Part shown: positions 1-64,000 of the stretch, in pieces
Layout: each line of letters starts with the position of its first letter
Position numbering within the stretch: position 1 is the stretch's first letter
Position numbers and translations under genes: made by a program
Assembly (NCBI GenBank): GCA_964106915.2
Contig: OZ066919.1
Origin: Podarcis gaigeae
Taxonomy: Eukaryota
Direction: 5' to 3' (one strand)
DNA length: 64,000 nucleotides
The notes under the pieces: model-generated
The model's database searches: none
Told to the model about the DNA's origin: nothing
What the model saw: the letters and a program-made list of their open reading frames with translations, nothing else

Positions 1-1347
1 TACACTTGGAAGGCTTGTTATAAAAGAAGCATCTTTGACAGGCACTAAGAGGGCAATGCAAAAGGTGTCTGCCTGTCAGTTTCTCCTTGGGTGCTCAGTA
101 ATGTATGATTATTTTAGCCTTTACAGTTTCTTCACTGCTTGAATTGTGATCTGTTGCACACTTCCTCATGCCTGAGAAATATAATGAAAAGCACCTCTCT
201 CTCTCACCCTCTCCACCACATTTGCACTCTCCCACATTTGACCTCTAGTTTGTTATCTTCGAGCCTTTGGTTAGCTATAATCAACAATCTCTTCTGTGGT
301 GTCCACTTTAGCGATGGTTGTCCCAGCAGCCATATCTATGGTAACAGGTGGACTTTACTCGGATCAAATGCATTGAGACATGAGTGTATTCTGCTACTCA
401 TTTAGCCAGGAAGAGCAAACACTGTCTTTAACTTGGTACTTTGCCAAAGGAGTATCTTAAGTAGCTTTTATGGGTTGCTCCAAACCACCTTTTATTCAGC
501 ATTCATCCTGATTAGCGTGCAAAAGCTTATGTGGTGGTTAGGCCACACTATGCGTTTATAGCACATGGCTTCTCCACAAAGAATCCTGGAAACTAGTTTC
601 TTAAGCATCCTGGGATTTGTAGCTCTGTGAGGACTAAACTACCAAATGCTGGCTTTATAAAGGATTCTTATTTATTAGGCAGTTATATTATAATGAGCAG
701 ACATCCAGCAAGCATCCTGATTTGCTTGCGGGGTGTTTAGTCATCTTCCTGACTATTGTTTGTTCATCCCATACATTTCAATATCCTGTCATCCTATCAC
801 TTTCCTAAATCCAAAGAGTCCTTTGTTTTTAAAGTGTTACGGCAACAGTTTTTAAATCCACTTTAATTGCACAAACCTTTTGTTCCGGTGTGTGCTTGAA
901 TCCGTCCCACAAAATAGTGACAGCCTGAAGGCACTTTTAGTGATCTGGTCCTTGAGTTACATGTTGTGGTGGAGCAAATGAGGGGTGGTCCCAGTACCCA
1001 TCCGCTGCTTGAAGATTTGCTTGGGGCCTCATTCCCAGATGCTCCTCACAACTTGTGGATGTGAGTGCCTGTTGACTGTTTTCTCCCACTGGTTCCATCA
1101 AGAGTTGTTTTCTTAATGTTAACTGTCACACATGGAAGAGGAATATCACAGGAATTGTGGCTGGAAGGGCCACAGTCTTGATAACAGTTGCCACCCACCT
1201 CTCTCTGCACCTAGTGGTGTGTGTGTATATCTGTCACAGAAACTTGCTAATCACATTGGCATCCCCTTGCTGGGTCTGAGAAAAAAAGGTGCATCAAGTG
1301 TAGCATTCTGCTCTCAGTGTCCAACAGAATGTCTATGGGAAGCCTGC

Positions 1348-1718
1348 AAAGGACCCCTGGACGGTTAAGTCCAGACAAAGGTGACTATATGGTTATGACA
1401 CTTATCTCGCTTTCAGGCCAAGGGAGCCGGCATTTGTTCACAGACAGCTTTCCGGCTCATGTGGCCAGCATGGCTAAACCGCTTGTGGCACAACAGGACA
1501 CCATGATGGAAACCAGAGTGCAAGGAAACGCCTTTTACCTTCCCGCCACAGTGGTACCGATTTATCTACTTGCAGTGGTATGCTTTTGAATTGCTAGGTT
1601 GGCAGAAGCTAGGACAGAGGAACAGGAGCTCACCCCATCGTGTGGATTCAAACCACTGACCTTCCAATCAGCAAGCCCAAGAGACTTTGTGGTTTAGACC
1701 ACAGCGTTACCCACTCCC
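1348..1718 (-). mobile_element. Sauria SINE (diverged copy)
   Basis: Aligns by eye with the copies at 29934-30275 and 59820-60177; tRNA-like head at the right end. Confidence 0.85.
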
Positions 1719-1949
1719 TTGGGAAGCCTACAAGCACCATGAGGGTGCAATACCACTCTCCCATTTAGCAAGTGCAACCACAGAGCAATTTCTCCCTTAC
1801 CCCACACACGAATTCCCAGACCAGAGCCACCCTCATTTGCCTGGAGCACCCACCCCACAACATTCACAGACTATTCTTCTGAGAGCACTGCCAGCTCCTG
1901 CCAGTCTGCTACGACATCCAGTGCTTCCTGCCCAAAGGCCCTGTCCTTA

Positions 1950-2135
1950 AGAACCACCACCACAAGGGCAAGACATACTGCCTATCTGATCATAGCAGCC
2001 TCCAGCCAATGCTGCCACTCTTGCAGGCCATGGCGCAGTGGTTTCAGGCTGGGGAAGTGGTGGGGCCCAGGACTGGAGGAGGCCTTTACCCAGGCTTCCT
2101 GAGCAGCTGGCCTGGCACTTTCCAGATAAGCTTCC
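1950..2135 (+). promoter_or_regulatory. Candidate MPL thrombocyte-type promoter: RUNX/ETS/E-box/GATA cluster
   Basis: ACCACA (RUNX) 1959-1964, GGAAGT (ETS) ~2053-2058, CTTCCTG (ETS) ~2095-2101, CAGCTG (E-box) 2104-2109 and AGATAAG (GATA) 2124-2130, about 210-390 bp upstream of the ATG. Mammalian MPL promoters are known to use GATA, ETS and RUNX sites. Confidence 0.5.
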
Positions 2136-2342
2136 CTTGCACAGGTCCAGCAACAAAGGTTCAGAGCTTACGTTCACTGGAACAAAAAGCCAAGCAGTCC
2201 CTGTCTGCTACCTCAGCAGGAGTGCAGGCCACTGATGTATCCATGTGTCCAATGTTCTGCCAGAGCATATACTGTCGACACCAGCAGTGCGGAGGGACAA
2301 GATTTTGACTTGGGTCTGATCCTGGATGTACCTTCTAGTAGG

Positions 2343-5300
2343 ATGGCAGTTCCTCTCTGCTTGGTGAGGCCACTGCTTGCCATACTCCTGCTCATCTCTT
2401 TGCCTGTGCTGAACTGTGTCTACATCACAGATGAAGGTAAGATTACAAACTGCTACTACTGTCCATGGTTTAGGGCAGAGATTTCCAAACTTTTCATGTT
2501 GGTGACATACTTTTTAGACATTTGTCATTTCACAACACAGTCATTCAGTTTTACTAGCAAACCGGAGATTAAACTAGCCCCTTTCCTGCCCTGGGAGGAG
2601 CTTGGGGTACATTAGCAGAACACACCTACGCGCTACAGCCGACACACTAATGTGTCACGACACAATTTGGAAAGCTCTAGTTTAGGGGAAAAGGTGAGGA
2701 TGAAGCATGGCTTTTGTTACTTTTTTTGTGGCCCTAGAAACTTCATTAGGAAAGCCAGGCAGGTGAATATTCTTGTGGACGAAGGGCATCTGGGCAGAGG
2801 GGGTGGGATGGGGCTTTCTGGGAGCACCACAACAACCAGCTTTCCTGGATTAGGGTTTCCAATTTCTGATGAAAAATGCCCTCTAGGCTTTTGATCACTG
2901 TGGCATGCAGATGTCATCAGGCAAGGCTTCTCACAATGCAGTGATGAAAGAAGACACTCTTTTCAAACTATTCTCTACCATGCCCTTATTAAAACATAAC
3001 TCTGGACTGTACCATGTGGGATCAGGAAACTTTGGAATAAATGAAGCTCTTCCATACTCGTGGATCAAGCTCCACCTTGGCTGCTGCAGAAGGAGGGTTA
3101 GGAGAAAACCCTTTCATGTCCTATGCCAGGATGAGGCCCAGCACAGAGAACTATAGATCCCAAAACTATAAGTGCTGAAAATTGTAACTCTGTTGAGATA
3201 AACTACAGTTCCCGGGATTCTTTGGGGAAAGTCCTGTGCTTAACATGTATGGTATAGTCACAGCCTCGGAGATCTACCTGCACACCTCCACCAAAGTGTT
3301 TCCTCTGTACGTTATTCAGGGCCACCAGTCAACAGAAGAGCAAGGAACATGTGGAAAGATGGAATAGGTTACAAAGGCTCAAAGTGAATGTGGGTACCTA
3401 AAGCGCCAAATTGTTTCGTGTCCAGATCAATGCAGTTCTTTACTAGGATCAGCTATTAAGTGCAGTCTTTCCAGATGATGAGAATTTTCCTCACTACAAC
3501 TCTCAATTAGGGAGAAACAAGATCTAACTAGAATTCAGGTTTGTTTTTCCAGCACCCTTTATTCTTCACTGTCCTTTGTATAGAGTGGTTGTGTTTCCTC
3601 CCTTCTTCTGTGGGGGCACAAGGGTGGGGGGATAGGAACATAAAAAAGAACATAAAAGTTCTGTCTATGTTCAAAACTTGAATAGCTCATAGGATCTTTT
3701 CAGCTTTTCTGATGGATATGATACTGTTAGAAATACTACAAAGACAGAAACAAAAATCTAAAGAAATTCTTCTTTGACTTAGCGTGAATGATAAACCTGA
3801 AATTGTTTAAGGGTAAGATGTGAAATTATTGACTAAATATATATATAACAGTGGTACCTCAGGTTACATACACTTCAGGTAACATATGCTTCAGGTTACA
3901 TACGCTTCAGGTTACAGACTCTGCTAACCCAGAAATAGTGCTTCAGGTTAAGAACTTTGCTTCAGGATGAGAACAGAAATCGTGCTCCGGCGGCGCAGCG
4001 GCAGCAGGAGGCCCCATTAGCTAAAGTGGTGCTTCAGGTTAAGAACAGTTTCAGGTTAAGTACGGACCTCCGGAACGAATTAAGTACTTAACCTGAGGTA
4101 CCACTGTATTCAGATTTCACAGATATCCTATGTTCTGCAGTGTTACTTCTCAAACCCTTAATTCTGATGGTATAATTCATTTTACCTTCTTGCATTGTTT
4201 GTTCCTACAGAATTATTGATCCCCTTGATTTCTTTGTTTCCCTCTCAAATCTTTTAAAATTAGGGCTCCCTCCAGATGTCCTTTTTATTGTGTATTTGTC
4301 ATTACCCATGATTCTGCCTGCAAAAGTGTCATGGTGAACCTATACTGCTTTGTTTCCAGTCAATGCATGTCCCATAGTCTCCTGCTTTCCTTTCTCACTG
4401 GGATTCTAGATACAATATTTACCCTTATAAGACACTCCTGAAACACTGTGGGAGGGGAAAGCAGCTAGTGAATTATTTTCGTGGGGATGGGTTAATGAAC
4501 CCTGTTACTTCTCCACTCAAAATCTTAGCGTCTTGAGACTGCTTTTTTAAAGTCATTGTTTTCATTACATTTGCGTATAATGTGTAGTTTGTTCCCTTAT
4601 CTTGCTTCCTCCCACTCTCACTGGGAGTTCTATCTCCCTGGGACAGGAAGCTGCTCCCCCCCCCCCCCGCCCCAAGTTTGCCACAAAACCACATGGCTAT
4701 TTTGGGATGTTTGTGAACACTTCCTGGCAGCAAATACTTTGGGGTGGTGGTAATCATTAGCTCCCCCTTTCCCTAATCCTTTCCCAACCCACTCAAACAA
4801 CTGTGTTGCCAATATGGATGTTCACATAAAAAAACAGAAACAGAATGACAACAGGTAGGGTCAGTACCGTTTGCATTTGTGGGTTATGAAAATCAGTACT
4901 GTTAGATGGATGTGTGGTGTACAAAAATGAAAATACATTATAGAAGGGATGAGGAACCTATGGCCCTCCAGAGGTTGCTGGACTACAACTCCCATCAGCC
5001 CTAAACATTGGCCATGCTGGCTGAACTAATAGGAGGTGGAGTACAACAGGTCCTCATTCTTGCAATATAGAGAAAATTAATACTGTTGGGGGGAGCATTT
5101 TAATGAGCCACTAAACTTCACGGCAGAAGGGGGTCATAACAGGGCCAGTGACTGCAGGCTGCACCACCCACCCACCCACCCACCCCAAGATGCAGGGCGG
5201 AGTCTTTGCATGTTACCTGGTACGTACTTATTCAGAGAACTGCACCCAAACATTCAGGTTGGTGCCAAAGAATGAGAGCGTGGAGGTGCACTTTGAATAA

Positions 5301-8300
5301 CCACAGCCAGCCCCCCACCTTTATTGAGCAACTTCTTGCACCTCACCCCACACCCACTTAATTCAAAATTAACTAACATTATTTGATCCCTTCCTGTGGC
5401 TAACTTTTATCTAGATCATCAGCTGTTCTCCTCAGCAGAAACTAGTTTGTCAGCTTCTAAGACTGTATGAACCCCTCACCCCATTTGCTCTGCAGTCATC
5501 ATTATACTCCCACTGCTTGTTTGGGAAGTGGCAAAGCCCACATTATCCACAATCCGTATCTCTCTTGTGGTTTGTTATGAAATAAATACTGTGTTTTGGT
5601 GCATTTTCCCACACACCTGCTTTGAACCAAATTGAGAAAAAGAACCACCTAGTTGCATTTCAAGCCAGTGATGTGTACACAGCCTAACACACATTTCTCT
5701 CCACTGCAGTGTGTCTTCTGGAAATTCTATCATGCATTTGATAAGGATATTTGATTTTATATTCCTTCCCTCCCCATTATCATAGCTACCTCACCCCTGT
5801 GTTGGCAAACAGGATCTATGCCCTGCCCACTCCCTCCCAAGGTGTAATGAATGTATGGGGGTTGCTCGTGCGTAAGTTGCTACCCTGCCTGGCTAGTTAG
5901 CCTGGTCAAACCTTTCCTGCCTGGACAGCCCTTCACTTTGTGGCTGTTCAGTCGCTAGCAGAATCCGTGAGTGGACGTTTCTTAAACTTCTTCCAGCACA
6001 AAAGCTCTTTGACCCCAAGTCTACGCCTACTTTCCCTGCGTGGAAGTCTTCTGCGCAGAGTGGGTGTGGGCAGAGGAGGACCAGTGCTCTCCCCGCTGGT
6101 CTCCAGCGAAGAGTCCTGGAGACCCCTCTCCGATTCCCCCCACCGCTCCCCTTTATCCCTGGTGTTACGCTGATTTCCTTCCCCAGCTGAAGAGTTCCCT
6201 CTCTCCCTGCTTGCCCCTTCTCCGGCATCGCTTGGGAGCTCTGCCTCCACTCCTGGCTCCAATGTCAGTTCCCTGACACAAGGCTAACTGTAGGGGGAAA
6301 ATTTTGTTGTAATCACTAAGGGGAGAAGGCTTAAATTTCACCACCACCACCCCAGCATGCTGTGTTCCCATTGAACATTGCTGCTTGGCACTTGCAATTT
6401 TTTTTTAAAAAAAAACAATGTTAGAGAAACCATTAGCATCATGTGTAGTTACAGGTAGGTAGTTGTATTGGTCTGCCATAGTCAAAACAATTTTTTTTAA
6501 AAAAAATTATTTCCAGTAGCACCTTAGAGACCAACTAAGTGTATCTGAAGAAGTGTGCATGCACACGAAAGCTCATACCAATAACAAACTTAGTTGGTCT
6601 CTAAGGTGCTACTGGAAAGGGGAAAAAATATTTTGTTTCATTGTGTGTAGTTAGGCTCCTAGAAACATAAGAAGTTTCATTAGAGTAGGCCAAACTATTG
6701 GTCTATCTGGCCTGGAACTGTCCAAAAGTGAAGAAGCATTTCACATCATGCACTACCTGATTTTCTTAGCACACTGAAGAAAGGCCCTACAGGAGTGGTG
6801 CCTTCTCCCCTTCTGAAACTTCCCCACCCCCAAAGACTGGAGCATGGCTATAAAACTCTTATTCCAAGCTGACTGGAGCCCTGGAGAGAAGCACAACCCG
6901 TGACAGGCTGTGGTGACTTACTGGCCATTTCTTACAGCTTGTGCTTGTACAAACACTTGTATTAATCTCTATGACCACAGTTCTATTTGCCATGCGCTTG
7001 CTTCCTCTCATCTCACAGTCCAGATGACTTTGGGTATTTGTGGTTACAATTATCGCCCTATTCAGCTTGAAGACTTATGCAAGCTTCTCTTCTCTTTTCT
7101 TTTCTTTTCTTTTCTTTTTCTCTCCCCACACAGAGGCTGATCTATTGGCTAAAACAGCTCAGGACATCTTCTGCTTTTCTCGCACCTTTGAGGATCTCAC
7201 TTGCTTTTGGGATGAACCAGCACGCGTGGAAGGGGCATATCGGCGCTTCTTCTATACATACAAAGGGTGAGAGGTTTTTATACATGGCTATGATCCATAG
7301 TCCAGGCTGCCTTGAAGGTTTCCAGTAGAAGAATACTGCAGCTCCTTGAGGTTTCCCACTGCCCACTCTCTTCATCTCCACAGAGACAGAAGCCGAGAAT
7401 GCACTCTGCGGTCAGCAAAGCACAGTGATGGAGGCTGGCGCCATGTCTGCATCTTCCCCAGGAACCATCAGGATATTCTGCTCTTTGCAGAACTCCACGT
7501 CGAGGTGTTAGACACCATTAGTAATCACACCACTCGCTCTCAGGATCTCTCAGTGGCGTCTGTTGGTAAGCCTTCCTTTGGATTTGAGAAGCAAGGAAAT
7601 GTGGCGTGACATTAAAAACAATTATCAAACACTTAACAATCACAAAACATGTGATGGCTCCTGAAAATATGTATCTCAGGTGTCATCCTTAGGACATGGT
7701 CCTAAATCCCACCCACCACTGGCAGGGCTTGTTGAGTGGTACAGCCATCACTGCATCAGGATTCCACCACTCACAGATATACCATTAGCAAGCTTCCTGT
7801 CTGCACACACATTTGGAGGGCAAAAGGGGGACAGCCGAGTGAAGGGACATCTCTGCCTAATCCAGCCCCCAGCCTGGCAAACAACAACCAACAGTACTGA
7901 GGATGAGGCCATATGTATCTCCCTGGGAAGAAGTTCAAAGGGGTGGGGCACTGGCACCTGCCAGCCAAACAACTCTTGCTGGTGGATTAGGGAGCAGAGC
8001 CTGCCCTAAGGATCTCACAGTAAAATCTGAGCATGAGGAGGAAAGCCAGAGGCAAAGGGAAGGGTGGACAAAGTGGAGGTCACATAAATAAGAAATGAAG
8101 TTACACCTACTTAAGCTTCACACTTGAGGATGTGACACCATCAAATTCTAGCAAACTTTCATTTCTACATTTGGCTCTGTCCATTTGGCTGCCCTTTTCC
8201 TAGAGGCTAAGAAGTAGTGCATCCGGCCAGAATGCGGATGCCTAGATTGACATACCACCAGAGCTTGCCCTTGCCTGCTGGAGAACTGCAGCCCACCTTT

Positions 8301-11300
8301 CTACTGCTTTGTTGTTGTGTGCTGCAGTCCCAAGAAAGCAACCTTGCAGCAGACACAGCCAAGTCCCCAGCATTCTTGCTTGCCTCTGCAGATTCCTGCA
8401 CTCCCAGTTGTGACTACCACACAGAGAAGCATTCCACTGTAAATATACTGCATATACAGGAGAAATGTAACAAATCCACATATTATGTATTTATTAGAAC
8501 ACTACTTGGGGATTTACTGTTGCTTCAGAGATTGAAACAATGGTAATATTTACTGCACCACTTAAGTGTTGAAATTATATCTTCATCTGTCTTTGTTTGT
8601 AAATCCCATAGTTTTCTATCTACGTTTGTAAATCCCACAATTGTCTATCTATGCTTAGGTCTGATTGCTCCACCAATGAATGTAACAGTGGTGTGGCCTG
8701 GAGTGGCACGACAGTTGCACGTAGCCTGGACCCCCCCACCTTTCCACTATGCAGACTTCTTGGCCTATGAGGTTCTTTACAGTGCTGAAGGCTCCACAGA
8801 GCCACCATCCAGGGTATGGCTTATATGGGGCAAGGGAAGTTTTGGTGTATGACACCCGCAGGGCAGCTGGCTGTGTCTAAAACTCTAAGCAGGACACCAA
8901 GCTCTGTGGCTATCAAGTAGGGGTGAAGGAGCAGTTCAATGCGATTTGCGTTTATAGGTGAGCCTACTTATTTTGCACATTCTGCAACACTACACAAACC
9001 TTTGAACTCTACAATTCTATGATCCTATGAAAACACAGACATCCTTCCAAATTCAGAATTCTCTGAATTTTGCAGTGCAGTTCTCCAGCCAAATAGTGTG
9101 TACAAAAACACAAATACTAGGATGAAATGTGCCTGCAAATGCACATATTACTGAAAATAGCATACAAAAATGCATTAGATAAGGGAAAGCACCTTTGCCA
9201 AAATGTGTGTATTATGCAAATGAAGCAGCGTAAAAGGGGATAAATTTGCAGTAAAATGTTGCTAAATTTTCATGAGCACTTATTGTTAAACAATTTGCAA
9301 ACAGATGAGCTATCGGGGGAAACTACTTCCACTAATCCTTACATGTGCCTGATTCCATCCCTCATAGATGGAAGTGAAGAACAGCCATACATGCCGCCTC
9401 AGAGACCTGCTCCCTGGGCACTGCTACCACATCCAAGTGCGCACCAAGCCTGATGGCCTCTCTCTTGATGGGCTCTGGGGACCATTGTCTCCAGTAGTAT
9501 TAGCAGAGACACCCCATCTCCCTGGTAAGGGTCCTGTTGTTTGGTAAACAGTTGTCATGGGGATCTTAGTTGCATTACTTTCAAACAATGCACTATAACT
9601 GCATACATATTGTTACACGCCACCCCAGTCTCCAAGCAGTGTGAGTTTCAAGTTGTTTCAGGTGCTTAGCCGGGGTTTGGTTTCCTCAGAATGAGGGACA
9701 TTGGAGACTGTAGTGTCTTTAGGATACATGGTTTAGTTATTCTTTCTATATAGCTCTGTTTCTCCATAATAACTTATTTGGAGTAGTGCCTAGATGTAGA
9801 GGTGAAACGGATACAGGGCAAGGGGGAGTTGAGGTTGAATCCTGGCAAGATGAAAGCACTGTGGGTGAGTGGTTCTCATGTTAATTGCCTACCCTGGATG
9901 GGGTTGCATTCCCCCTGGAGGAGCAAGTTCACAGTCTGTGGGTTCTTCTCAATCTAGCTTTGTCACTGGGAGTCCAGGTAGCCCCAATGGCTAGAAGTGC
10001 CTTTTATCAGCTGCAATTGGAATAGCAGGTGTGACCATTCCTTGACTGGGAAAGCTTGGTCACAGTAGTTAATATACTGGTTACTTCAAGACTGGAATTC
10101 CATATTGCACTCTATGTGGGGCCTCCCTTGTGCTTAATTCAGAAGCTACAGTTAGTACAGAGTGCTGTGGTACAATTGCTGGCAGGAAACTCTCCTCAGA
10201 GAGATCTGCACTGGTAGCCAATTTGCTGCCAGGCCAAGTCCAAAGCGTTACTGTTAGTCTATAAAGCCCTTAGCAGCTTGGGATCAGTTTACTTGCAAGA
10301 TTGCCATACCCCATATATGCCCACTCAACCACTTCGAGCTGCGGAAATGGCATTCTTACAAGAGTTACATACCATATTTTTCCATGTATAACATGCCCCC
10401 ATGTATAAGACGCCCCCTATTTTGAGGGACTCCAAATTAAGAAAATGGGGGAAGGTGGCACAGAGTTGTTTAAAGCAAACAAGTGTCTGTCTGCCTGCTC
10501 ACCAACAGTAGCCAGCAATCGTACACCCAATTGCCACACAAAAGGCAATCCAAAGCAACCTTTGCTGCAGCAACCAATCACATGCCCAATTGCCACAATG
10601 GCAGCTAACCCAAACAATTAAACTCACTTCCACAGGATGCAAGGGTGGTTTTAAAAGAGGGTTAGGCAAATTAATGGCGGGTAAGGCGGTCAATGACGGC
10701 TATGCTCTGCCTCCACAGTTGGACGCAACAATGCTTCTGAATAGCAGTGGCTGGAAACCACAGGAGGGGAGAGGCCTCTTTGGCCCAGGTCCTGCTTGTG
10801 GGTTCCCCACAGGCATCTGGTTGGCCACTATGGGAACAGGTTGCTGTCTTAGATGGACTACTGGGCTGATCCTGCAGACACTACCAGTTTTTATGTGGTT
10901 ACACTAGGTAATATGAAATGCTTCCAAGAAGCACTTGTTAAATCTTCAAAGCTTTATTGCTTTACAATAAAGAGCAAACACCAGAATATGCCAATCACAA
11001 AAAAGAAATGCTTATTAAACTATGAAAGGTAATATATGAAATGCTTCCAGGAGATGCTTGTTGAATTATGAAAGGTAATAAGCACCTGGACTAATTAAAA
11101 CAGCATACATCTCCCTTGCAAAATAAGAGATGAAGAGCAATAGGAGTATCTAATTCAATCTTCACTGACTTCCTCAGAGGAAGGTAAATCTCACTGCTGT
11201 TGTAATCTGTATTTTGACCCAATAAAGTTTTTCATTAGATTTCTATCCCACTCTTCCTCCCCAAGGAGATCTGGGCAGCTCCTTTTAAGATCAGGGGCCT

Positions 11301-11490
11301 GAGGAAAGAGGAGCAGACTGAGAGGGAGGAAAAGGCCATCCATCTTGGGTGTGCCACAGTGGCCAGGTGAAGGTCAGGATCTGTCTTTAATGTGAGGGTG
11401 CAGAGGATGTCCATGTGTTGTCTATGAAGGCAGGGTGGTGTAGCGGCAGAGGACTGGTTTGGGAAGAAATGGGTAGAGGCAGGAACCAGT

Positions 11491-11533
<43 letters not shown>

Positions 11534-14500
11534 TCTTCACTGTTGCAACAGAGTCCCCCACCCCTATCCCGCTGCAGGAAGGTAAGGACCTAGAACAAAA
11601 GTGTATAACAGCTTTTAAAGGCTTTAGAAATTGCACGACCCCTTAGCCAAAGACCACCCAAAAGCATCATACAACCGTCACAGAAACAGGCGGTCTACAA
11701 CATAAATTTGAGAGTTTGGCTTGTCTCCTGTTTCTCAAGATACCTGATAATGCTTGCTGACTTGCATTATCTTTGCCAGTTGGGGCCATCTTGTGAAATA
11801 GTATGTACCCTAGTTTCTGAAACCATTGTCACAGACCTCTCCCCTATTCATAAACAAAGTGTCTCTTTTGAGTGAATTTGAAGGATTTGTAAGTGAAAAG
11901 AACCATTGGGGAAGGTTTTTCCACAGTATTTCCTTCTGCAGAGAAATATTTGGGGTCTGAAATATCTCAGGCATGTGGTTTATGTACTTAAGTTTTATTT
12001 ATGACACCTTAGAATTCTTATGACAATTCCACATTGTATTTAAAAGATGCTGTCTTACTCCTGATTCCTCTCACTCTCTGTTCTGCCAAGAGGAAATTGG
12101 CCTGCAGTGCTTCACTCCTGACCTACGCCAATTGCGCTGTTGGTGGAAGTGGGAGACCACAGAACATGGCCCCTCTCAAAGCATATTGTACTGGGCAGAA
12201 GAGAACAGCAGAAATTCAAGGTGACACAACAACACCCCGCCCCCAAATCCTGGGCTGTCCTGCTGCCGTAGTTATGATTGCTGGTGTCCACCGTTCATCC
12301 TCCAAAATACCCCTGCCACCCCCTCAACTCTCACATGTCCACAATAGGCAAAGCTCTGAATCAGCATTGTCTCTGAAGTCACCCAAGGCTGCCCCCCAAA
12401 TATTCATATCATCTAGTCCAACCCCATACCAAGCAGGGAAATGAGGTGGGTCACTTTTGCCTATGTGGTCTTGAACATGTCCAGGGACTTTCTTTTTTAA
12501 AGATGTGTACGCAAGTACCTGTGTAAGAAATAAAAAGGTAGTGGAGGCAGAGGAGGAAGAATGATTGAGAGGAGAGACAAAAAAGAAATCCTGGGTATTT
12601 TTCATCAGGCTCTGCCCATTAATGCATACAGCAAGCACCAAAATAGCAATGAATCTATTGACTGGGAGGAAACTGGAGTGTGCGGGCATTTGTGAGCCAA
12701 CCATACATGCAAAAAGAAAAAATGAGCTTCAAATGACCTGTTTACAAGATAATGCCTCTGGGTAGACATAGCTTCTGTTGATATAGCTGACTCCATCCTG
12801 ACTCTTGGTTTCCAGAATGCAAACCTGGCAGAAGTGTGAGGGGAAAGAAGAGGAGATTAAGCCCCACTATGACCGCCATAACCAGATATGCACCTTCCAG
12901 CCTAGCAACACAAGTTATATCTCTGTCCTGGTGATTCTCAGCCAGGGACAGCAAGAAGTCAACTACTTGAAAGAGCCATTCCAACTGCACCATGTTGGTA
13001 AGAATCTCCAACATGTTTGGGCCACGGCACCATGGCTGCTGTCAGTCTGCATTTTGGGGGTAGCAAACTGTCCTGAAGAGCAGGAGCATCAGGCGGTGTA
13101 TAGTGCTGTTTGCACTGCATTGGGCCTCTGCCGCTTCTGCAAACTGAGCTGACTTGACCAGCCATCTCTCTCCCTCTGATTACAGTACTCACTGCTCCAC
13201 CAAGCATCCTGCAAGTCACTGTAGACAGAGGTGTGCTAAAGCTGGAGTGGGCACCACCACTGGAAGAGTTAGCTGAACATATGGTGTATCAGATACAGTA
13301 TGCAGTGCAAGACATCTCAAAATGGAAGGTAATATATAAATGTATGAGAAATACATGAGAGAGTATTAGGACCACACATCTGTTGCATTAGATACCCTTT
13401 CCCCCCCTTTCAGTACTAGAGCACAACTGGAAACATAAGGGAAGTGCCTTTGGTAAAAACACATAGCTTTCCCCAGGAAACACTCCCTGGCAGCAGCTGA
13501 AAAAAGGAAAGGAAAGAAAGGCTAATCCAGTTGCAGGCTGCATTAATAGAGCCATAGTTTCCAAAATGAGAAACAATAGCTCCACTTTATTTTGCACCAG
13601 GACCTCATCTGGATTACTGTGTGCAGTGCTGGGCTCCTCACTTTTAAGCTATAGACAAAATGTAATGAGTTCAGTGAAAGGCAATGAATCAGTGTCAATA
13701 GCATGACACCCCCAGCCATCACCATTGGTCTAGGAGACAAGCACAAGCTGAAGGGATGTGTGTCATTGTTGGAATGTTCAGTCACCAAACTGATCTCTGT
13801 TTATACATGTCCTGAGGCATGTGAGACCACAGAAAAGAGCTAAGGCTATAAAACAGCTTTTATAGAACATGTTATTTTTGCAGCTCAGATAGAGTGGCTA
13901 TGGGGTTCTGACCCAGTTCTTCTGAAGTAGCCAATTATATATCAAGGAGCTCACCTGATCCTGCCTCACCTAACAGGGCCCAAACTTCCATCTTCCAGTC
14001 TATGGTGCCCCTGGTCTTTCACTCAGTTCCTCCAGACTGTTCAGCGTTTTGGGGTGAGATGCAATCACATACTGGCAAAATCAAGTTGCACAGTTCAAGT
14101 GAATTTGGTGTGCTGGAAAGGGTGGGCTAACAGTTGTTTGATACAGTGTCATCTGACCTCTCTGCAAACAAATTGGGATGAATATTCAATAAATAGCTAA
14201 TATCATCTAACCTTCATGTAAATCACTGATCTTCAACTGCTAGGTCAGGACCCTGCGGTTCAGCCTTTCTCAATGTTCTCAAAGATGTTGAACTACAATT
14301 CCTATGATTCCTAGCCAGTGTGGCCAATGGTCAGGGATGAGGGGAGTTGTAGTTCAAGAACATCTGGGGACTCAAGGTTGAGAAAGGCTGCTTTAGTTGA
14401 CAATGGACTGATCTAAGGTGGGCCACAACAAGAGCACTCCAACCATGAAGATATATGGCAAAAGATTAAGAAATGGGTTCTCAAATGCATTTTGGGGTTA

Positions 14501-17500
14501 AAAGTGGATCTGAGTCTGATAAGGTTGAAGATACTTGCTGTAAACAATTCAGAGAGAATGCTAAATGAACAGGTTGTCTGGAAGCAACCCAGGTCAATTA
14601 TCTTTTATAATTCCACTGCTCCATTTTGTCATTAAAAAGCCTTTGATCAACATGCCAGGCTTTTCCAGAGGTTTGTGAACTTTCTGATACAATTGCCCTC
14701 AGCCCTTGTAGAGCTGTCTTCTGGCAGCAGGAATTCTGGCAAGTTCATGATAAAATCAAGAGATGCTGCTTTTTTTTTTTTTTTTTTTGCACTAGTTGCA
14801 ATTTGTGGACCATCTTCAAGGGCAGTGTCACATGCCATACTGCCATATCTGGCTTATGAATTCAAGGCATTCAGCCAGATGGGAAAAGTTTAAACAAAGG
14901 GACTTAAAGATGCTACATCCTCCAGTTTTTCAACACAAACAAAGCCTTTCACAAAGTGGGGGAGTGAGTGTGAGAGAGAGACCCATGTTAGAAGTTTGTA
15001 CTGGGATCAGATGAGTGATGCTTGAGGACCAGCAAATACAGAGCAAAAGCAGTCTCACAACTCTGACCCAGATAGCACAACTGCTCTAGGTTCTGGATGT
15101 GAATCTAACCAGCTAAGCACACCTAATGGGGCTATTCTCTGGGCAGACTCTGCAGGTGCAGTACTCAAACAGCAGTGAAATTCATCTGGCAGCTGGGGGC
15201 CACTGCTGCCTTCAGCTTCGTGCTCAGCCAGATGGACAGAAGTTCCAAGGGAACTGGAGTGTGTGGTCAGAACATGTGTGCACTGATGTCCCACCTGATT
15301 CAGGTAAGAGACCACAAATAGAAATGTAGGGTTGGATACAGGCAGTGTTTTTTCCTAAAAAGAAATGTTTAGGGGTACTCTCATTTTCCTACTCATGTTG
15401 AAATACTGCCCCTCAAAGAGGCCAAACTTAAATTCACAAAACATTTAGGGTTATGCGTACCTCTGCATCCCCTGAGGCCCAAATGGGCATTTAGTAAAGA
15501 GCTGACATAGTTTGGTAACACAGCTTCACCTTTGTATCTTCCCTAGGTTCAACCATCTTAAATGTGACACCTGCTCTGTTGCTCTGTGCAGGGCTTGTAT
15601 TGGGGTTGGGCTGCATCTTCCTGTCCATTCACAGGTAAATTTACATCATCTAGCATTCACCTTCAATACTTAGTTTTATTTTGGGAGCTAGTTGCAAATT
15701 GGAGAAACTGTTATGGACACCATGCACAGACAATAATCACAACCATGCACATGAATGTATAGTAAACACACACACTCCCACCTTCACCAGCAATTAGGCT
15801 TGGAAAAAACCATTTTTGCTCCCCTGCCTCCCACATCAGAGATATCTTTCTAGAGTGCAGCTGGAAAGCAAATTTGTACACATGCACCCAGGAAGTTCAC
15901 TCACATACACATATCCTGCAACAATTAGGTTTGAGCAAAGTCTCCTATTGGAGCCAAGAGAGAACTTTTTCCATTCCTATTTGCAAAATGTCCCTCCCCT
16001 GATGCAATTAGGCATGAAAAAAGCCCTCCATTAGCTCTAGTCTAGTAGTAGACTTTGTTCAAACCTAATTGCAGAGGAGGTTCCACTGGGGGAGGAGGTT
16101 TAAAGCTGGGGAGAATTAACTCCCCTCCCCAGCTATCACCCTCAACATTGAAAGCTCACCTCACTCCACCGGTGGTGCCATGATTAGGCTACTATTAGCT
16201 ACAATAGTAGGGTTCTTTCAAATTGCTCAGGGTTGGGGTGGGCTGGGGTTGATGTAAGACCAGGAGTAGGAAACCTAAGGCCTGGGGACTGGATGTGGCC
16301 CAATCACCTTCTCAATCCGGCCCACAGATGGTCTGGGAATCAACATGCTTTTATGAGTAGAATGTGTGCTTTTATTTAAAATGCATCTCTGGGTTATTTT
16401 TGGGACCTGCCTGGTGTTTTTACATGAGTAGAATGTGTGCTTTTATTTAAAATGTGTCTCTGGGTTATTTGTGGGGCATAGTAATTCGTTCATTACCCCC
16501 CCCCCCATATAATCCGGCCCACCACATGGTCTGAGGGACAGTGGACCAGCCCATGGCTGAAAAAGGTTGCTGACCCCTGTGTAAGACCAAAACAAAAAAC
16601 ACACACTGTGTGGGATGGGGCTGTGATAGAGGCAGATTAGCTTCTATTGAGATCAGCTGGGCTCCCTGAATTTCACATGCTCATTGTTCCTTGTTAAGCA
16701 GTCTGAAACAAAAGCTCTGGCCGCCCATCCCAGACCTTCACCACGTCCTGGATGGATTCCTTGAGGACAATGGAAAGCACCAGGTGAGGTCTTCCTCTTC
16801 CATACAGGCACCAACACCAATGTTGTTGGTGGATAGGACAGGAGACCAGAGTAATCATTTTTAAAGGTGATGAACAGTATGGCTGCCTTACTGTCTTTCA
16901 GTTCTGTTTTGATGGGAGCCTGCTTCAAGTTTGCAAGGCTTCATGACTGACATGAAAACATCATGTCTTTTCCTTGTTAGGTCTTTTTCTTGATTAGTCT
17001 TTTCCTTGATGCAGATTTATAAATCCTGAATTGTGATTTGTAAATGTTGTCATAGTGGAAGTTTAAGAGGCAGCATACTTTGTCTGAAGCAGCATTAAGA
17101 GTCATTTTAACGTGGCGAGTCAGAATACACCAAAATAGAGTATCTAACAGTGACAAAGAGGGCTATAAATACAGAACCATGAAACTGACATTTCTCTCTG
17201 CCTTATTTCTTATAGTTTCCAGCAGAATTGCATTAATTCCCATAACAAAATCTCATGCTGATGTTGCTTCTGTCAGCTATCCTCTCTCCAGGGAGATTTT
17301 CTGTCTGAAGTTAGGATGGCAAATATGTGCCCCCAGGTATTTTGTAATAGGAGTGTTAACATGTACACAGAGATAAGTATGCATGTACACATTTACCTCC
17401 ACACTATAGATTGGAGAGGGTGAAGCCCAGGGACATTTTTGTGTTTCTGATGCTGCTTCCTTCCCATCTTCCAGGTGAATGCTTTCTTCTGCAACAAAAC

Positions 17501-17912
17501 TTTAGAGGACACACCTTTGACTTGCCTGCTGGAAGTCCTGTCTGAGATACCCCTGGAAACACGTAGCAGTAGCCCTCTCCTAGATAGTACTCAGCTGCAC
17601 CAGACAGAAAGGGACACCCAGGCTTCTTCACACTTGTACTACATGGTGCCAAGTCCTAGCAATCCCCAAGGGAATAATAATGAAAATGAGTATTTTGGTG
17701 CCACTGATGATGGACATGACACATTCTCAGTGCCCTTGGAACATGATCTACACATAACTTCGGAACTGAAGGTCCAGCTAAGTATCTTCACCTTGTTCAG
17801 CACACCACTTTTGGCTCCTGACACAAAAGAGGAAAGAAGTTGGGAAACATCTGGGGACGAGTCTGTGTCTGCCACACACATATCAAACCAGTCTTACCTG
17901 CTCGTGGGCTGA
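2343..17912 (+). CDS. MPL: Thrombopoietin receptor (class I cytokine receptor), 12 coding exons, ~647 aa
   Basis: Exons: 2343-2436 (signal peptide MAVPLCLVRPLLAILLLISLPVLNC), 7134-7266 (CFSRTFEDLTCFWDE, identical to the human MPL motif), 7384-7565, 8659-8813, 9368-9524 (PDGLSLDGLWGPLS), 12091-12220 (GLQCFTPDL), 12816-12997, 13186-13328, 15147-15303 (WSVWS), 15547-15634 (transmembrane), 16699(or 16702)-16783 (Box1 LWPPIPDL), 17475-17912 (Box2 LLEVLSE, THISNQSYL, TGA). All junctions are GT-AG, phases match, total 1944 nt. Synteny with CDC20 and ELOVL1 agrees. Confidence 0.96.
3849..4106. mobile_element. Tc1/mariner (pogo/Tigger-like) MITE, family A
   Basis: TIR CAGTGGTACCTCAGGTT...AACCTGAGGTACCACTG followed by TA; internal GCTTCAGGTTA repeats; four related copies in the window. 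Confidence 0.88.
5843..6278. mobile_element. Solo LTR (436 bp) in MPL intron 1
   Basis: Begins TGT, ends ACA, flanked by the 5-bp direct repeat CAAGG (5838-5842 and 6279-6283); richer in CpG than its flanks. Confidence 0.75.
6446..6640. mobile_element. Penelope-like element terminal fragment (inverted-repeat structure)
   Basis: Perfect 30-bp inverted repeat 6511-6540 / 6588-6617 enclosing a hammerhead motif, an arrangement typical of Penelope-like ends. Confidence 0.7.
6541..6578 (+). ncRNA. Minimal type I hammerhead ribozyme motif
   Basis: GTAT-CTGAAGA-A-GTGTG(CATG)CACAC-GAAA-GC-TC-ATAC: helix I GUAU/AUAC, CUGANGA core, helix II, GAAA, and a UC cleavage site at 6573-6574. Confidence 0.7.
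9880..10360 (+). mobile_element. Degraded L2-type LINE 3' fragment
   Basis: Similar to the 3' part of the RT ORF at 62900-63450 (e.g. TTGCACTCTATGTGGGGC, CTGCACTGG) but frameshifted. Confidence 0.7.
10625..10890 (+). mobile_element. CR1-type LINE 3' end fragment
   Basis: GGTTTTAAAAGAGGGTTAG...AAATTAATGG terminal coding motif and TAGATGGAC...GGGCTGATCC 3' stem, as in sauropsid CR1 (recognised from memory). Confidence 0.55.
11491..11532. repeat. (AGCA)n tetranucleotide microsatellite
   Basis: About 10 perfect units. Confidence 0.95.
14261..14390. mobile_element. Palindromic hAT-type MITE
   Basis: CAGCCTTTCTCAA...TTGAGAAAGGCTG termini with internal AACTACAA/TTGTAGTT arms; related to 47996-48131, ~4945-5060, ~22880-23020 and ~58810-58940. 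Confidence 0.75.
16261..16579. mobile_element. Non-autonomous hAT (Charlie/OC1-like) element in MPL intron 10
   Basis: CAGG...CCTG ends, perfect 8-bp TSD TGTAAGAC (16253-16260, 16580-16587), internal tandem duplication. Confidence 0.88.
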
Positions 17913-18809
17913 CTGTACATGCTCATTAGAGGGTGGCAACAAGAAATGATGTGGTTCTGTAGATTTTTGCAGAAGATATTCTCAGCTGCTGCAGGAAAGG
18001 CATTTTGCCAATTCCTGCACATTGAATCTGTTTCCTGTCCTTAGCAGCTGATTGCATTAGGCTGAGGGATAAGAGTAAAACCTGATTGGGAGATATACCC
18101 ACATGGTAACTGGTACTCAAGGCCCATCATATATATTTCCAAATGCAGTGCAATTCCTAAGAAACTACACCCTACTGATTTACCCATTGATTTTTATAGC
18201 ACGAGAGCCAGAGATAGCTGCAAAAAGCCATTTAGGACTTTCCACAACACGGAGAAGTAAACTGGCCGTTGCATGGGATGTTATGCCGATTATGAGAGCC
18301 AATCACAGCAATATGTAGTCAGCATAGAAATGCATATAATCTGTGGCTACTTAGTCTTAATGTGGTAACTCACATCATGTTGATAGGCCACACTGTAAAA
18401 ATCAACTTAATCTATTCTGCCTTTGACTTCATTTTACATCATGAGCCACAACTCTCCTACAGCAGGGGAGTCACTATAATTACTGGCATTTGCATTGTGA
18501 CCAGGTATTAGTGCATAGAATAATGTTTAGTAGTGCAACTTTTGTAAAAGCACACTCACTGTGGTCCCCTCAGTGCAAAGCCACGGAAATATGTAGGAGG
18601 TGGAGCTTTTGCAAGAGTATTCAGGATGGGATGGTTTTGAAACATAACACACAGGGCTTTCCAAAGGGACTCATTGCTGAAACACCTCTTAAAATGTAAG
18701 GGTGTGGCTGAGCTTAGCATTTCGCCTTCAGGCACATGTATATACTACCTTGTTCTTCCCTGTATATTGCTTTGTACAGTCTGTGTTGGTGATTATAGTA
18801 TAGATAAAG

Positions 18810-18815
18810 AATAAA
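18810..18815 (+). terminator. Likely MPL polyadenylation signal
   Basis: AATAAA about 0.9 kb after the MPL stop codon and upstream of the CDC20 promoter. Confidence 0.5.
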
Positions 18816-19841
18816 ATCCCATTGGCTCTGAAGAGGTTTTACTTCATGAGATTACAAATTGCTTACACTGAAAATAACCAGTCTTGCACCGCACAACACC
18901 TTTAAAAGCATTGGTCTGTTTGTGTCAAGCCTAACATTCTGGGAGCAATCTATCCTGGCCAATATTATCCCACTTCCAACCGTAGAGGCTAATTTAGTGC
19001 AAAGCAGAAGAGCTTACATTTATTCCCAGCAATTAACCATATCACTAATGCTCAAACTGACTTTCTTGCACTTCAGGTCTGTCTACTGTTAAAATCAAAA
19101 GGCCCGTTAGTTTAAATGCAAACAGCTGGATTTAAGCAATTTGTGGATCACAGCATGCATTGCACAACTGCTTATTCAGATCTTCCTCAACAAGGCAGCC
19201 TGCAATCTTCCCCAGTCTACTCAAGGTTGGGGACAAGACTGGTTTTTTTGAGGTGTGCCAGAGTTGGGTTCCCAGGCCAGAGTTGAAAGCGCAGCAGTCT
19301 TTGTTGTTTTTATTCCACAGGCATGGAACCCTCTAGTTACTAGTCTAGTAGTTACTTGATGGCATTTGAAGGTCAGAAGTCAAGCACATCTTGTACTAGA
19401 GATCAAATGCAGCATTTAACCCTCACTGCTACAGGGGTGGTAAGGGGCAGACAGATTTATAAGTGCCAGGGCTTGACAATCTTGGCTAAGCTCTGCTACT
19501 ATCCTTGCAGCTTTGTATTAATAGGTGGTGCAACTCAGAACTTTGAGGGGTGAGCTCTCAGCACAGGAACCAACTCCTAGGGGCTGAGATCCCTTTGCAC
19601 TCTTCCCAAGTTGATGGGCATTGCCATTCAAATGGTGGGCGTGTGCTGCATCATGTGATTCATTAGGTGGGGCGGGGCTTACCTAAGCCCCCCACAATAT
19701 TTGTCAAGTTGCCATCCCTGGCTCTCAGGAGGCGTTCCTGTGGTAGAGGTCCCTGGTTCAATTGTTGCGAATTCACGTTGGGCTGGGAAAACACTTCGTC
19801 CTCGAACTCTGAGGAGCCGCTGCCAGTAGTGTAGACCAGTA

Positions 19842-20053
19842 CAGTGGTACCTCGGGTTACAGGTTACGGACTCTGCTAACCCAGAAATATTACCTCGGGT
19901 TAAGAACTTTGCTTCAAGATGAGAACAGAAATTGTGCAGCAGCAGCAGCTGCAGGAGGCCCCATTAACCAAACTGGTGCTTCAGGTTAAGAACAGTTTCA
20001 GGTTAAGAATGGACCTCCAGAACGAATTAAGTTCTTAACTCGAGGTACCACTG
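19842..20053. mobile_element. pogo/Tigger-like MITE, family A
   Basis: TA|CAGTGGTACCTCG...CGAGGTACCACTG|TA. Confidence 0.9.
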
Positions 20054-20199
20054 TACTGCGCAAGGTGGCCCAACGGCCTGAGCCAATACAAGGCAGCTTT
20101 CTCCTGTTGCATTTTCCCCCCGGGGAGTGGGGGAAAGAAGAGACGACCAAAGGCAATCACTTTCCCGAATGGCCCTGTATAAATTGGAGAGTTGGGCAG

Positions 20200-21010
20200 A
20201 ATCCGCCCTACGAATTCCACCACGTGGCTCAGAGTCCTCAGCCGCAGACGCAGGCGGCTCATTAGGGAAGCAGCGACTTCGGAGAGCTCTGACCGCATCA
20301 CACGCACCCGCCCGGGATGCCTCGGTGGGCGATGCGCACGCGCGAAACATTCCGCGGCCCTCTCGCGACTGAGCCGTAGCGGACGTGCGGTTCCAAGCCT
20401 CGGTTGGAATTTTGGAACGTTATTGCGGCGTCCGGCGCCATGGCAACCCCGCTGCCCTCTTCTCTCCCTCCTCCCCACTCCGCCACCGCCGCTAGGCATC
20501 ATGGGAAGCGCCCGCACTCAGGAAAACGCCCCTGCTTTATCCATGGAGCCGCACGGCTCCCTCCCAGATACCTGCCCTAGCAGAGCCCCGCCTCCTCGCC
20601 GTCGGAGAGCCAATGAGAGACGAAGGTTGCCCGTTGGCCTCGGCTTCCCGGCGGCCGGCGCGTTCGAAACGGCCAATCGCTGCTCGGAGAGGCGAATTTA
20701 AATCGTGAATGGCGGAAGGGCTCGGCAGAGTTTCCTCCAGATCGAGAAAAAAGGTGAGTCCGGTTTGTTTGCCTCCAGGCGGCCCGCTGCGTCGCTGCTG
20801 TGGCTCCGCACCCGCTTGGCTTCCCTCGATCTCCTCGCCGCCTGTAGGGCTTTTTCCTGCCCCCCATCTCCGCCGCGTGGCCCGTAGTGGGGCTGCCCAC
20901 CCTGCACGGGGAGCTTCCTGTGGATGGGTGGTGCAGTAGACCACGCCGAGATAGATAGAAGGTACCCCTGCCACTCTTTTTAGTGCCGCTGTTGAAAACG
21001 GCTGGGGTCG
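20200..21010 (+). promoter_or_regulatory. CDC20: CDC20 CpG-island promoter with G2/M cell-cycle elements and non-coding exon 1
   Basis: CpG-dense region. GC box CCCCGCCTCC ~20586, CCAAT at 20610-20614 and 20673-20677, CHR-type TTCGAA at 20663-20668 and TTTAAA at 20697-20702. The donor AAG|GTGAGT after 20753 can splice to the acceptor CACAG| at 21447. Confidence 0.8.
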
Positions 21011-21459
21011 CAAGGCATCTTATAAAAGCAGTGCACCCTTTCAGGAAACCTCCGGGGGTCGTAAAGTACGAAGAAACTTCCTTATTGCTTGTTTCCACTT
21101 AGATGCAGAACCTGTGTCTTCAGGTGGAGGCTCCCATGGGTCGATGCTGTTGCATGGGGTGCAGAGTCGGGGAGTTCCTTTGCATTTAGAAAAGTAAATT
21201 TTGATGGGAAGGGGGTGCAATATGGCCTTTCTTGAAAAACGCAGCTTTCTATATAGAGGAGCATTCATATGTGTGAGCCTCCATCTGATCCGAATTTAGA
21301 CTTGCTAGCTTAGGGCTAGGCCAAACTGACTGGGAATGGGGAATAACACGCATGCTCACCCAACCCTACTGCAGATGTGTATTGCATGGTCTCTGTTGGC
21401 CTTTTGTTTGCAGCTGCTATTTATTTTATCTGGCTTTATCCTCACAGCGCCCTATTCAC

Positions 21460-24400
21460 ATGGCACAGTTCCTGTTTGAGAGTGACTTGCACGGGCTGTT
21501 GAAGCTAGATGCCCCTATTCCCAATGTCCCTCCTGCCCGATGGCAGCGCAAAGCCAAGGAGGCTGCCGCCGCCAGCTCTGGACATACCCCAGATGCTACA
21601 GCTCCTTCACCCATGAAGCCAGCTAACAGACCTCACAGCACAAGCAAGACCCCCTCCAAGACACCAGGTAAGACTCCTGTTGTATCTTATGAGGGTGAGG
21701 ACACATCTTAATGTTTGAGGCTATGGGTTGACCTAGCATATGTCATTAGCTTGTCTTGTGGTTTTCCCCCAACCAGATGTTGGGAGTGGCCTATCCACTA
21801 CATCCCTTGATGGCACTGTGGAATAGTCACAGAAGTACTCCTTTCTATGAATCAAAACTTATCTATCAATAGATGTAATAGATTTTTTGCTGTTTCTCCA
21901 TCTTGTAGGCAAGTCTGGTTCTAAAGCACAAAACACTCCAAACAAAACTGGAGGGGACAGATACATTCCTAATCGCAGCGCTATGCAAATGGATGTGGCC
22001 AGCTTCCTCTTGACAAAAGAGGAGTCCTCTGATGATACTCCCACCAAGAAGGTGAGTTTGTGATATTAAAGAACTGTTCCTCGTGCAAGCCATATAGAAA
22101 TGGTGCAGGGAGATATTGACACCCAGTAATTGGCAAAGCAGGCTTCCTGACAGTAGGTTAGCAGCTGTAAAGAGACAGGTGATAATACATGCTAGATTTC
22201 TGAAACCCAGCTATTATACAGGCCATTTTGCTCATATTAGCTACAAAATCAAGAATGACCAGTACACAATCCTAGGCTGTGATTTATGGGTAGCTAAGTA
22301 AATAATACAAGCTATGTAATATAGGGCAGGAGAGCCTATTTCAGCCCAAAGATTGGATTTGAACTTGTCCACATTTCCAGGGGTTGCTTTCTAGCAGTAG
22401 GAACGGCAAACCAAACAAATTCCACAAGAGAGAAAATGCATGTGCCTCTTCTTTCCCTTGTCACAAGCAGGTAGCACACATGCATGCTTGCACCTCTGCT
22501 AGCTCTTTAGAGAGGATCTCTTAAGTTCATGCAGAGAGATTGTATATCCAATCTTAGTGTTAAGCATCACATCCAAGATCAGAGTTTTTAGGTAAAAGGT
22601 AGCATTTCTCCTCATCCCCCCTCCAGTGCCAGTGAGGGTGGGTGGAAATGCTGCCCTTTACTCTTATCTCCAGTCTTAGGATGGTGGTGTTTAGCGGATA
22701 AAATTACAGAAGATTGACCAATCTTCACCTGCTTCCTGCTTTACAGTATATTGGCTTGTGTGGGTGGCAATGAGGTAAGATGTTATGCCATACAAACCTT
22801 CCAGCTCTGATTTGGCTCTTGTTGCTCATGTCAGCCTGCAGGCATATAATTGCTTAGCTGTCTATACTGTGAGAGCAAGGGAGCTGGGAACCTTTGGCCT
22901 TCCAGATGTTATGGAACTCAAAACTCTCATAAGTCCCTGCCAGCATGGCATGTGGCTAGGGCTGATGGGAATTTGAGGTCAGCAACATCTGGAGGGATAA
23001 TAGGTTTTCCATTCCTGTTGTATGACAAACTACTAATTCATTTTTATTTTTTTAATGGGACTGCTTTTCCAACCCAAGGAGCATCAGAAGGCCTGGGCAA
23101 TGAACCTGAATGGCTTTGATGTAGAAGAGGCAAAAATCCTGCGACTGAGTGGAAAGCCTCAGAATGCCCCTGAAGGTAGGACCAGATGCTTTCCTTATGG
23201 GTGAAAGACACTGAAGGTATTTTTGTTGTTTAGTCGTGTTCGACTCTTCGTGACCCCATGAACCAGAGCACAACAGGCACTCCTGTCTTCCACTGCCTCC
23301 TGCAATTTGGTCAGACTCATTTTAGTAGCTTCGAGAACACTGTCCAACCATCTTGTCCTCTGTCGTCCCCTTCTCCTTGTGCCCTCCATCTTTCCCAACA
23401 TCAGGGTCTTTTTAGATGGTAGAAATAGCAAGGATTCTAAAGGGATGCCCTAAATGGCTTTGGCCCAGTATACCTAAAGGAGCGCCTCCACTGCCATTGT
23501 TTTACCTGGACACTGAGGTCCAGCTCCCAGGGCCTTTTGGCAATTCCCTCCATGCAAGAAGTGAGGTTACAGGGAACCAGGCAGAGGGCCTTCTTGGTGG
23601 TGGCACTCATCCTGTGGAAAGCCCTCCCACCAGATGTCAAGGAAATAAACAACCACCTGACTTTTAGAAGACATCTGAAGGCAACCCTGTTTAGGGAAGT
23701 TTTTAATGTTTGATGTTTTATTGTGTTTTTAATGTTCTGTTGGGAGCCGCCCAGAGTAGCTGAGGAAACCCAGCCAGATGGGTGGGATATAAATAAAAAA
23801 TTGCTATTATTTTATTTTATTATGCTATGGTGGTGCTTCCTGATAATCCGGTTCATGCGGATGGCACCCTCGCCCTGCTATGCTGTGACTTCAGAGTGAG
23901 AATGGTTCAAGGCAATGATGCCTTCCTGAGTGGTAGGAAAGTAGTATTGCCAGTCTGCAGCCTAGCAGTGACTCGGGTTTATAGGCTGCCGCTTGTGTAA
24001 TCCTGTATTATGCTAGTAAAACAAGGTGGTTTGCTTGCATTTTGTTCAAGCTATTAGGATTGTGCTGATTCGGGTCACCAACCAGAACCCATAGCCTTTT
24101 ACATGAAACAGCAGCAGGGAAGTCCTTTCTTGAATTAGGGTTCTCCTTTTTAAAAAAAATAGAATTAACCTCCTTGATGCAGTGCGCTCTTGTACATGTT
24201 TATTTGGAGGTTCCATTTTCCTCAGTGGAGCTCTCTCCTACATATGTATGCAAAGGGTTGCACCCTTAGCTTGAAAGAGCAGCATACCTCAAGTGCAGTG
24301 CCTGTGAGGAGGAAGCTTCTCTTGCAGATGGTTTGATCTGTTCATGGTGTGGTGGTGGCCTACCGCAGTTGCTTTGCATTTTGACAGAATTAGCTGAAAA

Positions 24401-27266
24401 CCCAGATGTGTTAGAAGACTTATTAGGCCTTTCAGCAGCTGGGGCAAATGAGTTGAAACTAGATCTATGTCAACTACAGTGGAAGCAAATACATGACTGA
24501 CTTTGGTTTGGGCTGCATAATCATGGTCACTCTTCCCCACCCCAGGGTACCAGAACAATCTCAAAGTGCTCTACAGCCAGAAGAACACACCAGGCTCCTC
24601 TCGGAAGAATGGTAGATACATAGCCTCCATGTCAGACCGTATTCTGGATGCCCCAGACATCCGCAACGACTATTGTAAGTAGCTACAGTGCTTGTATTTT
24701 ATAGGATCCCTGTCAGTTCTGCGATGGTGTAACGTGTTGCAGAAGACTTATGCCTCCATGTGGTATTTGCCTTGGCTACTGTGGGTGGAGAGGAAGGGGT
24801 TGTTAGAGGAATCAGAGCCATGTCAGGCCTTACAATGGGGGGTGGGGAGGTGTGCAGAGGTGGAAGGGGCTAGTGGCGATTCATCTATTGTTTTAGATCT
24901 GAACCTCATCGACTGGAGCGCCCTCAACTTCCTGGCTGTGGCTCTGGATAAAACAGTGTATCTGTGGAACTATGAGTCCCGAGAAATAATCCAGCTCATG
25001 CAGATGGAACACCCAGATGACTACATCTCCTCTGTGTCTTGGATCAAAGAGGGAAACTACCTTGCAATTGGCACAAGTAACGCAGAGGTTCAGGTAGGGG
25101 TTATGCCTCTTTAATGACTTGATTAAGCATTGTTGACTTGACTACTTGCCAAGGGGCACGGTTTATAGAGATACTCATGATCTCTACCAGAAGTTCATAG
25201 AATCTTAAGAGTTGGGAGGGACCCAAGGGTCATCTAGTCCAACCCCCTGCAATGCAGAAATCTGTGTTATGGGGTTACTCTTTGGGGCCATGAGTTACCA
25301 GCAGGTACCCGGCAGGTTGTGGGAACTACTGAAGTGTGGGTATGTTCGTGGTTGAGGCATGACTGAGCCTCCTTGAGGCATGACTTTGAGGGCCATGGCT
25401 TGGTTGCATTTCTCCAATTGATTTTAAATGGTTTTGGCAAAGTGGGCTTGTCTTGGTATATACTCTTCTCCATTTCCAACCCCCCTGGCAATACTCGAGT
25501 TTAGCCAGATAGTTGTACTAATTATTGTCTGTGGTGATTCTAGTTATGGGACATCCAGCAGAAGAAGCGTCTACGAAACATGGTCAGTCACTCATCCCGT
25601 GTGAGCTCCCTGAGCTGGAACAGCCACATTCTATCCAGGTACGGCCCAAATCCCAGACAAAGGGATTCATGAGAGCATTACTTGCTTAGGCTCAGCCTAT
25701 CTGCAGGACTGTATTCTTCTATACAAACCTGGCTATGCTCTGAGATCTTTGAGGAAGGCCCTTCTGTCACGCCACCCTCACAAGCATGTTTGGTGGTGAT
25801 GCGGGTGGGGCTTCTTGATGGCTGCTTGCAGACTTTGGAGCCCCCTTCCTAGAGAGGCCAGACCTGGCTCCCTCCTTGTCCTTCTGCTGGCAGGTGAAGA
25901 CTTTTACTCCAGTAGGCTTCTGAGAACTGACTGTTTTTTAGGAAAGGGCTTTTAATAGTATTGTTGTTTCTACTAGTTTTTAAAAAAATATTTTTATGTA
26001 GTTTAATATTATTGTTTAATTTCCATTTATTATCTTTTATGTGTGTGTCACTTTATTGTCTTTATTCATGCTTGAGGCCTGGTTCTGGGGGGAAAGGCAG
26101 GATATAAATATAACAGCAGGAGTACAGCAAAACTGCCTTCTCTGGAACTTTTTTTTCTTTCCTAAGTGAAGAGGTGATATTGGTTGTCCTTAGCACTTGA
26201 GTTTGGGTTTATATACTAAATCTTATGCCTCTCTTAACAGCGGGTCACGGACCGGTCATATTCATCATCATGATGTTCGTGTGGCAGAGCACCATGTAGC
26301 AACACTTGCTGGCCATACACAAGAGGTGTGTGGGCTCAAGTGGTCACCTGATGGTCGCTATCTGGCCAGTGGAGGAAATGATAACCTGGTAAATGTCTGG
26401 CCAAGCATCCAAGGGGATAGTGGATCATTTCAGCCTGTGCAGACTTTCACGCAGCATCAAGGAGCTGTTAAGGTAAGTAGTTCTTTATGTAGGAGGCACT
26501 TGACATGTTGCTGGCAATAGGGAAGATTAATCTTAAGACACCTTTCTTCTAGGCTGTAGCTTGGAGTCCATGGCAGTCCAATGTGCTGGCAACAGGAGGT
26601 GGAACAAGTGACCGGCATATAAGGATCTGGAGTGTGTGCTCGGGTACCTGCCTCAATACAGTGGATGCACAGTCTCAGGTAGGTTCACCTAGTATTCTCA
26701 ATGGAAAATAAAGAGCAGTTCAGCATTGGATACTAAGCTGATGCTCAGTCTCTTCAATTTATACATGAGCATGTATTTGGACTCTTGGTACTCACTGTTT
26801 TATGTCTGACAGGTGTGTGCAGTACTTTGGTCTACAAACTACAAAGAACTTGTGTCTGGTCATGGCTTTGCCCAGAACCAGCTCGTGGTATGGAAATACC
26901 CATCCATGTCCAAGGTCACAGAGTTAAAAGGTGAGTTCAGATAGATGGTATGGAAATGGCTGAAGTACCAGATTTAGCCAACTTCTAATTTGTGGGTATT
27001 GCTGCCTTCATATAATGGAAACAGCCCACACATGCATTGTTCCTTCCACTTGTCTGCTGGAAATGGCACACCTTTGTTTTTAATATTCCCCAGGTCACAC
27101 AGCCAGAGTGCTAAGCCTGACTATGAGTCCAGATGGGTCCACAGTGGCATCAGCAGCAGCTGATGAAACACTGAGGCTCTGGCGGTGTTTCGAGCTGGAC
27201 CCAGCCCGTAAGAAGGAGAAAGACAGCAGCACCAAGAGTAGCATTATCCATCAAGGCATCCGCTGA
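21460..27266 (+). CDS. CDC20: Cell division cycle protein 20 homolog (APC/C co-activator, WD40), 10 coding exons, ~505 aa
   Basis: Exons: 21460-21667 ([22 protein letters not shown]), 21909-22051 (C-box DRYIPNR), 23079-23175 (KILR Mad2-binding motif), 24546-24674, 24897-25093, 25544-25638, 26241-26472, 26553-26678, 26813-26930, 27094-27266 (ends HQGIR*, the IR tail). All GT-AG, total 1518 nt. Confidence 0.98.
23222..23413 (-). mobile_element. RTE-BovB LINE 3' end
   Basis: Translates [25 protein letters not shown], followed by the CATGGGGTCACGAAGAGTCGAACACGACT 3' end and a (CAA)n tail; a shorter copy lies at ~53385-53455. Confidence 0.88.
23420..23825 (+). mobile_element. L2-type LINE 3' fragment
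   Basis: Close match to 63350-63700 (ACAGGGAACCAGGCAGAGGGCCTTCTTGG...AGGGAAGTTTTTAA). Confidence 0.88.
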
Positions 27267-27313
27267 GCCCGCTCTCTAACCTATTGCTTTGTGTACAGAA
27301 TTTTAAACAATTT

Positions 27314-27319
27314 AATAAA
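27314..27319 (+). terminator. CDC20 polyadenylation signal
   Basis: AATAAA about 50 nt after the stop codon; further AATAAA hexamers near 27446-27460. Confidence 0.6.
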
Positions 27320-28621
27320 TATTTCACTCTCACTTAAGAAATGGGGTTGGTGCATGGGGTTGATATCTAGGATAGGATAAAAGCAACAGACTGATATATC
27401 AAAGTGGATTTAATTGTTGCTGGCTATCTGGCCTGTATCATTTGTAATAAACCAAATAAACTACTGATGGAAGAGTGCTTATCTTAAATCTAGTGTTTCT
27501 GATGTTTCCCAAGAGAATATGCAGCCCTAGCCTATACAGACAACAGATACACAAAGTATGAGGTGTGTTGAAAATGAGGCCTTTAATGTTTTGAAGTAAA
27601 CAAATGATAAGGTATCTAGTACTGTGCATCAAGGTGTATGGAAATAAGTCACGAGCAATTGTCATCTTGGGTGTAGCTAAGGTGCCCATCAGTAGCTGGG
27701 CTACTGACAGTGATACAACATGCACTTTCTACCCAGGGGCTGTTTAATTCCTTATAGGGCTAAGAAGTAGCTACAAAAGCACTTATGGGGGCTGTAAGAC
27801 CTTATTGTGGCAGAATAGTTGGATCAAGCTACTCTGATAATCTGGTTTCTAGATTGTATTCTTGTTCAAATGCTTGCAGTATATATTCTTTCTCCCATAC
27901 AAATACTGTTCTTATCAATTAAAAAAGGATCCTTAATGCTGTGTACTAAAACTTTGTAAGATTTGAGGATAAAGATTTGGATTCAATCACCATCTCTTTA
28001 GATTCCACACCCACACCCAAAAACTTAAAACTATTTAATAGAGTAGCAGGAAGTAGAAACTGTTTGATATGTGCACATAGCTGAAGATAGGAAACATGGG
28101 CCACTTAGCTAGAATCAATATCAGAAAGTAGGGAGGGCAACGGGCTACCTTTGTTGTGCACTTTATAGGATTGGATATTGGAAGGAGGATGTGCTTCTCG
28201 GCCTGGGATGATAGTAACTAAGAATGCCTGTATTTTACTGCGAAAAAGCTGAAGCTGAATTAGTGGAAGGCAGTTTACTACCAGGAACTGAGCTGTGCAG
28301 GCAGGCCCTGACAGTGAGGAATGTTTCTGTCTGCCTCATTCCCTTTACAATTTTCCCCCATCCCCAACTATAGACCAAGGAAGTAGATGCATCCATGAAG
28401 TTTTAAAGTCCTTGTGCATCTCTCTTTAAAGCATATTTTAATACATGTAACCTGTCACTTCCAGCATATAAACAGATGAGATAATGATTAAATCCAGAGG
28501 ATGGGTTGCAGCTCCATGGTAGAGAATCTGTTTTGCATGCATTGGTGCTGGGTTCAACTGCTGCCATCTCTAGCTAGGGCCTGTCTGAAACCACAGAGAG
28601 CCACTGCTGGTCAGTGTATAT

Positions 28622-28782
28622 CAGTGGTTCACAATTGGTGGCCTGTGGATGGTAGAGGGTCCGCAGCTCCATTTGCGTAACAAAAACTACCAGAAATATC
28701 AAAATTTTCAATGGTAGGGGGTCCATGACTTGGCTTTTTAAAAACAAAGGATCTGCAGTACTTGGCTAATTGGATTTCACTG
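28622..28782. mobile_element. hAT MITE inserted in a tRNA-derived SINE (~28500-28620)
   Basis: CAGTG...CACTG ends; 7/8 matching TSD GTGTATAT/GTGTAGAT. Confidence 0.6.
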
Positions 28783-29933
28783 GTGTAGATAATGGTTTGA
28801 TTAAAATCGTCACAACTGGGTAGCTTCTTATACTTTAAAAGCTAATTCAGGTGCCCCCTCACAGTGTGATCCTATACACATCAGCTACACACAGCTCTTT
28901 TTAAATGGGACTTGCTGCCATAGCCTACCTACAAGCAGGAACACTCGCAGGATATCTGCAACTAAACTTCCTGTTGTATTTTAGGAGGTATATAGTATTT
29001 GAAATCTGTAGATTATCTCAAAAGGTTCCTTCTGCCAATGATTCCATGAAATACAGAATGGCTCTCTGTCACAACTTCAGATGGTAAGAGAAGCTAACAT
29101 CAGTAACGGGAATTTGCTTCTGCGGCCTTATCTAAATTGGGATGGACAGCAGTCTCTTGGTCTGTGGCTGAGATATGAAAACTAGGGCTTGTGCATATTA
29201 TTGACTAATTATTGACTGTATTGATTACAGATGCTTTTTGTCATGGAGAACTCGTTACCTGTAATGAAGGTACTGTTGCTGTTATGCCCTGGAATGGGCA
29301 GACTTAAGTCAGAACTTGTGTTACAAGTTCTGGTTTGGTAGAAAGTCTGAGCCACACAGGCTGCTGTGGTTAGTAGAACTTAAATGTTCTAGATAAAAGG
29401 CAACATCAAATAATTGTTGGTTCAGCTGTACTGCTGCCTTCCAGTTAAACTCATCTGGCCAAATTGGGGCTGCAGTTAAAACTGAGGATGTTTTCTTAAA
29501 CTTCACTAAGAGGAAGACTTTTTGCAAACGAAACAGTTGTTATAATATATAAAACTAGTGCTTTGTTCCTGATCCTAAACAAGACTTGAAGCAACTACTC
29601 AAGTTTGGAGTGGCTGTTCTAAAACAACTAGAGAAGCATGGCGCTTCCATAAGGACTATTAACAAGAAGACATACTATCCAAAATGTTTACACTTGTCAA
29701 ATTTGAATAAGCTGCTGTGAGCACTTGTGTCAAGATAGGATACATATGTTGAGCAGTAAATGCTGTTGCCTGTTCAGTAGGGAGCACATAAGAAGAGCCT
29801 ATAGTTTTTAATCATAAGACCACGGAGCTCATTATCCCATATTTGCGAATAGACTAGGCAAGGCCAAAGAGTTCTAATAGAAAGCCATACAGGTAAAGTC
29901 TCATTTGGAATACACTGTCCCATCTTCATTTCA

Positions 29934-30275
29934 TTAAAGGGACCCCTGACCGTTAGGTGTAGTCGTGGACGACTCTGGGGTTGCGGCGCTCATCTCGCTT
30001 TACTGGCCGAGGGAGCTGGCGTACAGCTTCCAGGTCATGTGGCCAGCATGACTAAGCTGCTTCTGGTGAACCAGAGCAGCACACAGAAATGGTGTTTACC
30101 TTCCCGCTGGAGCGGTACCTATTTATCTACTTGCACTGCATGCTTTCGAACTGCTAGGCTGGCAGGAGCAGGGACCAAGCAACGGGAGCTCACCCCATCG
30201 CGGGGATTCGAACCGCCGACTCTGCTCAGCAAGCCGTAGGCTCTGTGGTTTAACCCACAGCGCCACCCGTGTCCC
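29934..30275 (-). mobile_element. Sauria SINE
   Basis: Minus-strand tRNA-derived head GGGACACGGGTGGCGCTGTGGGTTAAACC...GGTTCGAATCCCC; body shared with the other two copies. Confidence 0.9.
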
Positions 30276-30745
30276 TCCTTCATTATTAGTAACCAGGTGT
30301 TAAACCATAGCAAAAGAACAGCAAGAACAGGCATGCATAGTAGAATAAGCATATTTTACTATTGCTGAGTAGTATATCCCTAAATTCCCTTGCATCATAA
30401 TAAAATACTAAATCAGAACAGTGGTGTAAATGTAGAATGCTGTCATAAGCATTAGTTGAAAGTTTCGCACACATGCACTGAAGGAAGGAGGCAGGACACA
30501 GCAAGGGATAAGCAGTGGAGAGATTTAAGTGTTACAAAACCTTGTAATTCAATCTAACAATAAACTTTGCTTAAAAGTTTTTAAAACAGGACCATCCTAT
30601 CTGAAAACTGGCTAAAATAGCTGATGGTAAAAGCTGTAGTAGTACATCTAGCATTGCTTATGGCACATAATCCAGGTTATGTATTAGTCTAGCCCTAGCA
30701 CTGAGGTAGAGAGAGACACTTACGTAACCAAGTCACTCTGCAAGA

Positions 30746-31460
30746 TTTATTCCAACAAAATATGCATTCTGCCATGCCTTGGATTATTCTATCCAGCAAC
30801 ACTTGTAGCCACATTTAGCACTATCTATAGGATAGTGCACAGATCAAAGATCTGCCATTGTTGGCCAATTCTAACACAGGCCTATTTTGGGTGTGACACA
30901 CAGTAGCAACAGCCGCGCCACTTTTCAGGCTACAGACAAATAGCACCAAGGAATAGGGCTTCTTCAGGCACAAGATATTTCGCAGCAGCTGGAGCTTGGG
31001 CAAGAACATAAATCAGTAAAAAACAGAAAGGCAGCTGGCCTAAAACTTTCCATGTAAGGAAAGGAGAATATGCATTCAGCCTGGCAGGGAGAGAAGAAAG
31101 GAGCCTAGGAAACAAATGCACAAAACCTTTGAGCAAAGTTAGCTTTGCTCAAGTCGTGGTCCTCTAGCAGAAGTCACCTGAGGCACGACACTACACTGGG
31201 CAAGCCAGAACATGGCCACTACAATACTTCATAGGTTTTTGATCTGAATTTTTCAGTTATCCCCACTCCTTAAACTAACCCCAACTAAGGCACAAGGTGA
31301 CTGAAGGGGAGCACCTCATTGGAACTGAATGTCAACATCTGTTTTATAGTCAATATGGCCCATGGAAATGTTTGTTCTTCTCACCCAAGCCTGACCAGTC
31401 ATGGGTCCAAAGCCTTGAAATCAAGAACAAGAATCACTACTCTCTTTCTGTCCATTTATT
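30746..31460 (-). terminator. Two candidate ELOVL1 poly(A) signals
   Basis: Minus-strand AATAAA (TTTATT on +) at 31455-31460 and 30746-30751. Confidence 0.45.
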
Positions 31461-32271
31461 TTTGTGAATACAAGTGAGAAACTCAGGTAGAAGGGAGGCA
31501 CCTCTCCTGAGTCCTCCCCAAGGCTTAGAATACAGGGAGCATCTGCTCCTTGGAGCAGATCCAGTAATAATAATAAAAAGGCACACAGAGCAACAGCATG
31601 CAAGCTGGAAAAAGGTCCTTCTCCCTGGGCTTCAGTGCAGCAAAAGTATCTGTGGTCATCAACCCATGGGGAGCAAGAGCCCAGAGTTATTGCTAAGGTT
31701 GTGGGATCAGAGCAACCAAAAACTGGGGAGTTATGTGGAGGGATGAACACTGAGGCCAGCCAGGGCAGCAAGAATGAAGCCCTTGGCCTATAGCACCCCA
31801 CCTGCATACAGAGCAGGAATAGATCTCTCTGGGGGAGTCAGACCCACAGCAACAAGGGACCACTCACATTCAAGTATGAATGGCAGGGCTCCAATGGGGT
31901 AAAGAGAATGAACAGTGGGCAACACAAACTTAGGGAAAGCAGAGGAACAAAATTCCCACCTGGATCACATGGAGTACATAGAACTAAATGGAAAGGTGTG
32001 TCCCATCTGGCAGAGTTCTGCTTTGGTCCAGCTCTGGAGGGAGCCCAGCCCAGGGCAGACACAGGCACTTTGAAGACCTTAGGCTAAAACCAGCACCAAC
32101 AGCCCAAGCAGCCTCTCTCCCCTGGGACAGCTGAAGGCCAGGTGTGAGGGATACAGAGCAGTTGGGAAGGTGGCTTGGAACTGCAAGACAACAGTCTTTA
32201 GGCACTTGGTCTTGCTAATGGGCCCAGACATGGGTTCGGTTGGTCCGAGACACCTTGATCCCACCCACCTC

Positions 32272-35200
32272 CTAGTTGGCTTTGGCTTTGCCGTTAGAAA
32301 TGGCACCATTCTCATGAAAGCCATTCTGCTGAGGTTGTGTCATGACCTTGGGCAGACGCTTGCCTCTGGTGTACGAATGGTACCAGAAGTTGGAGAAGAG
32401 GAGGAAGAAGATAACGCCGTAAATCCAGATGAGGTGGATGAAGATTGGGTACTGGTAGTCACAGCTGGGCATGAAGTAGTACTGGGAGATGTGGATGGAG
32501 ACGAGCACAAACTGCAACTGTGAGTGGAGGCAAGAGAAAGTTATGGAGTAAAGAAGGCAGCTATATCCCGTTCCCCTACCCACGGGAGGAAATAGACAGC
32601 CCTAGGGACAGGTAGTTCAAGCTGGGAGAGGGAGAACACAGAAAGTCTAGCACAGGAAACAATTGCTAAATAAGTTCCTGTAGCTCTTGCCAAGAGAAAG
32701 GAAATAAGTCAGACCAATGTCCCAGGCTGGTTGTACCATCCAAAGTTGGGAGTTCTTGGCATGAGTGGCCTGGTCCTTTCCCTTTCCTACTCACCAGTTG
32801 AATGGCAGTGATGTGCTTCTTCCACCACAGGTACTTTTGATAGGCAGGCCCTGCAGCTGACAGCGCATAGTAAAAGTACATCACCACATGTACTATCGAG
32901 TTCACTAAAGCATGAAATGAGCCCATTCCTCCTGCAGGCCAACAAATAAGAGAAAGGTTAAATTCAAATGGTAAAGGAAGAGCTGAGATATGACCTACAT
33001 ACATATAGCAAGACCAGAAAGGAATTCTTCTGGAACATCAGGCACCACGAATATGGTGGTTATGGTGGTAATAGAGTAAAAGAAGTCAGAAATGTTTGTT
33101 ATTGTTGTCTTTGTGGGGCTTTTTTTTTGGGGGGGGTGTTCCTAATCATCTCCAGTTAGTATTCTGTGAAATGCTATTTTGAAGTGCCCACGACAAATTT
33201 AGATTTCCAAATGAGCCCCCAGGCCCCAAAAAGTTGAGAACCTTTGATATAAAAATTATACAATATTAACTTTTACCATTTTAAAAGCTCTGTACTTTAT
33301 TCCAAAAGTTAACAATTCATCACCATTATCTTTCACCATGCAGAGACTCAAGGTGGCATACAGATAAAATAGAAACAGCAAAAAGCATAGATAGGCCCAT
33401 TAAAAATNNNNNNNNNNNNNNNNNNNNNNNNNNNNNNNNNNNNNNNNNNNNNNNNNNNNNNNNNNNNNNNNNNNNNNNNNNNNNNNNNNNNNNNNNNNNN
33501 NNNNNNNNNNNNNNNNNNNNNNNNNNNNNNNNNNNNNNNNNCACCTGGGCCAAATTTGGCACCCCACCACCAGCTCCAGGGAAGCACTGAATGGTGGAAC
33601 ACATGCAGGAAGGTCACCTGTTCATTCTTCTTTCTTAGGATGAAGATCACCTGGAAGCAAGAGATTAGAGTGAGATGGGCTTTTCATTTTGGCCAGTGGG
33701 CCATTACTCCAGAATGTATAAAAGAGAGGAAGCACCATTGCAGACTCCAAATAGTAACAATCCAATCATCTTCAGTGAGCTAATAAATATCAACTGTACA
33801 TACTGTAAGAAAATGAACAAAAACCACCCTATCCCAATGAAATACCTACTAGTGTTAGTAGAATATAAACGTTAGTCACCATTAATTTGCACAAATGATC
33901 CATGTCAGAATAAATAGGGCTGTCTGACCACATCTGGTAAGTGTTGTTAAGGCCAATACAAATGTGTAGCCATACCCATTTCTGCTCCAAACAAGATACT
34001 GTAGGCCTCAAAAAACAAGCACTTACTGTGTCAAGCAGTTCAATGTACTTGGAGATGATGAAGACCCAGGCTACATGGACCATCTACCAAGAAAGAGCAA
34101 TGTCAGAAATCCTAGTCATCAAAACATAAAGCTTCACCCTACTTTTCTACCCTCATTTTTCCTTCTTTCTGAATCCCCATTTCTCCTCTTGAAGTAATCC
34201 CACTACAGAATTGCAACATTTGCCAAGCTTGTGCCTACATTAAAAAAACAACAAGAACACTCTCACACATGGGGGAATGTGAGACAAGATATGGGGTTGA
34301 AAGAATGAAAGAACTTACCCGAAGGGCCATGGGATTCTGGGATTGGTCCACAGGGTCACACCTCCAAGTGTAACCAGTCAACCAGCCTGACATAAGGAAC
34401 TGCAACAAGGAGCCACCATTCAGATACTTCTCAATGATACTACATTCACCAGCTCAGCTTTGTAAACATACCCACAAAAATTACTTGCCTAAAATTTGTG
34501 TTACTAGTTTTATAAGAGGCTAATCAGCTACGTTTCCATGCTCACTGAAGAGAAAGAGAAGCTTCTTCTCTATGCTCAACATTAAAATGCAGGCAACTAT
34601 CCTATTAGCAGGAAAATTAAAATAAAATAAATAAAAGTAGCTTGCTATCGAACAGGCTGGAGGAGGATAGACAAAGCTGAGGGACAAGCTTTCCTTCCTT
34701 AGCAGCCACCAGCAGTCCATTCATTCATCTGCATAGAACTCTTAGGTCACCAATGGCTACCAAGCTAGTGCCGAAATGGAAGGTTGTACAAGATACATGT
34801 CATACAGCTTCTCTGCCATGCAAATCTCTCTTCTAGGCACTTCTATGAGCAACCATTGGAACAAAACCCTGTGGAATTTTCAGCTGTCACAGCAATCCAA
34901 ATCCCTTTTGCGCTGTGTTGTGTGTGTGCGCGCGCGCGTGCACGCACACACATACATACTAGAGAGGTGTCCCTTCATCCAGGGCTGCCAGCCTCCATAA
35001 GCCACCACCTGCAGAGTAACACCAGTGTCACTGCTGACACAGGGTTCCTCTTTCTGCCCATTGAATGGGCAGGCAGAAGGGCTGCTGGCAGCAGTCTACA
35101 GAAAGCCCCCAAACAAGGCTTTGCAGGGATGGTGCTGGGATAGCCCTGCCCCTATCATGTGCTAATAGCACTGGGCCCAATCCGGGTCTGATTGCTGCAC

Positions 35201-36601
35201 CAGCTCCATGCTGCCACAATACCCCACCCCAACTTCTGTTGCAGCCACCATGCTCAACAATTAGGTGGATGGGGTGCTAGCTCTGCTTCTTCAATAATCC
35301 CCACCTGGTTAGGTGGTGTTGTAAATAACTCTGATGTAATTCTGCATACTGACTTATATACACACACTTTATCTCCCCATATTTATAGTTTTAAAAATCA
35401 GCTTATGTATGTAGTTTTGTCCAGCAATGCCCTTGTACATCCAGCTGCTACAATGCAAGTCCAATAGACTTAATTTGTAACTTAACACTTTTAAAGAAGA
35501 GGCACTTCTTAAGATAATTCTCCTGACTATTGACCTGAGCAGGTAATGCTACCCCTGCCAGCTTTAAGAAAATGGAATACCAGTAAGCATGATGCACTCC
35601 ATCACATAAACACTGACAGAGAAAACATATTTACTGGGAAGGGGTTGTGCAATTCCCAAGTCACATGTATGTACCATTCTGTATAAAAGGCTACAATGGA
35701 GACACTAGACAACTGTTGCACGATTATGGCCAGCTGATATATTTAAGTAAATTACAGCTAGTAGAAACTTGTACATTGTCTGTTAAGCATAGCCTTGCTA
35801 CACTTCTAGGTCATCATGTGAACAATTCCTGATAGGAAGAGTGAAAGAGTTTATTCATGGAAATTAGCATCCTCATAAAAAAACCACACCCTGCATGAAC
35901 ATTAACACCTTAATGTAACCAGACCAAAGGCCCATTGCACAAATGGTTTCCGTTGTCAGGATCCATTAGGTGCACCCCACCCCAAAACCTCTTAACCCCA
36001 TAAAGCTTTACATATGCCAGGGTAGGAAGGAGTTTGAAACAGACACTGGGGATGCACCACAAGCAGTAACGGCAACATCCCACCAATGGAAGCTATAGCT
36101 AATCTATCTAGGAGATGCTTACCTCATAGACTATGTAGAGCGACAGAGCTACCATGGAGGAGTTATAGACAATCATGAACTTCCTGAGGTTCAGAGGTTT
36201 CCGGTTGGCCATGATGCGTGGCCCCAATGACAGTACAAAGTAGATATAACCCAGCAAGATGCCCGTCATAGGAAAAGGTGAGCCCATAAGTGGATACGAA
36301 GAAATCCGTGGGTCTGAAGGGAAAAGTGAACTGTTCAGAGGTGTGCACTGTGCCCAACAACACTCCCTCTGTTATTTTATCAGCAGCCCTATGCATCTAG
36401 GGCAGGATAAGTTAAGTGTTTGAGTCACACCGGGACCCTCAAGCTTTTGTTACACCTGGGGCAGGGGAGGTAGCATCTGTAAGGCAGCCAGAAAGTTGAC
36501 TACTACTCTTCTTGAGGCCCCAGTGGGTCACTTTGGCTGAGTAAGCCAAACTCACCTGCTTTCTTTATGAAGTCTTGATACATGTTCACGAGTGAGTCCA
36601 T
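32272..36601 (-). CDS. ELOVL1: Very-long-chain fatty acid elongase 1, 7 coding exons, ~287 aa
   Basis: Minus-strand exons: 36556-36601 ([15 protein letters not shown]), 36123-36313 ([13 protein letters not shown]), 34319-34399, 34027-34083 (KYIELLDT), 33545-33650 (LHVFHH histidine box), 32795-32931, 32272-32517 (ends NGKAKAN*, a KxKxx ER-retrieval signal). Internal exon sizes 46/191/81/57/106/137 fit ELOVL1. Total 864 nt, tail-to-tail with CDC20. Confidence 0.97.
33408..33541. other. Assembly gap (N run) inside an ELOVL1 intron
   Basis: 134 N; the flanking exons 33545-33650 and 32795-32931 join in phase, so no coding exon is missing. Confidence 0.99.
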
Positions 36602-39494
36602 GGCAACAGTAGTTCAGCTGTTCTGCACAAGAAAGAAAGAGTGAGTCACACCAATGGTACTTGAATTATCTGCAGGTCCAGTCATACAATGCTTCTACAG
36701 CACTGCTCCCCATCCTGCACAGAACTGTCAACTATTTTAATGAAGTAAGCAATCCAATCACTTCCTCTCAGAATCTTCCAACTGCCAACTTGGCCCTCCT
36801 CATATGACCAGCTACAGAGCTGAAAAATGAGAGATCACATGATCCTAAACACTTCTTGCTATTAGGCAGTATGATTTTGGGAATTCTGTGCCTCTTGCCC
36901 ATCTGAGCTCTGCACAAAAAGCATTTGCAGCAAAATGCATGCCTATACAGATATAGGAATAAACTGTTTAATCAGGCACAAGCATCTCTCTATAACAACC
37001 ACTCTTCCCCATCCTACAATTGTAGTTTAGAATCACTCCAAGCACATGCTGTACAAGTCACAAGCACATCCCCAATAATGCTCTGCATGAACTGCAGCAC
37101 AATGCACCTCCCCCCACTCGGTGCAAAATGACAGGCAGCCCTGGATTACCCAAGAAAAAGAAAACGCCTTTTTCAAAATGTTCTTTCACCAGCAGGTACA
37201 GAACAAACCTTCTCTGAAGCCGTAGATTAGGAAAGCAACACACATGCCAACTAGACTCAAATGGTGAAGGCCAGTTCTGTCATAGAAGCCCTACTTGCCC
37301 AGCTTTTAAAAGATTTTAAGGAATTGGCTGGTTGTGCTGATTCACAGAACATCCTCTTGCTTCTGGCCCCATGTAAAAGATGCTTGATTCCTGCACCCCA
37401 AGATGGCTACAGGATATTTGCATGGCCAACAGCGCAGCCTCAGCAAAACCCATGTATCAGGTTGCAGAAGATCACATCTGTTATTTCAATTCAGGTCCAC
37501 TAACACATATGCACACACAAACCTTGTTGCCCCTAAAGTCTGGAGTAGGTTCAAAGACAGCAAGGAAAGTTTAATGGTCTAACTAGAGAAGCTCTAAAAA
37601 GTTGAAAGTAGTACAACTGATTGTATGAAAAAAAGAAGGTGATTGCCAAGAACAACTGTCCATGGCATAAGGTCAGTTGCCTGCATCATACAAGGGACTG
37701 CAAATTGGAGAGTTCAAAGAACAATTTAAAATAAAAGTGAATAAAGAATAAAAGAAACAAATGTAGGATTATCAAACAGCAATAGCACCTAGAGATTTTT
37801 AAAGGTTTTCATTAGAACTTCAGGCTCACTCTTCGCTTTGATGTACCCCCACCAAAGAGGAAAAGAAAGGTTGAATTTTGCCTCATGAAATTCCATTAGA
37901 CCCTCTGATCTGCTTATTAGACCCCTATAACCATACAAAATCCAGATTCTACATATCATAATCACTGCAGGATTATTACTGTCAAAGCTTGGGAAAATAC
38001 CCATAAACCAAGTGAACAATCTATTGTTAGAAAGATATATGAATAGTTAAGACTGATTAAATTAACAATAATTGTAAAGACTTCCTTCTCTATTGCAAAG
38101 GAGGTCTGCAGACAGAGGGGGAGGTTCCTCACCAGTGTAGTGTGGCACAGCTCCACTACCATTCCACGAGTAGGAAGGTCAGAAATTAGGGGGCGGGGGG
38201 GGAGTTGGGGAGAGACTTCAGACACCGAATCCCAGGCCCTCTCATTTCCCTGATGTAAAGCCAGAGTTACCTCAGCTTCTCCCATTGAAGTCAATAGGGA
38301 GAGAAAAGTAATCAAGAGCTCCTCCCACCCCACTTTCCACAGTGTTCGTAGTAAGCTGTCAGGGAATTAAAGGCAATAGTTTTTCCACCATGGACTCCCC
38401 ACCCTGCCTAACAGAATGAGTGTATAAAGAAGTCAACTTATAAGCAGAATAAATGGAAAAGTTAACCCAGGAAGGGCAGTAGCCAACCAGGAACACTCAT
38501 GTTTACAAGGGGATCATAATAATTTATTTGTTTGTTTAGTCAAATATAAAATGATTGAATGACGCTAGATTTGATTAATCATTTCTAGCCACATTTTCCT
38601 ATAGTTTCCAAGTTACACCCACAGATGTTCAAGCAGCTAGGGTTCGGTATCTTTTGCTTCTTCAATCCTATACAAATAGTCCAACCAAAGACTCAGGGGG
38701 CAAGAAGCAAGTGCTGCAGGAAGTCCAAAAGATACTGACAAGCCTCATAAGCGGGGTCAATAAATTAAGAAAAACTCTAATCAGGTCCTGAAAAATATGT
38801 CTCTCTCCCACTTTGCCAACTGACCCAAGTTTGAAAGGTGCTACGAAGGCCTAACACATGCCTGGTAAAACCTAGCTAATCCCCATAATCTTACTAGGTT
38901 TACCAAGAGTAAGCCCCAGACACTGGCTGCTAGTGCAGGAAGAGGGAAATAGTACTAAAGTGCACAAAACCCCATCATACAACAGGCATAGCAAGGGAAT
39001 TAGGGATAACAACATTCTGAGGTAGCTGACCCATTGTTCCTTGCAGAAGCTGAGAGCTAGTGAGCAGGAAAAGCCCAGAGGTAAGAGAAACACATCCCAA
39101 CAAGCCACAGATTCTACTCTTCACTCCCCTTAAATTGGGAAATCAACCAGGAAGATGAAAGAAAAGCCCTTAATTGAAGCACAGGTAGAAGAATTGTGGT
39201 AAGCAAACCATGCCTGATATTGGTAGTTGTTCTTTCCAATCTCCAACATGATAGTTGAGAAGACACTCTAATAGCTGGAAAACATAGCCAGAGAGGATGG
39301 ACAAGGAGTTGCAGAGGTGCTTAAGGGGCATTTCTGAATATATTACCCTTACACATCATCTACATGGTTACAATTCAGCACAACCACCTTTATGAGAACC
39401 AGGAAGTTCACAGAGCAAAAAGGTCCTGTAGAATATGACTCTTGCCTAGGCAATCTAAGCATTCCTCTCAGCACCTGAAGCACACCTCTCAGTA

Positions 39495-39720
39495 CAGTGG
39501 TACCTCGGGTTAAGAACTTAATTCGTTCTGGAGGTCCGTTCTTAACCTGAAACTGTTCTTAACCTGAGGTACCACTTTAGCTAATGGGGCCTTCCGCTGC
39601 TGCTGCGCCACCCCTGCACGATTTCTGTTCTCACCCTTAAGCAAAATTCTTAACCTGAGGTACTATTTCTGGGTTAGCGGAGTCTGTAACCTGAAGCGTC
39701 TGTAACTCAAGGTACCACTG
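39495..39720. mobile_element. pogo/Tigger-like MITE, family A (opposite orientation)
   Basis: Same TIRs; body is the reverse complement of 19842-20053. Confidence 0.88.
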
Positions 39721-40240
39721 GTATTTCCCAGAGACAGGAGGTCACAACAACTTTCCAGGCACAGTATATGGGCATTCCAAACTATAATCATTTAAAGCAT
39801 TCCTCTCTCCACAGAGGCTTGCATATGACTGTGATAAGGCAGACTCTGCCCCCAGGCATACAATCCAAAAGAAGTTGTGACACTAAAGGCTCACCCAGGG
39901 CAGGATGATTTGAACATATTACGCCAATCCTGGCATGACTGCACAGGCTGCCAGTGAGTTTCCAGGCCCAGTTTCCAGTGAGTTTGAAAGTGCTGTTTTT
40001 GACCTACAGTATAAAGTCTTAAACGGTTCAGGACATCAATGCCTCTACAACTGCCTCTCTCTATATGAACTCACCCAGACCCTGAGATCATAATTCAGGG
40101 CCCTTCTTTGTGTGCCTACTCCATGAGAGGTCCGGAGGGAGGCAACATAGACCTTTTCTGCAGTGACTCTCCCATCTGTGGAATATTCTCCCAAGGAAAA
40201 GCATTCCTCTTCTCCCAGTTCTTTGACTAATTAAATTATA

Positions 40241-40479
40241 CAGTCATACCTCAGGTTACAGACGCTTCAGGTCACGCTTTTTCGGGTTATGGACCGCCGA
40301 AACCCAGAAGTACTGGAATGGGTTACTTCCAGGTTATGGCAGTCGCGCATGCGCAGAAGCGCTAAATTGTGTTTTGCACATGCGGAGAAGCACCAAATTG
40401 CAACCCGTGTGCACGCAGACGCACCACTGTGGGTTGCGGACGCTGCGGGTTGCGAATGTGCATCCCACACGGATCACTG
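40241..40479. mobile_element. pogo/Tigger-like MITE nested in an L2 3' fragment (~39960-40615)
   Basis: TA|CAGT...ACTG|TA ends; shares GCTTCAGG and AACCCAGAAGT blocks with the other MITEs; L2-like 3' sequence on both sides. Confidence 0.75.
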
Positions 40480-40935
40480 TATAAGGCCTTTTAAACTATG
40501 GGGGCAGGGTTATTGTTTTTGTTTGTTACTATGTTACGTATTTTTCTGTTTTTATATTGTAAACTGCCCTGTGATTCTCTGAAGAAGGGTGGTATAGAAA
40601 TTTAATAAATAAATGAAGAGAGACTAGAAGAGAAGAGATGAAAAATTCAAGCACCACTTCTTAGTTTTTTTAATTACCAGTAAGAATGGAAAGCTTTCAA
40701 GAGGAGGAACCAAACACTGCTTATATCTCAGTAGTGAATGAAGAGACCCTGAAGTACCTTTTAACTTTCTCTCCTTGATGAAATGGGGACTGCTCATTAA
40801 TAAGTTAAAATAGCTAGATTTTCCTATGCCTTGATGATTGTATGATTGAAGGTTAAGTCCCAAGTCTGGCAGGTCCTAAGCATGGCACCAAGGCTTGCCA
40901 AATCAGCAATGCACAGAGATGATGCAGGAATTGCT

Positions 40936-40938
<3 letters not shown>

Positions 40939-40984
<46 letters not shown>

Positions 40985-41447
40985 TCTTTATTGTCATTGC
41001 CCCCTCTCAGGGACAACGAAATTACTTGGCTGCTCCATCCACCCAGATAGGGCACTCCACTTAAAATCAAAACAACTATAAAAACACTAATTAAAACAAT
41101 ATAATATAATACAGCAAGGAAGATTAGATGACTTCAAAGTCCAGGTTTCCCATTCAGGGCCGAGATCGCTCTGGAGAAGAAGCTGTTCTTGAGACGGCTC
41201 GTTCTTGTCATCATCGTCCTGTATCTCCGTCCCGACGGCAGGAGCTCGAAGAGACAGTGACCAGGATGCGATGAATCTTTTACTATGTCCAGTGCCTTCC
41301 TATGGCACCTTGTGGCATAAATCTGCTCTAAGGTGGAGAGTGGGCAGCCAACAATGCTCTCTGCTGCCTTAACAACTCTGCACAACACCATCCTGTCCTG
41401 GGTAGTGCAGCTTCCGTACCACACACATAAGCCATAAGTGAGCACGC
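40939..41447 (-). mobile_element. Rex1/Babar-like LINE 3' end with (TTA)n tail
   Basis: ORF 41134-41445 ...VWYGSCT...HPGHCLFELLPSGRRYR...TSRLKNSFF is the typical Rex-clade RT C-terminus; (AAT)15 at 40939-40983 is the tail. Confidence 0.82.
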
Positions 41448-42847
41448 TCTTCCTCTATCCTGTATTGGCCCAACCTGCTCAGCCTGTTTGGGAAAAGGAG
41501 TGAATTCAGCTCGGCACCCGCTCACACAGCAGCAGCCCAGCCCCACTGTAGCCTTAAGAGCAACTGTTTTGTATAGTCAGACAGAAAATACAGCACAGTC
41601 TTCCTTATCCCTTGAGTAAATGGGAAAATGCAGGGGGGACTGCAAAAATCTCAGAAACCTGTTACCATACAAAATATGACCATATTGTATTGTCCAAGTA
41701 CCATCCACCTCTGTCCACTACATAACAAAGTTATCAGGTCAGACTGGAAGGACAGCCAAGGTAGGAATCTGCCCCAACTGCATTCTGGCAGGTTGCTGTG
41801 AGGGGTCTTAAAACAGATTCCCAACCAGGGCCTGGGGGAGAGAAGTGCTTCAGTTGAGATAATCCTCCTACTCAGTAAAAAAAAACCACGAGGTTCTCAA
41901 AAAATCAAAAAACAAAGCAAGTGAGATGATCAAAGAGCAAGGGTCAGGACACCATCAAGGAGGATGGGAATCATCCCTCTGAGCTGTGACTACAAATGAA
42001 AGGGATCATGGCTATAATTTAACAGGAATTATATCCACCATGTGCTTCCCAGTGGGAATCCATAGAGATTAACTAGACACACACATTGTGATTAAGTTCA
42101 TTTGTGTCTCTACTTGTACTGCTGCAAATTTTCGTATGTGGATTCCAGCTCCACCCACCTCTGCAAACAGGGGCCTGGCAACTCTCTGATACATCCTGTC
42201 AGGCCCATAGCTTTGTTGCATCTCCAACCCACAGACATTCCATAGCCAACAACACAAAGCCCTGCACCCACATTAGTGTCTTGTATAGAAGTGTTGTGCC
42301 TGGTACTGCCACCCACATGGGAGCAGGGAGGAATCTCTCAATAGCATATTGATGCAGAGATGGGGGAGGGAACTGGAATGCTCCTATGATTGGCCTGCCA
42401 AGGGGCTGCACAAATATCCAGAGCAATAGGGAAAAGGCAGCCCTGGAAAAGCAACACTGACACAGAGAGTTGTCAAAAGCCCACATATTACTCCTATAAA
42501 TCCTAATGATCAATCTGGTCACTAAACACACATCTGCCATTGAACAAGCCCAATCATATATCCCAAAGGCTGATACCTCTGTTTAATAGCAAGGCATTTC
42601 TTAGAATAAGCCCTTAAGAGACTTCCCTTAGTTCTCTAACGTGTTGCAGGCTGTGTTAAAAATCCAAACAGGCTATAGAAAGGGGCCACAACAGGTCCAG
42701 ACAGCCATAGTAAACTAAAAAAATACTTTAAGGACAAAAGATAACTGCAGTGGCCATTTGGGAGGCCTGAAGGTTGCAAGGCAGGAGTATGTGTGGCTCA
42801 GTTGTCTATTCAAGCCCCATGCCCCTTTGAGATTTAACATGCCACTA

Positions 42848-43066
42848 CAGTGGACCCTCTGGATATGAATTTAATTTGTTCCGGGGGTCCGTGCGCACCC
42901 CGAAAAATCCATATCCAGAGGCGCCGCTTCTGCGCACACGCGCAACGCAACAGAGCACTTCTGCACATGCTTGAGCGGCGAAACCCGGAAAAATACTTCC
43001 AGATTTGCCGCTTTCGCAACCTGAAGTTTATGTTGCTCAAGAGTAACATAACCCAAGGGTCTACTG
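42848..43066. mobile_element. pogo/Tigger-like MITE, family B
   Basis: TA|CAGTGGACCCT...AGGGTCTACTG|TA; reverse-complement relative at 47576-47790. Confidence 0.85.
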
Positions 43067-45365
43067 TACTTATTAGCAAGACATGGCTCCCCACTATGTA
43101 CACCAAAGGAGGCAGACAAACCCTATGACATTGGAAATATACACCTCCTTAAGCAGCTATCTGGCTCATATTAGTGGTTCCCAGATAGACACACTCAGGA
43201 ACCAAGCCTACAAAAATTTATTTACGATGGAGACAGAAATGCATTTACTGAAAACTTTCCAGACCCCAATTTCTCATACAACTCTCCCAATCTTCTTATT
43301 ACTCTGAAAAACCCCCAACAGATTTACATCCCAAGGCTCAGGAGGTCATCCTAACCTCAAAATGTAACATATCCTATAGGAATCTTGAACTAAAATTAAA
43401 ATTGATATATTTACTAAATAAATCAAAATTACTTCCAATGGAGGCCACCATTCAGCACTCCTGGGTCACGCCATGCATTTCTCCTTCACCATTTTCAGGC
43501 ATGACTTTCCCTCTCCAGCCTGGTCATTATAATTTTGGCTAGTATTCACAGCCTTTTAGGAATAGGATACTATTATTTTGTATTCTCCAACTCAAGTGAA
43601 AAGTTGCAAGGTCACACCTAAAGGAAAGTTATTGTTCTCATCAATTATCAGGGGGAATTCCCAAGCACAAACAGGAATAAGTAGCATTGGCTCTACCAGC
43701 AGAAGCCAATCAAGGTTGCTTTCACCTCAAGAGTCCTAGATAGCTACGGTACCTCCACCTTGATATGGCAGCCACTTGTAACTATACTCTCTCTCCTCCT
43801 CCCAGCTAGAACTCATGGACAATGTCAATAATTAAAGTCACATGCGTTTCCTGGGTGATAATCCAGGCTTGGTTTAGACAGAGATCCTGCCTGCCCTAAG
43901 GCAAAATTATTCAGAGAAACTAACTGCTGCTGAGCAGTTCAAACTCTTATAGCCTTGAGAGCCAAGCTGTATGTAAATAAGCCTCTCTACTTCATGTTTC
44001 AGATAAGGAGCGAGAACAGGCAAATGCCACAAAACATGCCTCTTTCCCTCCATACACAAATATCCATTATGGAAGGGATGGGGAATCTGAGGTCCTCCAG
44101 TGCTGCAGTAGGAAACAGACTAGCTAGAATACTGTAGGCAGATGAAAGTTAACACACATCCAAAGTCAAACTCATTATAGACCCATGACTCAGGGATAGC
44201 CTCTGATGGGATGATCTTGTAACATGAATCATCCATGAGTCTGCTTGATGAGAATGCATGATCATGGTAACCAGGCCCCAAAGCCACATATTAAGATTGC
44301 CATATGTCCTCTTTTTCCAGGACACATACTCTTTTATGTGTATGTAAAATGAGAGCCATCATAGCGATCGATAGTTAAAAGTAGAAGTCAGTAATGTGTC
44401 CCCTTTTTTGATCTTCAAAATATGGCAAGCCTAATAGCAGACTGGAGAGAGAAAAATCCCAGCCATCAATAAATTTTACACTAGCACAGAGAAAATATAT
44501 TTTCGAGTCCTGCTTCCTAGTGTCCCCAGTCATGTTATGTTTCTTCTAGATAGCAATGCAGACATGGGCAGTAGCAAGACTGGCCCTAGACCAAATGGCA
44601 CTACAGGAGCAACTCTGGCTCCTTTCCTCCTTATTCATTCATACCTTACTATTGCATATGTAGCTCATTTCATGACTTTATAGTATACTTTACATGCATA
44701 AATTAGTCTCTAAAAAGATGCTAGAATCTGTAAATCATATTCATGTTATATGAAACATTTACTATTTGTTTCAGCCAGTGTTAAAAACTAAAGATATATA
44801 AGCTAGGTGCCAAATGGCTCCTTAAACCAAGCTTGCAACTGCCAAAATGGAATGTCTAGTTGCCATTTTGGGGCAAGAAGGCTCTAAAGTCTTATTTTTC
44901 AAACAATGGACTGACTGTGATTGGTTCTTAAAGAAAAGTCACTTGATCCAGGGACAGTCCACATATATTGGCCTATTCCAAGTTCTTTTTCTTAATGGTG
45001 ACTGCTTCTGCTCAGGCTGCACAGAAAAAGCATTTGGTTCCAGAAACTCATTCCGATTGTGCAGATAAAATGTAACTGATAGAATTCTAAAGGGGGGGGG
45101 TATTAGTGTGTGAAATAGTGTGAGAAGTCCAGATCCAATGATTCCCCAGGCATGCACCTCCAGATGGTGATGTCAGGTGTCACAGAAGGGTGGGAAAGCT
45201 TCAGCTGCCCACTACTTTCTCTCCAAGTCCATTGCCACGGTGGGAGGAGGGAGGTATTTCAAAATCAAAGGAGCACCTAAGTCAGGCATAGGCAAACTTG
45301 GCCCTCCAGATGTTTTGGGACTACAACTCCCATCATCCCTGATCTAACTGCACCACCACTATATA

Positions 45366-46194
45366 CAGGTGAAACTCGGAAAATTAGAATATTGTGGAAA
45401 AGTTCATTTATTTCAGTAATTCAACTTAAAAGGTGAAACTAATATATGAGATAGACTCATGACATGCAAAGCGAGATATGTCAAGCCTTTATTTTTTATA
45501 CTTGTGATGTTTATACTTTATTTTTTATACTTGTGATGTTTACATCTGATGAAAACCCCAAATTAACAATCTCAGAAAATTAGAATATTAAATGAAATCA
45601 GCAAAACAAGGACTGCAAATAGAGCAATATTGGACCTCTGAGAAGTAGAAGCATGCATATGTACTCAGTACTTGGTTTGGGCCCCTTTTGCATCAATTAC
45701 TGCCTCAATGCGGCGTGGCATGGATGCTATCAGCCTGTGGCACTGCTGAGGTGTTATAGAAGACCAGGAAGCTTCAATAGCAGCCTTCAGCTCTTCTGCA
45801 TTGCTCGGTCTCATGTCTCTCATCTTTCTCTTGGCAATGCCCCATAGATTCTCTATGGGATTCAGGTCAGGCAAGTTTGCTGGCCAATCAAGCACAGTAA
45901 TCCCATGGGATTGTAATCAACATGGGTGTTGATCCACTGTGCTTCATTAAGTCCAGGGTTAACGTAGCCATCTACCAGGAGATTTTTGGAGCCACAGGCT
46001 GATAGCATCTATGCCACACCGCATTGAGGCAGTAATTGATGTATGCCATAAACATCAAGTATAACAAACAAAGGCTTGACATATCTCGCTTTGCATGTCA
46101 TGAGTCTATCTCATATATTAGTTTCACCTTTTAAGTTGAATTACTGAAATAAATGAACTTTTCCACAATATTCTAATTTTCCGAGTTTCACCTG
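45366..46194. mobile_element. Internally deleted and rearranged Tc1 transposon
   Basis: TA|CAGGTGAAACTCGG...CCGAGTTTCACCTG|TA with ~125-bp perfect TIRs; transposase C-terminus WPANLPDLNPIENLW...MPRRIEAVIDAKGAQTKY at 45665-45895 (-). Confidence 0.95.
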
Positions 46195-46688
46195 TATACT
46201 GCTACTTTAATTTTATATACATAATTTTACCCACCCAGCCTCAATTTAATCAGTTTCACCAGAGACTGCAGGTAGGGTGGGGACAGCAAATGGTGGCGGC
46301 CAAGTTAGATTGATACCTATGTGGTTGTGATTAATGGTACTAAACATTAGATGAACCAGGGAAAGATTTGTGAATAATAATTATTTTAAATGCAAGCTTG
46401 ATTTTGATTTAACTTCTCTTCCCAGCAGCAAAATTTGTTAATAAGGCGCCCTGAGCAAGGACAAAATTTGGTCCCCCCACCCCATATTTCATATTTTCAC
46501 AATAATTCCTTCTAGTACTTTTTAATGAATCTTCTCAGTTAAATACCCATATAAATAAATGTATTGCTATTAATATTATATTGTGCCCCCCTTAGCTTGG
46601 TGACTTGTGCAGGGGAACTACATGCACTACTCTAAATCCAGTGCAGCTCTTTCCACAGAATTGGAGTTACGTTTCTCTGACCCAAGTA

Positions 46689-46919
46689 CAGTGGTACCTC
46701 TAATTATGAACTTAATTCGTTCCGGAGGTCCGTTCTTAACCTGAAACCGTTCTTAACCTGAGGTACCACTTTAGCTAATGGGGCCTCCCGCTGCCACTGC
46801 ACGATTTCTGTTCTGATCCTAAGGTAAAGTTCTTCACCCGATGTACTACTTCCGGGTTAACAGAGTCTGTAACCCAAAGTCTTTGTAACCCGAGATGTTT
46901 GTAACCCAAGGTACTACTG
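46689..46919. mobile_element. pogo/Tigger-like MITE, family A-related
   Basis: TA|CAGTGGTACCT...AGGTACTACTG|TA. Confidence 0.85.
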
Positions 46920-47575
46920 TAAGGTGTTGGTCCAGCATGGAAGTGTGCCAGTAACAGCAGCATTTCCCACAAGTACATTCCATGCACTCACCTAGAACAC
47001 TGAAGACAGGCAAGGCAGAAAGCCAATAAGGAAATAATCGCCACGTCTGGAAGGAAGCTGCTACAGACATGTAGAGATAAAACCTATACCATACATGCAA
47101 CACCAAACCAGCCTAGCTATGTAGCTAGCTGTGTTCTATTGTGAATCAGGGTGAGTGGCAGAAAGTCTAGTAACCCAAAAGAGATAGCATATTCAGTGTG
47201 ACATTTATAAGTATACAGCACGTCATAATAAAGTCAATGGTAGGGTTAATATTACTGCACTTTGGATTTAGACATATTGTCTCTAATTGGCCTGGTGCAG
47301 TTACTGATATAATCACATTTTCATTTTTCTCAACAAATTAGGAAGAGGTGCTCCTTTAAGTCTTTAAATTCTGGCAGGTCATTACAAGAATTCTTTAACT
47401 AAGAAACACTGCCCAATTTTTAAATTTTTGCTGCTCCCTCCTTGTTTCTTTTAGATTGTAAGTCTGAGGGCAGAGACTGTTTTGTCACTTCTAAACTACT
47501 ATCCATGGAGTCTTTTTTTATTACTAAAATGCAATATAAGAATGCTTTACATAAATAATTACTATCTACATAGTA

Positions 47576-47790
47576 CAGTGGACCCTCAGATTACGTTACT
47601 TTTGGGTAACATAACTTTCGGGTTGTGAACGCAGCAAACCCAGAAGTGTATACTTCCGGGTTTCGCCTCGCATGTATGCGCAGAAGCACTCCGCGTGCCT
47701 TGCACACAAGCACACAATTGCGTTGCGTGTGTTTTCGGGGTGCGAACGGACCTCCAGAACGAATTAAGTTTGTATCCGGAGGATCCACTG
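47576..47790. mobile_element. pogo/Tigger-like MITE, family B
   Basis: TA|CAGTGGACCCTC...GAGGATCCACTG|TA. Confidence 0.85.
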
Positions 47791-47995
47791 TAGTTCTAAC
47801 TTTACATAATTTCTATTCTAAATATGCAAGATCTGACCAAGCCTTTGGAGCTGATGTGGCATTTATCTCTGGTCTCACCCATAGGTTTCCTGGAAGTTGC
47901 CAATGCCATGGCAGCATTTTAACCCTACACAGCCAGAAACAAACCTAGAATCATATAACTGAAGAGTTGGAAGGTACAGCAAGCGTCATCTAGTC

Positions 47996-48131
47996 CAGGC
48001 ATAGGCAAACCTGGCCCTCCAGATGCTTTGGGACTACAACTCCCATTATCCCTAGCTAACAGAACCAGTGGTCAGGGATGATGGGAGTTGTAGTCCGAAA
48101 GCATCTGGAGGGCCGAGTTTGCCTATGCCTG
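47996..48131. mobile_element. Palindromic hAT MITE nested in a CR1 3' end
   Basis: CAGGCATAGGCAAAC...GTTTGCCTATGCCTG; degenerate 8-bp TSD ATCTAGTC/TTCTGGTC; interrupts TAGAATCAT...GTCATCTAGTC|CAACCC. Confidence 0.85.
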
Positions 48132-48694
48132 TTCTGGTCCAACCCTTTGTGTTGCAGGAACAGAGTTTGGGCTCACAGGTAGGGTTTGAAGTAAGCTCTT
48201 CTCCCACCAACAGCCTCCCAGAGGTGTTGGGAAGGGCTGTAGGTCAATGGTATTGAGCAACTGCTTTGCATGCCAACTCCACCCGAGTGGTTCAAATCTC
48301 TACTCACTTCACTGGGTACCATTGGGCGAGTCACCATCTCTTAGCCTAACCAACCCTGCAGGGTTTTGTGAGAGTTAAAATGAGGACTATGCATACCACC
48401 TTGAGCTCCTCAGAGGAAAAGGTGGGCTATAAATCAATAAAATTAGAAAGTGTTGATGCTGCACCCACCTGTCTCATTCATACAGCACATTGTTCAAATG
48501 TGCCCATGAAACAATCTAGGGTGCCCACCTAAATCAGTGTCTTGAGTAAAGGTGTCCTGCGTGGCAAGCAAGTGGATGCCTCAGAATTGCTGCAGGCCAC
48601 TAAGTTTACCAGCCAGTGTGTATGCATTTTATGAAATAATTAAAGGGGGGGGGGGACTGCTAGGAGGTTTTGGAGGATTAGAAGGAAAAAAATA

Positions 48695-48875
48695 CATAGG
48701 ATGCTTCCTCCTGAGTCAGACTACTGGTCCATCTAGCTCAGTACTGTCTACACTGACTGGCAGCAGCTCCTCAAGGTTTCAGATAGGGGCCTACCAGGAG
48801 ATGCTGCCAGAGGTTGAATCTGGGACCTTCTGCATGCAAAGCAGATGCTCTCCCACTGAGCTATGGCCCCTCCCT
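48695..48875 (-). mobile_element. tRNA-derived squamate SINE (Squam3-like)
   Basis: Minus strand reads GGGGCCATAGCTCAGTGGGAGAGCATCTGCTTTGCATGCAGAAGGTCCCAGATTCAA; decayed relatives at ~19735-19840, ~28500-28620 and ~49750-49890. Confidence 0.65.
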
Positions 48876-49295
48876 TAAAAATAATGCAAGATGTTGGTTC
48901 TCATGGCTTTTAATTAAAGGCTGATTTAAATAGGGACACAGAAAGCTGCCTAATGCCTTATATATAGGATGAGCTCTACTGAGTCAGACACATCGATCCA
49001 TCTAGCTCAGGAGTGTCAACACTGACAGGCAGCAATGGCTCTCAGGCAAGGAGGGCAACACCTCTAGCCCTACCTGGACTGAACTTGGCACCATCTGGAA
49101 GCAGCTACTCTGCCAGGGAGCAACTTCCCTTCCCAAAAAACCAAAGCTCCACCAGACAGGGAGAGAACAGACATCCTAGCAGGGCTCAGCAGTTCTCCTG
49201 GATGGGGGCAAGACATGGTGAAGAGGGTGGCCTAATGATGACACCTTTCTCTTCCAATTAGTATACAGGGTCTCCAACACCAGGCAGGGCTTATA

Positions 49296-49475
49296 CCGTA
49301 TTTACTCGGATCTAATGCACCATCAAATCTAATGCACACCTCATTTTTCAGAACCTTGAAATCATAAAAAGTACTTGCTGGCAAATGTAAATGAATCATC
49401 TAATCTAATACACACCTTAATTTTCGCAACATAGTTTGGCCAACGAAGTTGAGCATTAGATTCAAGTAAATATGG
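49296..49475. mobile_element. Tc2-like mariner MITE
   Basis: TA|CCGTATTTACTCGGATCTAATGC...GCATTAGATTCAAGTAAATATGG|TA. Confidence 0.75.
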
Positions 49476-50000
49476 TATTTTTACAGTGTGTGCTAGGATA
49501 AAACATTCTAAGATACGCAATCACAAAGCTTGCTTTTGAAATTCGACTCCAATTTAACAAGAGTTGCACATGTAGGCAGATCAGGGAGCTTGCGTGCATT
49601 CTTCTAAACTAGATGCAACATGTTGTCTCGCACATCTTTCTCAAAAAAAATTTATTATCAAAAAGCACCTGTCTGGTGCTTTTAAATGCCTACAGCTGCT
49701 TGGTAGCCACTGAAGAAGCCATCAGCCTTCCCCTGCAGATGTAAGAGGAAAGGGCTTGCTCAGCAGAGCATACATTTTGCATGCAAAATGTCTCAGGTCC
49801 AATTCCTGAAATCTCCAAGTAGGATTGAAGCTCTGAAAAGCCATTGTCAGTCAGTGTAGTGAACTAGATGGACCTATGTTCCTATTAACTCATGGCCTTT
49901 CCTTGCCAGAAGATCTAAGGCCTATACCCTGTGACACTCTAGAAGGGTTTAACAGGGGACAACCATTTATTTAACTGTGCATTTAAGTGGAATGGAGATC

Positions 50001-50056
50001 TTTTGTGTGTGTGTGTGTGTGTGTGTGCGCGCACACACACACACACACACACAAAA
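50001..50056. repeat. Palindromic (GT)11-GCGCGC-(AC)10 microsatellite
   Basis: TTTT(GT)11GCGCGC(AC)10AAAA read directly from the sequence. Confidence 0.95.
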
Positions 50057-50089
50057 TCACTGCTGTCTTCTCTCATCTTCAGTCTTTTG

Positions 50090-50445
50090 TTGGACAACAA
50101 AAGAGGTTTAAAGACACTCTCAATGCAAATCTTTAAAAATGTAGCATAAGCACTAATAACGGGGAAACACTGGTCTGCGAGTTCTCCAGTTGGAGAACAG
50201 CCTTTACCAAAGGTGTCATGAACTTTGAAGAAGCACAAACTCAGGGCAAAACCGAGAAACGAGCTAAGAGGAAGGCAAATTTGGCAAACCCTCACCATGA
50301 TTGCCTCTCACCCGGAAACCTATGTCCCCATTGTGGAAGGATGTGTGGATCCAGAATTTTCCTCCAGTCACTTACAGACTCACTTTAAGACTGTGTTCAT
50401 AGAAGACAATCTTACTCAGCGACAAGGGGTCACCAAAGAAGAAGA
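50090..50445 (+). mobile_element. RTE-clade LINE 3' fragment
   Basis: GQQKRFKDTL... and a CPHCG zinc-finger remnant, ending in a (GAA)n tail. Confidence 0.65.
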
Positions 50446-51579
50446 CATCTTCAGTATTCCTATTTTGCAAGTATAGGGCCTGTTTTGGAGCAGATGCTAC
50501 TTGGCATGCACTAACTGAGCAAAAAAAGAGCTACCAGAGCCAGGGTTAAGCAGTCCACTATTTCTCTACTTACTACAAGGCATCCACTAACTACTTTTCA
50601 TTGTGTTTTAAATAATAGTTACAGGGAATGATGTAAGAAAGTAAGACACAAGATCTCAGGTGTTGCAGGACACAGCAGGAACGTTTTTAAGCTATAAGGC
50701 AGGAAGAACTGTTATGCCTAAAAATAAGTATGATTTTTTTTTTAAAAAGTCATGATTTTGAATACCATAGAATACATGTTAAAAATCACAATTGCCAAGA
50801 TTCTTAGAAGGTTGATGCTGGCACCTAATCTTTCAAGCACCAATTTCATCAGATGATCACCTCCCCAAGATGGCATCCAAGGCACCAAGCTACTGAGTGA
50901 CATCACACTGTGCGCCTGTGGCGTGACTTGTCAGATCTATGAAAAGTAACTAAAAGCAGTTAGTAATCTCCTGGGTTTGAAAGATCTTCAGAATGCAATG
51001 TTTTGCTGTATAAACACAAATACTGTAAAAGCTTATTTAATCCTGTTACGCTTAATTCTTTGGAACATGGTTTGGGTGGAGGCTGTATAGGGTAACTAGA
51101 AAACTACTCCATTGGAAGTAAGGGGCAGGGAAGAGGATGGTCACAAGTCATACCCATCATTTATCTTCTTCTCCTAAGTGAATGAGGGCTGTAAACTGCT
51201 CTACCTACTCCTTATTCTTATTCCCATTCCAAATTTATGTAATTAGCTACATAGTAGAGTTTGTGCAACAGGATCACAAGAGGGGATGGATTTATGGCGC
51301 AACTGGTTTCTCTTACAGAATCAGCTTAATTTCATTCTTGCAGGTGCAACTAGTTGCATCATTTCTGGAAGCAAATTTGACAGCAAAGCATGAATGCTAA
51401 AAGGATAGGCAAGTGTTTAAGAGAGAAGAAGCAGAAGTGACAGAGATTAGCTAAACTTAGCTACAGGCACCCCTAACAGAAGTCTCGATTCCCACATTAA
51501 CTTGCCTTGCCACTTTCACCCTGTACTACAGTTCCTGTGCTTTTTAGTTAAGCCAGAACCTCACCCTTCAGAGACATCC

Positions 51580-52860
51580 GAAGCCTCGCTCAAACCTCGA
51601 GGCGACCTAAAGGCCTCCTTTTGGCCTCTACCACAGCAACCGACCCCAAGGTTTAGCCTTCCGCAAGAACGAGCGCGGAGCCCCTCGAAACTACCCTGCA
51701 GCGCTTACATCCCTCTCGCCGCTGAGCCTTGGCGGCCGCTCCTGGGGAAAATTATTTCCCCTCCTCGTTCCACCCCGAAGGCAGGCGCTGCTGTCTCTGG
51801 GGAAAGGCGGGAGGGAAGCTTCCTTGGCCCACGGCCGGGGGAGCTAAGCAAGCAGCGCTCCTGCCTCTCTTGAGGCCCAGGAGTTACTCCTGTCAAAAGT
51901 TGCCGAGACGCCCTACGCGGCCTCTGTCAGGCGCCGCTAAACAAAAGGAAGGAAGCCGCTTTCCCCGCCGGGTCTGCGAAACCGCAAAGAAAAGGGCTAC
52001 CGGGCGCGGCTCTCTGCCGTCCCGACGCCTGGCAGGCGAAGCGCCGGGGCCCGAGCAAACAGGGCGTGGCTGGCTGGCAGGCAACGGAGGAAGGCAGAAG
52101 CGCGTGAAGCCGGACACCGGTCCCCGGCCCCTTCGGGACTCGGGAGATGCCCCCCTCAGCGCCCTCCCTCAGCCTCCGTCGGAGAGCGGCCCGACGACTC
52201 ACCCGCCTGAGGACGAGGAGAGAACCGGCGCGTCCCTGAGAGCTGCTTGCACGGCTACTATTTCCTCCTCTGAAGACCCGCTTCGAAGTCACCCCAGAGT
52301 TAAAGGGGGCCGCCCCGAGCGCTCCGCTGCCGGTGATTGGCAGAGCGGCGCTGACTACAAGCTACCTCACTGAGGAGGAGCCAGTCGTCTTGCTCGCCCC
52401 GTAGGAAGGCGCGCTCGCCGGGTGGAGAGGCCGCCAAGCTGGAGGGCGGAGGTGGTTGGTGGGGGGGGGGGGGGACGGAGAGGACTTTGAGGCCTCCCTC
52501 TCGCCCTCGGATTTGGCTGCAGGCGCTCCCCGAGGGCCAGAGCGTGCTTAGTGCATTTGTTGCAGAACTACTGAGCGCTGCCGGCAGGGCTGCTCCTACT
52601 GCACCCGCTGCACCCGCTTCAAGGTCCTGGCGTCCGGTCTTGAAGACCTCTGCCGCTCCGTCCTATGCATGTTTACTCGCTTCCTGGGGGCGAGAGCTAC
52701 GCTAGGTGTGACGCACGCTACTAACTCAAGTGACTCTTTTTTTTGGTTTGGTTTTTTAAAAATAAATATCAGGAAGGAAACGGAGGACTCTTAGAGCAGG
52801 GCAGCAAAAGAGGAGCGATTACCCCCGCCCCGCCCGGCCACCAGGCCGTGGTCTTCTCCC
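51580..52860 (-). promoter_or_regulatory. ELOVL1: ELOVL1 CpG-island promoter and probable non-coding exon 1 (~52203-52290)
   Basis: CpG-dense. Minus-strand donor GTGAGT (ACTCAC 52197-52202), minus-strand CCAAT (GATTGG 52335-52340), GC box ~52444, G-run ~52461-52474. The first coding exon has an acceptor just upstream of its ATG (~36617-36622), so an upstream exon is required. Confidence 0.75.
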
Positions 52861-54401
52861 GGTAGAGAAGCTTTCTTTGGCAACATTTACTCCCACTAAA
52901 ATGAGAGGCCCCAGCTATTTCCAGCTTCTGAGGCTCCTAAGCCTTCATAAAAAAATAAAACATGAGGAAAACAAAAGAAGGCAACCCCCCCCCCCCAAGA
53001 AGGGACACGATTTGATTTATTATTATTATTAATCAGTAACACTTTTCTAGATGAGGAGATGTTTTGTGGCACATCATACCAAAACGTGATACAAGTTATG
53101 AATTTTTTTAAAATGCCTAAAAATCATCAAGGGTCTAAATCTGAGGAGCCCTGTTGAGCTCAAAGTCCGTAGGACCCTCTCTGATCAGCCATGATCTGGA
53201 TGGAGCTTGCTAACAACTCCTGGGAATTATTTTTTTTAAGGAACATTTTCATCATTATTTTAACTATTAAAGTTTTTTATCCCACCTTTTCATCTCTAAA
53301 GAATGTCCAGGGCAGTCAACATTCATACTTTAAGAATAAGTTTGATGAATCAACCAAGTGAAAAACAGTAGCACTGCCCCAAATATAGTTGTTTAGTCCT
53401 GTCTGACTCTTCATGACCCCATGGAGTAGAGCATGCCAGGCACTCCTGTCTTCGCCCCAAATATACCAAGGCACAAACCATTTATTGGCAAAGTGAAAAA
53501 CCCGCAAGCAGGTTGGCCAAATGTGAGCTAAAGACCAAAAACAATCATGCAGCAGAGTGAAAAATAATCAGCTGATTAGGTCAAAGTCCTGCCAGAATAA
53601 CAATGTATACTAGTGAAAAGCCATTAGAGGGGTTTAAATGGGCCTCCAGGAAGACAACCCTTAGCACATTCCTAAGAAATTTACCTAAGATGGTGGGATG
53701 CAGAGAAGATCTTAATATATGGGCAGGTTTATATTGGAGAAGATGGTTCTCCAAGTAACCTGGTCCTAAGCCACTTAGGACTTTAAAGGTAATTAGTACT
53801 TTGAACTGTTCCGAAAACAAATATTTTGTATTTTTATGTGGTGAACTGCCCTGTGATCTTTGAAGGAAGGGCAGTTTCCAAATTTAATAAAATGAATGAA
53901 TAAATAAATAAATAAATAAAAGAGATCCCACACATGGGTTCCCTTTTGAATGTTAAAGTTGAAACATCATTTATGCATCACGTTGTCAGCATTTGCTGCA
54001 CCAAAAGCCACACTAAGTGGGGCACTTGGCTGATCATTCTCACCCTGTAAGGTAAACAATGCATAGTTATGGTTATAAATTTTGAAGATTGAACTCATCT
54101 TCCAACTTATATGATGAAAATATTGACTATCCTCCACTACCACCCCATATTAACCATAAGCAAGTAGGCATAAAGCAGATCTAACAATAAAGATACATTG
54201 TCCTGCTAAATGGTGAAGATAACCGTACCATACTTCTGAAACTGATAAGATATCGAACAAGTGATTGATAAAACTCACTACTTGGCAGGACAGTACAAAC
54301 AACCAGTGATAACGTCCACACTGGTACTACTTGGTAAATGATTATTTATATTCACTCACTATTTATTCTGAAGGCAATCTCAACGAAACACCATGTGAGT
54401 A

Positions 54402-54512
54402 TACAAAGTTGTAAGTGGGACAGGGGGAGGAGAGGGGGAGAGGGGTTAAATATGCTCCCTGTTCCCGTTTTTGAAAATGCAAATAATAATAAACACATTT
54501 TAAAAAGTAAAT
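54402..54512 (+). mobile_element. Very short retroposed insertion (L1-like 3' end)
   Basis: Perfect 16-bp TSD AAACACCATGTGAGTA (54386-54401, 54513-54528); G-rich tract, AATAAA and A-rich tail inside. Confidence 0.75.
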
Positions 54513-56183
54513 AAACACCATGTGAGTAAGCTGCCGGTCTCTATCATAAATTAAGGGAACAACATAATTGACTCCTACACTCGGACACAGTCCCAGGGTT
54601 TGGGTTGCCCAAGAGCAGTATTAAACTAACCAGCTTTCACACTGACACAATTCAGGATGCTATCTCCTCTGTCACGTATATTCTGACATTATGGACAATA
54701 ACTGAAAACTAAAAACATATTCTCATTTATCACTGTCACCAACCTTTTTTGGATCTGGGGGCACACATGGAATTTGAAAAAAATGCCAACAATGCCAGTC
54801 ACAAAATGGCTGCTGCCAGGGGGTGTTGCCTAACACAAAATGGCTGCCACCTCCGAAAGAATAGAAAAAGAAAAGCTTCAGGAACATAAAATGGTTCAAA
54901 TAAAGAAAATCTATTCAATTGTGTTGTTGCTTACAATAAAAGTTTGAAAAAAGTATTGGTTATTATGTTGTCTATTGCTGGTGTGCTGCTATAGATTACA
55001 ACTAAAAATAAAATATAACTGAATCTAGAAATAATTTTGAATTACTATAGATAGCCCATGGTCACTAATAAACAGACATAATTTCTGGTGGCTGGAAAGT
55101 TTCTTGGTTTGGTTTTTTTGTTTGTTTGCTTTGCTCTTTTTATGGAATAGAAAAGAACATAACTACAAGAAAAAACACAAACATTTTTTTTTAAAAACTC
55201 ACCAGAGTAGTAATTCATCAATATTAGCCCAGACTAGTGTGATGTCTCTGCCTTTGCACTATGGTCTCCCTGCCCCAAACAAATTGGGAGCAATCCCTGC
55301 TGTGGTCCAGGCAGGAGGAATAGGTGATAATAAAGAGGACACCTCTGAAATGGAACCTCCCCAATAAACAAATTGGACCAGCAAAGAAAAGGTGATAATA
55401 ATGATAATGGGTTGCATTTAGCTAACTTTCACCCTGAGTGGACTCACTTTAGTTAATGGCCATGGCTGAGATGGATTTCCATGCTTCCCCTACGCACTTT
55501 CCCCCCAAAAAACTTCTTAAGTAGCTGTTTAAAAGAGTACCTGAACATTTTGTTTCATAATACACCCTCCCGCCATCCAGAAAATCTAAGTAATTACCAG
55601 CTAGCTGCCATGTTCCCCTTCTTGGGCAAGGCCATGTGTGGGTGGTTACAGACCAGATCCAGGTGCTCTTGGAAGAAACTAATGTTCTTGACCTTGACCT
55701 CACTTGATCTTCAACTGAGGGTTTAGCCTGGTTTTGGTATAGAAACTGCTTTGGTCACACAGTATGATGAGTTCTGTTGGGAGATAGGGAAAATGTGTCC
55801 CTGTTAATTCTCATTGACCTCTCTCCTCAGTGCAAAAATTAGGAACATTGCCAAACATTTCTTCAAGATCTTTGCCTGGGGCAGGCAGAATTTTCACTCC
55901 TGCACCACAGTTCCACAAGAAGCAGGAATAATCTATATATAGGGTTACCTATTTAAGTTGATGGTCACTCAAAATGGTTTGATCAAAATTGCTTCTACAC
56001 ATTGTGAAGCAAAATAATTATTTTATCAGCTTTCTCTAAAATTAAAAAGTGGAGCAAGCTCACATTATCTTGGCTTGGCTGTATTGCCAGAGTTAAAGTG
56101 ATGCTACTGCTATGCCTCCTTGAAATTATCATAAAAATGATAGAGCAATAGCCAACAATGATACTTATTCATTTATTCATCTA

Positions 56184-56847
56184 CCGTATTATTCGCCCCA
56201 TAGGAGGCACCGGCCCATAGGACGCACCAAGGCGCTTGTGGGGCCGGCAGCGGGGAGAAGCGCTCTTCACCCCGCCGCCCGCCTGCAGACCAGGTCCGGG
56301 GACAGCGGGAAGACGTGCTGCGCCTCCCAGCTGTCCCCGGAGCTTGCGGGGCAGGCAGCGGGGAGAAGCGCTCTTCACCCCGCCGCCCACCTGCAGACTA
56401 GGTCCGGGGACAGCGGGAAGACGCGCTGCGCCTCCCAGCTGTCCCCGGAGCTTGCGAGGCTGGCAGCGGGGAGAAGCGCTCTTCTCCCCGCCGCCCGCCT
56501 GCAGATCAGGTCCGGGGACAGCGGGAGGACGCGCTGCGCCTCCCAGCTGTCCCCGGAGCTTGCGAGGCTGGCAGCGGGGAGAAGCACGCGTCTCCCCGCC
56601 GTCAGCCTCCAAACCACATAGGGAGACAGCGGGATGGCGGCGTTCCGCCTCCCCGCTGTCCCCCGACCTTGTGGGGCTGGCGCTGCGGCTCTCCTGAAGC
56701 CTGGAGAGCGAGAGGGGTCGGTACGCACCGACCCCTCTCACTCTCCAGGCTTCAGCGAAAGCCTGCATTCGCCCCATAGGACGCACACACATTTCCCCTT
56801 CATTTTTGGAGGGGAAAAAGTGCGTCCTATAGGGCGAAAAATACGGG
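56184..56847. mobile_element. Tc2-like non-autonomous DNA transposon with an internal minisatellite
   Basis: TA|CCGTATTATTCGCCCCATAGGAGGCAC...GTGCGTCCTATAGGGCGAAAAATACGG(G)|TA, with subterminal CCCATAGGACGCAC repeats. Confidence 0.85.
56246..56600. repeat. 108-bp GC-rich tandem repeat, ~3.3 copies
   Basis: Units start at 56246, 56354, 56462 and 56570 (GGCAGCGGGGAGAAGC...). Confidence 0.93.
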
Positions 56848-58361
56848 TAAATAGGAAGCGTCAGCTACCTTGCCACCCATTGTACAGGCCCACAGCACAG
56901 GGAGGTGTGACAGTAACCATTTTGAAATGATATTGTGATGTGGCCAATCTATACCACGCACATACCCCCCCTTCTGTTTAATTCTTTAAAAAGTGTTCTG
57001 GATAACAATGGAACGTTAAATGGGCAGGGAATAGCTGAGGCTAACCATTCCAAAAATTATCTATACTATCTCTAGACAATTTCTCAAATCCCTTTCGGAG
57101 CTCAAGGTCTGGAAAGAATGGGCAAACAAATTCACTCCTTTAATGTCACCCAAGGTGACCCATTCTTGATCTTTCAGCATGGAATTACTATGTGCTAACA
57201 CTCCTGGAGCATTAGTACAAAACCAAATAGCTCTTGACAAGCTCCAACTTGAAATTCATCATAAAGAACTCCTGAGGTCTCCTTGGCAACTTTATGAGAT
57301 GCAATGAAGGCCTATATGAGAAGTAATAAAGGCTTTTGACAGCTAAACAGGTGCTCCTAGGGTGAATGTGGACTTCCCTCTGGGTCTGCTGCCACCTTCA
57401 GTCTTGAGGCCTGGGGGACAAAGGAGAAGAACTGGAGGTCAAAGCAGGGCTCAGAATGTGTCTGGAGGGGTCACAGGGGGGCTTCACTTTGCATTTGCCA
57501 CCACTGATGCACACACTTACAAGAAGATCCAGCAGGAATAAGTTGGGTTAGAGCTCTAGTCCATGTGCACACTTGCCGTGACAGTGAACAATTCAGTATT
57601 ATCCATCTCTCTGAGGCAGGTGTGATTTCTGTAGTGTTCCAGCGTAGAAAGAGACTTGAAGCATTTCTCAAATTTTACAAGTCATGGACTATCATATGTT
57701 ACAACGTTCTTTACAGCTGACTTGTGACAGGGGCGGACTTTGGTAATATGGTGCCCTGAGCAAGGAAGCCCGCCCCACCCCACCAAATATTTTTTAATTT
57801 CACAGTAACTGTATAATGGTACAGTTGCTTTTTTATAGATCTTCTCAGTATTACTATTTTGCTCTCCCTTAGCTAGGCGCCCTGTGCGTAGGAACTGCCC
57901 ACGCCACCCTAAATCTGGTGCTGTTTGTGATACTGCCTTTGAGAAAAGTAAAAGTAGGAATGTCTGAGCACTGCCTTCTGGGGCAAATCATGAAGAGAAA
58001 GGGGTTTGTATTTTTTGCTGCTCTTAGACCTGGAACTGAGAAGGCTCCTGATTTGGAGGGTAGCTTGGAAGTACAGAGGAAGCATTGTCCTAGCAGTGAT
58101 TTTTCTGGTTACACAATACACTGGCTGTTTCTTTGTGAAATCAAGCTTTGCCCTCATTTTCTGCTCTCACACAGAGTTGCCTGTAGCTCTGTCAGTGGCT
58201 GGGGGTGCTTAGGAAGTGACTGCTATTGTTTATTGCTATGGCATTATTGTGAAGTATGGCATCACCACTCTGATGGACACAAGTCCAAAAAGCAAACAAG
58301 ATAGTTAGTGCTTGGCCTGTGGGAACTGTGATAGCAATAGCAGAGCCAGCTGCCAAATATG

Positions 58362-58579
58362 TAGTCGTACCTTGGTTTTCCAACGCCTTGTGCTTCAAAC
58401 GTTTTGGCTCCCAAATGCTGTGTTCCGGTTTGCAAACTTTTTTTGGAAGCCAAATGTCCAACGTGGCTTAGGCGGCTTCTGATTGAGTGTAGGAAGCCAA
58501 TTGGAAGCCACACCTTGGTTTTCAAACGTTTTCGGAAGTCGAACAGAATGGATTCCGTTTAAGAACCAAGGTACGACTG
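58362..58579. mobile_element. pogo/Tigger-like MITE, family C
   Basis: AGTCGTACCTTGGTT...AACCAAGGTACGACTG|TA inverted termini. Confidence 0.8.
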
Positions 58580-59819
58580 TATTAGCATTTATATACCTAC
58601 CAATTAAGTATTCAATGTGCTTCATATAGGGTATCCTGATGATCTTTGTAGTAATTATGTAATAAGGTTAGTACTCCTGTCCTCTTATTGCAACAATCCT
58701 GAAATATACACCAGTACTGCTATTCTCATATTTCAACTGGGAGCCTGAGAGAAAATGATTTAGTTAGTTTGGGGCTGTGTTGAGATTTATGAGTCGCATA
58801 CCTCCTAAAGGAGGGGTGGGGAACCTGTGGTCCTCCAGATGTTGTGGACTAAAACACCCATCATTCCTGACCGCTGGCTATGCAGGTGAGACAGTTCAGC
58901 TACAGTCTAATAACATCTTGAGAGTGGCAGGTTCCCCATTTCTCCCCTGAAAGATCACGCCTGTGTCTTGGGGGTATTCTTCGACCGGACTGTGCACAGA
59001 TGCACAGGTGATATCTGTGGCCAGGAATGCTTTCCTCAGACTTGCCCTTCTATGCAAGCTGCAACCTCTGGAAACAAGAACCTGGAGTCTGTGACCCAAG
59101 TACTGGTGAACTCAATGTTGGCCTACCACGATGTGTCCCACATAGGGCTTTATTTGAAGAGTATTCAGAAACTGCAATTGGTCTAGGGTGCATCACTGAG
59201 GCTGCTGGCTGGCACTTGGCTACGAGACGATATAACATTTGTTCTCTAGGAACTATGCTGGTTACTAGTTAGTCGCAAAGTGTTCTTTAATTTGTGATTT
59301 GACTGAATTCTTGTATAGATTTATGTTAATTGTGTGGGTGACTTTTGGAATAGGCTATAAATGAGAAGAAAATAAAAATGAAAGGAAAGCTGGAAACATC
59401 CCACCCAATAGCCCCCATTCAACCATTACATTATACCAGTTATTTCATGCAGCTTTAGAAACATGCAGATCAAGCCAAGGTAAGAAATTTATTCTGTGTG
59501 AAAACAATGAGGGGGCAAAGGTACCACCCAAAACATGTTTGTTAAAGTAACTATGTCACACGCCGTAGAACCAGTTGTGAAACCACAAAAATGTATGTGA
59601 TGTCTTGCTCAATACAAGAGGGCAATGCTTCAAATTACGGAGGCAGCATTATGCAGGATTACTTCCTTTGTAGTAATTTTGAAATAAAGATGTGGCAAAA
59701 CATTGACCTGGAACTAGCAGCTAAGGCATACCTAAATCCTAAAGCTCCAGAAAGGACGATGCTCAGGTCAAGGCACCAAGAGAACAGAAGCTGGGCCTTG
59801 CTGTTTCCTTTCAACAATA

Positions 59820-60177
59820 AAAGGTAAAGGTACCCCTGCCCGTACGGGCCAGTCTTGACAGACTCTGGGGTTGTGCGCCCATCTCACTCAAGAGGCCAGG
59901 GGCCAGCGCTGTCCGGAGACACTTCCGGGTCACGTGGCCAGCGTGACATCGCTGCTCTGGCGAGCCAGAGCCGCACACGGAAACGCCGTTTACCTTCCCG
60001 CTGGTAAGCGGTCCCTATTTATCTACTTGCACCCAGGGGTGCTTTTGAACTGCTAGGTTGGCAGGCGCTGGGACCAAGCAGCGGGAGCGCACCCCGCCGC
60101 AGGGATTCGAACCGCCGACCTTTCGATCGGCAAGTCCTAGGTGCTGAGGCTTTAACCCACAGCGCCACCTGCGTCCC
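59820..60177 (-). mobile_element. Sauria SINE, young full-length copy
   Basis: (ACCTTT)-type tail, intact A/B boxes, CpG retained, perfect 14-bp TSD TCCTTTCAACAATA at 59806-59819 and 60179-60192. Confidence 0.93.
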
Positions 60178-60479
60178 ATCCTTTCAACAATACCATTCAG
60201 TAAAAGCTGCAATGCCTGTAATAATGGAAGAACTAAGAAAGTATGGTAAAGTGGCCAGATTCAAAACCAATGAATCCAAATCAGAAATAATGTATATGGG
60301 TATTTCTCACTCTGATCAATCAATCAATCAATCACTCAAAACAGACCAGTTGTAAAATCTGCCACAAGGCAGATAGAGTGCCCATAACTAAAAATCTGTC
60401 AGCAAAGGAAGTAAACTTCACACATTTACTTTAACAGGTACAATGGGGTCATAGATCTTGGAAATACCTGTATTTATCA

Positions 60480-60648
60480 CAGTGGCATAGTGTGGGTTGT
60501 CAGCACACGGGGCAAGGCAAGTAATTTGCACCCCCTAACCCGTGGATTTGCGCCCCCTAACCCGTGGATATGCGCCCCTTAACCCTAACCCCCAGATGTT
60601 GCGCCCGGTGTGGCCGCCCCCCCCTGCACCCCCCACGCTACGCCACTG
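60480..60648. mobile_element. hAT MITE
   Basis: CAGTGGCATAG...CTACGCCACTG with perfect 8-bp TSD ATTTATCA on both sides. Confidence 0.9.
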
Positions 60649-61252
60649 ATTTATCATGTTCAGGTCACATAGCTGCTGTAAAGATTGCTATCTATCCTTC
60701 CAAAATTGTTGTTTATATTTCAAGTGCTGCCAATTATCATTACAACCAAATAATTCAAAATTTGGCAGTGCTTAATAATCAAGGTCATACACAAAGGGAG
60801 GGGAGCATGACTAGGCTACAGAATTATATCTGGAAGTGTTCCAACTGGTGGGGTTGGAATCCTATACCTGCAAACTTATTACAATGCCTTTCAACTAAAG
60901 GATTTGATGTCATTGATCCACAGATAATATGGTAAACAATGGGTGGATATAGAAATTTTGGATCCAGTATGTAAAGCATGTCTTTTTCTACCCTCTTCAC
61001 TTGCTAAAACCCATACCATTGCAAATCCTTTCCTATACACTGCACTGGATATTTAGAAAACAAAGTTTTTAAAAATGGCTGCTCTGATATCTCTTTGCTA
61101 CTATCCATCTTTTAATGAAGCAAGGAAATGCTTAGATTGGAATGGCTGGAAACAGACAGGCTTTTAAAGACTTTTATGCAAATGGTATTCCTCTACGAAA
61201 AGAACAATCCATATGGGACATACCAAATCTTAAATGGTCGTGGTACCATTTC

Positions 61253-61498
61253 AATCAGGCAGAGGGCCTTCTCAGTGGTGGCGCCCGCCCTGTGGAATGC
61301 CCTCCCATGAGATGTCAAGGAAATAAACAACTACCGTACCTGTCTTTTAGAAGACATCTGAAGGCAGCCCTGTTTAGGGAAGTTTTTAATGTTTGATTCT
61401 ATTTTTAATATTCTGTTGGAAGCCACCCAGAGTGGCTGGGGAAACCCAGACAGATGGGCAGGATATAAGTAATGATGATGATAATGATGATGATGATG
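61253..61498 (+). mobile_element. L2-type LINE 3' fragment with (GAT)n tail
   Basis: Close match to 63475-63690. Confidence 0.88.
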
Positions 61499-61624
61499 TT
61501 AAGTTTCTTGTTAAACCCAGATACTTCCACTCAGGCAAGCACACGTTTTGCTAACCTCTTTCCATTCTCTAAGGGCATACCTTCCTTGATTTTTAAAGCT
61601 GTAATAAACCTAGAATATGGCAAT

Positions 61625-63725
61625 CCTTTGCATGGAGCCCGGAGAGCCCCGTGGTTTTCCACGGATCTGAGGGCAATGAAACAATCGTTGAGACGGCTAG
61701 AGCGCCGGTGGCGGATAACTCATTCCGAATCTGACCGGACACAGGTTAGAGCTCAACGTCGAGCCTACCAAGTGGCGATAGCGACGGCAAAGAAGAATTT
61801 CTTCGCCGCCTCTATTGCATCTGCAGAAAACAGCAGCAGGAGACTTTTTCAGGTGGTTCACAATTTAGCGGAACCACCTGTAACATCGGGGCCCAGTACG
61901 GGCCACATATTCTCCTGCAATGATTTTGCAAAGTTTTTTGCAGATAAAATCGTTCAGATTCGGGAAGAAGTAGACTCCACCGTGGGAGCAGGGCCGGGGC
62001 GGGAGAGTGCTAGAGTTCTGTCTAGTCTAGTTGTGTGGGATCAATTCCAATCTGTTACCTCCGAGGATGTGGACAGGCTGCTTGGACGAGTGAAACCAAC
62101 CACCTGTCTCCTGGATCCTTGCCCATCCTGGCTTATAAAAGCTAGCCGGGAAGGACTGGGCGATGGGCTTCGTGGGGTGGTGAATGCTTCCCTCCGTGAG
62201 GGAGCCTTCCCAGACCCACTGAAAGAGGCGGTTATTAAACCGCTTCTTAAAAAACCATCTTTAGATGCGGCCACAATGGCCAACTATCGCCCAGTCTCAA
62301 ATCTTCCATTCTTGGGCAAGGTGATAGAGCGAGCGGTTGCCGAACAACTCCAGGCACGCCTGGAAGAAGCGGACCATTTGGATCCCTTCCAGTCGGGATT
62401 CAGGCCTCATCATGGGACTGAAACTGCCTTGGTCGCACTGGTTGATGATCTCCGGCGGGCTAGGGACAAAGGTGAGAGCTGTTTCCTAGTTCTGCTGGAT
62501 CTCTCAGCGGCGTTTGATACCATCGACCGTAACATCCTTCTGGACCGCCTTGAGGGGCTGGGAGCTGGGGGCACTGTCCTACAGTGGTTCTGCTCCTTCC
62601 TCCTGGGCCGTGTTCAGAAAGTGGTGGTGGGGGATGAGTGTTCAGACCCCTGGGCTCTCACTTGTGGGGTGTCTCAGGGTTCTGTCCTCTCCCCCATGCT
62701 TTTCAATATTTACATGCAGCCGCTGGGAGAGATCATCAGGAGGTTTGGGCTGGGTGTTCATCAGTATGCGGATGATACCCAGCTCTACCTCTCTTTTAAA
62801 TCAGAACCAGTGAGGGCAGTGAAGGTCCTGTGTGAGTGTCTGGAGGCGGTTGGAGGATGGATGGCGGCTAACAGATTGAGGTTGAATCCTGACAAGACAG
62901 AAGTACTGTTTCTGGGGGACAGGAGGCGGGCAGGTGTGGAGGATTCCCTGGTCCTGAATGGGGCAACTGTGCCCCTGAAGGACCAGGTGCGCAGCCTGGG
63001 AGTCATTTTGGATTCACAGCTGTCCATGGAGGCACAGGTCAAATCTGTGTCCAGGACAGCTGTTTACCAGCTCCATCTGGTACGTAGGCTGAGACCCTAT
63101 CTGCCTGCGGACTGTCTCGCCAGAGTGGTGCATGCTCTGGTTATCTCCCGCTTGGACTACTGCAATGCACTCTACGTGGGGCTACCTTTGAAAGTGACTC
63201 GGAAACTACAACTAATCCAGAATGCGGCAGCTAGACTGGTGACTGGGAGCGGCCGCCAAGACCATATAACATCGGTCTTGAAAGGCCTACATTGGCTCCC
63301 AGTATGTTTCCGAGCACAATTCAAAGTGTTGGTACTGACCTTTAAAGCCCTAAACGGCCTCGGTCCAGTATACCTGAAGGAGCGTCTCCACCCCCATCAT
63401 TCTGCCCGGACGCTGAGGTCCAGCGCCGAGGGCCTTCTGGCAGTTCCCTCATTGCGAGAAGCGAAGCTACAGGGAACCAGGCAGAGGGCCTTCTTGGTAG
63501 TGGCGCCCACCCTGTGGAACGCCCTTCCAGCAGATGTCAAAGCGATAAACAACTACCTGACATTCAGAAGACATCTTAAGGCAGCCCTGTTCAGGGAAGT
63601 TTTTAACGTGTGATATTTTACTGTATTTTTGGTTTTTATGGAAGCCGCCCAGAGTGGCTGGGGAGGCCCAGCCAGATGGGCGGGGTATAAATAATAAATT
63701 GTTATTATTATTATTATTATTATTA
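61625..63725 (+). mobile_element. 5'-truncated L2-clade LINE with uninterrupted reverse transcriptase ORF
   Basis: About 660 stop-free codons to TGA at 63613: NYRPVSNL, QSGFR, LLDLSAAFDT, QGSVLSP, YADDTQLY, SRLDYCN, LHWLP; short 3' UTR and (TAT)n tail; no endonuclease domain. Confidence 0.95.
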
Positions 63726-64000
63726 CCCCAAAATGCCAAGGGAGATGGACCTAGAAGTGCATATACCAAATGAAATATGGACGGCTTTGTGGTCCAAGAG
63801 ACCATTGAGATAGGTTTCTGCAAAAATCAGGGAATCCTCATTAAAACTTCTGCATAGGTGGCACTTTACACTGGTGAGGTTATCCTGAATATCTACTAGA
63901 TTTGTGATCTCTTTAACTGTGCACAGGACCCGCCACCCGCCCAATGTCAATTCACCAGTTGCTCCTTCCTGCCCACCTGCTGTTGCTTCTCCCTCCCTCT

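What the first reader, a model, noticed from the sequence alone, without database searches (positions are those of the whole stretch)
6511..6617. Hammerhead ribozyme motif on the sense strand of MPL intron 1, inside a 30-bp perfect hairpin
Seen: 6541-6578 reads GUAU CUGAAGA A GUGUG-CAUG-CACAC GAAA GC UC AUAC. That gives a full hammerhead core (CUGANGA...GAAA...UH), helix I GUAU/AUAC, a 5-bp helix II and a vestigial helix III with the palindrome AGCU. Predicted cleavage is after C6574. A perfect inverted repeat (6511-6540 / 6588-6617) closes the motif and would extend helix I across a one-sided bulge. Known: Penelope-like retroelements carry minimal type I hammerheads that often cleave as dimers through a palindromic helix III. 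Inference: the motif is transcribed as part of MPL pre-mRNA, so it could cut the intron or pair with other transcripts carrying the repeat, giving TE-dispersed ribozyme control of host pre-mRNAs. It may equally be an inert TE relic.
Basis: partly seen in the sequence, partly recalled or inferred. Interest (0 to 1): 0.8.

Follow-up and report, generated by a model that had tools for sequence, protein, structure and literature searches.

The report
Penelope-type hammerhead fold-back in MPL intron
A 109-base hairpin in the first intron of a lizard's thrombopoietin-receptor gene is a truncated copy of a very abundant Penelope-like jumping gene. It carries that family's usual tiny hammerhead ribozyme motif, so it is real but ordinary, and nothing suggests it controls the gene.

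Summary
A perfect 31-bp inverted repeat (6510-6540 / 6588-6618) encloses a 38-nt stretch (6541-6578) with every invariant hammerhead core base. It has a 4-bp helix I, a 5-bp helix II, one extra A after A9, and no real helix III, only the palindrome AGCU.

These are the published traits of the minimal hammerheads of metazoan Penelope-like elements (PLEs). My descriptor finds this one site in the window and none in 300 shuffles. No Rfham... Rfam hammerhead model matches.

Contigs from three related species give summed depths about 10,000 to 60,000 times the single-copy flanks, so the family is very high copy. Other copies lack the left arm or fold back at other points. The right arm with its flank is present in two species about 2% diverged.

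Best reading: a 5'-truncated PLE insertion with the short inverted copy typical of PLEs. It lies sense to MPL, 516 nt upstream of exon 2. No second motif exists in the 64 kb to form the dimer these ribozymes need. Published lizard PLE hammerheads cut only with PLE protein and leave no RNA-seq ends, so it is probably inert here.

The scan already holds many notes of the same thing in this genome. Interest is low.

The parts
6510..6540 (-). Left arm. An inverted, strongly 5'-truncated copy of the last 31 nt of the repeat unit; its outer end at 6510 corresponds to the unit's 3' end.
   Evidence: 100% complementary to 6588-6618; blastn-short gives the same result. PLE insertions often carry an adjacent inverted 5'-truncated copy (PMC8557442).
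6538..6540 (+). Junction between the inverted and the direct copy, with a possible 3-nt microhomology (AGT).
   Evidence: In longer copies elsewhere the sequence upstream of 6538 continues differently (39 contigs in X1). Other copies end at 6541 (68 contigs in X1, 62 in X6). See loose ends. The microhomology is an inference.
6541..6578 (+). Minimal type-I hammerhead motif. Helix I 6541-6544 / 6575-6578; core CUGAAGA 6545-6551; extra A 6552; helix II 6553-6557 / 6562-6566 with loop 6558-6561; GAAA 6567-6570; GC 6571-6572; U16.1 6573; C17 6574. Predicted cut between 6574 and 6575.
   Evidence: The traits match the minimal hammerheads of metazoan PLEs (PMC4209133).
6579..6587 (+). 9-nt spacer (CAAUAACAA) belonging to the direct copy. 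It forms a one-sided bulge between helix I and the long stem.
   Evidence: MFE structure.
6588..6618 (+). Right arm, the 3'-terminal part of the direct copy. Many other copies end at 6616/6617.
   Evidence: Loose ends behind 6616/6617 occur in 86-122 contigs per run. Single-copy contigs of species B and D run from 6590/6591 into the flank up to 7078.
7134..7266 (+). MPL (thrombopoietin receptor) exon equivalent to human exon 2. Acceptor cag|AG at 7133/7134, donor GT at 7267.
   Evidence: sequence; best PDB match is thrombopoietin receptor 8g04_B, E = 5.9e-11, chain residues 4-44. A spliced RNA contig in X15 supports it.
2343..2436 (+). Candidate MPL exon 1 (signal peptide, phase 1, donor AAG|GTAAGA). 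This would make intron 1 run 2437-7133.
   Evidence: It is the only candidate with both a strong donor and a hydrophobic core in heuristic scans of 1-7133. Inferred; not confirmed with RNA.

Best explanation
The 109-bp hairpin is one insertion of a very abundant Penelope-like (PLE) or PLE-mobilised retroelement family of this lizard lineage.

The direct part (about 6538/6541-6618, + strand) is a strongly 5'-truncated copy of the element's 3' region. It contains the family's minimal hammerhead motif and about 44 nt downstream of the cut site. The left arm (6510-6540) is a still shorter copy of the same 3' end in inverted orientation, so both outer ends of the hairpin are element 3' ends.

This is what is expected if the PLE protein cut both strands of an AT-rich target and reverse transcription started on both, as shown in vitro for the Anolis element. 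The two cDNAs would then have been joined head to head. That step is inferred.

The hammerhead is therefore a passenger of the element. In its parent it sits at the pLTR/ORF junction; an ATG lies in loop II here, as in the Anolis element.

In MPL intron 1 it is transcribed in sense as part of the pre-mRNA. It has no helix III of its own, no partner copy in the transcription unit, and probably needs PLE protein. It is therefore most likely catalytically silent, or nearly so, and without effect on MPL.
For: [quoted passage not shown]
- Family size: summed word depth in the bin 6539-6672 is 2.67 million (X1), 0.77 million (X4) and 3.1 million (X6), against about 80, 12 and 75 in the single-copy flanks. 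In the putative RNA run X15 it is 37,708 against about 5 on MPL exons.
- Not a fixed-end element: other copies stop at 6541 with variable AT-rich flanks (agreement 0.38). Others continue upstream of 6538 into a longer parent. Others fold back at different points (opposite-strand joints 6540|6583, 6542|6583, 6546|6579).
- PLE insertions are known for strong 5' truncation and an adjacent inverted 5'-truncated copy (PMC8557442).
- The Anolis PLE protein cuts and extends both strands, prefers AT-rich DNA, and its ORF starts in stem II of the hammerhead (PMC11167929). The flanks here are 66-71% A+T, with a T8A8 tract just to the left.
- Age: the right arm plus flank is present in contigs of two other species about 2% diverged.
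- Inertness: no second motif or copy exists in the 64 kb. Monomeric minimal hammerheads are inactive and dimers weak (PMC4209133). The Anolis PLE hammerhead needs PLE protein and leaves no RNA-seq ends.
- A competing dimer through the 14-nt palindrome of helix II is strongly favoured in cofolding: -30.6 kcal/mol against 2 x -6.8.
Against: - No sequence comparison with a curated PLE consensus (Repbase, Dfam) was possible, so 'PLE' rests on motif type and insertion architecture.
- No RT/GIY-YIG ORF of this family is in the window.
- No clean target-site duplication was found (best flank alignment p about 0.07).
- Rfam hammerhead models do not match.
- Nothing here measures cleavage. Only contigs were available, and they cannot show RNA ends.
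- The sharp 5' boundary at 6541 in many copies is not explained by random 5' truncation.
- Depth sums are not copy numbers.
Confidence: 0.8

Rival explanations
1. Functional intronic ribozyme. The hairpin clamps helix I, the 9-nt bulge acts as loop 1, and the motif cuts MPL pre-mRNA. It would do so alone, with PLE protein, or by pairing AGCU with another copy's transcript, and so tune MPL or a network of TE-bearing genes.
For: The core is intact and lies sense to MPL. The MFE fold places the core in a three-way junction closed by a 31-bp stem. The insertion is retained in at least 3 related species. The family is present in putative RNA contigs. The Anolis PLE hammerhead does cleave when PLE protein is present.
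Against: There is no helix III in cis, because a 2-nt loop cannot close. There is no partner in the 64 kb. Activity of such motifs is weak or absent in vitro, and no RNA-seq ends are seen even for the active lizard PLE (PMC4209133, PMC11167929). Retention over about 2% divergence is the neutral expectation. Earlier notes list copies antisense to genes too (unchecked). Retrozyme and PLE derivatives are depleted from introns in Xenopus (preprint 10.64898/2026.07.22.740005).
Confidence: 0.05
2. A miniature inverted-repeat DNA transposon (MITE) whose 31-bp terminal inverted repeats enclose a loop that resembles a hammerhead by chance or by capture.
For: It has perfect 31-bp terminal inverted repeats, small size and high copy number. 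It shows sub-threshold resemblance to TE-derived miRNA hairpin models such as mir-559, at 47 bits against a gathering score of 95.
Against: Many copies lack the left arm, and others fold back at different positions, which fixed TIRs would not do. No target-site duplication was found. The loop carries every specific trait of PLE minimal hammerheads. Inverted 5'-truncated copies are a known PLE signature.
Confidence: 0.07
3. A small-RNA source. The perfect 31-bp stem in the intron is processed by Drosha or Dicer, or edited, giving small RNAs that act on the thousands of related copies.
For: It is a very stable perfect hairpin (-62.7 kcal/mol), transcribed within a gene. Rfam miRNA-precursor models give their best, though sub-threshold, scores here.
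Against: All miRNA matches lie far below the gathering scores and are driven by stem shape. There are no small-RNA data. This is a possible side effect of the insertion, not a rival origin.
Confidence: 0.05

Closest known systems
Minimal hammerhead ribozymes (min-HHR) of metazoan Penelope-like elements (Cervera & de la Pena 2014, PMC4209133; Lunse et al. 2017, cited in PMC6765202)
   Same: Type-I topology, full catalytic core, an unpaired nucleotide between A9 and G10.1, a G10.1-C11.1 pair, a 4-bp helix I, no helix III beyond a palindromic 15.1-16.1 tetrad (AGCU), very high copy number, and copies mostly occurring as single motifs from truncated elements.
   Different: Helix II is 5 bp with a 4-nt loop (a 14-nt perfect palindrome), against 7-8 bp in the Schistosoma families. 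The 2014 paper names turtle and snakes among reptiles, not this lizard family. Activity was not tested.
PAc, the Poseidon-clade PLE of Anolis carolinensis (PMC11167929)
   Same: A lizard PLE with a hammerhead at the pLTR/ORF junction and a start codon within stem/loop II. It prefers AT-rich targets. It cleaves and extends both target strands, which can explain head-to-head inverted copies. Its ribozyme is dispensable for insertion and dependent on protein.
   Different: No sequence similarity was tested. The cut site lies 16 nt after the A of the ATG here, against 26 bp in PAc. Copies here end about 59 nt after the ATG, against RT start sites 111-118 nt into the PAc ORF. It is therefore probably a different family or a non-autonomous derivative.
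Non-LTR retrozymes of animals (PMC7229834; preprint 10.64898/2026.07.22.740005)
   Same: Short non-autonomous repeats with type-I hammerheads related to PLE pLTRs. Monomer copies are dispersed, including in introns.
   Different: Retrozymes are defined by tandem units bounded by two hammerheads that can give circular RNA. Here there is a single motif and no tandem.
L1 'twin priming' inversions
   Same: An inverted 5' segment joined to a direct 3' segment of one retroelement, explained by priming on both target strands and joining at microhomology.
   Different: A different enzyme class (GIY-YIG endonuclease with a telomerase-like RT). Here both outer ends are element 3' ends, and the arms are exact complements.

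Membership tests
Hammerhead ribozyme (general) | Invariant core C3 U4 G5 A6 N7 G8 A9 / G12 A13 A14 / A15.1-U16.1 / H17 | tested here: met
   Positions 6545-6551, 6567-6570 and 6573-6574 read CUGAAGA, GAAA and UC. My descriptor finds this hit.
Hammerhead ribozyme (general) | Three helices around the core | tested here: inconclusive
   Helix I has 4 bp and helix II 5 bp. Helix III is absent in cis, because A15.1 and U16.1 enclose only GC. It could form only in trans through AGCU.
Hammerhead ribozyme (general) | Match to the Rfam hammerhead covariance models (RF00163, RF00008, RF02275-7) | tested here: not met
   No hammerhead family at the gathering score, nor at E <= 10 on 6400-6720. This is expected, since these models require a helix III.
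Hammerhead ribozyme (general) | Site-specific self-cleavage | not testable with these tools
   Only contigs were available; they cannot show RNA ends.
PLE minimal hammerhead (min-HHR) | [quoted passage not shown] | tested here: met
   A6552; trait listed in PMC4209133.
PLE minimal hammerhead (min-HHR) | G10.1-C11.1 pair, and palindromic 15.2-16.2 | tested here: met
   G6553-C6566; G6571 and C6572 within AGCU.
PLE minimal hammerhead (min-HHR) | Large consensus families within a genome, with covariation | tested here: inconclusive
   Very high summed depth in three species. No other copies could be read, so covariation was not examined.
Penelope-like element insertion | ORF with a telomerase-like RT and a GIY-YIG endonuclease | tested here: not met
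   None at this locus, which is a fragment of about 80 nt plus 31 nt. The only RT ORF in the window (61472-63613) is LINE-like.
Penelope-like element insertion | Strong 5' truncation with an adjacent inverted 5'-truncated copy | tested here: met
   Arms; variable fold-back joints and arm-less copies elsewhere; definition in PMC8557442.
Penelope-like element insertion | AT-rich target and variable target-site duplication | tested here: inconclusive
   Flanks are 66-71% A+T with a T8A8 tract. No significant duplication (p about 0.07).
Penelope-like element insertion | Sequence homology to a curated PLE consensus | not testable with these tools
   No Repbase or Dfam library and no eukaryotic genome collection is on hand. 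Metagenome and viral scans gave 0 hits.
MITE (DNA transposon) | Fixed terminal inverted repeats and a constant target-site duplication in all copies | tested here: not met
   Copies without the left arm and copies with other fold-back points; no duplication.
Non-LTR retrozyme | Two or more hammerheads in direct tandem bounding a unit | tested here: not met
   A single motif in the 64 kb.
miRNA precursor (mir-559, mir-4788 and others) | Rfam gathering score | tested here: not met
   47.4 bits against 95, and 38.4 against 91.

The most novel reading that the evidence does not exclude
The fold-back form is not neutral. The 31-bp stem holds helix I shut and its 9-nt bulge supplies a loop-1-like contact to loop II. 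The motif would then cut MPL pre-mRNA when PLE protein or a trans copy is present, or the stem would feed small RNAs. Either way, activity of an abundant retroelement family would be linked to expression of the thrombopoietin receptor and of other genes that carry sense copies.
Probability: 0.03. Interest if true: 0.6.

Novelty: new member of a known kind. Interest (0 to 1): 0.15.

Why it matters
It matters little on its own. It is one more copy of a known class, the Penelope-type minimal hammerheads, which have been described since 2014 and are already noted many times in this genome by the scan.

Two small points are useful:
- This copy is a clean example of the head-to-head 'two 3' ends outward' architecture. 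That fits the both-strand cleavage and extension reported for the Anolis PLE protein.
- Such hairpins break short-read assemblies and imitate miRNA precursors in Rfam-type scans, so annotators should mask them.

If intronic sense copies were ever shown to cleave in vivo, thousands of host transcripts would be affected. Nothing here points that way.

Tried and rejected
- **Rfam:** the whole window at gathering gave only a tRNA-like SINE head at 48799-48870 (-). Region 6400-6720 at E <= 10 gave no hammerhead, only sub-threshold miRNA-hairpin models driven by the perfect stem. I rejected these as identity.
- **Second copy or partner in the window:** two patterns with up to 3 mismatches, blastn-short, and strict and relaxed descriptors all found none.
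- **Public collection scans:** No further copies could be fetched, so no covariation test or covariance model was possible.
- **Target-site duplication:** the best local alignment of the flanks is not significant in this low-complexity A/T context.
- **Dimer modelling:** RNAcofold cannot represent the trans helix III between two closed junctions. It returns the competing duplex through the helix II palindrome instead.
- **Papers:** Lunse et al. 2017 (PMC5785218) is not held. The Cervera 2014 supplements are not held. The PAc GenBank supplement is space-broken, so it could not be compared.
- **Earlier findings:** look-ups by sequence and for autonomous PLE notes came back blank.
- **RT ORF at 61472-63613:** I checked it as a possible autonomous PLE. 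It is LINE-like, with best PDB matches to LINE-1 ORF2p and R2 and none to telomerase.
- **Exons:** I searched exon 2 alone, by reference, and did not join exons into a spliced model.
Full report
**What is in the sequence**

Positions 6510-6540 and 6588-6618 form a perfect 31-bp inverted repeat with 47 nt between the arms.

The first 38 nt of the middle (6541-6578) map onto the hammerhead numbering without any adjustment to the core:
- Helix I is 6541-6544 paired with 6575-6578.
- C3 to A9 is CUGAAGA at 6545-6551, followed by one extra A at 6552.
- Helix II is five pairs, 6553-6557 / 6562-6566, opening with G10.1-C11.1, with a CAUG loop.
- G12 A13 A14 A15.1 is 6567-6570, then G and C (6571-6572), U16.1 (6573) and C17 (6574).

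There is no helix III, because A15.1 and U16.1 enclose only two bases. The four bases AGCU are self-complementary.

The minimum-free-energy fold of 6505-6625 is the long stem closing this three-way junction, across a 9-nt one-sided bulge at 6579-6587. Its energy is -62.7 kcal/mol, z = -11.3. The core by itself is no more stable than shuffled sequence.

**Is it more than chance?**

I wrote a descriptor from the published traits of minimal hammerheads. It requires helix I of at least 4 bp, CUGANGA, 0-1 extra base, helix II of at least 4 bp opening with G-C, GAAA, a palindromic insert of 0, 2 or 4 nt, UH, and the return strand of helix I. It hits this site only, on both strands of the 64 kb, and hits nothing in 300 dinucleotide-preserving shuffles. 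A much looser version still returns only this site.

I wrote the descriptor after seeing the motif, so the family evidence below weighs more. Rfam's hammerhead models do not match, either at gathering thresholds or at E <= 10 on a 321-nt slice. That is expected for a motif with no helix III, but I record it as a failed formal test.

**Family behaviour**

I laid Logan contigs of four public runs on 5601-9600.
- The 134-nt bin holding the motif and right arm collects a summed word depth of 2.67 million in X1 (about the same species; its unique contigs show 0-1 differences). X4 gives 0.77 million and X6 gives 3.1 million; these are two other species whose unique contigs differ by about 2%.
- The neighbouring single-copy sequence lies at about 80, 12 and 75. 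These sums are not copy numbers, but they show a very high-copy family in all three species.
- In X15 the same bin reaches 37,708 against about 5 on MPL exons. X15 is truly RNA, because one contig joins 7383-7564 directly to 8658-8813. The family is therefore well represented in transcripts.

The copies elsewhere do not share the two ends of this hairpin:
- Dozens of contigs stop matching exactly at 6541 and go on into variable A/T-rich sequence (68 in X1, 62 in X6, consensus agreement only 0.38).
- Others continue upstream of 6538 into a shared longer sequence (39 contigs in X1).
- Many end at 6616/6617 on the right.
- Several fold back on the opposite strand at other points (6540|6583, 6542|6583, 6546|6579).

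A DNA transposon with fixed terminal repeats would not behave like this. A retroelement with variable 5' truncation and variable inverted partial copies would.

**Comparison with the literature**

Cervera and de la Pena (PMC4209133) defined the minimal hammerheads of metazoan Penelope-like elements. They listed features that emerged without being part of their search:
- a conserved G10.1-C11.1 pair;
- palindromic 15.2-16.2;
- a short helix I of 4-5 bp;
- huge numbers of mostly single motifs from truncated elements, sometimes in pairs on opposite strands.

All the sequence features are met here. They also report that single motifs showed no detectable cleavage and that dimers or trimers cleaved only weakly.

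Craig et al. [quoted passage not shown]

The in vitro study of the Anolis element PAc (PMC11167929) reports the following:
- The protein cleaves and extends both target strands.
- It prefers AT-rich DNA.
- It starts reverse transcription at an internal site of the RNA.
- The ORF starts in stem II of the hammerhead.
- The ribozyme cuts only when PLE protein is present and is not needed for insertion.
- Public RNA-seq shows no reads beginning or ending at the ribozyme site.

**Most likely history and mechanism**

The direct copy runs from about 6538/6541 to 6618 and is the 3'-terminal piece of the element RNA, hammerhead included. The left arm is the last 31 nt of the same piece in inverted orientation, so both outer ends of the hairpin are element 3' ends.

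I infer that reverse transcription was primed on both strands of a break in the local A/T-rich sequence. The flanks are 66-71% A+T and a T8A8 tract lies just to the left. The two cDNAs would then have been joined, possibly at the AGT shared at 6538-6540. This step is inferred, not shown.

An ATG sits in loop II (6559-6561), echoing the PAc arrangement. The short reading frame that follows is open for 31 codons. This is only suggestive.

I found no convincing target-site duplication. The insertion is not new. Single-copy contigs of the two other species start inside the right arm (6590/6591) and run on through the flank to 7078. Whether their left arm and core are intact cannot be seen, because short-read contigs break at the repeat.

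**Gene context**

The exon at 7134-7266 on the + strand (acceptor cag|AG, donor GT) encodes the start of the mature thrombopoietin receptor. Its best solved-structure match is 8g04_B, E = 5.9e-11, chain residues 4-44. Later MPL exons and CDC20 lie downstream on the same strand according to earlier notes.

A scan for a phase-1 signal-peptide exon upstream finds one convincing candidate at 2343-2436. The RNA contig in X15 carries 133 nt 5' of exon 2, and these do not lie in 6673-7133, where depth is zero.

The element therefore sits 516 nt upstream of exon 2, in sense, almost certainly in intron 1. The position of exon 1 remains an inference. I searched exon 2 alone by reference and did not join the exons.

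**Does it do anything to MPL?**

Nothing supports that.
- The motif cannot form helix III alone, and there is no second motif or copy in the 64 kb to pair with.
- In cofolding, two copies prefer an inactive duplex through the 14-nt palindrome of helix II, at -30.6 against 2 x -6.8 kcal/mol.
- The published activity of this ribozyme class is weak, dimer-dependent or protein-dependent, and no ends were detected in lizard RNA-seq (PMC4209133, PMC11167929).
- From general knowledge, not tested here: slow cleavage inside an intron is tolerated by co-transcriptional splicing, so even weak activity need not matter.
- Retention in species about 2% apart is what neutrality predicts.
- A recent preprint finds PLE-derived retrozyme sequences depleted from introns in Xenopus (10.64898/2026.07.22.740005). 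That speaks for mild cost rather than recruitment.

I could not test cleavage.

**Rivals**

- A MITE is disfavoured by the variable ends, but it is not excluded without a repeat library.
- A miRNA-like or small-RNA source is a possible side effect of a perfect 31-bp stem. The Rfam miRNA matches lie far below threshold and reflect shape only.
- A functional ribozyme in MPL remains possible at a few per cent.

**Novelty and score**

This is a further copy of a known kind. The scan's own index holds 155 notes with 'hammerhead ribozyme', and at least ten describe Penelope hairpins with hammerheads in this same genome. One was followed up as an ordinary Penelope-type element (s1-656169). Those notes are unchecked AI notes and I did not use them as evidence. 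My own tests lead to the same place. Interest is 0.15.

Noticed in passing
window 5869-6270: Another very high-copy repeat directly upstream of the finding. Summed contig depth is 2.6e5-5.6e5 in X1, against about 80 in the flanks. Its identity was not determined. It is separated from the hairpin by single-copy sequence at 6271-6475.
   Followed up: no
window 8951-9218: A third high-copy repeat inside an MPL intron, with many internal skip joints among its copies.
   Followed up: no
window 6385-6408 and 6488-6506: Two near-identical CAA-T8/9-A8 tracts about 100 bp apart, each a self-complementary T/A palindrome (pairs I2 and I3). They flank single-copy sequence. This may be a small local duplication or a favoured PLE target; the hairpin sits right after the second tract.
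   Followed up: partly
window 48799-48870 (-): A tRNA-like sequence (Rfam tRNA, 46 bits, E = 1.3e-6) with mismatches in the acceptor stem. It is most likely the head of a tRNA-derived SINE rather than a tRNA gene.
   Followed up: no
window 61472-63613 (+): An intact 713-aa ORF with a reverse-transcriptase domain (Pfam RVT_1, E = 6.8e-35). Its best solved relatives are LINE-1 ORF2p and R2 proteins, not telomerase. It is a LINE-type element, not the autonomous partner of the hammerhead family.
   Followed up: partly
window 7089-7125: A (TTTCT)n-like pyrimidine microsatellite forms the polypyrimidine tract just before the MPL exon 2 acceptor. Short-read contigs of all runs break there.
   Followed up: no
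window 6541 (family-wide): Many copies of the family elsewhere begin exactly at the first base of helix I (6541), not at scattered truncation points and not at the ribozyme cut site (6575). The cause of this sharp 5' boundary is unexplained; it could be a transcription start, a preferred template switch or a subfamily boundary.
   Followed up: no
window 33408-33541: A run of 134 N (assembly gap or masked).
   Followed up: no
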